This document shows, piece after piece, positions 1-64,000 of a DNA stretch of 64,000 bases. The DNA lies in NCBI RefSeq assembly GCF_009914755.1, contig NC_060944.1. One strand, 5' to 3'. Origin of the DNA: the human T2T-CHM13v2.0 reference genome, Homo sapiens. Within the stretch, counting starts at the first letter, position 1. Every line of letters begins with the position of its first letter. The notes below the pieces were generated by a model. It was not told the DNA's origin, did no database searches, and saw nothing but the letters and a program-made list of their open reading frames with translations. The position numbers and the translations under genes were made by a program.

Positions 1-1834
1 ACATGGTCCAGGGCAGCTTAATTTACAGAGTGCTTAAAGGCCAAAAGTTTTGTTTTAAGATGGGGAACTCATCACACATGTTTACCTTCCTTCATTTCCC
101 AATTTTTAAAGAAAATATATGTTGTTTTCTAAATAGGAAAATATCTACATCAGAGAAGGGTGCAACCCACTTATCTGAAATGTCAAGAAATTTACGAAGG
201 ATATAGGGCAAGAAAGAGAGGATGCCCTGGATGAGTCACCAAAAGAGATTGAAACACCTAATGGAGAAATAAGGGATGGGACCACATGCAGCAGCTAGGA
301 GCAGCAGGGGTTCAGAAAGGGCAGGCAGCCCTGAGGCCAGACACCGAGTGTGGGGAAGCACACCCAAAAAGAGGATTTCATAGCTGGCTGGGACCCTGGG
401 AGCACCTTCTCTCCACTCTCCAGCCTATAGACACAGAAGCCACCTTCGAGGAGCCAGGGAGCATCCCACCTGCAGGATGCATTTTTCCCCAAGCTCATCA
501 CATCCTCCACAGTAGCAATCCTAAGGCGGACCCATAACAAGGGTTTCTGACAATAGAAATATGGTTCCTCAACGTGACTGGCACCCAATGAGGTCCCACC
601 TTGTACCCAGCTCTATCTGGGCATGAGGGAGCAGAGAACCAAAAACCACAGGCTCCACCTGAAGGTGCTCATGGCCCAGCTAAAGAGATGGAGCAGGGCA
701 AGGAATTGCAGTGCAGGAATTGGTATGGGGGACACCTTAGGAAGCTGCCGAGGGGACACCCAGCTGCATGTGAAGGCGTCCGGGAAGCTTTTCACTGGAG
801 GCGTCTTGAAGAAAGATGTGAGGGGTAATTTAGGTGTTAACCAGAGTTAGGGGCAGCTGTCAGAGGAAGCGGAGCCGTAGGCCGAGTGACTTTCCAGGTA
901 GGGCAGTCAATTTTGACATTCCCAGTGCACTCTGAGCACGGGGAAAGGCAAAAGAGCAATCACATAACCCGGGAGAAAACACCCTGAGAAACTGCCCCAT
1001 AAATTCAGGGATCTACATGTGGCATCGTCCTCATTTTATTCTTTACTTGGCTCACTTTATCACTAGAAAATCCAATGAGGACTTTTATGAAGACACACAC
1101 ATAATTAATGGGGATAACTCATTAATTTACAAGCCAGCTAATCGATAAGCAGGTTAATCTACTTAGGCATCTGAAGAATTACCGTGTAGCTCTCTATTTA
1201 CACTGCTATTTAGTCTCGTTCCACTTCATCAGCTTTTTGGTGGCTATTAAACTGACAGTGCTGGTCACCACATAGAAAAGCTGATGGATTAATTTCTGCT
1301 AACATGATATTCTTCTGGTATATGAATAGCATATTAATGGCCCACAACCAGATGATGGCATTTCCCATCAGGAGAAAAATATATTTCGTGCATTTCAAAA
1401 TTTCAAATCAATCTTTCTTTTACTCTACCCATCTATTTAATTTTCCGGCTTGATTTTTTTTTTTTAATGTTTCAAACAAAAAGTGAAAGCGAAAACTTTG
1501 GTTTTGTTAAAAATAGTTATATACTTCAGAGAGTATTTAGGCTTTTGGGTTCAAAAAGAAAAAAAAATAAAGCAACAAAATGGGATTTGGTGTCTAGAGC
1601 TCCCTGTATGTTGGAGTGATTTTAGGTCAGACCTAAACTCAAGTGCCAGTGGAAATCAGACCAATAGTGAAATGAATGCACTGGGCCTATTGGTGGCTAA
1701 CCGGCCGGCACTTAGCTTCTCTCAGGAAGGCCACCTTTACATGGCTTGTAGCTGTTGCTTTGTGAAAATCCGTTGCAGCTTGTAAAGATTTTCAGTTTTT
1801 CAAGAGAAGCCAAACATCGGGTTTTGGCAACTCT

Positions 1835-2339
1835 ATCAGACAGTTCTTAGTTGCAGGTAACAGAATCCAGTGGAGCTGATTTAAGCAGAAATGAATTGAT
1901 TATTGGACCTTGGGTAGCATATAGCATTTCCAGGAAGACCAGGGAATCAAGCCTGGATACCATGCAGCCAAGGCAATGCCATCACAGGAACCCCTCAGCC
2001 ATACTATGGAGTGTGCCAACACCTGCTGCCCTAGCAAGTCACAGCCCTCAGGACACTAGGGACCACAACCACTGCTGAGCATCCCAGGGCCTTTCCGCTC
2101 TTGCTGGCCTCCCCATGCCAGCTCTCTCCTCACTCTCTCCCGCCCTCCAGGACGTGGAGATTGTCTGCTTGCTGGCATCAAGGTCAACTTCAGCTAGCAC
2201 CGAGGTCACCTGCAGCACCAGCTACAAAAGAGTCTGGCAAATGTAGATTTTACCTTCCAGGCTCTGTCTTGCTGAAGAGCTGGTTTGAAAGAGGTTAAAG
2301 TTGACTTGAGTAAGCCAACATCCAGCATTTGTCTCAACA
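1835..2339 (-). mobile_element. MaLR solo LTR, MLT1K/L-like
   Basis: Starts TATCAGACAGTTCTTAGTTGCAGGTAACAGAATCC and ends GAGTAAGCCAACATCCAGCATTTGTCTCAACA, resembling the termini of old MLT1 LTRs in reverse orientation. Confidence 0.6.
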
Positions 2340-2443
2340 ACTGACAAGCAAAATTAAGGCTGTGCAATTGAAACAATATTGCTCTTTGGGCTACAATGAC
2401 TCAATGGGTCAGCAGTGTCCTGCCTGTTCAGTAATAATTTGCA

Positions 2444-4014
2444 AGCAGAGATCTTATTTCCCGTATTCCCGTGTTGCACAGCACCTCCCAAGCCAAAGCA
2501 AACCAAAGCAAAGGAGCCCTTGATGAGGAGGGGCCTTCCCCCAACCTGGTCTCCCACAGGTCCTACATACGTACCCACCCCAGACACACAGAGCTGCTTC
2601 CTGCTCTCACACCAGACTGAGCTGTGCCCAGACATTTCCCCTAGCACTAACCAACTCTTTCAAAAATACATTTTTCTCTAAAAAGAACAAGTTTAAACAA
2701 AGTTGACTCATTTTAAGAACTGTTTAGAAGATAACCTTGTGTTTATTAATTATGTATTTGCAGAAATTGGAGGCAGAAGGTTACCAACATTGCCTGGTGT
2801 CCAGCCAGGAGGTAGAGCGTGGTGGCATCCAGAACCTTCCTCCAACTCCTGCCTGGCGTGGTTTTTATTCATCTTTGTATTCCCAAGAAACTTCTCAGTG
2901 TCTCAGGAGTGTTAGGCACTCAGTACGTGTTTGGTAGTTACATGAATGAATGCATAATGACTAAGTGAGTTAATGGATGAAGCTAATTGTCTCTCCCTTT
3001 TGCTTTTCCAGAGCTTTCCAAGGTGAAAGTGTTGGACACTCTTTCTTCATCTCAGATTTAATCAACTAAGAATGCTGCAAATTGAACACCAGTCCACAAA
3101 ACTCAGGAATACATGAAAAGCATTGTGCCTTATTTTTAACTAACTCAAATTCTATGTCAGTCTCCCTTTTATGCTGGATGTTGGCGCTAAATCTCAGTGG
3201 GTTCCTCATTCTGCCAGACCTGTGTCCAGTTTGGGGGCTTCACATAGAGCCACCCCATCACAGGAGAGGGAAGGGTCTTGCTCTTGGTTGCCATCACTCC
3301 ACCCTCTTGTCTTCCGAGCTTTGATGTTCACTTTCCTTTTCACCACTCGGAAGCTTCCTGCCATGATACATTGAGACCTCAATGTTAATGCCAATTGGGG
3401 TTTGGGGTTCTCATAAACTCAGAAGTCCAGGAAAATCGCCTGCTGCCTCCCACAACACTCTGAGGGCATTCTGGAATCCTACCACTTACCTGGAGCCTGC
3501 TGGCCTCAACTGTTTTGAAGTCTGTGTCTGGGCCATGCAGGTAAATGGGAGGATGTTCTGTGGCCATAAAAATACCCGAAGTCCCACCTAAAGTTGATGC
3601 AGGGTCTTCTGCATTTCATTGCAAAATTGTTCTATCATTTCTATAGTTTTCAGCCTACAGTCAGGGGCCAGGACTTTGCACCCTTGGTAAACCTCAATCT
3701 CTTCTCCTTCCTGGCTTCTACTCCTTTCTCCCTCAATCCCAAATCAAGGCCCTTGATTGTCTGGAGGTAGGAAAGCCTGGTTCTGGCTCATGATATAGTC
3801 TACATCATAGCCTTTGTCATCTCATGGATTCACTCAACAACCGTGTGTGGATGGGGCCACCCAATATGTGCCAGGAGTTGAGGACACGCAGGGTTATGAT
3901 GATGAAATAGATAAGGGGCCCACACTCACGGACCCTGCAGGACAGTGGAGCTGTGGACCCAGCATGCGAGTAAAGACCCAGTGAGCTCACCAGACAGATC
4001 ATTTAAATCAGGTG
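2444..4014. promoter_or_regulatory. Probable STAR5 anti-repressor (chromatin-opening) element
   Basis: Ends (AGCAGAGATCTTATTTCCCG...CAGACAGATCATTTAAATCAGGTG) and 1571-bp length match my recollection of the STAR5 clone. It is bounded by GATC sites at 2450 and 3997 with no internal GATC seen, as expected for a Sau3AI clone. Recall only; not verified by search. Confidence 0.55.
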
Positions 4015-4164
4015 ATAGGACAGTGAAGGGCGGGGGCTGCATTAGTTTTGGTGGCAAGAGAAGGATTATCTTCTGAGAGGATCCACAAAGTAAAGAGGGC
4101 CGGTATGACTGGGTAGAGTGAGGACCGTGGTTGAGGCAGAAGATGGAGCTCTTTATTGAGCTCT

Positions 4165-4296
4165 AGGGAGCCCGTCGGATGGGACCTACGGGGCTTGAGG
4201 GAGCCCATCGGATGGGACCTACGGGGCTTGAGGGAGCCCATCGGATGGGACCTACGGGGCTTGAGGGAGCCCATAGGATGGGACCTACGGGGCTTG
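4165..4296. repeat. Minisatellite, 4 x 33 bp (AGGGAGCCCATCGGATGGGACCTACGGGGCTTG)
   Basis: Copies at 4165, 4198, 4231 and 4264; single substitutions in copies 1 and 4. Confidence 0.97.
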
Positions 4297-4364
4297 GCGG
4301 ACTTAATTTTAAATGTGGAAGAAGCCATTGCAGAGCCTGAACCTGAGGTGTGGCATGGTTCGAG

Positions 4365-4880
4365 TTACTTCAAACCAAATTTATTGAAATCTCTTTGCAT
4401 AAAATGCAATGCGTAGATCTTAAGAGTATAGTTCAATGAGATTTGATAAATGTATGCACCAGTGTAACAACTCCTCCAGTCAAGATAAAGAAACGTCCCT
4501 CACTATTTCCTCATGCCCCTTCATAGTCAATATCTGATCCACTCAGCCTAGGCAACCATTGATCTGCTTTTATCACCATAGATATTTGGGTATGAGTCTT
4601 TGTATGATCAGCTATTTTTATGTTGCTTGGGTAAATATTTAGGAATAGAACTGCTGAGGCCAAGGATAGAATATTTAACTTGATTGCCGACTGTTTTTCC
4701 CAAGTGGTTGTACCACGTTCTGCCTCCACCAGCATGTGTGAGTTTCCAGGGCTTCTTGTCCTTGCCAGATACCAGGTGGTTGCATGCCGTGTCCCAGTGG
4801 CTGTTGGGAATCACAGTAGCTGGGCCCAAGATGACTCTGGAGGACTTTACATTTGCGCCCATCTGTGGGTCCTCCTATGC
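4365..4880 (-). mobile_element. Old L1 (L1M-type) 3' fragment
   Basis: TTTATTGAAAT...AAGAGTATAGTTCAATGAGATTTGATAAATGTATGCACC...GGTAAATATTTAGGAATAGAACTGCTG is typical of a reverse L1M 3' end. Confidence 0.75.
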
Positions 4881-5507
4881 CAGTGTTTCCCAAAGCATGG
4901 GCCATGCGCATTATTCTTTCCAAAATGATGTCATATGGTGCATAGGAATGTCATGGAATACAATGGAATCACTCTGGAAGGAACTTTTCCCTTCTCAGGT
5001 GTTGTTTGAATATTCCTGATGTGATCGAGGAGATTAACTGCTACTTAACATCTCTGCACCGCTTGCTAAACTCCTTGTTAAAATTATGCTTTTTATTTTG
5101 AAGGAGTTCTAGATTCACATGCGTTGTAAGAAATAACAGAGAGATTGCATGTACTCTTCACCCAGTTTCTCCCAATGGTAACATCTTGCGAAACTATGGT
5201 GCAAAATCAAAACCAAATCTCTTTTTATAACAAAGAGAGGGTTCCCACCTCAAGCTCAGATCCTTCCCTGTGTAGCTAGAACTTAGTAACAGTGTTTTAT
5301 TTTATTATATTCAGTTTCAAGGGTTACATTCTATTTATAACAAATGATACTGGTTTTCCCTTTACAATAATGATAAAATTTTATTACTGAGTAAATTGAT
5401 TTATGTTTAAAAATTGAGTTATTTTAAAGAATATATTATATAAATGATTGTGCTAGCTGTATGAAAATGAAAGTGAATGATACATAATTGAATTTCAGGA
5501 AACACTG
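4881..5507. mobile_element. hAT-Charlie-type DNA transposon remnant, interrupted by a short L1MC 3' fragment (~5090-5220)
   Basis: TIR-like ends CAGTGTTTCCCAAA (4881) and TTTCAGGAAACACTG (ends 5507); no clear TSD. Confidence 0.5.
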
Positions 5508-5589
5508 AAAACACTGAAGCTACACTATCAAATGGAATGCTTTCCAGACCCTACTTTTTCTACATTGAACAACTACTATGAATCTGATA

Positions 5590-6310
5590 CATCATGAATA
5601 AACCCATCAATTCACTGCATTTATGCACGCAATCGATATTTATTGAGGGCCTTATGAATGTAACGATTTTTCTGGGCCTTGAGGATGACACAAAGATGAA
5701 ACAAATCAGACAGATATCCTAAATTCAAATAATGCATAGCCTTGCAGGGAGACATTCATTCACTCCATGAATATTTATGAGCACCTGGCAGGTGGCAGGT
5801 GTATTCTAAAAGTGAGGAGGAAGCAGCAGAGGCCAGTGGAGTGCAGCTGTTTGGGGGTTCACATGTCACTGGTAAGACAGACAAAGAGCAGGATTCATGG
5901 CATTTTCTATGAAGATGACAAAACTTCATGGAAAAGTAAATGCTTGGGGAGGAGACATGGGGAGGCCTTGTTGTACAGGCAGGTCAGGGATGGTCTAGCT
6001 GAGGAGGAGGCACCAGAGCTGAGGCTGACATAAGAGAAGGAGCCAAACATGCAAAGAAGCAGTGGGAAAGTGCTCCAGGCACAGCAACAGCAAATGCCAA
6101 GGCTGTGAGCTGGGCATGAAACGGGTATAATTATTACACAGTAGCTCTAATTCAGGAAGGAGGAAGGGCCAAGTGTCTGGAAGATGCAGAGTTTGGAATA
6201 TGGAAGGGAACAGGCAAAGCTGGAAACAGTCTGAGCCCATAAAGGCTGCACATCAGCTCTGTAGCCATCGGTGGAGCTGAAAGAGACAGGACAAAGGCTC
6301 ATAGGAAAGG
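5590..6310 (-). mobile_element. L2 LINE fragments
   Basis: CATTCATTCACTCCATGAATATTTATGAGCACC tail followed by purine-rich L2 body (GGCACAGCAACAGCAAATGCCAAGGCTGTGAG). Confidence 0.7.
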
Positions 6311-6407
6311 CAGGACCTGTCCTGAGCTTGAACAACAGAGACGACCTTGAGAAACCTATTTGCAAAATGCTTCAAGCATAAATGCCATTTCCTACTATAA
6401 CTTTCCA

Positions 6408-6848
6408 TAGTAGCAGGTTGAATTGAATCCCCCAAAATATTACATTCAAATCCTAACCCCCAGTATCTATGAATGTGCCTTTATTTGGAAACAATCTCTT
6501 TGTAGATGTCATCAAGTTAAGATAACATCATACAGGATTAGGGTGGGCCCTAAATCCAATGATGTCCTTTTAAAAAGCTGGACACAGAAACACAGAGAGG
6601 AGAATGCCAGTCTAAAGTGGAGGCAGAGCTTGGAGGGATATGCCTACAATAAAACAAGAAACACCAAGGATTTCTGGAGCCAAGAAAGAGGAATGGAACA
6701 GATTCTCCCTCAAAGCCCTCGGAAGGAACCAACCCTGCCAACTCTTGACTTCCAACTTCTGGCCTCAAGAACTGAAATAACACATTTCTGTGGTTTTAGT
6801 CCCCCAAGCTGTGGCAACTATCTTCAGCAGCCCCAGGACGCTAACATA
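6408..6848 (+). mobile_element. MaLR solo LTR, MLT1C-like
   Basis: GGTTGAATTGAATCCCCCAAAA...GATTAGGGTGGGCCCTAAATCCAATGA...CTTCTGGCCTCAAGAACTG...GCAGCCCCAGGACGCTAACA. Confidence 0.85.
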
Positions 6849-7222
6849 GCTCTGCTTCCCTTTGCAGAGCTGGGCAGGGATTCTGCCACCTGAGGGTTTG
6901 GCATCCAATTCTTCTGTGAGATATTTACTCTTAGTGCCTTAGGCGCCAATTATTGTCTTTGATTAATTTCAGGGCCTCAAATTGTGAACCCCTCAGTTTT
7001 TCTAACAATGCCCCTCCTAACCCCAGTCAAGGCCAGCAGTGTTGAAGGGTTCATTGGGAGGGGACCTGCACTGGCTGTTTGGACTATCAGCTCCACCAGT
7101 GCCTACTGTGGCCTGTGCTTTCTTAGCACATTTTTAAAGAAATAAGCTATTGAACTTGTTGAAATAATAAAACAACCCAGGAATCACCTGATCCAAATAA
7201 ACAAACACCAATTAACTGCCAC

Positions 7223-7697
7223 TGTGGTGGGCAGATTCTAGGATGGTCCAAATGCTACAGCCTTCTGAAATTCACATCCTGGAGTGATCTCTTCACAAGT
7301 GTGGGATGGACCTAGTGACTGGCTCCTAATGAGCAGAATATGGTACAAGGGATAAGATGCTGCTTCTGAGATTGGGTCATAAAAAGGCTGTGGCTTTTGC
7401 CTTGGGCACTCTCTCCTGGCCACATCCTAAGGCAGTCTCACAGACAGGCTCACTTGGTCAGGAATGGTGGCCTCCCTACAGACACATGAATGAGCTTGCA
7501 AACAGACCCCAGTCAGCCTTGAGGTAACTGCAGGCCCAGTAACACCTGGGTGCAGCCTGGTGAGAGACCCCAAGCTGGAACCACCTAGCTCAGCCATACC
7601 CAGATTCCCAGCCCATAGAAACTACAAGATAATAAATGTTTGTTGTTTTCAGCCACTAGGTTGTTGGAATAATCAGCTATTCAGCAATAGATACCCA
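7223..7697 (+). mobile_element. MaLR solo LTR, MLT1F-like
   Basis: TGTGGTGGGCAGATTCTAGGATGGTCC start; GATAATAAATGTTTGTTGTTTTCAGCCACTAGGTT...GCAATAGATA end. Confidence 0.8.
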
Positions 7698-7805
7698 GCG
7701 TCCTCACTGTGGGGCTGCAGAGTGCTTTGAATACCAAAATGTTTATTAAAGAGGAAAATTATCTTGGATGAGCATAGATCAGATAAGGTCAGATTAGGGT
7801 GCTGT

Positions 7806-8110
7806 ACTTCATTCATTCATTCAGTTAGGTACACTTCATTCATTCATTCAGTTAGCCAGTCAGCCACACTCATTCCTTTATTCATGCTGCTATGTGCCAA
7901 GTATTGTCCTGGGCACTGGAGATAATGAAAATAAAAACAGCCCCTGTCCATAATGACATCATAGTCTAATGAAGATGACAGGGCATATTTAAATAATTGC
8001 TTTTGTGAGATAAATGCTAACATATGTTCAGTCACTTTTTCAACCAACAGACATTTTCTGAGTGCTTGCCATTGTGCCAACCTTGTGCTAAATGCTGGGC
8101 TTCATACCAT
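7806..8110 (-). mobile_element. L2 3' fragments with a locally duplicated (CATT)n tail
   Basis: ACTTCATTCATTCATTCAGTTAG at 7806 and 7833, followed by CTATGTGCCAAGTATTGTCCTGGGCACTGGAGATA. Confidence 0.7.
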
Positions 8111-8575
8111 GGGCAAGACTGGCCTGGGTCCTTTTCTCGTGGAGGCCGTGGTCTGCGTAGGAGGCACTTCACCCTCCAAGTACACACAGGGAAAGAATAA
8201 CTGCTCTGTCTGGTCTTAAGGGAGGGCTTCCAAAACCAAGTTCTTGAAGGAAGCCTTGAAAAAAGAGTAGGAAGTACTCTTGTTCCAGTAGTTCTGGCAG
8301 AAGAATGGGAAGGAAATTCCAAGGAACAGAATGTGTGTTACTTGGAAGCATGTGACAATGTGGTGTGTCTGTGTCTGCAGTCCAGCAAGGAGTTCGACCT
8401 CGCTGAATACTTTGCCTCTGATACCACAAAGAAGGGTGCTTCTGGATGTTTACTGCAGCAAGACTTGCAACCCTGGACACTAAGCTACCACCTGAATGTT
8501 CGTGGGTGCCTGTTGTCTACTCAGGATCCACACCATGGGCACCACTGTCCCCAAGGAGGGAAGGTAGAGCCCTCC

Positions 8576-8777
8576 CAGGGTTCTCAGCCTCAGTATTACT
8601 GACTCACTCTGTTGATAGCCTGTCCTGTGCAGTGTAGGATGTTTAGCAACATCCCTGGCCTCTGCCCACTAGATGCCAGTAGCTCCCCCTCCCACATTGT
8701 GACAACCAACATTTTCCCTGGGTATCACCAAATGTCCCCTGGGTGGGGGCAAAATTGCTCCCAGGTGATAATCACTG
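8576..8777 (-). mobile_element. MER20 (hAT-Charlie MITE)
   Basis: CAGGGTTCTCAGCCTC...TGTAGGATGTTTAGCAACATCCCTGGCCTCTGCCCACTAGATGCCAGTAGC...CAAATGTCCCCTGGG...ATCACTG. Confidence 0.9.
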
Positions 8778-9284
8778 CTCTTTAGAACCAACATATTATT
8801 AAAAGACCAGAGAAAGACATGATCTTAATTCCTAATTCTATGTAAAAAAAAAGAAAAGTGAATGTATGTGCATGCCCATAGCTATAGGAATTGATGGCTA
8901 AGGTCTATGGAGCACACTCTTATGCTCCCCAAGGTTAAAGAATTTCCATGAGGAGACAGTGGTGTGACAGAGACACTCAAAGGAGGGTTTAGCCTCTTTC
9001 ACTCAGTGTACTCTGCAATGATTAAATTGATTATAATAAGAATGTTTCCATGTTATCAGTTGTTTAAAGAAGTTCAAATATGCCCTACTCTTATGGCCAA
9101 AGGTATTTGTAAACATGTCAAAAATGGCTATGGAAGGTCTTGGCAGCAAAGACAGGAAAAGTTAGAAAGTATATGTGAGTTCCCTGAGACGGAAGGGAGA
9201 AAAACAACGCCAAACTGAAGATAAGTGTATCAGTTATTGCCTACATGCCAGGAATACCATATGAGAGTTTAAGAAGTTAAAATA

Positions 9285-9655
<371 letters not shown>

Positions 9656-10619
9656 TTATTTTCCAAATGTGTTTAAGAGATTGTTCACTGCAAAGCAGAA
9701 ATGCAGTGAAAAAAAAGAGAAATAAGCTAATTTTAAGTCATCCACGATAAATTACAAAGGGAAAGATCAAGGTTCAGACCTAGGACAGGTTTCAAGGCCA
9801 GCATCTGTCTCTAACTCACTTGCCTCTGGTGCGGCCATCCTGTCTGTCTGGACTTTCTCTCTAAATGAAGAGCTTGTCACTCTGTCTCTAAGGAACCTTC
9901 CTAGAGCCCTGATATTGAATGAGTCTGAGTCCATGGCAACCAATCCTCCATCTAAACCTGGAGTCTCAGTGCAATTTAGAAAAGGCCTGTTCCTGTCCTT
10001 GGAGGAGTTTGTCCAAACCAAGATTAGACAATTGGAGTTAGAGCAAAGGGCTCAAAGTACAAACAGGAACAACAGGACATTTACATGCAGTCCCAGAAAA
10101 GCTAAGAATCAAAGTTGCCCAGGAGGCCAAAGCCTTTCCTACCCACCTTGCTCTTCTCTCCCATGGACAGCACCTTTACGAGCTGTGACCCAGAGTTTGC
10201 AGCTGAAACCAATTTTGAAACCCCAAACTAAGCCTCGTCTTCTTGCTCTTGTATTCATGCTTTCTTCTTCTTGGAACTTACTTCCCTTGTTGAACTTCTA
10301 GAGAAGTGATGGTATGGCAGCTTGAGTTTGGTGTCAGAGCGTGCACACGTGTGTGGCGGAAGTGTGCAGGTGCCTGTGAGCAATTAGCTTCAGTTCCACA
10401 GTTGGGAACGCCAGTGGGTGGCACAGGTGTGGAGCTGCTTTCCATTCCTGCCTGGCCATCCTGGGTGTGCCTGGACTGTGCAAGCTCTGATGACCTGACT
10501 CTTACCCTGGAGTAAGACAGGTCTGCTCCTAGCTGGACCCATGGGAGGGGCCCAACAGCCACCTTGTGAGACAGCTACAGCTCTGGACACAGGCTCAGTC
10601 CCAGCAGCTGCTCTTTACC

Positions 10620-11255
10620 CACACACAGACACACAAACACACAGAACACACACACGGAAACAACATACAAACATGTAGAATACACATAGGCATAGCATAC
10701 AAACATACATATACACAGACACAACATACAAACCTACAGAGCATGCTCAGAAACAAGACACAGAGACCCAAATACAAACACAGACACGCAAACACACAGA
10801 ACACACACACAACATACAAACAAGTAGAACACATAGGCACAGCATACAAACATACAGATACACAGACACAACATAGAAACACACAGAGCATGCACAGAAA
10901 CAACACACAGAGACCCAAATACAAACACAGACACACAAACACACAGAACACACACACAAACAGCATACAAACATGTAGAAGGTGCAAAGACACAACATAC
11001 ACACAGAACATGCACAGAAACAACACACAGAGATACAAATACAAACACAGACACACAAACACACAGAACACACAGAAACAACATGCAAACACGTAGAATA
11101 CACATAGGCACAGCATACAAACATACAGATACACACACAACATACAAACACACAGAGCATGCACAGAAACAATACACAGAAACACAACACACAATACACA
11201 TAGCGTGCACAGATGATGCAACACACACACACACGGATACAACATAGAAACACAC
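10620..11255. repeat. CA-rich degenerate tandem repeat with a ~150-bp higher-order unit
   Basis: GTAGAA anchor at ~10675, 10824, 10975 and 11093 (spacings 149, 151, 118). Confidence 0.9.
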
Positions 11256-11610
11256 CTGTGCCCTGTGCTTGCTGCCTCACTGCCTGGAACGCGCTTCCCC
11301 GGGTCTTTGGATGCTGGTCTCCTCTTATCAGTTAGATTTCAGCTTCAATGCTTCCCCTCAAAACCCAATGTTTCCCTAACTGCAGGCCCCCTAACACCCC
11401 CACCATACTCCAGCGCAGTCTCTGTTCCAGTCTCTTACCCACTGCACCCCTCTCGGACACAACAGTAGCCGTCACAGCTGCTCCTTCCTTCACAGCTGTT
11501 TCCTGGCAGCCCAGGACACAGGCCCTTCCCATCAGACTTGAGGTTCTTGTTCACACCCATATATGTAGTAGGTGGTCCGTAAGTATTTGTTGAATGGATG
11601 AATAAATAAA
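11256..11610 (+). mobile_element. L2 3' end
   Basis: CTGCCTGGAACGCGCTTCCCC...TAGTAGGTGGTCCGTAAGTATTTGTTGAATGGATGAAT. Confidence 0.75.
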
Positions 11611-12044
11611 ATGGGAAAAATTTTTAGTGTATCAATTCTGCTCAGTATTGTACTGGAAAATACCTACCGAACAATTTGGAGGATTCTTTAGAAGATGTTA
11701 GAAAACCATTCCGCTATAAAAGCAAAAGGCCAACTGCACTGAAGTCCGAATCTTAACTTTAAACCTGTCATTCTTGCTGGTGCCTCTTTCTTCAACCAGA
11801 ACACTCTACTTGACACTCATCTACTTAATTGAAAAGCATTCAGGCCCCTGCGTTATTAGCATTTGTTGCTAGTATAATCTCCTTCTACACCAACACGAAA
11901 TTTGTATCAAATCCTGACAGCAGGTGAGGTGAGAAAAGTTTCTTATTGAACGGCTTGACCACAAGCCTGTAGAGAATTGTAGAATCTTGAAAGCAATAAA
12001 TCAAAACAGCAATCAGGTTCTGCACACTCTAACGACAGCAGTAA

Positions 12045-12280
12045 CAACAATGATAAAACAGCCCGGTGTACTGAGTACTCACTGTGGACAGGCACGGTGC
12101 AAAGCCATTTGTGTTATGAATTCACTTAATCTCGTTCCTAAGTCCATGAATAACTGCACTCCACAGATGAGGAAGTCCAAGCGCTGAACTTTTAAGCGAT
12201 GTCCCGGATGCCGCAGTCAGGAAGACGTACACCTGACATCCAACCCAGCAGCCCAGCCCCAGAGCCTCTCCAGATGTCAT
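12045..12280 (-). mobile_element. MIR SINE
   Basis: ACTGAGTACTCACTGTGGACAGGCACGGTGC...CACAGATGAGGAAGTCCAAGCGC. Confidence 0.7.
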
Positions 12281-14154
12281 GCCGTGAAATGCTTCAGTGA
12301 CTTCTGGACTGGTACAAAGGAAGGTACACTGAATATTCGGAGAGAGCAATCGTTGCATAAAAAGCTGGGCAGCTATTTTTATTGCCAAAACACCTGGATG
12401 AAAAGGGGAAAAAAGAGACATGGGGACTGCCATCTGGACACACTACTGATGTTTATCATGACCTCCATATTCTGTGCAGATGTGTCTGGCTAATGGATGT
12501 CGTGGAGACACAGCTCTCAAAAAGAAAGACAGGGGAGCCTCTACCTCCTCATCTGGATCCACAAAACAGCCCCAGTGTGATGAGTGCACCAATGCTGGCC
12601 ACCCTATGGGCACTGTCAGGAGCAACTGTGGGGCTACCCTGAGATGTCACTTACAACATTTAAGGTGGCTCTTAGCTTTCTAAGTTGAAAATGAATTAAA
12701 CTTTCTCAGTTTTCTAGACATTTTATTACAAGAAGAGTTTTGGAAAAATCATGTGTGGGGGTTGAAATTTGGTTTGAAAGAAATTAAAAGTGTATGTATA
12801 GGAGTTTAACGAGAAATCAATTATTCTAACCAAGAAACTTTGAGTCCTGACATGTCTCAGCATCGCCAATTGTTATGTGATATTTTTACAGACATGGAAT
12901 CTAAAGGCTGGAAGGAGTTTGAACATCAAGCTATTCATCTACAAAGATCAAACTGATTTCTTCTGACTTTTCACTAAGGTGTCGCTGAAATAAGATTTAT
13001 CAGGCTATCAGTTTTGTTATTTCTGAAAGGCATTGCAAAACATCCTTCGAGGATCTGAATTAATTTTGCAATAATGAGATCATATCAGACTATATATCTG
13101 ATATTTTAGATAACACTGGCCAGTGCTTTTGGTTATGTTGTCATTTTTGGCTAGATAGTAACATGTATTAGCAAGGCCAAAATGTGAATACATTTCACAA
13201 AAACACACATTCTTAGCCCTGCTCCTCTAACTTGGAATAATTTTCATCTCAGTGAGATATTGGCTAGGACTTTGATTCCAAAACAAGTAAAATTGAAGCC
13301 TATTTCTCTTTTCCCCTCTGTTCTTTATTTTTTTTCTTTGCTGGAAAATCTGTTTACATCTTTTTTTTCTTTTTTGAAACACTTTTCCCAAGAGATCTCA
13401 ATTACTACTAAGAAATTTTAACTCAGTTTCAGAGCTGAAGAAACTGTCAACACAAAAAAAGATTTTAATGATCACCTGGTTGCATTTAACATTCACAAAA
13501 AAAAAGTCCCTTGTTTGGGAAACTCACAATAATTGAAAATATACAGTTTTTAAATTATGCATGTGCTTCTGACACTGGTGCTGTAAGGATAAAAAGCATC
13601 CACTGAAGCACATTTTTTTACTACACCGAACTGGAAACATCGTAATTCTAGGCAATCACAGAACAGTTGTGTAGTTCACACGCACAAGCAGCTGTGCTCA
13701 TGCTCAGCCCTTGGAGCTGTTCCCCCACCACGGGGAGGAGCTCAGGAACATTGAGTGCGACCTCAAGATGAAGGACGGGACTTTGGCTGCATTCTGTGGA
13801 GAGCCACGCTGGGGGAGGTCACATCCTCCTCCTTATCCACCAAACATCCTTCCAGCAAGACCAGGAAAAGTCAGGAGACCACTCAAAAAAGGATGAAAAA
13901 CCATCTCAAACAATGTCAGCAAGACAGGACCACTGTGAAATTTTCAAAAACGACTTGTGATCCCAACTCCTGGCTGAAACCCCCGCCCTGGTCACGGCTC
14001 TGCGCTCATCCTCCATGAGTCTGTGGCTGTCATCTATAAAGTAGGCACAGCAGTCAATTCGCCGGCCTGTAATGATGCCTGAGGTTAGGTACACTGAGAT
14101 ATTTGTAAAGCATCCCCAAATAGTCATATTCAAGTTATTATAACTATTAATAAT

Positions 14155-14310
14155 AATAAATAATTGTTATTGCTTTTATTCACATTCATTGACGTTTCCC
14201 GTGCCAGGCATTGTGCTAAGCATTTTATCTGGAATCTCTCATTCATTCCCCTGGGGCCCTAAGAGGCCTCTGATTTCAGTCCTACAGACTTAAAAACGGG
14301 GAGTTAAGGG
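14155..14310 (-). mobile_element. MIR SINE fragment
   Basis: GTGCCAGGCATTGTGCTAAGCATTTTA...TCTCATTCATTCC. Confidence 0.6.
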
Positions 14311-14317
14311 CAGCTGG

Positions 14318-14930
14318 GTGGGCAGGGATGATCTGCCAGCTCACCTTCCCAACCAGCTGCTGGGTGCTGTGAGCAGGCAACCTTCAGTCATCACCCTCTT
14401 CCAGGGCTGCCTCACAAGCAGAGAGCTTCCTCACTCACACACCTTCTGGGGCAGCCCAACTAAAGAGGAATGGATACAGAGGCATAAAGGCATTGCCTTC
14501 TCAGCCCCATGCCCTGTAATAGGCTGCTTCAGCTCCAGAGCTCCCGTGCGGTCAGCTGGGACTGCTGGTCAGGCCACCGCAGTATGATGACGAAGACCCT
14601 CCTCAACCTCCTCCTCCTCTTCCCTCTTCCACCTCCTCCTCCTCCCTCCTCCTTCCTCCTCCCCTTCTTCTTTTCTCCCTTCCTCATTCCCCCTCCTTTT
14701 CTCCCTTCCTCCTCTCCCTTCCTCCTCCCCTTCCTTTCCCCCTCCTCCTCCTCCTTTCTCCCCTTCCTACTCCTTTCTTCTTTCCTTCCACCACCCTCTT
14801 CCCTCCTCCTCTACCCCTTCCTCTTCCCCCTCCTCCTCTTCATCCCCCTCTCCCTCCTCCTCTGTCCTCTTCTCCCCCACCTCCCTCTTCTTACCTCCAC
14901 CCCCTCTTTAGGTATAGATCCCAAGGGATC
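14318..14930 (+). mobile_element. ERVL solo LTR, LTR16A-like, with an internal CT-rich expansion
   Basis: CCAGCTGCTGGGTGCTG...GGGGCAGCCCA...GGCATAAAGGC...CAGCTCCAGAGCTCCCGTGCGGTCAGCTG, resuming after the tract as AGGTATAGATCCCAAGG. Confidence 0.7.
14598..14908. repeat. Polypyrimidine (CCT/CTT)-rich low-complexity tract
   Basis: ~310 bp of almost exclusively C/T on the + strand. Confidence 0.95.
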
Positions 14931-16669
14931 TATATATATTATATATATATGTTATATATATTTTGATATTATGTCATTATTACAAAATTAATTCAGATCC
15001 TTGGAGGATGTTTTGAAATGCCTTCCAGAAATAACAAAACTGACAGACTGACAAATCTTATTTCAGTGGCAGGCACCTTAGTGAAAAGTCAGAAGAAATC
15101 AGTTGGATCTTTGTGGTTGAATAGTTCAACCCTGATAGTCATCCTGCTCCATGCCAAACCCCTCTCTGTATCCTCTCCTCCGGAATGCAGCTGGTCACAG
15201 TGTTTAGGAAACTTGACAAAGCTCACAGAGCGAGTGAGTGATGGCCCCGAGATCCACACCCACATCTCCCTGACCTTCATATTTTTTCTTCCTCCCTTCT
15301 CCTCCTTTCCCTCCCTAAAACTTTTGGAAAAATCATAGCTCATCTTCACATCTGTCATACTTGTGACAACTGTTCAGGCTTTCTCCAAGTCTAAAATTAT
15401 AGAATTCTTTGAAAGAAAGTATTCACGCAATCAAACTTCACCAAATTAGGAGACCGTCAGTGTTAATTAGCAAAAATTCCAGATTATAAAATGCCTCTAG
15501 ATGTATGTTCTTTTTTTTTTTTTTTTTGAGCAAATATGTCAAGCTTGTATAGCAACTAAAGGAAAGAACTAAAAATAGAAGTCTTTTTTGTTCTGCAATC
15601 TGATGACCACAGTAACCTTAAAAACAATTTGTTCTTCTACAGAACTCAACATATATTTTCTACAGTCACCCCTTATTCACAATTCATCTGCTGAACAATC
15701 TTTAACAAGGAAAAAGGAACCTCCCTCCTGACCCACGTCTGAATGTTCACAAATTATCATGTTGCCAGAATCAGAATTAAGTGATTCTCCTTCATTTGCC
15801 ATTTTTCCCTTATTTTCAGGTTCTTCTTTCCTCCACATTAAAAAAAACCCACTTTTTGTGATATGTCGATATGTCTACCCATCACCTCGTCTTTTCAAAG
15901 CCCTGGAGATCCCCAGTCACTCTGGGAAAAGAAGAAGCCCCTTATTAATCTGAGCTATTTTAGTGACAACAAGCCTGAATGTTTTAAGATAGACACCATC
16001 AGATCCAACATAATGCTGTCAGTTTTTCACGTTCAAACACTTCATCTTCAGAATATCATCTGCATGCCTTAGGGAAAAGCCCATATACTCCTGGAGGTAT
16101 AAACCCTACCCTCTGGGAGGTGCTTTACCCAGGAAGAAGCCTGAATTCTCCAGTCAGCTTTCTGACCTCCTCAGCCTTCTCTCACAGCACAGCCTTGCAC
16201 ACAGTTCCAGCTTCGGCCACGCTCTGCTAATTGATCTCTTTTCTGTATTTGTTTTTTGATGAGATGAGTAGAAATGGCAATTCACTGTAACAGTAGTAAG
16301 TTTTTTAAATCAATAAGGAATCCCGCTGTGTGCTAATTTGGAATAAATAACAAAGCAAATGGGACATGATCTCGGCTCCCAGAGAACCTGCAGTGAGGCA
16401 GAGGAAAACGGACCAAGGCCTGCCCTTGCTGGGACTTGTCTGAGCATCTTCTGAGTGTCTCAGCAGTAGCATTCACTGGTTCTGTGCAGTGGGTGCCCTT
16501 TGATGCCCACTGTATGGGGTAAGGAGTGAATTACACCTGCATTGCAAATGACTCCAATACAAAACCCATAGTAGATAACTCTGTGAATTATTAGTGAGTG
16601 AACAAATGAGGGAATGAATACGGGAAACAGTTTTTCACAATGGCAAGAGCATAAGTTTGAAATGGACCA

Positions 16670-17290
16670 GCCCACACCTGACTAGGTTGCTGTGAACTTG
16701 AGCGGCATGATTCATTCTGAGCCTCAGTTTCCCTTCATTCATGCAGCAGGAACTTTGTCCCTCAGAGTTGTTATAGGAAACCTATATGATGATGTACAAA
16801 TGTTTATTGAGTGCTGGCTGTGATCCAGGGTCTGAAGTAGGAACTGGGAGCACAGAAGTCCCTGTCTTCATAGGGTTTAATTTTCCCATTCAGTGGAACA
16901 AAGCAGATAATAAATGAGCCAAGTTCAGTGGGACATAGTAGATGCTCAAGAAATGAGCCACATTGGAGGCCAACTCAGGAGTTATGGTGGAAAGCTTTTT
17001 GTGACTTAGGGCATGAAGTTCAAGTTCAAATTGAACTTCAAAACTGGGCAGCATGAATATCAGTGGCAAGAGCTTGCTGGGTGGAAGGAGCATGGTGAAA
17101 GGCAGAAGGTAGCTGGAACATTTAGGGTGCTGTCCAGATGTAAGGGGTGATGGAAAATAAAGTCAGGGAGTTGTCACTGGTCAGCTGTGGAGGCCTGATC
17201 CCCTGGGGCGTAATTTCATCCACTACTGGAGGCACTGAGGAGCCTAAAGGGGTTCACCGAGTAGGGACATTACAGAAGCCACTTTAAGGA
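16670..17290. mobile_element. MIR (+, ~16670-16790) followed by L2 (-, ~16795-17290)
   Basis: CTGAGCCTCAGTTTCCC MIR core; CAAATGTTTATTGAGTGC L2 tail and purine-rich body. Confidence 0.6.
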
Positions 17291-17369
17291 GATGACGCAA
17301 GAACCCGCCCTCAGCCTGGCTTGAAGGTAGGGCAGACTGCAGACCACATTCTACATAAGAACGCCTTTG

Positions 17370-17800
17370 AATTAGATCTCTTTGTGTTGCAAGTGACGGA
17401 AAACACAGCTTACCCCGGCTTATGGAAAGACATCAAGTATTGGCTGATGCTATCGACAGCATCCAGGTGTTCCAACGATGCCAGTCGGAATCCATCTTTC
17501 CTCATCTTTCAGCCTCGTTTCCCTCAGCATGACTTCACTTTCAGATATCGTCACAGGACAGATGGCAGCAGCTCCACGATGTCATCCCCAGAGCTCAGCA
17601 AGCCCCAGGAGAGAGTGGCTTAAACCATGGCTCCAACTGGAACCTCCAGTGAGGCCCGTGTGGCCCAACTCAGCTAAGCCCATGGCCAAGAGGACACCGT
17701 GGTCCAGTGGGTAAGAGCTTGAGTCAGGCATCCTCCTTCTGAGCTGGGTGTGGAGGAAACTTCATCTGCTTCATAGACTGAGAATATGGAATGGTGCAAC
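17370..17800 (-). mobile_element. MaLR solo LTR, MLT1J/K-like; its end forms the outer part of the palindrome left arm
   Basis: GTTGCAAGTGACGGAAAACACAGCT...GATGGCAGCAGCTCC...GAGCTGGGTGTGGAGG...CATAGACTGAGAAT. Confidence 0.6.
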
Positions 17801-17845
17801 AGAGTACAGAAGGGGCATTACTACAGCAGGAAAGGGCATTACTGG

Positions 17846-18337
17846 TGTGTCCGGAGTTTATTCCATCTGGTGGGTTCGTGGTCTCACTGACTTCAAGAAT
17901 GGAGCCGCAGACCTTCGCAGTGACTTACAGCTCTTAAAGACAGGATGGACCCAGAGAGTGAGCGATAGCAAGGTTTATTGTGAAGAGCGACAGAACAAAG
18001 CTTCCACAGCGTGGAAGGGGACGGACTGGGTGGCTGCTGCTGGCTGGGGTGGCCAGCTTTTATTCCTTTATTTGTCCCCTCCCATGTCCTGTTTCTGTCC
18101 TATCAGAATGCCCTTTTCTCAATCCTCCCCATGATTGGTTAGTTTTAGAATCCTGCTGATCGGTCCATTTTACCGAGCACTGATTTGTCCATTTTACAAA
18201 CCTCTTGCTAGCTACAGAGCACTGATTGGTGCGTTTTTACAAAGTGCTGATTGGTGCATTTTAAAATCTCCTTGTAAGACAGAAAAGTTCTCCAAGTCCC
18301 CACTCAACCCAGGAAGTCCAGCTGGCTTCACCTCTCA
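17846..18337 (-). mobile_element. ERV9-family solo LTR, LTR12F-like (492 bp)
   Basis: TGTGTCCGGAGTT...GGTGGGTTCGTGGTCTCACTGACTTCAAGAATG...CAGGAAGTCCAGCTGGCTTCACCTCTCA; TG...CA ends; perfect 4-bp TSD CTGG (17842-17845, 18338-18341); repeated GATTGG (CCAAT boxes). Confidence 0.92.
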
Positions 18338-18900
18338 CTGGGAGTCTGGAAACAGTGCTGTTAGGATGTTACTCACTGAGAGTACAGAAGGGGCATTACT
18401 GAAGTAGGAAAGGGCATTACTGGGAGTCTGGAAACAGTACTGCTGGTGTTACTCACAGAGTACAGAAGGGGCATTACTGAAGCAGGAAAGGGTGTCACTG
18501 GGAGTCTAAAAACAGTGCTGTTAGGATGTTACTGAGAGTATAGAAGGGGTGTTACTGAAGCAGGAAAGGGTGTTATTGGGAGTCTGGAAACAGTGGTGTT
18601 AGGATGTTACTCACTGAGAGTACAGAATGGGGCATTACTGAAGCAGGAAACGGCGTTACTGGGAGTCTGGAAACAGTGCTGTTAGGATGTTACTCACTGA
18701 GAGTGTGTAAGGTGTTATTGAGAGCATGAAATCATGAAATGGTGACTGCAGAAGGGGTTTCACTGCAAGTCTAGAGACGGCATTCCTGAGAGTATGTAAA
18801 GGTGCTTCTGAGAGTAAAGAAGGGGTGTTGCTGAAGGTCTGAAAGTGTTACTGAGAGTACAGGAGGGACATTGTTGAAAGCATGGAGGGTGCTACTGAGC
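18338..18900. repeat. Hierarchical minisatellite: ~80-bp units built from ~21-23-bp subunits
   Basis: Units start (C/T)TGGGAGTCT at 18338, 18420, 18498, 18576 and 18659; more degenerate TTACTGAGAGTACAGAAGGGG-like subunits continue to 18900. Confidence 0.92.
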
Positions 18901-19528
18901 ATACCCCTTCTGCAGTCGCCTTTCCATGATTTCATACTCTCAATAATACCTTACTCACTCTCAGTGAGTGACATCCTAGCACCACTGTTTCCAGACTCCC
19001 AGTAAAGCCCTTTCCTGCTGCAGCAATGCCCCCTCTGTACTCTCAGAGAGTAACATCCTAGCAGCACTGTTTCTAGACTCCCAGTAATGCCCTTTCCTGC
19101 TTCAGTAGCGCCCCTTCTGTACTCTCTGTTGCACCATTCCGTATTCTCAGTCTGTGGATCAGATGAAGTTTCCTCCACACCCAGCTCAGAAGGTGGACAC
19201 CTGACTCAGTCCCTGCAGATACTAAATGTATGTTTTTGGGGAAAGTGACAGTAGTACTTAATTCTATCAGACAGATCCTCCTTCCATACATTCTCCCATT
19301 GATGATCTTCCCAACAGCCTACCGCCATCTGCATTTTAGAGGAAACTGACCTGTCCGACATCATGTCTCCTTTAGCAGGTGGAGCTGGGACTCAAACCTA
19401 GGTCTTTGCAGTGCAGGCCACACCCTTTCCCTGCCTCTAGGGGATAACAAATACAAGAAATTCTCCCCATGAAAGAACAAATTCATCCATTCCTGCATCT
19501 CCTCTATAACATATATGGAATAAGTGGA

Positions 19529-20309
19529 TATATTAGCCTCCTATTGGCACTATAACAAACCACAAACTTAGTGGCTTCCAGCAACATGCATTTATTGTCT
19601 TACAGTTCTGGAGGTCAAAAGTTCAAGATGGGTCTCATTGAGCTCAAAATCAAGGTGTCATCAGGGTTGCATGTCTTCTGGAGGCTCCAGGGAAGAACTC
19701 TCCTTTTCTTTCCTTTTTCCGTTCCTTTCCTTCCTTCCCTTTCCTTTTTCTTTTCCTTTATTCCTTTCCCTTTTCCTTTTCTTCATTCTCCTCTCCCCTC
19801 CTCCTCCCCTCCCCTTCCTTCTCCTCTCCTCCCCTCCTGCCCTCCCCTTCCTTCTCGTTTCCTCTTCTCTCCTCCCCTCTCCTCTCCTCTCCTCTCCTCT
19901 CCTCCCCTCCTGCCCTCCCCTTCCTTCTCATCTCCTCTCCTCCCCTCTCCTCTCCTCTCCTCTCCTCTCCTCTCCTCTCCTCTCCTCTCCTCTCCTTTTC
20001 TATCCCCTTTTCCCAGATTCTGAAGGCTGCCTGCATTTGTCAGCCTGTGGCTCCTTCCATCTCAAAGCCAGGGATGGCCGGGGAAGCTTTGCCCACACTG
20101 CGTCACTCTGACACGACCCTCCTGCCTCCCTCTGTTAAGGATCCTTATGATTGCATCATGTTGCCTCCACCTGGACAGTCTAGGAGACTCCCCATCTTCA
20201 GATCCTTACCTTACTCACATCTACAAAGTCCCTTTTGCCGTGCAAGGAGAAATATTCAGAGGTTTTGAGAATAGAACATCTTTAGGGGACGGTTTTTCTG
20301 CCTGCCACA
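19529..20309 (-). mobile_element. MaLR solo LTR, MLT1D-like, with an internal CT-rich expansion
   Basis: TATTAGCCTCCTATTGGCACTATAACAAACCACAAACTTAGTGGC...GGAGGCTCCAGGGAAGAA [CT tract] CCAGATTCTGAAGGCTGCCTGCATT...TCTGCCTGCCACA. Confidence 0.85.
19697..20014. repeat. Polypyrimidine tract including (CTCTC)n
   Basis: ~320 bp of C/T-dominated sequence ending in near-perfect TCCTC pentamers. Confidence 0.95.
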
Positions 20310-21699
20310 GAGGGCAACTGGTCTACTGTGCACGTCAGGGAAATGAGCCTCCCCTTACTGTGTTAGAGTAAAACTCAGTCCCATCCCGGTTTGGAATTCT
20401 CATGTGGACAATGATGAGGATGCATCAGAAAAAGCCCGTGTTGGGAAGGAACCCACACCTTCCCTGCCACTGCTCAACAAATGTCAAGGATTACGGATTG
20501 AATCACGCTCATGGGCTCATGTCCAGCAACACGCAACCTCCCCTGTGTGATGCCACTGTTGTACTGTGGCCAGGCCCTCACTCTTTGGCCAGAGCAGGTG
20601 GGAAGCCAGCCTGCATGAGGGACCCAGCTTCCTCCAGCCTTCAGCATCTGATGCAACTTGAGCACATTGTAGGTCCCTCCTGACTCCTTGGAACTCCATT
20701 TCTTTATCAGTCCCGATGATAAAGAGCATTGCTAAAGGGTAAGAACATTCTGGTTTAATTTTTCATGAGGGCAAACATAAAAAATTCAAGCTAATACAAC
20801 CCAAAGTGAGCATTCAGGGCACCAACAAACCCTGACACCTGCCTCTCAAACAAACTCCACTGCTTCCTGAGTCCACCCCAAAATTGCTTCAGCCCTAATT
20901 GGAGCCAAGACTGCGCTGGGCAGCCAACCCAGGGCCGCTGGGGGCAAGGCATGCACATCCCCCGCACAGGGGCTCACGGGTCCAGGCGTTTGTTTATCAG
21001 AAGGTCACTCCTAATGTTTTTAATTTTAATTTTTTATGTTTTTCTTCATTAAAAATTTAAAAACTTTGTATTAGGGGTTGCATTAAAGAAATTCAGAAGA
21101 GTAAGGAACAGCCCCATCCTGCCTGGAGAGCTCAGCGCTGTCTGTGGCGTTTGTCTCTGGCTGAGGGTCTGGCTGGCTGGGGAGGTACAGTTCTATTTCA
21201 CCCTGCTCAATGCTGCCACGATGCTGGGTCAGCCCCTGCTATGGACAGGGAAGGGTGGGCTGCTCTGTGTGTTTCCTTCATCACCCATCTTGCAGAATGA
21301 ATTTTTTCTGATATTTCTTCTCAGAGAGCCCCTGTCCTTCTCTGCTGCCACAAGACCTAAGAGGCTGGGGCCAGCACAATCACACTCTGTAGACCAAAGG
21401 CTCACAGGACCCTCAGCTGGGAGGCAAGGGGCTTGTGTCAGTCTCAAGGCCAGTCAAGATGTTGGTTCTACATGAACAGGCTAAACTGATGACAAACCAG
21501 TAGGATTTGGGAAGGACGGTCTTTGAGATGCATTCATGGAGAAAAGGGCACAGCATACTAGTGTCTCAAAATCAGAACTCCCTGGGAAGGCAACCTAAGG
21601 CAGGCCTTAGAACAGCGGGGTCGGGCCACATCCGGCGACAGCCCCACAACAACATTCGCACTGCTTATCCTTCGGCGAAGGGATCTGTAGACTTTTGTC

Positions 21700-23200
21700 A
21701 GTGCATTCTCTCATTCATTGAGCAAATAGCCACAGACCATTGCTTCAGGTCATGCCCTGTGCTTGGCTTTCGGGGCACAATAATAAGGTCACAGCCCCAT
21801 TCCATCAAGACTCCCAGCCCCTCACATGGATGATTCAGAACACGATGGACAGAAGGGTTTCCATGATGCAGCAGCGTCTCACTCAGGGGAGAGGTGGCTT
21901 CCCAGGGGAGATGATGTGGAGGCAGAAACCTGAGGATGGATGCAGGACAAACAGTGGACAGAAGACTGCTCCAGGCAGAGGAACAAACCTTTCAAAGGCC
22001 TAAAAAGGAGAGTCACCATGGGTTGTTCTGGGAACTGTGTGTGTTTAGGAGATGGGAAGAGGCCAGAGAAGTTCCTGGAAATCGGGGCCAGAGCCAGGTG
22101 ACTGTGGCTGTGTAGACTCCTTAAAGAATCTGGCATGCTAAGAGGAAGGGGGACCCTCTAGAAGTTATTTCTTCCACATGTAATAGAAATACATCCATTT
22201 CAATTGTGACTTCACTACATTCTGACAAATATATACACCTGTGCAACCACCACAATTAAAACATAGAGTTTGCACTGCCCCCCAAATCTCCTTGGTGCCC
22301 ATTTCATCCGACCCACCCCTTCCCCAGTTCCAGCAACCACATACCTGCTTCTGTCTCCATGGAACAGAGGTGTCACTTCTAGAATTTCAAAGGAATGGAA
22401 CGCAGTGTGCACTCTTTTGTGACAGGCTGCTCCCTTTGATATTGTAATTCAGATTCAATCATGTCATTGTGTGCATGCATTTTTTTCATTGCCGAGCAGT
22501 ATTCCATGGTGTGGATGTGCCACAGCTATTTAACCATTCATCCGTTTGTAGACATATGGGTTATTTCTATTTTGAGGCCTACAATGAATAAGGCTGGTAG
22601 AATATTTGCGTGCGAGTCTTTGCATGAACATATGTCTTTTATTTCTGTAGGCTATGAGTGGAATGGCTAAGTCATATGGTAGATGTATGTTTAACTTTGT
22701 AAGAAACTAACACACTGCCCAGAGGCATTTAAGCAGAGGCATGAAATGATATTTCAGAAGGTTTCTGGCTGCAGTGTGAAGACAGAATTGGTAAGGAGGG
22801 AATATGGAATTGAATGCTGCAGTCAGTTAGGAGATTATAGCTTGCCCTCAAGAAAAAAATGACATGGATCTGACAAAGGGAAGGACAATGAGGTGTAGAA
22901 GTAGGTCAGTGGGGAGTAAGAGGAGCTAGGGTTGGCAGGATCGGGTGGCCGGGTGGAGGTGGGTGGGGGGATGGGGCAAAGATGCTTCAGACAGTGATGA
23001 TCTTGGAGGGGGTTGGGTCATCCACCAGTTTAGAGAAAGCAGGAGTGTGTTTAGGAAGGTGAAGAGTTTGGCTTTGGACACAGTGAGTGAAATAGGCAAA
23101 ATAAATCCAAAGTAGCTGGGCGTCCTTACAGGAAGCTTCCAGGGGAGCTCCGGAGGGATATGTTTCTAAGGTATCAACATTTATTAATCGTTGAAGCTAC
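21700..23200 (-). mobile_element. L2 interrupted by an L1M 3' fragment (~22170-22720)
   Basis: TCATTCATTGAGCAAATA L2 tail; L1M GAGCAGTATTCCATGGTGTGGATGTGCCACAG...GGTAGATGTATGTTTAACTTTGTAAGAAACT; L2 resumes at TTTAAGCAGAGGCATGA. Confidence 0.65.
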
Positions 23201-23675
23201 TGAGGAAATGCACGCCCAGTTTATCCTTTGTAGAATATCTGCTCGAGAGCTCCAGGAGAGACAAGAATGAGATTTGGCAAATTTGCCATGAATTTGATTC
23301 TCTAGGGACATGAAAGGAACATGATTAGAATTTGAGAATGACCCTCAGAAATAAGTTAATTGGTGTACAATTATCAATTAGAAGAGAGAGGCTACTTGCA
23401 TACGTTGATGTGTGATGGAATTAAACACCATACTAACCCAAATGTTACTCCAACTGCCCTCATTGCCACCTCCTGACAGTGGCGAGGGGTGGCAACAATG
23501 AACAGCTGGCTATGAAGAGAAATGTGCCCTGCAACCCATAAATGTAAAACACACAAGGGTTTTCTTCATTCTGCATGGTCAGTTTCTTAGTAACAACAGT
23601 TTGCTTTTTGTGTGGTGTTGTAGCTAAGCTCAGAGAATGACCTTCTCATTCTGTGTTACTTACCCAAGTTCCTGA

Positions 23676-23725
23676 GGGAGGGAATATTTGCAGGAGTGTT
23701 GGGAGGGAATATTTGCAGGAGTGTT
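23676..23725. repeat. Perfect 25-bp tandem duplication (GGGAGGGAATATTTGCAGGAGTGTT x2)
   Basis: Two identical adjacent copies at 23676-23700 and 23701-23725. Confidence 0.97.
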
Positions 23726-24339
23726 GAAAATTATCCCCCACTAAACAATAGGATCTCACAGCTCACTCAAGCCCTGGAGCACATTGAGTGCCCTGGATGG
23801 GAATAATCCTCTGTTCAGAGAAAGAGGTGGGCATGATTTATTTATTCCAAGACGTGAGAAAGCATATGGCTGAGACGAAAGAGAGGCAAGACCCATACAC
23901 ACTTCAAAGAGGGAAACTTCCCGGGCCAAGGATAGAAAACAGTGAGACAACAACAACAAAAACCATATGTGTGTCCACAGAGAGGGCTCAGCTAGGGGGC
24001 TGGAAAATTGCACAGCGACAGAAAGCATAAAAAAGTGAGTTAGAGCTGCATGCACTAAAATATCACTTGTTAACACATTAGAAAATATTTTAGATATAAG
24101 AAAAGGGTATGAAGAATAACATGGTGAATACCCATGAACCACACCCAGCACACAAATTAAACTTTGTACAATGCATTTGAAGAGATTCTCTGTTGATGTA
24201 TTTGTAATAGTGTTAAGGAGAAGCTAAGCGGGTACTGAGTAGATGTTAAATTTAGAATTCACCCTCAGCTCCCCTTGCTTCCCCTGGGTTTTTCTTGATG
24301 GTGATGATCTCAAGGACCTTGCCTACTCCCTCTCCTCCT

Positions 24340-24493
24340 CAGGGGCAAGCAACCTAGGCATTCACACAGGGCCCAAGCTCAGAAGGGCCCACACTTGGTT
24401 TAATGCTTTACTGTCAACACCTTGAAACTGCTAACAACTTTTAGGCAACGGATCTCACATTTCATTTTGCATAAATTATGAAGCTAGGCCCCT
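24340..24493 (-). mobile_element. MER91A-like (hAT-Tip100 MITE)
   Basis: CACAGGGCCCAAGCTCAGAAGGGCCCACACTTGGTTTAATGC...CATTTCATTTTGCA...AAATTATG...GGCCC. Confidence 0.75.
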
Positions 24494-24562
24494 CCAGGTG
24501 TCTATCTAAGTGTCTTTCTCCAGCACAGCACAGTTGTTCCTAGGAGATTCCAAGGCTGTTGC

Positions 24563-25028
24563 CTATACTGGATTGAGCTGTGCCCCAAAGTTCATATGTT
24601 CGGGCTCTAACCTGCAAAACCTCACACTGTGACCTATTTAGAAATAGGCTCATGGCAGACGGAATTAATAAAGATGAGTTTGTATAGAGTGAAATGGGTC
24701 CCTAATTCAGTATGACTGGTGTCCTTAGAAAATGGGAAATTTGGACACTGGTACATACATAGAGAGAATACCCACTGAAGGTGAAGACAGAGATCAGGGT
24801 AGCATTTCTACAAGTGAAGGAAGGCCAAGGTTTGCCAGCAAACTGCAAGATGCTAGGATAGGAGCCTGGAATCACAGACCCACCCCTAGCAGCTTCAGAG
24901 GGAGCGCGATCCCGTTGACACCTTCATCTCAGATTTCTGGCCTCCAGAACTATGAGACGATCCTTTTCTGCTGTTTAAGCCCTGCCAGTTAGTGGTATTT
25001 TGCTGCAGCAGTCCCAGGAAACTCATAA
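24563..25028 (+). mobile_element. MaLR solo LTR, MLT1B/C-like
   Basis: AAAGTTCATATGTT...TATGACTGGTGTCCTTA...GAAATTTGGACAC...TTCTGGCCTCCAGAACTATGAGA...GCAGTCCCAGGAAACT. Confidence 0.85.
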
Positions 25029-26243
25029 CCTGCATTTCGTTCCTGACCAATCCCAGCTCTTCCTCTCAAGCTCTCAGGGCTCTGTTTGCCACCAGAGGTG
25101 ATAGCTGAGGAAGTCGGGGACAGTGGTGAAGTCCTGAGACCTATCAAGCCATCTTAGAGTTTTGTTGGGTTTACAGCACCATGCCCGTGAGACAGTGGGT
25201 GTCCCTCCCATGCACATAAGACCATGGGCCTTTGAAAGAACGACTTACCATGCAGGACATTGCTGTGAATTCAGACCTGGACCTGTCTCAACCCCTGAGT
25301 CTTGCCTGTCTGTGACCTTCTGTCAGATTTAGCCCTTTTCCATAACTCTCCCTTCACCACTGCCCAGGCTTTCAGCTCCTGCTCTGCCCTGCTGACTCGG
25401 CTTCTGTTCCCAGCTCACTGCATGGATTTTTGCATTCTGCTTTCAGGTTTCCTGTCCAAATTGACCCTTAGCCACTCCTGTTTCTGGCTGATTTGCTCAT
25501 CTCCTCTCTGGTAGCTTCCAGGGAACTTGTCCACTGCAGGATCTGAGATAACACCGGCTGTCGGGTGTTCCAGGTCATCGGGTGCTAAGGTTGCACAGTG
25601 TGTTCACTGGGACCTCTGGGGACAGTTTCTCACTGTGACTGTCTTCCTCAAACAGTGGCTCCAGTGGCAAGAATTTCAGACACAGTGTTAGCGAGCAGAG
25701 AGAGCATCACAGCAAGGTTGTCTCTGGCAACTTTGCACCTATGTGGGCCTGTGCACCGAGTGTGGCCTGGATCAGAGCAAGATGGGTGTTTACCAAGGAC
25801 AACTCGAGGGGGAATCATAACTATAGCCAACAAGGGGGCAGAAATGCAGTGGGACCAGGAACCAGAAAAGGAAGTGGAACAGACCAGCCTGGAATCAGAT
25901 AGGAAGAGAGAAACTGGGTCAGTCCCTGAGAAGGTTCCAGAAGCTGGATTTTACAAGGTGACAGCTCCAGGATGTGGAAATCAAGGGATTTCCCATAGGA
26001 TCGCTACCACACAGGCCAAAGAGGAGGCGTTTGAGGGCCAGGCGGACCGTGGGGTGCTTTCCTCCCACTTCGATCACTGTGCACAGCCAGACTTCCAACT
26101 GCTATCAGAGCAGGGACACTCAAACTGTTCCTTTTGGTGTTGGGGTTTCTTCCCTTCTTGTAGAAAGCTCTCCTAATCAAGAGCACTACTGGCCTGACAC
26201 TGGCTTCCACCAAATTCATTTTGATGTCAGTCATAAAAGTTAG

Positions 26244-26686
<443 letters not shown>

Positions 26687-27024
26687 TTTCCTTCTACTTA
26701 TTGCAATTAAGCCTAGGATTAAATTGAAAACCTAGTCATCTTAAAGAAATATTCAAAGTTAATGCGGCTATGTATTCATTATCTTAATTCCTATCTATTC
26801 TCTCCACTGATACCAGCTTTGACATTAGGTAACCCCTATCTGAGGAAGAGACATGCCTCTGTGGCCCCTCAATCCCTTTAATGTATATTCCTAACAGTTC
26901 TGGATGACAGGAGAACTCTGAGGACCAAATGCTAAGCCAAAGGCATAGTTACTTGTAATCAAAGTGAATGTAACCAGGTACCACAACAAATATACCAAAG
27001 GAGCTCATTTCAAGATATATTTGT

Positions 27025-28600
27025 TTACCCATCCATTAGAATGACTGAAATAAATGAAAAACAAACTATCAATTGTTGGTGAAGATGTGGAGCAACAAGA
27101 ACTCTCATTTGCTGCTGATGGGGATGCAAAATGGTACAGCCACATTGAAAGACTTGTCGACAATTTCTTACAAAGCTAAATGTAGTCTTATGAGGTCCAG
27201 CAATCATGCTCTTAGGTATTTATGTAGCTGATTTGAAACTCATGTCCACATAAAAATCTGTGGGTAAATGCCTCTAGCAACTTTCTTCATATCACCATCT
27301 GGTAGCAACCAGAATGTCCATCTGTAGGTGATTGAAAAACAAACTGTGGTGCGTTCATTAAGTAGAATACTACTGTTTAATAAAGAATGATATAGCCAGC
27401 CACACAAAGACATGGATGAACCTTGAATGCATTTTGCTAAGTGCAAAAAGCAAGTGTCAAAGGCTGCATACTATATGCTTCCAATTATATGACATTCTGG
27501 AAAAGGCAAAACTACAAAGATGATAAACAGATCTGTGGTTGCCAGGGTTTGAGAGGAGGTGGGTTAAATAGGTGAACCTGGGAAATTTTTTTTCTTTCTT
27601 TTTTTTTTTTTTTTTTGTTGTTGTTGCAGGCTGGAGTGCAGTGGCATGATCTCAGCTCACTGCAACCTCCGCCTCCTTGGTTCAAGTGATTCTTGTGCCT
27701 CAGCCTCCTGAGTAGCTGAGACTACAGGTGCCCACCACCACACCCGGCTAATTTTTGTATTTTTAGTAGAGATGGGGTTTCACCATGTTGGTCAGGATGG
27801 TCTCAATCTCCTGACCTCATGATCTGCCTGCCTCAGCTTCCCAAAGTGCTAGGACTACTGGTGTGAGCCACCACACCCAGACAAACCTAGGAAATTATTC
27901 ATAGCAGTTAATCTAGTCTGAATGATAGTATAATGGCACTATGCATTTGTCAAAACCCACATTACCATAAGGTTCACTGTAGTACACCTTAATGTAAACA
28001 AATTTTAAAAAATAATTTAGGAGGTTGGAGGGAGTAAGGATAGAAGACTGAATGTGACATAAGAATATAACTGCATTGCAGATGTATGACACAACCTCAC
28101 TGAAGGTGCTGGGGGAAAAGGTGCCAACTAAATAACTCTGAAATTGAGTATCATGTGCAGACTGCAGGCAAAGGGAACTGCACATAGCACTGTACTCTAG
28201 TTGTTAACATTCTTTCTCTCAGGGTTGTGGGTTAACAGTTCTGACACTCCTCTATGTGCATACTGGAGTTGAATAAGTAAATGGATAGTGGATGGTAGGA
28301 GCCAGATTTCTCACTGCTGGAGTGAAAATTTACAGAAAAGCAAGGGGAGGACGCTGGAATAATCCATGTGGTAATGAATTAGAGTTGCAGACATGAGTAT
28401 GAATTCATGTTCGGATAATGTAAAGGAAGATGATTATATATAAAAATATTTCTATATATGTATATACAAGATTAACATAAACACATATATTTCCTAACAC
28501 TGTCAGGTGAGAGGGCCTGGAAGCAGTAACATCTTAGCAGTGATGAGCACATCTAGGCTCTTGATTTCTAATCCAAAAAAGGAATAAATACATAAATAGA
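27025..28600 (+). mobile_element. L1MC/L1MD-type 3' region interrupted by an Alu
   Basis: GTTGGTGAAGATGTGGAGCAACAAGAACTCTCAT...GACATTCTGGAAAAGGCAAAACTA...GCATTTGTCAAAACCCA...GGAGCCAGATTTCTCACTG. Confidence 0.8.
27586..27882 (-). mobile_element. AluS (Sc-like), with a short deletion next to the tail
   Basis: Alu body with GGATGGTCTCAATCTCCTGACCTCATGATC; TSD AACCT(G/A)GGAAATT. Confidence 0.9.
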
Positions 28601-29399
28601 GGAGAATACACAAATCGCCTGTGCGGTGATTTGACAGCCGTCATTTCTGGGTATCTAAGAACACTCATTGAAGAACTCAGAGAAACTCTGCTTCGAGGTA
28701 TGTTTTCGGCATAGAATGCTTTTCTTAGGCCGCATGGACTGCTAGCGCTGCATCCAGTGGAAATTTCTTCAAAACTTCCATTTTCACTGTGTTGGAGCAA
28801 TGATGAAACAGATGAAACCAGGGTCCTGACAGTCCACAGCTTCTTGCTAAGGGTTTCCAAGTTCTGTCCCTAGTTGTCATCTTCATAATTTTACCTCAAG
28901 CTTTCTAGGTTTTATTTCTAAGTTGTTTATGCCTTAAGGATCCTCTTCAAATATTAGAATTTCTGACTGAAATTTTCCAGGACACACAGTCTATCTTTTG
29001 TGTACCTCCTCTCTATTTCATTCTAGCACTACTGCCCTTAAGCCCTCCTGAATTCCCATAAAAAATGTGTCTTGTATCTAATATCGTGCAGACAGTCTGC
29101 TATGTCAGAGACACAATGTCAACCGGAAGTGTGCTGCCCTCAAGGATCTCATGATCTGCTTGGGAAAATACACTAGACACACAATTAATCAGCATGTAAT
29201 AAGATAGGCAAAACCAATAAGTATTTTGCAAAGTGCCACAGGAACATGGAAAATGGAAAGAGGAGCCTTGAGGAGTGAATATTTGTTGACTTTGTGCTGG
29301 CCTCTGACAGCTGCCTTGGGGAAATGTCTTCTGCCAGCTTCATGGGATTCATCTGAGGCTCTACACTTCCTCCCACTGGGATCATCGCACACTCCACCC

Positions 29400-29780
29400 C
29401 AGCAGATCTGAGCATCCTCATCCCTTGGGCACTGTAACTGGTTCAGGGATAGAGACGTGATAAATGGGTCCATCAGAGCCTGTTGGGGGATTCATATGGT
29501 TATCATGAAGGAAAACCATCTCTCTGCTTCCAGGACCATCAGTGCTAAGCAACATGGAAGCCTGGAGCAGCAGGGCCCATCTTTGCTTCCATTTGCAGAC
29601 AATCTACCAGAGAATCAAACCAACAGAAAAGGCAGCAGGAATGAGGAGAGGGACAGACCAATGCCTGGAACAGTGTTTGAGCTCCTGGATTCAGCCATGC
29701 CTGGAGGGAGCCCTACTTCTTAGCCTCCCATTTACATGAGTCAATAAATGACCTTCTTTGCTTAAGCAACTCCAACTAAG
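29400..29780 (+). mobile_element. MaLR LTR, MLT1J/K-like
   Basis: CTGGTTCAGGGATAG...TTTGAGCTCCTGGATTCAGCCATGCCTGGAG...TTACATGAGTCAATAAAT...TTTGCTTAAGC. Confidence 0.65.
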
Positions 29781-30929
29781 CCAAAGCCTGGGCCAGTCCC
29801 TCCCATGTGTGTAATGGAATTCCGGCTGGCTGTTGCTCTCCCAGCCCATCTTATTCCATGAAGCTGCTCAATAATTGTAGAATTAATTAACCTAAAGAAA
29901 CACTCGGATTATTTTTACTAAAAAAATCAGAAAACTTTTAAGGCTACTGAATGACCTATGACATTCTTAGCCTGATAAGCCTCCTAGGATCTAAGCAAAC
30001 CTACTCCTTTTGTATATTGTATGATTCCACAGAAGAGGAAATACTCCTAATTTTCCCAATCATGCTGCATTCTTTCTTACCCAGGAGCCGCTGCTCTTTC
30101 TGTCACTGCATTCAAATCCACCCTTCCATCTGTTCCTGCATCCCCTGCACCAGCCTTACGTCCCAGGTGCAAGAGCCCTCTTCATTCTGGAAGCTTCGTT
30201 CACATTTCTTACAGCACAGTCCTACCACCCCTTGCACGGTGTTTGTTTAGACAGATGTTCTCTTCTTCTTCACTGGAGTGTGATCTTCCTGAGAACAGGG
30301 TTTCAGTGCAATCCTGAGTCACCTTTGTATGCCTGAAAAAATCTGGAATACTTCCTTGTGTACCATAGTACTTCCATAAAAGACTGACAGATGGAGGAGT
30401 GAACAAATGAACAAAAGAGGGATTATTTTGGGTGCACATCAATGATACTAATTGTCTGGATAAGGGGGAGAACGGGAAACGGCCCCTGTTTCCTCTCCTT
30501 TTGTGGCCATCACAAACCAGAATAACTATCAAGAGCGTGAAGACATTCTTCACTTCTGGTTTTTTTTGAACAGTTGTTAAAACTTCAGTGGCCATTTCCA
30601 GCCCAGGCTGCCAGGGGAAAAGGCAACATAATCTTTTCTGCGTAGTAGAAGACACAGTTGGCTGACCCTGTAGTTTACACTAAGCCCAAATGCTTATGTG
30701 ATCTTGGCAATTATTTTCTGTTTGGGATCTCACATTGCTTAGTGATATTGGAGCTTGATGTGGGTAGGGATGCATGGTTGGGTGACTTTGAGTCTAGTAT
30801 AAGACCTAGTTCTTTGTCATGAAAGTTTCCATGAGGTTCCATGTAATATTTTTAAAATCTGCCATTAGCGCTTGCTGTCTTATTCTTATGTTTGTTGTTG
30901 TTTTACTGCCAGGCCTTCGGCCAACCACA

Positions 30930-31095
30930 GCATGCCTCAGTTTTCTCCTATATATAAAATGGGCATGGTGATAGTGACCGCCACATCGGGTTGCTTGAAG
31001 ATTAAATGAGTTAATACATATAAAGATTTAGAACAGAGGTTAACACCTAGTAAGTGCACACCAACCACTTACTAATTTTCAAATCATTATCATTA
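30930..31095 (+). mobile_element. MIR SINE
   Basis: GCCTCAGTTTTCTCC...AAAATGGG...GAAGATTAAATGAGTTAATACATATAAAG...TAGTAAGTGC. Confidence 0.8.
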
Positions 31096-31110
31096 ACGTG
31101 GGCATGATGG

Positions 31111-31143
31111 TGGAGGACCCAGATCCTGGAGGACCCAGATCCT
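31111..31143. repeat. Perfect 16-bp tandem duplication (TGGAGGACCCAGATCC x2)
   Basis: Adjacent identical copies. Confidence 0.9.
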
Positions 31144-31847
31144 ACAGCTGTTTGTGGAATAAGAGTATGCTTGCTGGAAAAAGGCATGGGGTATCTGTTG
31201 TTGGGGAGGGCTGAGGCAGTGGTGAAGGAGGCAGCCCTGAGGTTTGGAAGGCAGATGGACACAGGGCTCCCACTTCATATGTGTGCCAGTTTGGAGCAAG
31301 GTCAGCTTTCTGGCATCCCAGCATCTTGGCACCCTACACCCTGGATCAAGACCAGGCAAAGCTGGGGCAGGACAGGCGACAGGGTGAAAGGGCCATGGGG
31401 GAGCCTCACAGCTTCCAAACCTTCCTTCCAAACCCCTCTTCGCTCATGAAGGGCTGACGTCACTTCCACTCGTCCTGACCCCTGCCTTGGGGAGCAGTAG
31501 CCAGTGAGCCTGCTGTGCTTTGGGAGTCCCCAAGCCCAATTCTAAGCTGTGTGTTTTGGCTATCACTGGCTCCAACCCTAAACAGAGAAGCCGCTTTAAG
31601 AGGCACAGCAGTGAGGGCTCTTGGAGAACAGAACCAGTTGGAGGCAGCTGAAAGGGGGAATTTTTATGAGGACATAGTGAGAATCATGAAAGCCAGCTGC
31701 CTGGAGATAGCAGAAGCAGGCCTCTGGGCAGCACACGAGCCAGCACCAGGAGGCCCTTCTCATCCCTGCTCCTCTCCACACAGTAGCTTCTTCCTTCCCG
31801 TGGATGTGAGTTCCTGATAGAATGTGTTTATTTATTGATTCATTCCA

Positions 31848-32185
31848 TTAACTTTTATTTTAGGTTCAGGGGTACATGTACAGGTTTGTTATATAGGTAA
31901 ATTGCATGTCACGGAGGTTTAGTGTACAGATTATTTTGTCACCCAAGTAACAAGCATAGTACCCAGTAGGTAGGTTTTGATCCTCACCCTCCTCCCAAAC
32001 TCCATTCTCCAGTAGGCCCCGGTGCCTGTGGTTCCCCTCTTTGCATCCATATGCACTTGAGGTTTAGCTCCCACTTCCAAGTGAGAACATATGGTATCTG
32101 GTTTTCTGTTCCTGCACTGGTTTGCTTAGGATAAGGGCCTGCAGCCCCATCCATGCTGCTACAAAGGGCTTGCATTTAGTTCTTT
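31848..32185 (-). mobile_element. L1PA13-16-type 3' end, 5' truncated
   Basis: AACTTTTATTTTAGGTTCAGGGGTACATGTACAGGTTTGTTATATAGGTAAATTGCATGTCAC...TTTAGCTCCCACTT...GAGAACAT. Confidence 0.9.
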
Positions 32186-34529
32186 CCAGGTTCAAAAGGC
32201 AGCTCATTGCCTCCTGCTCTGCATAACAAATACCCAAAGGAGGAGAATGCCATTCACCCAGTTGACTTTAGGTGTCTTCACTGATCCGATCCCTTCTGGC
32301 CTCTGAGGGTTTATCCTTGTGGGTCAGGAAGGAAGAGGGGCCATTTAAAAAAAAATGGTTCCCAAAAATGTTGATTTCCCATCAACCAAGGGCACAGGAG
32401 GAAACCAGGATTTCCTATAGGACCTTTAAGGTCTCCTTGTCCTTAAGCTTCTTCTGTGTTTCCAGTCAACACGGCTAGGACTTCACTTCTCAGCAGGATC
32501 CTGGATTCCCCAGGCAATGACAAATTCACCCGTATCCAGAGCCAGGTCAAACTGCTGAAGACAAACCATTCCCAGGAAAAGGCACACATTCCTGGCCAAT
32601 TTATATGACACCTGGAGGAGAAACAGCCGTGGAGAAGGTAAAACTCCAGGCTGCACCTCTTCTTTCTGCTGTGGTTGATTGGAAAGGACAGCACTGTCTG
32701 ATGGGATTTACTGTTTTGTCTCTTCGGACCTGAAAGTTTGTTTTGTACTTGCAAATCTGGACCCGCTGTCACCTTGTAACACCCTCCCCCTGAAACCTTG
32801 AATGACAAGAAGATTAATGAAAACTGGCACCTGCTCACTCCCTTTTTGCATTGTCACCCACCCTGAGGGAGACGCAGATCTGATGATTTCGAAAAGGTTC
32901 TTGGGGATTTGGCCACAGTCTCCTTTCAGATTCGGCAGTCCTGGAGTGTGAGAGCTGTCAGAGTCGAGCCTGGAGTTTTAGAATTACTTAGCTCTAAGGG
33001 GCCGAAGCCTACAAACTGGTACGGTGCTTCTCCAACATTAGGAAATATGGTGTCCTTTTTTTTTGTGGGTGGGAGGAGGGGTATTAAAGAGGCAGTGATT
33101 TAAATAATTGAAATTTGGAGCTCAGTGTGACTCTGAGATGAGACGTCATTTACTTTAAAAAATCAGAAGTGTGTCTGTTCTCCCTGCAGAGAGCTGCCTG
33201 GATTCCTTTCCTGAACCGCCTGCTTGGCCACACCTCCTGACATCCTGTGCTGAGCTGAGTGAAAACTCCACGCTGGGAGAAAAAATGCATGAGGAAAGAG
33301 GTTGGTCTAAGGACGGGTTTCTACTTGTTTTGTAGTTTTCTGGGGGTAAAACAAATTACATTGCCACAGAAACTTCATTTTCTATATATTTTTCAAGAAG
33401 TTTTTCAGCAGATTTAGAAACTGTACAAAGATAAGAGCAGACACAGTAGCACAATTTAAACAGAGTTCAATAGAATCTGATTTATACTCATGATCCCAGA
33501 GACCAGAGCATGTATTAATAAACCATCTCTGGGGGAAACCCATGTTAACATTCCAAAACTTATCCCAGGTTGAATCTTCTGCTATATATCGTCGGACATT
33601 AAAATTCCCTGAAGAACTTCAGACTGCAATTTTGCTTTGCAGAAAGTCGGATAATATCACGTCCTCTGGCTCATTTCTCAGCGAGTAAAGATGCAGACAC
33701 CAGGAGACGTCTCTGGGCTAAAAAACAGTGAGGCATTCTGCTGGTATCCATGTCGGTGCTGGCTCCAGACATGGCAGGGTTTATCTTGCCTCTGGTGGCC
33801 TATGTCTGCAACCAGGATGGTCACCTGTTAAAATGCATGCAGTGTGCTCGGGTACGTCACTTCCAACAGCCTTCTTTCGTGAACGGCTATGATGCACAGG
33901 TAATTGGCAATATGTAATTGCTCAACACTGTCATTCTCAGGTAATGCATCTATTTTTTTAATAGCTCACTAAGACATGACATAAAGAACAATGTTCAGTT
34001 CCCACAAGCATGCAATTGGTCCCAACATGTGCATGAATGGGTGCATTGCCACATGATATGATGGAATTTTTTAATCTTGCTTGCTGTGCTTAAAGGAGCT
34101 GAGAAATGCTTCACAGCAAAGGCAAGAATGTGTTTGAAGAGGAGGAAGCATGCTTTATTTCCTGTCTAAAAAGTTCCTTCTCCATCTACTTCATCAAAGA
34201 GATGATTATTTTAATCCAGCTGATCAACAGCACAGGAAGAAACTGCCCCTGCTTCTTCACAGAGCATAAGTGTCACTTTGAGGAGGTCACTAGACCTTTG
34301 TAGGCCTCAGGCTTGACACTGGCCATGTGGAGATCGTAATCATCGAAGAACGTCAAGGAGGAAGGCTGTCCAGAGCTAGTCCTGACATTCCTTAAAGGTC
34401 ATCTTCCCAGCCCCGCCTCGCCTCAGAATGAGCGTGATCTCAAAATAAAAGGCACTCATTTAATTTGAATACATTTTTATCAAGCCAGTCTTATAATATT
34501 GTTCAAAACATTTCACATTGTGTTCTTTT

Positions 34530-35525
34530 AAATTAACTTTTTGTTTTAGGTTAATTTTAGGTTTATAGAATTATTATAAAGATAATACAAACAATTCCCA
34601 TAAACCACACACCCTCTTATCTCTATCCACATCTTACATTAGTATGGCATGTTAGTCAATAAACCTACCAGTAAACTAAAGTTGATGAATTATTATTAAT
34701 TCATGTATAGACTGTATTCAAATTTCCTTCATGTTTCCCTAATGTTTACTTTCTGTTCCAGGATCCCACCCAGGATTCCACGCTACATTTGGTTGTGTCT
34801 GCAGCTCCTCCAGGCAGCGAAAGTTTCTCGTACTTTCCTTGTTTTTGATGACCTTGACAGTTTTGAGATGTATTGGCCAGATATTTGATGGAGTGCCCCT
34901 CAAGGGGGATTTGTCTTATGTTTTTGTCATGGTTGGGCTAAGGTTGTCAGTTCTGGGGAGGAAGAGGACAGAGCGGAAGTGCCATTCTTGTCACCTTCCG
35001 TCCAGGGTATGTGGTACCAGTGTGACTTAAGCTGCTGACGTTGACCTTGGTCACCAGGCTCAAGGTGGTGTCAGGGCTCTCCCCTGCACTTTCGCGTTCT
35101 CTCCATTTCCACACTGCACTCTGTGTCCATGCTTCGAGGTGGGAGTTAGCGCCACCTCCCAGAGAGTCGGCTATCTAACAAAATTATCCAGAATTCTTCT
35201 GCAAAGGAGATTTGTGTCTTCTCCCCCATTTATTTGTGTATCCAACATTTATTTATATCACTAATGGACTACAGATATTTATTTTATATTTTGGGTTGTA
35301 ATCCAATACCACTTTATTTATTTTGTTGTTCCAATTATTTCAGCTTCAGCTGTTGGGGCATCTTCAGTGGCTCCTGTGTCTTTTTGCCATAACGCCGTCA
35401 TTGAAACTGGAGGTTTTGTTGTTGTTTTGGAACATTCTTACTTCCAAGACCTACAGGATGCTCCAGGCTCATCTTGTCCATTTCTTGCCCCAGTCCCAGA
35501 ATCAGCCATTTTTCTAAGAACCCCA
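34530..35525 (-). mobile_element. L1MC3/4-type 3' end
   Basis: TTTTAGGTTTATAGAATTATT...CTGTTCCAGGATCCCACCCAGGATTCCAC...GATGACCTTGACAGTTTTGAG...GATGCTCCAGGCTCATCTTG. Confidence 0.8.
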
Positions 35526-36540
35526 GGAGGAGAGTAGTAGAAATATTTGGAGAATATTAGAATTCCAGTTGTGCTTTATTTCTGGAGAAAACTTCCAGCC
35601 TCTGGACCACATAGTATTTTGGTTGATTCTCACTAAAAGTTTAGGTGGTAGGCATTCTCATTAACCCCAGGTTACAGATGAAATGTGTAGAAGGGTCTGG
35701 TTAGGATGTGGTGGAGGCAGAAATGAGACCCAGATGGATACAGCTCCTCACTGCCCCCTGACGATTCCAGTGTCCTCTCTGTTGCATTCCCCTTCGTTCC
35801 TTCTGGTGCAGCGGCTGCGGAAGCAGACATAGCATGGTACTAGAAAGGATGGGAGAACAACTGCAGTGCTGGTGTGGCCGTGGGTGCTGAGCTCCCTGGG
35901 GTTGCAGATTGTGATACAGGTCGGTGACCGTTCCCTGGCCCTGGTTGACCAGGTTACTGTGACCTTAACATCCTCTGACACATCTTCTAACCTTTCACGT
36001 CAGATGTGCTCTTGGAGGACAGGCCGCCACCCTAAGAGCTTTCACCATCACAGACTGCCCGCCTGTCTGCCCATCGCCCTGCAGGCCTGGCCAGCTGCTG
36101 GCACAATGGCTGCCGCGGAAGCCCTCACTTGGATCTGAACGTTTCTCCCCCATGTTCAGTTAAATTAACTCAACTAGTAACAAGGGGTTGGCACTTTGTA
36201 TTCCAGGGAGGGTGGATTAGAGTCATTTCCATTAGCCCTAATTGAGGCCCTAAAGGGAAATTTAATTTATACCCCAAAACACTGCTACATTCTGAAGTCA
36301 GCGGCGTGATTTGAGAGAAACGTGAGATGTGGCGGTTTAAAAATAGGTCCATTTTTCCTGAGGGAAGAAGCTGGTTTTAGCCTTTCAATTTGAAAATATT
36401 CTAACACCATTGTATGGGGGAAATTGTTTCAACTTAAAAAAATACTAGTTCCAAAAGAACCCCTGAAGCCCCAGCATTTATACTTAGGCTCCAATTTGCC
36501 TAGGCCCTTCACTTGGATCCGAGGCACTGTGTCCACCATC

Positions 36541-36883
36541 TGGGCAGAGCCCTTTGCCTGGGTGTCCAGGCACAGCCCCTTGTCTGGGTGTCCGGGCAGA
36601 GCCCCTTGTCTGGGTGTCCGGGCAGAGCCCCTTGTCTGGGTGTCTGGGCAGAGCCCCTTGCGTGGGGGCCTGGGCAGAGCCCCTTGCCTGGGTGTCTGGG
36701 CAGAGTTGCTTGCCTGGGTGTCTGGGCAGAGCCCCTTTTGTGGGGGCCTGGGCAGAGCCCCTTGTCTGGGTGTCTGGGCAGAGCCCCTTGTCTGGGTGCC
36801 TGGGCAGAGCCCCTTGTCTGGTTGTCCTGGCAGAGCTCCTTGCCTGGGTGTCTGGGCAGAGCTCTTCGCCTGGATGGCTGGGC
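36541..36883. repeat. GC-rich minisatellite, 13 x 26 bp (TGGGCAGAGCCCCTTGTCTGGGTGTC)
   Basis: Exact 26-bp register with no indels (units at 36541, 36567, 36593 ... 36853). Confidence 0.97.
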
Positions 36884-37439
36884 CGTTCCTCCTTACTGAC
36901 TGCTTTGTACAAGGTGCCTTGTCATCAACTTCCATCCAAAGGGGAATGGGGATGTTCCCCTGAATCATGCACAGTCACCTACAGGCAGAGAGAGAAGGTG
37001 CCTAATGACATGTTGTTAGGGAAAATAGCTAACATGTGCCTTGGAATAACTAATTTCTTGTGAAATGGAGCTATTTCTTTCTTCACTGCCTCTACTGAGA
37101 TAAAATAAAGGGGCCCCGGCATTGCCGAGGGAAAAGCAGAACGATCTGTGCAAACATTTCATTTGTATAAACAGCTTCCCTTATGACATGGGTACTATTT
37201 GGGATTATTTTTAAGACAATAAAAGGTAGTTCATAGCTGTTTTTCTGTTGTTTGCTCATTTTGACACAAAAATTTAGAGTGAGGAAAGGGAAATAGAAAG
37301 ATAAATAAGATCTGAGCAAAAACAAAGAAGAAAGAGATAAAATACACCAGACAAAACCACTATGTATTCTTGACTTAAACAAATAAGGCAATTGCATAAA
37401 CTTTGAGGTGGAAGAGTCAACCAGAATGATAAAACCTCA

Positions 37440-37757
<318 letters not shown>

Positions 37758-38159
37758 TCAAAAATTGGAAGATCAACACAAAAAAGGGTAAACCACCAAA
37801 GTCTGGTGAGAATTTCTATGTCTTGGTCACTCCAAATGCCAATGGATGAAGAAGGTGGAATTGATGATTGATCAACAGGAAAGGCTCAAGTGGGCAGAGG
37901 CCCTTAAAATTCTTCTAAGCACTCCATTTTTTTATGCTTGGTTCTTATTGCCTAGGTTTCCCAGTGAGATAGTTCACAGGCCCCTAATCTACACACCCCA
38001 ATAGCTGAGACTCTTCCAGCAAAGCCAAGGGTGCAGGTTTCCTAAGGGAGACTTGAACCCAGAACCCAGTGCAATGGGAATAAGCTTCTGCCCAGCTGAG
38101 AGGAAATGCCCTCCCTCAACTTTCACTGTTTCATTGGGCCCCTGGGCCCCACTGTACAG

Positions 38160-38731
38160 GTTGTCTACCCTGCAGAATAAGTTTCTCCAATGTTGGTGAC
38201 TTAAAACAGCCATTTTTTCTCTCTTAGTTTCTGTGGGTCATAGGTTCAAGTGTGGCTCGTCCGGGCCCTCTGTTCAGGGTCCTATCAGGCAGAAATCAAG
38301 ACATGGGCGGGGCTGTCTCATCCAAAGCTTAGGGTCCAATTCTAAGGACAGGTAGTTGTCGGCAGAATCATTTCCTTGCAGCTGTGAAAGCCATGGTGGT
38401 TTGTATCTTCAAGTACAGCAGGAGGAAAAGTCTCTGATGTTGTGAAGCTCTTTGATTTTGTCCATCTCTGACCTTTAGAGTTTCTTTTTCTAAAAGACTC
38501 CTTTGATTAGATCAGGCCCTTCCAGGATAAGCTGAACTCAAAGTCACGTGATTAGGGATCTTAATTTCATCATTTGAAAAATTCCACCTTTGCCATGTGA
38601 CATAGCCTAATCACAGGAGTGACATCTCATCATAGTAATAGGTCCCATGCTCGCTCAGATGGAGGGGGTCACACAGGGCATGTTCACCAGGGGTACGAAC
38701 CTTGGGGGCCATCTTAGAATTCTGCCATGAC
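38160..38731 (-). mobile_element. MaLR solo LTR, MLT1E-like
   Basis: GTTGTCGGCAGAATCATTTCCTTGCAGCTGT...GATTAGATCAGGCCC...TTGGGGGCCATCTTAGAATTCTGCC. Confidence 0.8.
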
Positions 38732-40680
38732 AGCTACCAAATCTAAATCAGCTTCTAAGGCTGCTGCTAAGAGCATAAGTATTTATTTCTCCAAAGAAAG
38801 CACAGTGCAGCTATTACCTAAGGACAAGGAGCACAGTAATTCATGCGTGGAGCATTAGAAATGGGGCCTCTACCGGTGGGGGGGGTCTGTTTTCTCCATC
38901 TAAAAGTCCCCTGTTGGAATGGGCTGCAAGTACACTTGGGAAGGGAGGACAGCTCTCCAGCAACAAGAGGAGAATTCATTAAGTCACATTCTCTCCAGGT
39001 GCCTTGGCTCCTAGAATTCCCTTTGTATTTTTTTTCCTTTTAAACACAGAATGTATGTTAGAATCCCTTAACAGTTTTCAGATGTCCTGGTGAGAGTTTA
39101 AAAGGAGGCTTTACTGGGATTCTATTTTCCTTCTTTGTGCTATTAAGCAAAGAAAGCCATTTAAGGGTATCCTGGCAGTTTCGTGTAGCTATCAGACAGT
39201 GAAATGAAGAGATCACTTACAACCTGACGTTGATGAGAACTTGGAAGGAGTCTTTGGTGCCCAGACGTGTCTCCTTACTAACAGGAGAAGATAGCATTTA
39301 CATTAAAACCTGTGGCAACCAATAACTGAATGTAAGAATATCCTCAATTAAAGTGTTTTTCCCCCTACATCCCACAAGTGGGGGAATTCTGGTAACTGGG
39401 CATTGCAGATGCAGTCTCAACAAGTGTCTCCAAATTCATGGCAGGAGGTTGTTCTCCCAACAGAGTCTCATATAACCCATCACATCAACATAATAGAAAC
39501 CCGAAAGTGGGGACTATGCCTGCTGCTTCCCTATACCCCTCAGAAAACAGCCCAGAAGAGGAAGAGATGCACTATTGTGTTTTTCTGTGTGTTTTTATTA
39601 AGTAGCGCAGGGCATCCATCTTTATCTTAGAGAAAGTAGGACATTTATCTATGCACAAAGAAAATGAAAAATCACTTGCAATCCTACAGTGTAGAAATAA
39701 CCAAACACTTAGGATCTCTTCCTTCAAAATCTTTTCTTACATGTATATGTGGAGAAAGCAAGAGAGAGAACATTTTAAAATTAAGGAGATGATAACATGT
39801 TCGTTGTTTTCTAATCAGTTTTTTTTTATTAGACAAGGTTCTTTTCAAAATAAAGGCCATGTCTTACATGTTGCTGTGTTTCCAGAGCAAAGCACGGCAC
39901 TGGCATGTAGTGAGTCCTGAGTGATATCTGTAGAGCAAACCTGTCCCTGTAAACAAACATGGAACCACAGTCTCACGTCAGCAATTGCACATTGGATGAT
40001 ATTATAATTCGGTAGTTCCCAAAGGGTGATATTTTACCACTAAGAATCTTAGGTGGCACATGGATAAAAATGCCTTTATAATTTGCACTTGAAAAATTAT
40101 GTAAGCAGCCTATCAGCCCCATGATTGCACATTTTTTTAAATTCAGCCTAAGCACTATTTAAGTTAAAAAAAATTTGAGTGAATAATAATTCAGGAGGTT
40201 CTCAGATTTGACAAAAATGATAAAGATGGTACCTCAAGTGATCAAAGTATAGAATACTGAGACATGACTTATTCAGCAATTTCCCTCTTAACACACTTAT
40301 TGACAATGTCCTTATTTTTTCCTGTTATAAAAATGCTGTAACATATTTCTACCTGTATTTTTATATACTTAATTGATGATTCCCAAACAGAAAACTCCCT
40401 AGAAATGAAAATGTTACATCAAGTGGTTTGAATGCTTTAGGGCTGTTGACAAATAATGTCAAGTATTGTCCACTACACTGCCTTCAGCCACGCATGAGAG
40501 AAAGCAAGCGGCTTAGCATTTTTGGAAGCTTTCCACGAGAGTGGAAAGGCATGAGGATTTTGCACAAGGGGAAATGTGCAGCTCACTGGAATCATGCCTG
40601 CACCTGCTCAGGGCTCCTCTCCCGTTGGTCCTCATGTTCCCCTAGGTCTTGGTTCCTCTGATTCACTCACTCTTCTGCGA

Positions 40681-40683
40681 CTT

Positions 40684-40714
<31 letters not shown>
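40681..40714. repeat. (CT)n microsatellite
   Basis: Interrupted CT dinucleotide run. Confidence 0.85.
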
Positions 40715-41749
40715 AATCTCTCCTCCTGGCCTTTCTACCCCCAAGATAGAGCTGTGTGTACATTTTCAGTTTAGATAATAATGCAATGTGTGATATTTTG
40801 ATATTTATCATTCAAAATTAAAGAAAGCTGATATTTATATTACTAATGAGGCATTTCCACGGATTTGCCTTTCAGTTTGGAGAATCCCTTTAGGACCTAG
40901 GTGGCTGCCTGTGGCTGGAACCAGAGGTCTCTCCAGAAGACTCCAGGGCTTTCCCTAGGCAACTGGCATTTAGGCCTCCAACTGCTTTGCTTTCAGTGGA
41001 GACAGCACCGCCCCCACTCTTTGCCTGGGCCTCTGTTGACCCACTCTTTGCCTGGCCCTGCCCACCTCGACTGCAGGCTTCTGGCCATGGGTCAGAACTA
41101 CCAGCTCTGCCAAGGAATTCTCCTAGAGGATGGAGCCACCCAGTCACCTGAAGTCATTTCCTAGAGCCCTGAATGAGGACACCTGTCTCCAACATTGAGT
41201 CTGGGGACCGTTCCTGGAATTAGGATTGAAACAAAACTGGAAGTGATGGGAAGACGGCATCCATGTCAGATATTTGCCAATCATACCCACAAACCATATA
41301 TTTAATTAACTCTAATTGATAAAGTTCCCCTTATCACTTATAAAATTTGCTTCAGAAGCACAATGCATATATTTAGTGTGAATGCAAAACCATTACCATT
41401 CACAGTAAGAAGGTTACCATATAATTTAAAACAGTGAAGACAAAGAAATGTTCCTTGAAAAGTCTTGCTTTATACTAGCGCCTGCCGAGGACCTGAGCCT
41501 GCAGCCCTTCTCTCTTTCTTTAGGAAGATTAGTAGGCAAGAGGGTTGCTGAAGACAGGATAACAACAGGGGTGAGGCTTTCTCCTCAACTCTTCAGGAGA
41601 CTTGAAAAAGAAGCAAAGAGATGACCCCTCTCCTTCAACGAGATGGTGCTAGCCAGTCCCCAGTCCCAACATCAACAAAAACACCACTCCATACTTCGTG
41701 AAACTCTGAAATTATGATGGCTTTTTGGCTTCAATGAAAAACGAACACA

Positions 41750-42512
41750 CAAACAAATAGCAAACCAAAACAGTGCAAGATGGTTCAGCATTCGAAAATG
41801 GATCAGTGTAATACATCACATTAACAGAATGAAGGGAAAAAGGCAACCTGATCACTGCAATGGGTACAGAGAAGGATTTGACAAACTTCAATGCTATTTC
41901 ATGATGCAAGCACTCAGTAAACTAGGAATAGGAGGAAACTACCTCAACATAATAAAGCCTTATGTGGAAAGCCCACAGCGAATATCGTGCTCAATGGTGA
42001 AAGACTGGAAGCTTTTCCTCTTAGACCAGGAACTCCTACCGCTTGACTGAAGCTGTGGGAGTGGCATACTTGCCTTGTTCCTGGTCTTAGAGGAAAAGCT
42101 TCCAGTCTTTCACCATTGAGTATGATGTTTGCTAGAACCTGCAAGCTCTAGCCAAGGTAATGATCCAATAAAAATAAATGAAAGACATCCAAACTGGAAA
42201 GGGAGAAGTAATTATCTCTGTTCACAGATGATATAATCTTATATGTAGAAAACTCTAAATATTCCACACAAAAATACCTGTTAGCACTAACAAATGAATT
42301 TAATAAAGTATTATAATACAAAGTCAACACACAAAAATCAGTTGCAATTCTATACACTCACAACGAACAATCTGAAAGGAAATTACAAAAACAATTCTAT
42401 TTACAATAGCAGCCAAAATAATAAAATGCTTTATTTTATTATTAAAGTGTAAGGAATTAAACAAAGAGGTGAAAGACTTGTACAATAAAATCTATACAAC
42501 ATTGCTGAAAGG
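41750..42512 (+). mobile_element. L1 ORF2 (RT region) remnant containing an internal fold-back
   Basis: Translation [28 protein letters not shown] resembles the L1 ORF2p AFDKIQHPFM...KLGI.G..LNIIK motif; downstream TTATCTCTGTTCACAGATGATATAATC encodes an LF.DD motif. Confidence 0.88.
41977..42133. repeat. Inverted repeat/hairpin with 57-bp arms (41977-42033 and 42077-42133)
   Basis: CTCAATGGTGAAAGACTGGAAGCTTTTCCTCTTAGACCAGGAAC versus GTTCCTGGTCTTAGAGGAAAAGCTTCCAGTCTTTCACCATTGAG; 5 mismatches in 57 bp. Confidence 0.97.
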
Positions 42513-43350
42513 ATTTTTTAAATTGTGATAAAATATATAAAATACGATCTTGGCTCACTGCAACCTCTGCCTCCTGGGTTCAAACAATTCTCCTGCCTCA
42601 GTCTCCCAATTAGCCGGCATTATAGTCATGCTCCACCACACCCAGCTAGCTTTTTTTTTGTATTTTTAGTAGAGACAGTGTTTCACCATGTTGGCCAGGC
42701 TGGTCTCAAACTCCTGACCTCAGGTGATACACCTGCCTTGGCCTCCCAAACTGCTGGGATTACAGGCGTGAAACACTGCACCCAGCCTAAAATACATATA
42801 ATATGAAATTTACCAGCTTAGTCATTTTTAATTGTGTAGGTCACGAGTGTTAAGTATGTTCATCTTGTTGCCCAGCTAATTTCCAGAATTATTTTGTCTT
42901 CCAAAAACTGAAACTCTGCATCCATTTCCCCTCACACCAGCCCCTCATGACCACCATTCTACTTTCTTTCTCTATGAAATTAGCCACTCTAGATACCTCA
43001 TGTAGGTTGTGTCACACAGTATTTATCTTTTCATGACTGGCTTATTGCACTTGGTGTAATGTCCTCAAGGTTCATCCCTGTTGTAGCACGTGTCAATTTC
43101 CTTCCTTTTCAAGGCAGAGTAATACTCCATTGTGTGGAATGTCACATGTATGGGTTTTGTCCACCTTTTGATGATTGTGAATAATATTGCTCTGCACATG
43201 GGATGCAATTATCTTTTCATGTCCCTGCTTCCAATTCCTTTGAATGTAGATCCAAAAGTAGAATTGCCAGATAATGTGGTAATTCTATTTTTAATTTTCT
43301 GAGGAATTTTCCAGGCTGTTTTTCATAGTGGCTGCACCATTTCACACCCA
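42513..43350 (-). mobile_element. L1MB-type 3' end interrupted by an Alu
   Basis: TTTTTTAAATTGTGATAAAATA...GAAATTTACCAGCTTAGTCATTTTTAA...ACTCTAGATACCTCATGTAGG...ATGTCCTCAAGGTTCATCC. Confidence 0.85.
42546..42787 (-). mobile_element. AluS lacking its 3' ~40 bp and poly(A) tail
   Basis: Alu from GATCTTGGCTCACTGCAACC to CACCCAGCC, flanked by TAAAATAC at 42538-42545 and 42788-42795. Confidence 0.9.
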
Positions 43351-43997
43351 GGGTTCTGGTTTTTTTAACTGAACTGGACTGAGAGTGTGAACCTGAGTGT
43401 GAACTGAACTGGACTGAGAAGTGACATGAGGGAATTTCTATTATTTGAGAGCATCAGAAGAAAGTATTGGTCTTTTGTCCTAGGTCTACCCATCAGGTTT
43501 AAAGGGACCGTGAAATAAAAGAAACCACTGCTTCTGCTCACACGCTACGGACTCCCACTCCTTCACTGAACCAGCTATGCAAGCAAGCTAGCAAGCCCAG
43601 CTCCAGGCCAGCACTCGGCCCACACTCCCACCTTCCCTCACACACAAGCAGCCTCCATGCTCTGTGAACACACCTGGTCCTTCCTTGCCTTCTGGTCTCT
43701 GCTCCCACCACCACCTTCATTTGAGGACATAGAACTCCCCATTCAGGGAATAGCCCTGCCCAGACTCCGAGTGGCCTGTGCGGTCTCTCATCTCAGAGCT
43801 TAATCTCTGGGGACTGGGCTTTGCTATTTTAATCCCAGCTCCTGAGTCTGACCTGCATTTAAACCTCGGTTTTCTCATCTGTAGAATAAAAATACATATG
43901 GTATTAATGCCTTATAGGTGCCATTCACATTGCTGTGAACAATAAGCAGGGTAATGAATATCAAATGCTAGTGAATGCTAAGTGTTTAATACATTAT

Positions 43998-44132
43998 CCT
44001 CTCCTCTCCCTTCCCTTTTCCTGCTCCTCCTCCTCCTTCTTTTTCTTTAATCTCCCCTTGCTCCTCCTCCTTCTTCTTTTTCCTCCTCCTCCTCTTTCTT
44101 CTTCTTCTTCTCCCACCCCTTCCCCTTCTCCT
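43998..44132. repeat. CT-rich low-complexity tract
   Basis: (CCT)/(CTT) degenerate run following a MIR fragment (~43860-43990). Confidence 0.85.
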
Positions 44133-44175
44133 TTTATTATACAAACATATGTGGGGCACATTCCAGACTGGTAGT

Positions 44176-44574
44176 TGATAACAGTTTGGCTCTGTGTCTT
44201 CACCCAAGTCTCATGTTGAATTGTAATTCCTGGTGTTGGAGGTGGGGCCTGGTGGGAGGTGATTGGATCATGGGGATGATTTCTTATGCTTCAGCACAAT
44301 CCTCCTGGTGCTGTCTCATGATAGAGTTCTCATGAGATCTGGTTGTTTAAAAGTGTGTAGCACTTTCTTCCTAGCTCTGTCTCTCTCTCCTGCCGCCAAG
44401 TGAAGACATGCTTGCTTCCCCTTTGCCTTCTTCCATGTTTGTAAGTTTCCTGAGGTCTCCCCAGTCATGCTTCCTGTACAACCTGCTGAACTGTGAGTCA
44501 GTTAAACCTGTTTTCTTCATAAATTACCTAGTCTCATGTAGTTCTTTATAGCAGGTGAGAACAGACTATTAACA
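44176..44574 (+). mobile_element. MaLR solo LTR, MSTA-like
   Basis: GTTTGGCTCTGTGTC...TGTTGGAGGTGGGGCCTGGTGGGAGGTGATTGGATCATGGGG...CATGCTTCCTGTACAACCTGC...GAGAACAGACT. Confidence 0.9.
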
Positions 44575-44699
44575 GTGTTCTCTTCTTTATTTTACTGACC
44601 ATTTTCTTTTTCATTACAGCCAGGCCCAGGGAGCAGGGAGCCGGAGGGGGGCGCATAGGGAAATGTCACCATCGTGCCCATCCTGTAGGTCAAGCCAGC

Positions 44700-45600
44700 C
44701 CAGCCCTTGACCTGATCAGCTTGAGTTCTTCAGTGGCTCTTCTGTGTCCGCATGCTTGTCAGGCCTTTCCAGACCCTGTCACTGTGTGGAATCCTCTGGT
44801 CTCCACCTCACCTCTGCACCTCAAGCCTGGAGACAGCCTCTTCACTAATCACTCAGTGCAAATGGCACCTTCTCAAGACACGCCCTCATGTCACCCTCTC
44901 TCAGAGCACCAGGAACTTCTGCCTGGTAGGCTGTGCTATCTTTGTGGTGATTGCATTTGTGGTTGCTTTCTCAGTGACTGCACTCACCTTCCTGTCTGTA
45001 ACCTCCATGAGGGCAGGATCCTGATGGGTTTTCTCACCATTGTATCCCTAGTGTAGACTCTCCATAAATACTGTTAAACAAATGAAGCTCTAATGGCTTC
45101 ATCAAGCCCCATAGTAACAGCAAAACAGGAGCTCAGGCTCAGATCTGTGGAAGGCCAGATCTGCTTGCTAGCTGAATCAAGGCATCTTGCTCTGCTATTT
45201 CATGTGGTTGAAATCTCAGACTCAGCAAATGCACAATTAACTAGATCATGGACTTTGAAGCTACTCACCCACAGAAAATCCATGATCCCTCCTCTGACAC
45301 ATTTGCATTTTCTGTTCCTTCTGGCTGAAATGTTCTTCCTTCTCTCCTCATCTCCACACAACTCCTCAAAATTTGAAGTCTTCCTTGGATTATCCCACTA
45401 GCTCCAATCCCCAGGTGATTGCCTCTCATAGGGCCACAGCTCCTGCTCTTGCAACATCTGCAGTTGGATTTTACATGTTGGTCACATGGTTACTTGGGGA
45501 CTGTCTTCACCCCTTGACAATAACCTGCTTCAGGCCCTAGCATGGTAGCAGGCTGAGAGCAGGCTCTCAGTGTAGACAAGCTAAATAAATGGGTATATGA
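44700..45600 (+). mobile_element. L2 fragments
   Basis: CTGTAACCTCCATGAGGGCAGG...CATTGTATCCCTAGTG...ATAAATACTGTT; second fragment CCTAGCATGGTAGCAGGC...CAGGCTCTCAGT. Confidence 0.55.
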
Positions 45601-48230
45601 ATCAAGTAAACTCCATCAATTCAGGCACACAGAAAATGTGTTTAGACCTGGTGGCTGAGGGAAGACCAAATATCTGTGATCATTTTGGTTTTACTTTCTA
45701 GAGCAAAACATAAGGCCAAGAGAGGAAAATAACCAGATTCAAGGAAATTGATGGATACTCATAAATTAATTGCCAGTTTCAGCCACTCTCAGCATCATGT
45801 GATGCCATAGGCTGCCCCATCAGATTTCTCGGTAGGAATACAAACCTTCCCAGTGTTCACAAGATCCTCCAACACCACGCCTGAGTGGCCACCATTTTCC
45901 TAGATCTTGTTTTATGATTCGTTTCAACTGCCAGCAGAGTGTTGCTGCTACCAGTGCAGGAGAATCAACACACAGAGCTTAGAGAAAGAGACATTTGAAT
46001 ATTTCTGTCCATGTGTCTCTGCTCAAACAAGAGGAAGATAAACTTATTATTAATCCACCGCAGGGTGTGCCATAAAGAACCAATGCGTCCAGGTTACACC
46101 TGCAGGGCATGATTAATAAAATCAAATTCCAGCTCGTTCATATCATTTGTCCTTAAAGTTTGCTGGGAAGAAGAATCATGGTCCCCAATGATCAAATTAT
46201 CTGATCTATGCTCTGCAGCTGTATTGAAATGCTCTCTTCTTCTCTCCATCAAACCACTGTGCTCTACAGTGTGCTGCAAGGGAGAAAGGATGCTCAGAAA
46301 AACAAAGAGAGCCCCTGCAGCCAGGAAAAACCTGAAGATTTTTGTAACAAGAAAATATACATTTATTTTAAACATACACATGTGCCTGTGGTTTCAATGT
46401 ATAAAATGTTTATTTGGCAGGTAAAGCCATTACTACATGGGAGGTAATATGGAAATGAAGAACAAAAACAAAAACAGTGGAGTAATTTTCATTTTCCTTT
46501 TGTCCTCAGGAATATAAAATTATTTCTTCATCAAGAGAAAAATAATTAAACACAGCCTCAGGAGACCTGAATCTAAGCCTGGTTCTATCTCTAAATAGCT
46601 GTTTGGCTTTAAGCAAGCTGCTTAATTGTTTCAATTTTTTGTTAAGTAAGTACAGAACAACTCATTATTTTTCATATATGAACCAAAATAGGCTTGTTAT
46701 AATCTGACTTAGAGTGAAAATGCATTTACTGATTCACATGAAAAAACTTGTTTTATTACATTCTCAGGGTAACTACTTTAGCCATTAAAAATATTAATAA
46801 GAAAATCAGTACTTCTCTCATGATCCTAAAATGTTAATATCTCATTGACATTACATAACAGCTCAGCAGATGCTACTACTTAATCCTGAAAATTGACTGG
46901 AGCCTCAGTGTATACCATGTCCTGAGCACTGACCTTGATGATGCTAAGAACGCCTCCCATTTTAATTCTGTGTGCCTTTATTGTATGCTGTGTAGGTCTG
47001 TTTGGGAAATGTGACTGCCTGGTCTACTGTTAAATTTTAGAAACAGACTCTGGCTGTCAATAATGATTGATCATTTCAGTTTAACTACATTTAAATCCAG
47101 AACCTGATTATGGATGCTAATGGGTCTTAAATTGAAAATAGAGAAGTCAACACACTATTAACACGTGCTCTTTGACACACACACACACTCACACACTCCA
47201 GAGGGCAGATCAAGAATTCAACCCCCCTCCAATTTTCTGAGAGAAACCCCTGCCTTATTCCTGTATGAGCCTGAGACTTTTCATTTATTCATGATCAAAT
47301 ATCAGGTAAGGGAGCCCCTCTCCCAAATGATTGCTCCTTTTCAAGAGTTGCAAGAAATCCGATGCACACCACTGTGTGTTTCCATTCCATGGCAGTGAGC
47401 TAAAATAAAAGCAGGAGGAGGGGGAGGCGTGATCTTGCTGGAATATTTAAGTTGTTAGAGATAACCTCAAGATGCTTGAAAGCCCTGGGACGTGACCCAC
47501 CCTCCCCCAGAACAGAAAAGCAATAAGGCCCATGTGCAGAGAGCTGCCTGCTCAGATAGGAGCCACGAAGGCACCATGTTGCCCACTTCCACTGACGGCA
47601 GCACAGCCCTTCCCTCCTGCCTCCTGCCTCCCTCCTGTCTGAAGCCTTAACATTGAAAATTCTGTTTAGTGTTTGAGTCTAGAAGAACAGAGGAAATCTG
47701 TGGTATCTCCCTGGCTTTCCTCGTGTTGTTTGCAATCTTACAAGATACAAAATAGTGCAGGCAAAATCCCCATAAGTGTAATTTCCACTTGTGAGAGGAA
47801 CAACAAAGCAAAACAAACAAACTACAAAATCTTATTTAAGCCTATGTCTTTTTTTAATACATTTACACAAAAACATTTACCCTGCTCCCTATCTTTTTGT
47901 TTATCCAAAAGGAAGCCATTTTTCTCTTCCAGTATCCCCATAGAATATCATATTTACTTTTTTACAGCAAAATTGTAAAAGTTTTCCATGTGTTTTAAGG
48001 AATTGTTACTCCCCAAGGGGAGGCCTGTGGTATAAGCAGGTGGTCACCCTGGGTCACTGAGGACATTTTTCTTATTTGCAGATGTGGATCTAGTTCAGGA
48101 AATGTGTGACTGAGAAAGGGGGGATCCTTGCTGCACGTGATGACCCACACTGTCCCTTGTTTGGAACTTGAGCTGTGTCATCTGGGTTCAAATGCTCAGG
48201 GAGGTATGCAGGCATCTTCAGTTCACTCAG

Positions 48231-48596
48231 TGATACACATTGGCTGTGTCCCCACCCCTATCTCATCTGGAATTGTAGCTTCCACAAATCCCACGTGTCC
48301 TGGGAGGGACCGGGGGGAGATAATCGAATCATAGGGGCAGGTCTTTCCCATGCTGTTCTCATGACAGTGAATAAGTGTCATGAGGTCTGATAGTTTTATA
48401 AAGTGGAGCTCCCCTGCACAAGCTCTCTCTTGCCTGCTGCCATGTAAGACGTGACTTTTTTCTTCCTTTGCCTTCCACCATGATTGTGAGGCCTCCCCAG
48501 CCACATGGAACTGTGAGTCCATTAAACCCCTTTTTCTTTATAAATTACCCAGTTGTGGCTGTGTCTTTATTGGCAGTGTGAGAACAGACTAATACA
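48231..48596 (+). mobile_element. MaLR solo LTR, THE1B/C-like
   Basis: TGATAC...TTGGCTGTGTCCCCACC...GGGGCAGGTCTTTCCCATGCTGTTCTC...GGAACTGTGAGTCCATTAAACC...GAACAGACTAATACA. Confidence 0.92.
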
Positions 48597-48894
48597 TCCA
48601 GACACTGTCTCCTGCACAAACTGTGACTTTCGTTCCCGCTCCTGTACCCACAGCTTGTCCTGTTCACTTGGCATTTCTTCCATAAGCATCTGTTGACTGT
48701 CTTCTCTGTGCTGGAAGTGGAGCTATGCCCTGGACATACATTCAATAGATGCTTATAGAATAAATGCCAAGTGAACAGCAAGGGTTGGGATAAAACATGG
48801 GACTTACTCTCCAGAGACTACAGATGGGTAATGAAGCCAGATGAGTAAACAGGAATTGAAACACAGAGGCTTGTGGTTGCTGTGGTTGCAGCAA

Positions 48895-49150
48895 TGATGA
48901 TAACCATCGTAAGAGCAGCCACCACGCACTGAGCAAAGCCCCCGTGCCAGGCCTGTTTTGAAGAACTGCACCTGTGTTCACTCACCGGGATCCAGAGAGA
49001 CCTGAGGAGGCAAAACTGGGTCTGCCCATTGTAAGGATGGGGAAGCTGAGGGATGCGGGTTTAGGAGGCTTTCCCAAATTTGCCCCAAGAACCAGGTGGT
49101 ACAACCAAATCTTGAAGCTTGATCTGCTTAATTTTAGAGCCCAGATACTC
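48895..49150 (-). mobile_element. MIR SINE
   Basis: CACTGAGCAAAGCCCCCGTGCCAGGC...CCCATTGTAAGGATGGGGAAGCTGAGG...TTTGCCCCAAG. Confidence 0.65.
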
Positions 49151-49537
49151 ACCCCTGGGCTGTCCTGCCCTGGATACCGTGCTGCAGTAGATGGGGCATG
49201 AGAAAGGAGGAATTTTAACCCTTCCAATTTCTGATTTCATCTCTATTAGTCATATTGCCCTGTTTGTTATTTTTTTTTTAAATAAAAAAGATCATTATGG
49301 AAAGCCTACCATGAGACAGGCTGTTCCGGGTACACAGATGCAAAAGTGCACAGGCTTAAATAAAGGTGTGACAGCTGCGAAGGGAAGAAAACCCCTGTGG
49401 TGCCCACAAACACTAAATTTACTAAATAAAAGTGGGAGAGACACAGTCAATCATTTCACTATGTTTTATATTTTTACCTGGATAAATTAACTATTTACAG
49501 TGTCATGTAGACAAAACATAATTCTGTGATCTTAGAC

Positions 49538-49762
49538 CAGTGGTTCTCAACTGAGGGCAACTTTGTCCCCAGGAGACATTTGTCAATGACTGCAGACATT
49601 TAGACGTTTTTGGTTGCAACGACAGGGCATGCAGGGAGGTGGGGAGGTAACCAGGAGATGGACACGAGCCATGCTGCTAAACATCCTACAATGCCAGGAA
49701 CAGTCGCCACACAACAAAGAATGATCCAGCCCAAATGCAATGGCGCTGAGGTTGAGAAACTG
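49538..49762 (+). mobile_element. MER20 (hAT-Charlie MITE)
   Basis: CAGTGGTTCTCAAC...GGAGACATTTGTCAATG...ATGCTGCTAAACATCCTACAATGC...GAGGTTGAGAAACTG. Confidence 0.9.
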
Positions 49763-51863
49763 TGCCTTCAGTGTGTATCTAAACCAGATAGGCATTAACT
49801 TGTTTATTTTTGGATGGAGATCACTGGATATTGTCATAACAGAACCAAGTTGTAAATATACCTCTGTGCTGTGTGCAGTAAGCACTGACCAGACTTGCTT
49901 GATCTTCCCTGTTTTGCATACATCTTTTCTCTCATCAAACTTAAGATCAAATGAGCAAATAGGGTATTTGTATCCTCACGTCTTAAAGTTGAGATATACA
50001 ACTGATAATGCTTACAGTGTCTTTACAAAAGATCCCTCCTCCCAACCCCTAAACTCCGGGTGCCCTGTCCATTGACCCCGAGCCAAACAGACACATTTCC
50101 CAAGGTACAATTACAGAGATTGACTGCCAGTTAGTAGAAGGCACCCTGGTATCAGCTAATCTGAAATTAAGTGGAGGATAGTTTGTTAAGGCTCTGTTTT
50201 GTTAAGCAAGCAAAATGTAAAACCTTCACATCTTTAGTGATTGATTAATGACCTTTTAAAGGACCCTGCTAAATGGAACAATTGAAGAATGTGGGAGCAA
50301 TTAAGAAGCTTTGCAAGGCAGTTCACTTATCAAAATGACTTAGACAAGATTTCAGCTGGATCATCGCCCCTTATACCTCAAAGGCTGTCAAATCGTATCA
50401 AACAGCCCCAAGAAGACTATTTTAGGCATATCAGCAAAATGCCACCCTGAACTTTCAGCAGCAATTATAGGCATAACAGATATTGGCCACATAGAGATCT
50501 GGGCTCAACTTCTCCATGAGCTTCGATCTACACACCCCAGATAACCAGCAGATCCTTTTCTTGCCTTCTGTTATAGGTATCTGCTGTTTCCATTAGCATT
50601 TCCCAGATAAAAGCCACTGTCTGGAAAGGGTAAAAGCTAAGCTAGCTCAAGTGATGCAGCACTTTGTTCCAGGAAAGCTGCCTTTGAAATAGCAATTACT
50701 AATGTGCACAGGTAATTTAAGGAAATGGAGCTAAAGCTACCACAGAGCTTTTCACAGAAATATCGTCCCAAGCGTTTAGTCTCCATTCCTCTTTCTTCCC
50801 CGGGCGTTTCTGTTTGATGAAAATGAACTTGTTCCTTCAGAGACTGTCTCAGCCCTTTTTGCTGCTCATAGAGAAGGGCTCTCCCAAGTGCACAACATCC
50901 AGGGTGATTGCTGAATGTGTTATTTGCATCTGGACAGAGCAGCTATCCCATGCGCTGGTCTCTTCCTGGACAGAAATAGCCCATTCCTTTCTGAACCCCA
51001 CCCTGGCTCCCTGGCCTGCTGTGGCAAAAGAGAAGATTAAACATTCACTCAGACATACTTGTCTTAGAGGTTCGTTTTTAAAAGCACCACATGCCAAGGA
51101 CATCACCAAATGTAATCTCTCCCTAGGGCATGATAAAAGTGAGTGAACTGACTTACGATTGCTTACGATGGCAAGATTTTCATTTCTTGAAATTCATGGA
51201 CCGCTTGGGAGGGTTATGAGTCAGGTTCTATTCTGGTTTGTATCTTCACTGGTGGCCTCTGAGTCTGTATCCAAGGGATGGGACCTGTACACTCTAGTCC
51301 TCCTTCTGTTGACCCAAGCCCAGGGCCACTCTCTGCTCCAGATGAAGCAGGCAGACTGGACTTCTCATTGATGTACCTTCCTTCATGGGATTTTCCAAGG
51401 ACAAATGAGAGCAGTAAGAATCGGTGCGCCCATAGCTGATGGCTCTGACTCTCCATCCCCCACATCTCCCACCCAGAGCTTATTGATTCCATGGGGCCCT
51501 TCTCTCCTTTTACAGCTTTCCAAGCCCTGCGATGACCCGGATCTCTAAAGAGTGGTCTCAGCACTCTCATTTGTATAAGGGAGATACAGATGTCTACCTC
51601 ATTCAGCCGTGAGAAATAAAAACACTGCAAAGCTCTTGCAAATGTTTCTGGGATTCTATGCTAGAATCTGGGGAAGAGATCTGGAAAGAAGGAGGGGAGT
51701 ATGGAAGAGGGTTTGCCTGAAAGTGGCGATGGCAGAACAAGTATATTCTTTTACAATATTTAAGCCACACATTTTTTAGGATGGCATTGTGTGCCAAGGA
51801 TGCTTTTATTTGCACTCTGCATAAGTTTGTAAAAATATCATTATACATATCAAAATCTATTAT

Positions 51864-52160
51864 AATTATTATTATTATTTGAGGTGGAGTCTCATTCTGT
51901 TGTCCAGGCTAGAGTGCAGTGGCACTATCTTGGCTCACTGCAACCTGTGCTTCCGGGTTCAAGTGATTCTCCTGCCTCAGTCTCCTGAGTAGCTGAGATT
52001 ACAGGCATGCACCAGCATGCTCGGATAATTTTTGTATTTTTAGTAGAGACGGGGTTTCACCAGATTGGTCAGGCTGGTCTTGAACTCCTGACCTCAGTGA
52101 TCCACCCGCCTTGGCCTCCCAAAGTGCTGGGATTACAGGCATGAGCCACTCCGCCCAGCC
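51864..52160 (-). mobile_element. AluS with an (ATT)n tail
   Basis: Full Alu body; TSD CAAAA(T/A)CTATTAT. Confidence 0.93.
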
Positions 52161-52850
52161 CAAAAACTATTATTATTCTTCTCAATTTACTCAGAGTAAC
52201 TAGGGAGTAAATGTTGAGAATTATGAGACCCAACAATCCCACACTCCACCCATAGTCACTCCTTAATACTGCCTCTGAAAGAGGCTTCGTTTCTTTTGTT
52301 GTGGTTGTTTTAACTTTTTAGTTTGAAATCATTTTAGATTTACGTAAGAGTCATGAAGGTATTAGCATATACCCTTTACCATACATGCTTAATCAATTTC
52401 TTCTAATGGAGACATCTGACAAAACTGTGGTACCTTTACCAAAACCAGTAATTCAACATTGGTACACTATTAACTAAACCACACTCTTTATTTAATTTCA
52501 CCAGTTTTTCCATTAATTCCCCTTCTCAGTATCAAAATCCCATCCAAGATACCACTTTGCATAGTCATTCTGTCTCCTTAGTCATCTCTGGTCTGTGATA
52601 ATTTCTCAGACTTTCCTGTTTCTTATATATCCCCAGTCGTGTTTGTCTCATGTTTTCTCATTATGAGACTGCGGTTATGGATTTGGGGGCGGGAAAAGAG
52701 CCCGTGGGTGAAACGCTGTTCTCACCACCTCACATCAGAGTACAAGATGTCCAGATGGCACCCTGGACACACTGTTAGTTACTGGGTTGGTGGGGTCTGT
52801 CCAGTTGCTTCTCTGTAAAGCTCCCAGCTTCCCACGTCCAACCTCTCTTC

Positions 52851-53094
52851 CAGGGTCTGCAAACATTTTTTCGAAGGGCCAGATAGTAGATATTCCAGAC
52901 TTTGGAGATCAAGGGGAAAAACTGAGATTACCCTGTAGATATTTACATATATAAAATGTAGCATTGGAAAATGTAAAAAAAAAAAAAAAGAAAAAAGAAA
53001 AAACATTTAGCTTGTAGGCAGTAAAAAAACAAACAAACAGTCAAAACAACAAACAGCTGGCTTCGGTCCTCAGACCACACATTGCCAACTCATG
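52851..53094 (+). mobile_element. MER58C-like (hAT-Charlie MITE)
   Basis: CAGGGTCTGCAAACATTTTTTCGAAGGGCCAGATAGTAGATATT...AAAATGTA...TTGCCAACTCATG; degenerate 8-bp TSD CTCTCTTC/CTCTGTTT. Confidence 0.8.
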
Positions 53095-54616
53095 CTCTGT
53101 TTTTCAGGAGCAAGTCACCAAGTCTTACCTGTACATGAGGGGAAGGGAACTAACCTCCATATCCTGGAAGAAGGAGTAACAAAAACTTTGGTAAAACCAC
53201 CAAGGCAAATAGTAATTATTTTGGGGCAAAGCATTGAAGCTATGCAAATACTCTGTTTCTCCTCAAAGTTTTTCTGTCTGACTTTAGCATTCATCCATGG
53301 ATATTACCTGCAACAATTACTACTGTTGTCTTCTAATGCTAACTTTCCATGTCCTCATTTCATCTACATTTATTATTTGAAATTCTTCTTTAAGGAAGAT
53401 TTGTCCCATCTCTCCCACTTATTTATTTATTCAGTCAACTATTTTTATCAGTATGAAGTCATGATTACAAATTTTATTCTTTGGGTTATTAGCTCAGTGT
53501 CATGATTTATTTTGTGACCCAAATTACTCTATCTTGGACAACTAGGAGCTCATTCAGGTTCTCCTGTCCTTGTGACATGCTCCCATCTTTTTGCGGGGGG
53601 CACCATTTTAACTTTCTGGCACTACAAGGTGCTGCAGACTTATCTGGTATTTTTTCTGATGTAATCCTTAAAATCAGTCATTTTTTTCAAAAAGCTTGGG
53701 TTCTTTTCATTGGAGAATGAAGCTTAGAAACCAAGATATGGGTACCAGATGTGCTCATCTCTTCTGGGATATAACTGCTCTGCAGACAGGGATAAGAAAT
53801 ATATCTACTTACATAACTATATCTATAAACACTAAGTCCATTCATATGCAAATATGCATTTTTTTCTGTATCTATCTGTACATATATTTAAATAAACATG
53901 ACTGCATGCTAATATTCCTAACTCTAATCTTGCAACTGCAGGTCCAGTTCAGTCTTCCCCTTACTAATATGTAACTTCTTCCTGTGACAGTAAAAAACCT
54001 GGTTCTCATTATCTACAATTTATTCATTTATTTGTTCAATTCTAGTGTACAGATAGTTTCAAAACTTTTATCACCATGAGGAAAAACTTTACCATCTAGA
54101 GTGTAGTGTTGTATATTTATGGTTGCCTTCAAATATCTAGACAAATCATTGCTTTCTAAAATTAATTAGGCGGGCATTTTTTTTTCTCTACCCCCTACAA
54201 TGACGGTATGCAATACTTGTGTAATACGATAAGATGCATTGTCACAATCTACATCACATCCTGCAATACCCAACATCCTGGCTGATTATCTTTTAAGTAA
54301 TTTTAATGTTTTTAATCTCCATTGAGTAATGATCAATCTTTGTGATGTATGATTCTCCTGGTTTTGACAAATACTTAAAGTCATGTATCCACAACCACAA
54401 AACCATAGGGAATATTCTGATTATTCTAAAACTTCTCTTACAATGACATTTTGTAGTCAACCACTCATACTTCCCCCAAAACCTTGTAACCAGGTATCTG
54501 TTTTATATCTCTGTTGTTTTTCCTTTTTAAATTATCATGTAAATGGAATTATACAGTATATAGACTTTTTGACCTGGCTGCTTTCATTTAGCAAAATGCA
54601 TTTAAGTTTTATCTAT

Positions 54617-54971
54617 TGTTATGGTTAGGCTTTGTGTCCCCACCCAAATCTCATCTCGAATTGCAATCCCCATATTCCCTAAGTGTCAAGGGAGAGACCA
54701 AGTGGAGGTAATTAGATCATGGGGGCTGTTTCCCCCATGCTGTTCTCATGATAGTGTGTGAGTTCTCACGAGATATGATGGTTTTTTAAGTGTTTGGCAA
54801 GTTCCTCCTTTGATCATTCTCTCTCCTGCCTCCTCTTCACCTTCTGCCATGATTGTAAGTTTCCTGAAGCCTCCCCAGCCATATGGAACTGTGAATCAAT
54901 TCAATCTCTTTCCTTTATAAATTACCAAGTCTCAAGCAGTTCTTACGACAGTGTGAGAACAGACTAATACA
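54617..54971 (+). mobile_element. MaLR solo LTR, THE1D-like, nested in the L1
   Basis: TGTTATGGTTAGGCTTTGTGTCCCCACCCAAATCTCATC...GTGTCAAGGGAGAGACC...GAACAGACTAATACA; TSD TCTAT/TCCAT. Confidence 0.92.
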
Positions 54972-57900
54972 TCCATGTTGTGCAAATTAATAGTTTCCCC
55001 CTTTTAGTTGCTGAATAGCATGCCATCGCAAGGCTGTACTGCAGTCTGTTTATTTCACTGTGAAGGGCATGTTGTATGTTTTCTCTTTGGGGCCATAATT
55101 AATAAACATGCTATGAGTATCTGTCTACAGATTTATGATTCAATATACATTTCTAACTTTCTTGGGTAAATACCTGGAAGTAAGATTGCTGGATTGTACA
55201 GTAAATGTTGGTTTAACATTGGACAGAACGGCCAGACTGTTTTCCACAGTTTTGGTACCATTATGTGTTACCTCAAGCAACGAATAATTATATTTATATG
55301 TGTTACTTTGGGAATCTCTGTTCTGTTCCATTGATCTACATGTCTGTTCTTTCACCAGTGCCGTGCTGTCTTGATTATGATAACTTTAGGGTAAACTTTG
55401 AAATTGAGTTCAGCGATTTTACAGTTTTGTTCTTCTTGTGTTATGTTAGCTATTCTAGTTCTTTGATCTTTCTATATAAACTTTAAATTCAACTGGTCAG
55501 TATGTATAGAACAGCTTGCTGAGATTTTGTTTGGGATTGCATTGAATAAGTAGATCAAATTGGGAAGAATTTATATCTTAATAATATTGCATTTCCTAAT
55601 CCATGAATATGGAATACCATTCCATTCATTTAGATATTTTATTTATTTTATTAGCATTTTGTTGTTTTCCACATATAGATACTGTACTTATTTTGTTATA
55701 TTTATACTGAAGTACTTTATTTATTTTGGTGCTATTATAATTGGCATTGCTTTTTAAATTTCACTTTCCAAGTGTTCATTATTGGTCCATAGAAAATCAA
55801 TTTGCTTTTGTACTTTAACGTTATATTCTGTGACCTTGCTATACTCGCTTGCTAGTTGCAGGGTTGTTTTATTTTGCATTTTTGTTCATTTTAAAGGATT
55901 TTTCATGTAGACAAGTTTGGCATCTGTGAAAAATTTTTATTTCTTCTTTCTCGAGCTGCACATATTATATTTCCTTTTCTTCTCTTATTGCACTGGCTGA
56001 GATATTTAGTATGGTGTTGAACAGAAGTGCTGAGAGGAGACATCCTTTCCTTGTTCATAATCCTGTAGGGAAGGTTTCTAGTCTTCTACTATCAAGTATG
56101 CTGTTAGCTGTAGGGTTTTGTACATACTCATTGCCATTCAAAGAAATGTTCCTCTATTCCTAGTTCTTAACAGGATTGTGTGTTGGATTTTGTCATATGC
56201 TTTTTCTGCATCAACTGATATGATCATATGATTTTTCTTCTCTAGCTATGAATGTGGTGGATTACATCAATTAGTTTTCAAATGATGGACAAGTCTTGCA
56301 TACCAGGAATTAATCCCACTTGGTGTGGTGTTTAATTTTTTTATACATTGTTGTATTAAATATGCTAATGGTTCATTGAGGATTTTTGCATCTACATTCA
56401 TGAGAGATATTGGTCAATAGTTTTCCTTTATTGCAATGTCTTTATCTGGTTTTGGTATTAGTGTATGCTGGCCTCATATAATGAGTTAGGAAGCAGTTCT
56501 TCTTATTCTGTTTTCTGGAAGAGATTGCTCAAAATTGACACAATTTTTTAAAACTGTTGAAATTCAACATTGAAAGTGTGAGCCTAGGGCATTCTTTTTG
56601 GAAATTTATTAGTTATTGATTCTATTTATTTTTAGATATATGCTAATTGAAATTATCTATTTCTCTTTGTGTGATATTTGGGTATTGTGTCTTTCAAGGA
56701 ATTGGCCACTTTCATGTCAGTTATAAAATTAGCATAGAGTTGTTCATAGCTTCTCTTTTTAATCCAATTAGTATTGATGGAATGGGTAGTGAGCATCCTT
56801 CTTTCATTTGGATATTGGTAATTTATGTCTTCTCTCTTTTTTCTTAGTTAGCTTAGCCAAAACTTTATCAATTTTTCAATTTTTCCAAAAAACCAAGTTA
56901 TGAATTTGATTTTTTAAAATTATGTTCTTTATGAATTTCACTGATTTCTGCTCAATTTTTATTTCTTATACTTGTCTGAGGCACAAATTGCTTTTCTTTC
57001 TCTACTTTTCCTCAGGTGAATCTTAGAGTGCTGATTTTATATCTTCTTTGTTGATACATGCATTTAATGCTAAAATTTATCTCTAAATACTGCTTTCCAG
57101 TGTTTTGATTCACTGCATTTTCATTTTTATTTAATTAAAAATATTTTTATTAACTTCTCCCTAGACTTCTTCTTTCACCCACGTGTTATGTAGATGTGTG
57201 TTGTCTAACAGGCAAATATTGAGAGAACTTCTAGCTCTATTTTTCTTATTGCTTTCTAGTTTAATTCCATTATGACCTGAGAAGGTACTTTGTGTGATTT
57301 CTATATACTTAAATGTATTAAGGTTTGTTTTATGGCCTTGAATGTGATACATGTAATATATATTGGTGAATGTACAGGTGAGCTTGAGAAGAATGTGTAT
57401 TCTGATGTTGTTGGGTAGAGAGAATATTCCTTCAATATCAGTTAGATCAAATTGATTGGTATTGCTGTTTAAATTAACCCTTTCTTACTGATTTTCTGCC
57501 TTTTTGATCAATTACTGAAAGAAAGGTGTTGAAATCTCCAATTACAATATGGATTTGTCTATTCCTTTTCAGTCCAACCAATCTTTGTTCACATAGCTCA
57601 ATGCTCTGTTGTTGGCTGCATACATGTTTAGGGTTATTATATCTTCTTGGAGAATTAATTATTTTATATTTCTATAATGCCCCTCTTTATCTGACTACCT
57701 TTCTTGTTCTGAAGTCTGTTTTGTCTGAAAATAACATAGCTAGTTCAGCTTTGTTTTACTTGGTGTCAGCATGGTGTATCTTTCTCCATCCCTTATCTTT
57801 AACCTGCTCTGAGGCTTTATATCTAAACTCTGTTTCTTGCAGACAACATAGACTTGGATCCTGTTTTTTATCCACTCAGAAAATATTTGGTTTTTAATTA

Positions 57901-58458
57901 GCATATATTTATACTATCCATATTTAAAGTGATTATTGATAGAGTTGAATTAATATCTACCGTTTTTATAACCGGGTTCTATTCACTACATTTCTTATTT
58001 TGTTATTTGTTTACTTTTCCCCTTCATTTCTGCTTTCTCTGGTTTTAACTGAGAACTTCATGATTCTATTTTAGCTTTTCTTTTAGCATATCAATTATAT
58101 TTCTTTAAAAAATATTCTAGTAGTTACCCTAGAGTTTGCAATATACATATTTAAGTCACGTAAGTCCTTCGTCAAATAGCACTATAACACTTCTTATGCA
58201 GTACAGGAACGATAACAGCATAGTCCCAATCCTTTCTTTCCTTCCCTTATTAAATTCTCACCATTCATGATTTGCTATAATTACCCAGGAGATTATCACT
58301 ATTATTACCTTAACCAATCACATATCTTTTAGATAAATTAACAAGAAAAAATAAATACTTCATTTTTTCCTTCATTTCTTTCTTCTCTCATGTCCTTCCT
58401 TTCTTCATATACAAATCTGAGTTTTCATCCACATGATTTCCTTATGCACATTACTTCT

Positions 58459-58638
<180 letters not shown>

Positions 58639-61600
58639 ATATTACTTCTTTCAACATTTCACTCAAGACAAATTTACTGTCAGTTGATTCACTTCATTTT
58701 TGTTTGTCTAAAATTGTCTTTATTTCTCCTTCTCTTTTGAAATATCATTTTGCTGGATAAGAATGCTAGGTTTTCTCCCAACAAACACTTCAAATAGTTC
58801 ACTTCATTCTCTTCTTGCTTGTATGATTTATTTTAGATGTCCTCTGTAAATCTCGTTTTTTAATAGGTAAGATAGCTTTTCCCCTGGCTTCTTTCAAAAT
58901 GTTCTCTTTGTCTTTGTTTCTCTGCAGCTTGAATATCATATGCATAGCTGTGTTTTTTTAATATTTATCCTGGCTGGTGTTCTTTGAGTTTTTTGGATCT
59001 GTGGTTTGGTGTCTTTTATTCTTCATTTTGTATAGTTCTTGTCCTTTATTATCTCAAATATTTTTTTCTTACTCTGTTCCTTCTCCATCTGATATTTTAA
59101 TTGCATGTATATTAAACCTTTTGAGTTATCTCATAATTTTTGGATTCCTGTTCTGAGGTTTTTTTATTTCTTTTTTCTTCTTTTCATTTCAGTTTAGAAA
59201 GTTTCTATTTATTTATCTCTGAACTCACTGATGCCTGCCCTGGCCATGCTCAGGCTACTGATGAGCCCACCAAGGGCATTCTTTCTCTCTGTTACAGTGG
59301 TTTTGATTCCTTGCATTTACGTTTTTATAGTGTCTTTGAGTTTTTCGTGGTTTTTATATCTGTGGGTGCCAGAGGTGTCAAGTTTCTGAAATGTCCTCAG
59401 TTTTGTCTCTACTGGTGGCTTGGTCTTCCCTTTGGACTTGTGCTTAGAAAGAATCTGCATCTTGCAGCTCTTTCAGCTGTAATTCTCTTATATCGGATGC
59501 CTGGTACTTGTAGGAAGTTGAGAAGCATTCTAAAATCTTATGATTAAGCTTTTATGCTGAAACTAGCTTCTGAAGTCCATTGACGATTAATTCTTGAAGA
59601 TCGAGCTAGCTTTGCATTCCTACAATTAAACCAAACTTAGTCATGCTGTATTTTAAATACACACACACCTACACACAAATATCCCCTTCATGTGCACCAC
59701 TCTGGGACTGGTCTAGCATCCTGTCTATGCTAGTTGTTTATAGCACAGATGAATTATTTGCTATGTTTCTTTGGATGTTGGCTGCACAGGTGCTGCTTGA
59801 GGGCAAGTCAGAGATGTGTTGATTTATATCAGAATTTATGGCTTTCCTTCAATCCTCTTCCATCCAGCATTCCCCCTCTACTCTCCAGCCTCCAAGGACC
59901 TTCCTCCCAGTTCTCTGTAGAAAACAATGGTGGTACTGGTGGGGAGTGATCAGTGTCTTAACTTTCCATGTTTCTAACTTGCTATTGCATGACTGTGGCC
60001 ATCCTTGAAGCAGTGCCAGAGGGATATAGGAGGAAGAGGAGAACATTTTTCTTAGACTCTCTGGCTTGCTAAGGCCCCTTCTCCTGGTCCTCTGGCCAGC
60101 ATATGGGGGTTTCTCTTGGAGTTTTTGGTGCCCACATCTGTGGTGTAGTTTAGCAACTGGCGCCATCCAGGAATCAATGCTGGGAGAGAAAACATGAAAA
60201 ACGAACAACAGGTTGCTTTATCATGTTTTTCTTTCCCTACCCATCCAACCTACTAGTGGTTCATTTTAGTTCCTCTGGTAGCAGTAATTTGTACTTTCTC
60301 TATAATTTTACATTTAATCCCTGGGAGAAAGTGGCTATAATATGATTACTCGGAAACTTCTTTTTCTGAATCAGATATTTCAAGAGTGATACAGAATTAT
60401 TTTAACACCCCAAGATCTACACCATTAATATATTAATTATCTGCTTCCAGGGTTAAAAGTGGTAAAGAAAATTCAACAAATGCAATTGGGTGAGAACTGT
60501 AAATTTTTATTGAAAAGAAAGTTAAAGAGCCATCAGCCAATTCTGTCTATTTTTTCTAAGGAACACCAACCCCCGGATCACATCAGTTAGAAAAGCAGAG
60601 AAAATATTCATTGTTAAATTTGTCTTCAGGGATGAAGTCTTGGGCATTAGAGAGTCCACTTAGTTCTCAGTAAAATATATATTAAAGAGAGGATGCATAA
60701 TTAATAAATAAGATATAGCTTATATATTACCAAAATATCACTCAATTTAAAATATCTTTTCGAAATGACAAAATTGCCCTAAGGACATGTAAAAGTTAAT
60801 TATAAGAAAACACAATAAATCTTGAAGGATAAAGAAGATTGTTGGGTTGGGAACTAGAAAAATGTGTGCCTCAAACCCCAAATTTACAAATCTCTTCATT
60901 GTTAGCAATGGATCAATTACTACTGGTTATAGCTGCATACACGTGCACATTTACACACACACACGCTCATTCACTCAAAATCCATTCAATACAGAACATT
61001 TCTAAATAAAGTATTAATTTAAAAAAACACAGTATGGTGGATTATGCACCTAATTATGCCATTCAACAGATAATAAAAAGCAATTAACCAACAGAAACAA
61101 ATAAGCCAACAATGAACAAAAGCTCCTGCTTTGCTTCCCAGAGACTGGAAACATTGCAAAGTTAAGGCTGGAAAGAGGAATTGGAAAGTGGAGCAGGCCG
61201 CAGCAAATTTTAAACCAGACATTTTAAGCCTCAGCTGCCTTATGAAGTCTCACTGCGCCCAGGAGTAGATCCCCTCACTAAGAGAATCCCTGGGAGGGGT
61301 TGTGCTCTGAAGACCAAACTGCTAGTTCATTTCTGTATGTTCTTGGGACACCATAAAAATAAAAACACAACACACACATGTACCACACACAATGTAAATT
61401 ATTGTTGCACAGCAAACAGTAAAAAGAAGTTGCCAGTTTATAAAAAAAACAAGTATCTCATTTTATTCTTTCTGAGATTTTAAACATATTTATCAACATG
61501 TTCTATTTTAAATAAAGCAAATGGTCACAAATATTAGATGTGTTAAGAAAATAGGTACTGATATCTAAAAGTGAGATCTACCTACCCTCTTCATCTAGAT

Positions 61601-62807
61601 GTTGGAAAAATTTTGGAGGAGAAAAGGGCTCTTCTGAATTAACTGAGAGGGAAGGACTCATAATCTCCCCTGAATGTGCTAATGAGGACCAGGGACTGGC
61701 CTGTGAATTGAAATCCAGGTTTGCTCTCCAGTTTCAATTCTCTGACCTTTAAGAGCCTTTTACTTAAGCTGCTCAAAAGAAGAAAAATAATCTAATTCTC
61801 ATTTTTTTGCCTTTATTCAAGCAGCTTATTGATCCAGAAGTAAAAAGTAAAGTGCTTTCTAGGGATCTGGTACAAGGGATTTAATAACATCACAAAGGAT
61901 CTCTGGGATTATAGATCTAAGAAGAGAGACTGATATTTAAAAATAATTATACAATAATTCTCTGATTGTGGCAGTGACAGCCATCAAAAGAGTGCATAGT
62001 GGGAAAAGAAAATACTCAAAAGAAGACTTAACCTAGATCAGAGGTCAGGGAAGTCTGCCTTGAAGAAGTGATATGTAAGTCAAGAGCTAAAGGGTGTGTA
62101 GACACCATTGAATCTGAAGGATGAGGAAGAGAAATACTGAGCATTGCCCCTGTCAGGAAGGCAGTGCACGTGCACACAGACAGGCCAAAGACTGGGGACC
62201 CTTGGAGGACCACGCTGGGACTTCCAGGACACATACATAGGGAAAATATTTACTTTAAATTTATTTACATTAGTTAGGGATTTTTTTTTTTAAATTGAGT
62301 AACTTCTATTTTCCAGTCACTATTCTGGCTCCTGTATTACAGAAGTCAAGACGTGCCTGCCTCGTCCTACTTGGGTACCTCTGCGGGTATGTCTATCTTT
62401 CTGGACTCCTTATCTGTAAAAAGGGGATAACTAATTCACAGGTTGTCAAAGGAATTAGAGGAAGGAAATATTTACCCTCTCCATGGTATCTCCCCACTGA
62501 CCTGAATCACCACCTGGTTCTTGTCCAGGCGCTACTATCCACGCTCCCATTCAAGGCCAATCTCTCCAATGAAGCACCAAGTTCACCGTTTTCAGCCTGC
62601 CTAAGGTCATGATTTCAGCCATAGCCCCTCCTGCAACTGTTTTTCCTCTCCAGGAAATTAATCCCATTGTTTTTTAAGATTCAGGACCCTCCTTTCATCT
62701 CCCATCCTTCCCAGTGAGCTCCCCTTCTTTGTTTCCCTTTGAGTAAAAACCCTAGAAAATACCATCGCCAAGCTTCTCCCATTCCACTTCAAATATCCCC
62801 ATCTCCA

Positions 62808-63800
62808 TGAGCAAATTCAGGTTTTGTGGGAATTGAAATTTTACAGTTTGGGGAGAGGTGCTTTTTAAAATCAATAGTAGAAAATTATAAATATAAAATT
62901 AGGTGTAAAAGTAAATATTTATTTAGAACGAGAATATAAATCATAACAAATTTCAAATGTTAAAATGCTGGCAAATAACATAATCATCACTAAATCCAGA
63001 AAAATAGCATTCAGTTGTATTATTTAATTTCCTGACACTTCTGTGACACTTTTATCCTTGCATCTTTTCATTGGACAATCTTTGATTACCTCTTCACATG
63101 ACAGGAGATTTTAATATAATTTTCTTTGGAGAGCCTAGAAAGATAATCCAACCTTTCCTCTGTCATGGCTGATCAAAATTTGTTTTTAACTATTAAGAGT
63201 TTAGAAAAGTTTCTTTTCAATTCACTTTACTGGTAATATCATATAAATTTTTACTATTATTATCAAATTCTTAAAAAGCCTCTATCAAACTCATGTCAAA
63301 AAGCCTCTTCCAAACTCCAAGCTTTGGAAGAATTTTTCACAGATTGGCTTCTGGCTTCACACATTCCAATTCCTTTTCTTCCTCCACTACCCATATGCTT
63401 CTGGTACTGGTGCCACAGGATATGCTTGTATTATGAGACAACCTCTGGTCCTGCCCCTTGGACAAGACACCTCACAAGTGGACACTGTGGAAGGAAATCA
63501 TTCCTGACAGCCATGCCTACCCAGACTCCCAGCAATAACTAAACTCCACATGAAGTGACTTGGTGGTCAGCTAAATGTGTTCCCGAGTCAACCTCCCTGT
63601 CACTGAATCCCAAAATGCCTCATGACCCTGCTCAAATACCACCAACAAAGTCAAATGGGAATAAACTGAAGTCTTGAAGTCTTAGCTGTGGTTGAAATAT
63701 CTTTCTTTTGCAAATATTCCAAAATTTGTGAACACATCATTAGGGCCCCTCCCAGAGCCTTGGAAGGAGTCCAAGCCACTGAGGGGCCTGAGATGTGTAT
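62808..63800. mobile_element. Zaphod/MER115-like hAT-Tip100 DNA transposon
   Basis: CAGGTTTTGTGGG...TAAAATTAGGTGTAAAAGTAAATATTTATTTAGAA...AAATCCAGAAAAATAGCAT...GGGCCCCTCCCAGAGCCTTGGAAGG. Confidence 0.7.
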
Positions 63801-64000
63801 CTGCATTCTTGGGGAACCTGCTGTGGAAAGCCCCATCTCACGCTCTCAGCAGAGTGCCAGACAGTGGGTGGGGCCCTTGTGGACACTCACTGTGCTTACC
63901 CTCTGGATTCTTATTGCACCTCTCTAGTCCTCGTTTCTCAGGCTCTACTGTTCTAAACCTCTCAACATGGGGTACAACAAGGCTCAGAACTCAGCCCTCT

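What the first reader, a model, noticed from the sequence alone, without database searches (positions are those of the whole stretch)
17720..19208. 1.5-kb interrupted palindrome made from an MLT1 end plus a minisatellite, with asymmetric later evolution
Seen: 18903-19208 is the reverse complement of 17720-17845 joined to 18338-18758, around a 144-bp spacer. The left arm has ~5 of the ~80-bp units plus a 492-bp LTR12F; the right arm has ~2 units and no LTR. The outer ~80 bp of both arms look MLT1-derived, so this is a local inverted duplication rather than a transposon TIR pair. Inferred order: MLT1 insertion, minisatellite birth, fold-back duplication, then LTR insertion and copy-number change in one arm. 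Any read-through transcript could form ~300 bp of imperfect dsRNA with the LTR looped out. The arms could also mediate recurrent micro-inversion of the spacer.
Basis: partly seen in the sequence, partly recalled or inferred. Interest (0 to 1): 0.75.

Follow-up and report, generated by a model that had tools for sequence, protein, structure and literature searches.

The report
Old inverted minisatellite copy with solo LTR
A short stretch of tandem repeats on human chromosome 20 was copied backwards next to itself tens of millions of years ago and then received one retrovirus end-piece (a solo LTR12-type LTR); the structure is real but looks like an ordinary, inert relic.

Summary
18903-19208 is the reverse complement of 17720-17845 plus the end of 18338-18758 (115 of 126 and 202 of 227 bases identical), around a 144-bp spacer. 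A 492-bp LTR lies in the left arm only.

The arms, the minisatellite and the left flank occur nowhere else in the genome. This is therefore a local inverted duplication, not a transposon TIR pair.

The claim that the outer ~80 bp are MLT1-derived is not supported. The only MLT1-like element starts about 320 bp beyond the right arm.

The LTR (17846-18337, minus strand) has TG..CA ends and a 4-bp CTGG repeat on both sides. The right arm keeps the empty site, so the LTR came after the duplication. By length, motifs and kin it is an ERV9-group LTR of the short LTR12F kind, now solo.

Arm divergence is K2P 0.098. The LTR's own branch is 0.055-0.084. Both events date to roughly 25-45 million years ago.

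A transcript could fold into about 290 inter-arm pairs, but nothing is annotated there. The longest perfect match between arms is 34 bp, which makes recurrent inversion unlikely.

A second genome-unique inverted duplication of the same divergence lies 5 kb upstream.

The parts
17720..17845 (+). Left arm, outer part: about 57 bp of unique sequence, then degenerate ~20-bp sub-units and a half unit. It ends at the LTR insertion site.
   Evidence: Pairs with 19208-19081 at 115 of 126. Its only genomic kin are in this locus. Sub-unit matches at 17777-17816 (D3).
17842..17845 (.). Left copy of the 4-bp target-site duplication CTGG
   Evidence: Flanks printed. Sequence.
17846..18337 (-). Solo LTR of the ERV9 / LTR12 group, short LTR12F-like form, 492 bp. 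Read on the minus strand it has TG..CA ends, 3 CCAAT, one AATAAAA followed 20 nt later by GCCAGCAG, and a later AATAAA.
   Evidence: ends and motifs. (27 of 45 non-self match rows span the whole length at 79-85%). (28 of 29 saved kin full length; 12 of 28 with an exact 4-bp flank repeat). PMC11853044 sections 4-5. PMC5753468 table 4 passage.
18338..18341 (.). Right copy of the 4-bp target-site duplication CTGG
   Evidence: The right arm has the site with one CTGG only.
18338..18758 (+). Left arm, inner part: units L_U1 to L_U4 (82, 78, 78, 83 bp), partial L_U5 (47 bp), then 54 bp of non-unit sequence
   Evidence: Pairs with the right arm.
18759..18902 (+). Spacer of 144 bp: degenerate ~21/43-bp sub-units in the same orientation as the left arm, so it continues the original array
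   Evidence: D3 copies at 18785-18869 on the + strand; I13-I15.
18903..19208 (-). Right arm: inverted copy holding the inner 54 bp, a partial unit, one full unit, a half unit and the outer 85 bp. No LTR.

Best explanation
This is a structural relic with no demonstrated function. It was built in three steps.

(1) An old, hierarchically organised minisatellite grew here, with ~21-bp sub-units grouped into ~43-bp and then ~80-bp units.

(2) A stretch holding its proximal edge (about 57 bp of unique sequence), the units and 54 bp beyond them was copied in reverse orientation. The copy was laid down 144 bp downstream, at the far end of the array. The most likely cause is a replication template switch to the opposite strand and back (fold-back, or serial replication slippage / FoSTeS-type). 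This step is inferred, not shown.

(3) An ERV9-group retrovirus with short LTR12F-type LTRs then integrated inside one unit of the left arm, making a 4-bp CTGG duplication. It was later reduced to a solo LTR, by recombination between its two LTRs as is usual for solo LTRs (inferred).

Unit number differs between the arms: 4 full units on the left against 1 on the right. There was at least some later exchange among the left units.

The duplication and the integration are close in age, roughly 25-45 million years, at or before the common ancestor of Old World monkeys and apes. The long hairpin that a transcript could form is a by-product of the geometry.
For: Inverted repeat:
- Identities and E-values.
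- Arms, array and left flank are unique to this locus: 5 of 5, 3 of 3 and 5 of 5 matches are local.

Left arm as the original:
- The spacer continues the array in the left arm's orientation, and the orientation flips only at 18902/18903.

LTR after the duplication:
- TG..CA ends, CTGG on both sides, and an empty site with one CTGG in the right arm.

Family of the LTR:
- 492 bp against 'about 500 bp (LTR12F)' (PMC11853044, section 5).
- CCAAT x3, and AATAAAA about 20 nt before a GCCAGCAG start-site-like motif, as that section describes for LTR12.
- 28 of 29 saved kin are full length, with a median matched length of 498 bp.
- 12 of 28 full-length kin have an exact 4-bp flank repeat, where about 0.1 is expected by chance.
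- The only LTR12-like element inside NAXD is collinear with this LTR at 74-86% and lies antisense to the gene. PMC12265125 names the element there an LTR12F solo LTR.

Age:
- Arms: K2P 0.098 (28 differences in 309 sites), or 0.081 without CpG-type sites.
- LTR against 29 kin: mean K2P 0.162, minimum 0.120. Its star-tree branch is 0.084, or 0.055 on non-CpG columns.
- LTR12F orthologues at HECW1 are reported as shared by human, chimpanzee and macaque (10.1101/723254, passages).
Against: - No primate outgroup could be examined, so the order and the dates rest on one genome.
- The clock is slightly at odds with the order. Half the arm divergence (0.049, or 0.040 without CpG sites) is below the LTR's star branch (0.084, or 0.055), although the duplication must be the older event. 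The gap closes if the nearest kin is used (0.120/2 = 0.060; non-CpG 0.076/2 = 0.038). Otherwise it needs source diversity among LTR copies, or gene conversion between the arms. Neither was shown.
- The kin were the 40 best of 3207 first-look candidates, a biased sample.
- No microhomology could be read at the junctions, so the template-switch mechanism is an inference from geometry.
- The subfamily letter F could not be checked against a Dfam/Repbase model, because no such tool was available here.
Confidence: 0.8

Rival explanations
1. The two arms are the terminal inverted repeats of a DNA transposon or MITE whose subterminal repeats are the ~80-bp units.
For: The geometry alone fits: long inverted ends with internal tandem units around a short centre.
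Against: No other copy of the arms, units or spacer exists in the genome, even at E<=10. No direct repeat flanks 17720 and 19208. The spacer is a continuation of the left array, not a distinct core.
Confidence: 0.03
2. One reading: an MLT1 end lay here first, a minisatellite arose beside it, and the fold-back copied the MLT1 end with it.
For: An MLT1-like LTR does lie nearby at about 19530-20312. The name is recalled from its motifs and given by no tool.
Against: That element starts about 320 bp outside the right arm. The outer arm ends have no genomic kin, whereas 19508-19700 gave 1644 first-look candidates at 75-80%. Against 9 MLT1-like sequences the outer ends score like shuffles. Only one MLT1-like type was compared, so a very decayed fragment of another subfamily is not excluded.
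Confidence: 0.07
3. The palindrome is a working hairpin-RNA locus, a source of edited dsRNA or small RNAs, kept for that role.
For: The + strand RNA of 17720-19208 is predicted to form 290 inter-arm pairs with a longest unbroken helix of 62.
Against: No gene, transcript, enhancer or other functional element is annotated between 14000 and 24000. No Rfam family matches 17000-20400 at E<=1. The arms have drifted apart at about the same rate as the neutral LTR, with no sign of compensating change examined. Any inverted repeat folds like this.
Confidence: 0.05
4. The structure is an assembly artefact of T2T-CHM13, such as a chimeric fold-back read.
For: None found.
Against: Artefactual fold-backs give near-perfect arms. 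Here the arms differ at 28 of 309 sites, by three repeat units, and by an old LTR with its own 4-bp duplication.
Confidence: 0.01

Closest known systems
LTR12F, the short LTR of the ERV9 / HERV9 group (class I, ERV1; HERVW9 group in the Repbase table of PMC5753468)
   Same: Length is about 500 bp. It has TG..CA ends and a 4-bp target duplication. CCAAT boxes lie in the 5' part, with AATAAAA then a GCCAGCAG motif and a later AATAAA. There are many full-length genomic kin of the same length (PMC11853044 section 5).
   Different: The GCCA-N4-TGGC inverted repeat described for active LTR12C start sites is absent here, and is present in only 5 of 29 kin. This copy is solo and sits inside a minisatellite unit. 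PMC6995185 (passage) reports LTR12F flanking ERV-W-like interiors, so which interior this copy once had cannot be told from the LTR.
Small inverted duplications from replication template switching (serial replication slippage / FoSTeS, as reviewed in PMC2583991, passages read)
   Same: A segment is copied in reverse orientation close to its source, with a spacer and no mobile-element hallmarks. The locus is repeat-rich, which that review says may favour fork stalling.
   Different: This is an old fixed event. Junction microhomology can no longer be read, so the mechanism is inferred and not shown.
Inverted Alu pairs as sources of edited dsRNA (recalled; no paper read for this)
   Same: There are about 300-bp imperfect inverted arms within 1.5 kb, able to pair in a transcript.
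   Different: The sequence is single-copy and in an unannotated intergenic stretch. No evidence of transcription or editing was available.

Membership tests
LTR12F / ERV9-group LTR | LTR termini TG...CA with a short target-site duplication | tested here: met
   Read on the minus strand, 17846-18337 has TG..CA ends. CTGG is found at 17842-17845 and 18338-18341. 12 of 28 full-length kin have exact 4-bp flank repeats.
LTR12F / ERV9-group LTR | Length of about 500 bp, the shortest of the LTR12 subfamilies (PMC11853044 section 5) | tested here: met
   The LTR is 492 bp. Matched lengths of kin are 424-538, median 498.
LTR12F / ERV9-group LTR | CCAAT motifs in the U3 repeats; AATAAAA about 30 nt before the start-site motif (PMC11853044 section 5) | tested here: met
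   There are 3 CCAAT, at 17-41% of the length. AATAAAA is at position 273 and GCCAGCAG at 293. CCAAT is in 29 of 29 kin and AATAAAA in 23 of 29. The GCCA-N4-TGGC form is absent here and present in 5 of 29 kin.
LTR12F / ERV9-group LTR | Similarity to a copy that print names LTR12F | tested here: inconclusive
   The only match inside NAXD (chr13:109,862,638-109,863,417 of the reference) is collinear with query positions 16-487, in pieces at 74-86%. PMC12265125 (passages) names an LTR12F solo LTR antisense to NAXD but gives no coordinates in the text read. Its Figure S9 was closed.
LTR12F / ERV9-group LTR | Best match to the curated LTR12F model (Dfam/Repbase) over the other LTR12 subfamilies | not testable with these tools
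   No repeat library was available. The reference's masked-repeat table carries no family names.
MLT1 (MaLR) fragment in the outer arm ends | Detectable similarity to MLT1 copies | tested here: not met
   No genomic kin at E<=10. Against 9 MLT1-like sequences the best scores were 22.6 and 19.7 bits, reached by 4 of 50 and 22 of 50 shuffles. The positive control scored 128 bits, reached by 0 of 50.
DNA transposon / MITE with terminal inverted repeats | Several dispersed copies, and a target-site duplication outside the inverted ends | tested here: not met
   All matches are local. The flanks at 17710-17719 and 19209-19218 share no repeat.
Local inverted duplication (interrupted palindrome) | Two adjacent reverse-complement arms that are single-copy elsewhere | tested here: met
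Minisatellite | Head-to-tail units of about 10-100 bp | tested here: met
   Tandem Repeats Finder reports period 78 with 4.6 copies at 85% (18337-18704), and period 82 with 2.1 copies at 88% (18957-19126).

The most novel reading that the evidence does not exclude
The finding and a second genome-unique inverted duplication 5 kb upstream have the same arm divergence. The second one is 12931-13097 against 14954-15124, with about 1.86 kb between the aligned arms and K2P 0.103. The finding's arms have K2P 0.098. The two could be footprints of one multi-step template-switching event, or of a short episode of replication trouble, in an anthropoid ancestor. In that case the locus would be a dated natural example of a small complex rearrangement that became fixed, with the LTR integration as an independent time stamp.
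Probability: 0.15. Interest if true: 0.4.

Novelty: new member of a known kind. Interest (0 to 1): 0.2.

Why it matters
It matters little in itself. The LTR belongs to a well-described family, and small inverted duplications are a known outcome of replication errors.

The locus has modest value as a worked example. An empty site preserved in the sister arm orders two old events without any outgroup. The arm divergence and the LTR divergence then give two clocks at one place that can be checked against each other.

If the neighbouring inverted duplication proves to be coeval in primate alignments, the pair would document a clustered template-switch episode. The dsRNA and inversion ideas remain untested and have no support from annotation.

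Tried and rejected
Tried without result:
- An Rfam scan of 17000-20400 at E<=1 gave 0 matches.
- The reference's masked-repeat table has no family names. It masks only 18184-18343 inside the finding.
- PMC5753468 was searched for a statement on target-duplication length per ERV class. The one passage found dealt with DNA transposons. The '4 bp fits class I' remark therefore rests on my own count in kin and on recall.

Considered and rejected:
- TIR pair of a transposon.
- MLT1 origin of the arm ends.
- Assembly artefact.
- A single staggered-break inversion explaining both inverted duplications. That model predicts interleaved arms (x, y', x', y), whereas the order here is A, A', B, B'.

Not attempted:
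- Naming the arms or the MIR-like stretch at about 19330-19440 with a repeat library, since none was on hand.
- Any primate comparison, pangenome, reads or expression data, since none was on hand.
- A literature search for this particular locus. I make no claim that it is or is not in print.

Supplements were closed. Supplementary Figs 3-4 of 10.1101/723254 and Figure S9 of PMC12265125 may hold coordinates that would firm up or weaken the name anchors.

What I saw of each paper:
- PMC11853044: passages plus sections 4 and 5 in full.
- PMC6995185, PMC5753468, PMC12265125, 10.1101/723254 and PMC2583991: passages found by term only.
- All other titles: search listing only.

The mutation rates used for the ages (about 1.1e-9 and 2.2e-9 per site per year), the names 'MLT1-like' and 'MIR-like', and the remark on inverted Alu pairs are recalled. 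They come from no call.
Full report
1. THE OBSERVATION

The sequence and the repeat finder show an interrupted palindrome. 17720-17804 pairs with 19124-19208 (85 nt, 92%). 18629-18758 pairs with 18903-19032 (130 nt, 90%), with 144 nt between these inner arms.

Gapped alignment of the pieces, each taken apart, gives two results:
- 115 of 126 identical for 17720-17845 against 19208-19081, with 2 gap columns.
- 202 of 227 for 18531-18758 against 19129-18903, with 1 gap column.

Searched against the whole reference, the left outer arm finds only this locus. All 5 of its matches are local, and the right arm scores E 2.6e-40. The unit array plus spacer finds only this locus too: 3 of 3 matches, right arm at E 4.4e-76. 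The structure is real and far beyond chance.

2. ANATOMY

Tandem Repeats Finder reports period 78 with 4.6 copies at 85% over 18337-18704, and period 82 with 2.1 copies at 88% over 18957-19126.

Unit starts lie at 18337, 18419, 18497, 18575 and 18658 on the left. On the right, read backwards, they lie at 19085 and 19003. This gives:
- Left arm: a half unit, four full units (82, 78, 78, 83 bp), a 47-bp partial unit and 54 bp of non-unit sequence.
- Right arm: a half unit, one full unit, a 47-bp partial unit and the same 54 bp.

The units are themselves built of ~20-bp sub-units. These run on the + strand from 17777 through the spacer to 18869 (family D3). The 144-bp spacer therefore continues the left array. 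Orientation flips only at 18902/18903.

I read the left arm plus spacer as the original and 18903-19208 as the inverted copy. This is inference from the geometry.

3. THE VIRUS REMNANT

17846-18337 (492 bp) interrupts a unit of the left arm. Read on the minus strand it has these features:
- TG..CA ends, with CTGG on both sides (17842-17845 and 18338-18341).
- 3 CCAAT motifs in its first 41%.
- One AATAAAA at position 273, followed 20 nt later by GCCAGCAG.
- A later AATAAA at position 358.
- 11 CpG, with observed/expected 0.38.

The right arm holds the same unit uninterrupted with a single CTGG. This empty site shows that the integration came after the duplication.

In the genome search, 40 of 3207 first-look candidates were scored. 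27 of the 45 non-self match rows span the query from base 1-3 to 491, at 79-85% identity. The best partial row reaches 87%.

With a more permissive alignment, 28 of the 29 saved kin reach within 4 nt of both ends. 12 of those 28 have an exact 4-bp repeat in their flanks and 16 have at most one mismatch. About 0.1 exact matches would be expected by chance. These are therefore largely solo LTRs of one family with 4-bp target duplications.

The matched lengths of the kin are 424-538, median 498.

4. THE NAME

No repeat library was available, so the name comes from the LTR's features and from print.

The review PMC11853044 (sections 4 and 5 read) derives LTR12 repeats from ERV9 (class I). It gives about 500 bp for LTR12F against more than 1,300 bp for LTR12E. 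It describes conserved CCAAT motifs in the U3 repeats and an AATAAAA about 30 nt before a GCCAGCAGTGGC start-site motif. The Repbase overview PMC5753468 (table passage) lists LTR12F with HERV9 in the ERV1 group HERVW9. The copy here fits all of this.

The exact GCCA-N4-TGGC inverted repeat is missing here. It is present in only 5 of 29 kin.

As an anchor, PMC12265125 (passages) names an LTR12F solo LTR antisense to NAXD at 13q34. In the 27 kb that I fetched over NAXD, the only match to this LTR is one collinear element at chr13:109,862,638-109,863,417. It matches in pieces at 74-86% and lies in the antisense orientation. That is consistent but loose, and the paper's coordinates are in a closed supplement.

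One kin, L012 at 86%, lies 12.4 kb upstream of SORD and points towards it. 10.1101/723254 (passages) describes an LTR12F oriented towards the SORD CpG island in macaque. I did not show that the two are orthologous.

PMC6995185 (passage) reports LTR12F flanking ERV-W-like interiors. The LTR alone therefore places this remnant in the ERV9/ERV-W neighbourhood of class I. It does not say which interior it once had. I did not look at inner genes.

5. AGE

From a script alignment of this LTR with the 29 kin I took pairwise K2P distances only:

| Measure | All sites | Without the 112 CpG-bearing columns (of 594) |
|---|---|---|
| This copy to the kin, mean | 0.162 | 0.105 |
| This copy to the kin, minimum | 0.120 | 0.076 |
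| This copy to the kin, maximum | 0.197 | 0.140 |
| Kin to each other, mean | 0.157 | 0.101 |
| Star-tree branch of this copy | 0.084 | 0.055 |
| Mean branch of the kin | 0.079 | 0.050 |

This copy is of typical age for its family.

The arms differ at 28 of 309 aligned sites (19 transitions, 9 transversions), giving K2P 0.098. Without CpG-type sites the value is 0.081.

With recalled rates of 1.1e-9 to 2.2e-9 per site per year:
- The arms give about 45 to 22 million years.
- The LTR's non-CpG branch gives about 50 to 25 million years.

Print gives about 30 million years for the entry of ERV9/LTR12 (PMC11853044 section 4). It also reports LTR12F orthologues at HECW1 in human, chimpanzee and macaque (10.1101/723254, passages).

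My estimate for both events is roughly 25-45 million years, at or before the catarrhine ancestor.

One result runs against a simple reading. The duplication must be the older event, yet half the arm distance (0.049, or 0.040 non-CpG) is below the LTR's star branch (0.084, or 0.055). Using the nearest kin instead (0.060, or 0.038) removes the gap. So diversity among source elements probably inflates the star branch. Gene conversion between the arms would have the same effect and was not tested.

6. UNIT NUMBERS

The left-only units L_U2 and L_U3 each carry their own 4-bp deletion. They differ from the other units at 10-14 of 80-83 positions. The matched units of the two arms (L_U1 against R_U1) differ at 8 of 82. 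This leans towards these units predating the duplication, so that the right arm lost them or never received them. The counts are too small to decide.

Conversely, the first 47 bp of L_U1 and L_U5 are identical (0 of 47), while each differs from its right-arm partner at 3 of 47. This hints at a later exchange within the left arm.

7. THE MLT1 CLAIM

The left flank plus outer arm (17200-17845) has no kin elsewhere, even at E<=10. All 5 matches are local and only 3 candidates were found.

On the right side, 38 of the 40 matches are elsewhere in the genome. All 38 cover only window 19508-19700, at 75-80% identity, from 1644 first-look candidates.

That repeat runs on to about 20312 and is split by a TC-rich simple repeat at 19701-20005. 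From its motifs I recall it as MLT1-like. It begins about 320 bp beyond the right arm.

Against this element and eight kin of it, the outer arm ends score no better than shuffles:
- Left outer end: 22.6 bits, reached by 4 of 50 shuffles.
- Right outer end: 19.7 bits, reached by 22 of 50 shuffles.
- Positive control: 128 bits, reached by 0 of 50 shuffles.

Only one MLT1-like type was compared.

8. FUNCTION

The + strand RNA of 17720-19208 folds with a minimum free energy of -805.2 kcal/mol. It forms 290 inter-arm pairs, the longest unbroken helix has 62 pairs, and the LTR is looped out. This follows from any inverted repeat.

Between 14000 and 24000 the RefSeq table holds only three masked-repeat rows and no gene, transcript, enhancer or silencer. 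The nearest annotated exons end at 3401 and start at 32293 (table given with the finding). Rfam finds nothing at E<=1.

For inversion by homologous exchange, the longest perfect identity between the arms is 34 bp. The review PMC2583991 (passages) reports a 20-fold drop in recombination when uninterrupted homology fell from 232 to 134 bp. It describes serial replication slippage and FoSTeS as sources of small inverted duplications.

I therefore take the structure to be an inert by-product of a replication template switch. That mechanism is inferred, because the junctions show no readable microhomology.

9. NEIGHBOURHOOD

A self-comparison of 1-40000 shows one more non-Alu-sized inverted pair: 12931-13097 against 14954-15124. 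It has 151 of 167 identical, 4 gap columns, K2P 0.103 and a longest perfect run of 31. It too is unique in the genome, with 2 of 2 matches local.

Its divergence equals that of the finding. The arms are in the order A, A', B, B', so one staggered-break inversion cannot explain both. A common episode of template switching is possible but unproven.

10. VERDICT

The structure is real and is a local inverted duplication. The LTR is a solo ERV9-group LTR of the LTR12F kind that integrated after the duplication, and both events are old. The MLT1 element of the story is not supported, and the functional ideas have no support here. Interest is low.

Noticed in passing
window 12931-13097 and 14954-15124: A second inverted duplication, unique in the genome, lies 5 kb upstream. 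151 of 167 bases are identical, K2P is 0.103 and about 1.86 kb lie between the aligned arms. The interval holds a TC-rich low-complexity block (14601-14891, masked) and a MIR-like stretch (recalled). Its divergence is the same as that of the finding's arms.
   Followed up: partly
window ~19530-20312 (+): An MLT1-like LTR (name recalled from its motifs) is split by a TC-rich simple repeat at 19701-20005. It gave 1644 first-look genomic candidates at 75-80%.
   Followed up: partly
window ~19330-19440 (+): A stretch resembling the MIR core (recalled, not tested) lies between the right arm and the MLT1-like element.
   Followed up: no
window 18337-18383 and 18658-18704: The first 47 bp of left units 1 and 5 are identical, although the arms differ by about 10%. 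This suggests a later exchange within the left array, after or around the LTR insertion that abuts unit 1.
   Followed up: partly
window 36539-36883: A 26-bp minisatellite of 13.3 copies at 86% lies inside the last annotated exon of lncRNA LOC105372700. Other arrays lie at 4165-4296 (33 bp x 4, 97%) and 10623-11200 (CA-rich, periods 60/120/147).
   Followed up: no
loci L014 (chrX:88,834,162-88,834,654) and L016 (chrY:3,637,899-3,638,391); L012 and L035 (chr15:42.82 and 42.68 Mb): Some LTR kin are copies of one another through later duplication. The X and Y copies have the same length and the same 6-base flanks on both sides. The smallest kin-to-kin distance in the set is 0.006, but which pair gives it was not printed. 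Such pairs slightly lower the mean kin-to-kin distance used for dating.
   Followed up: no
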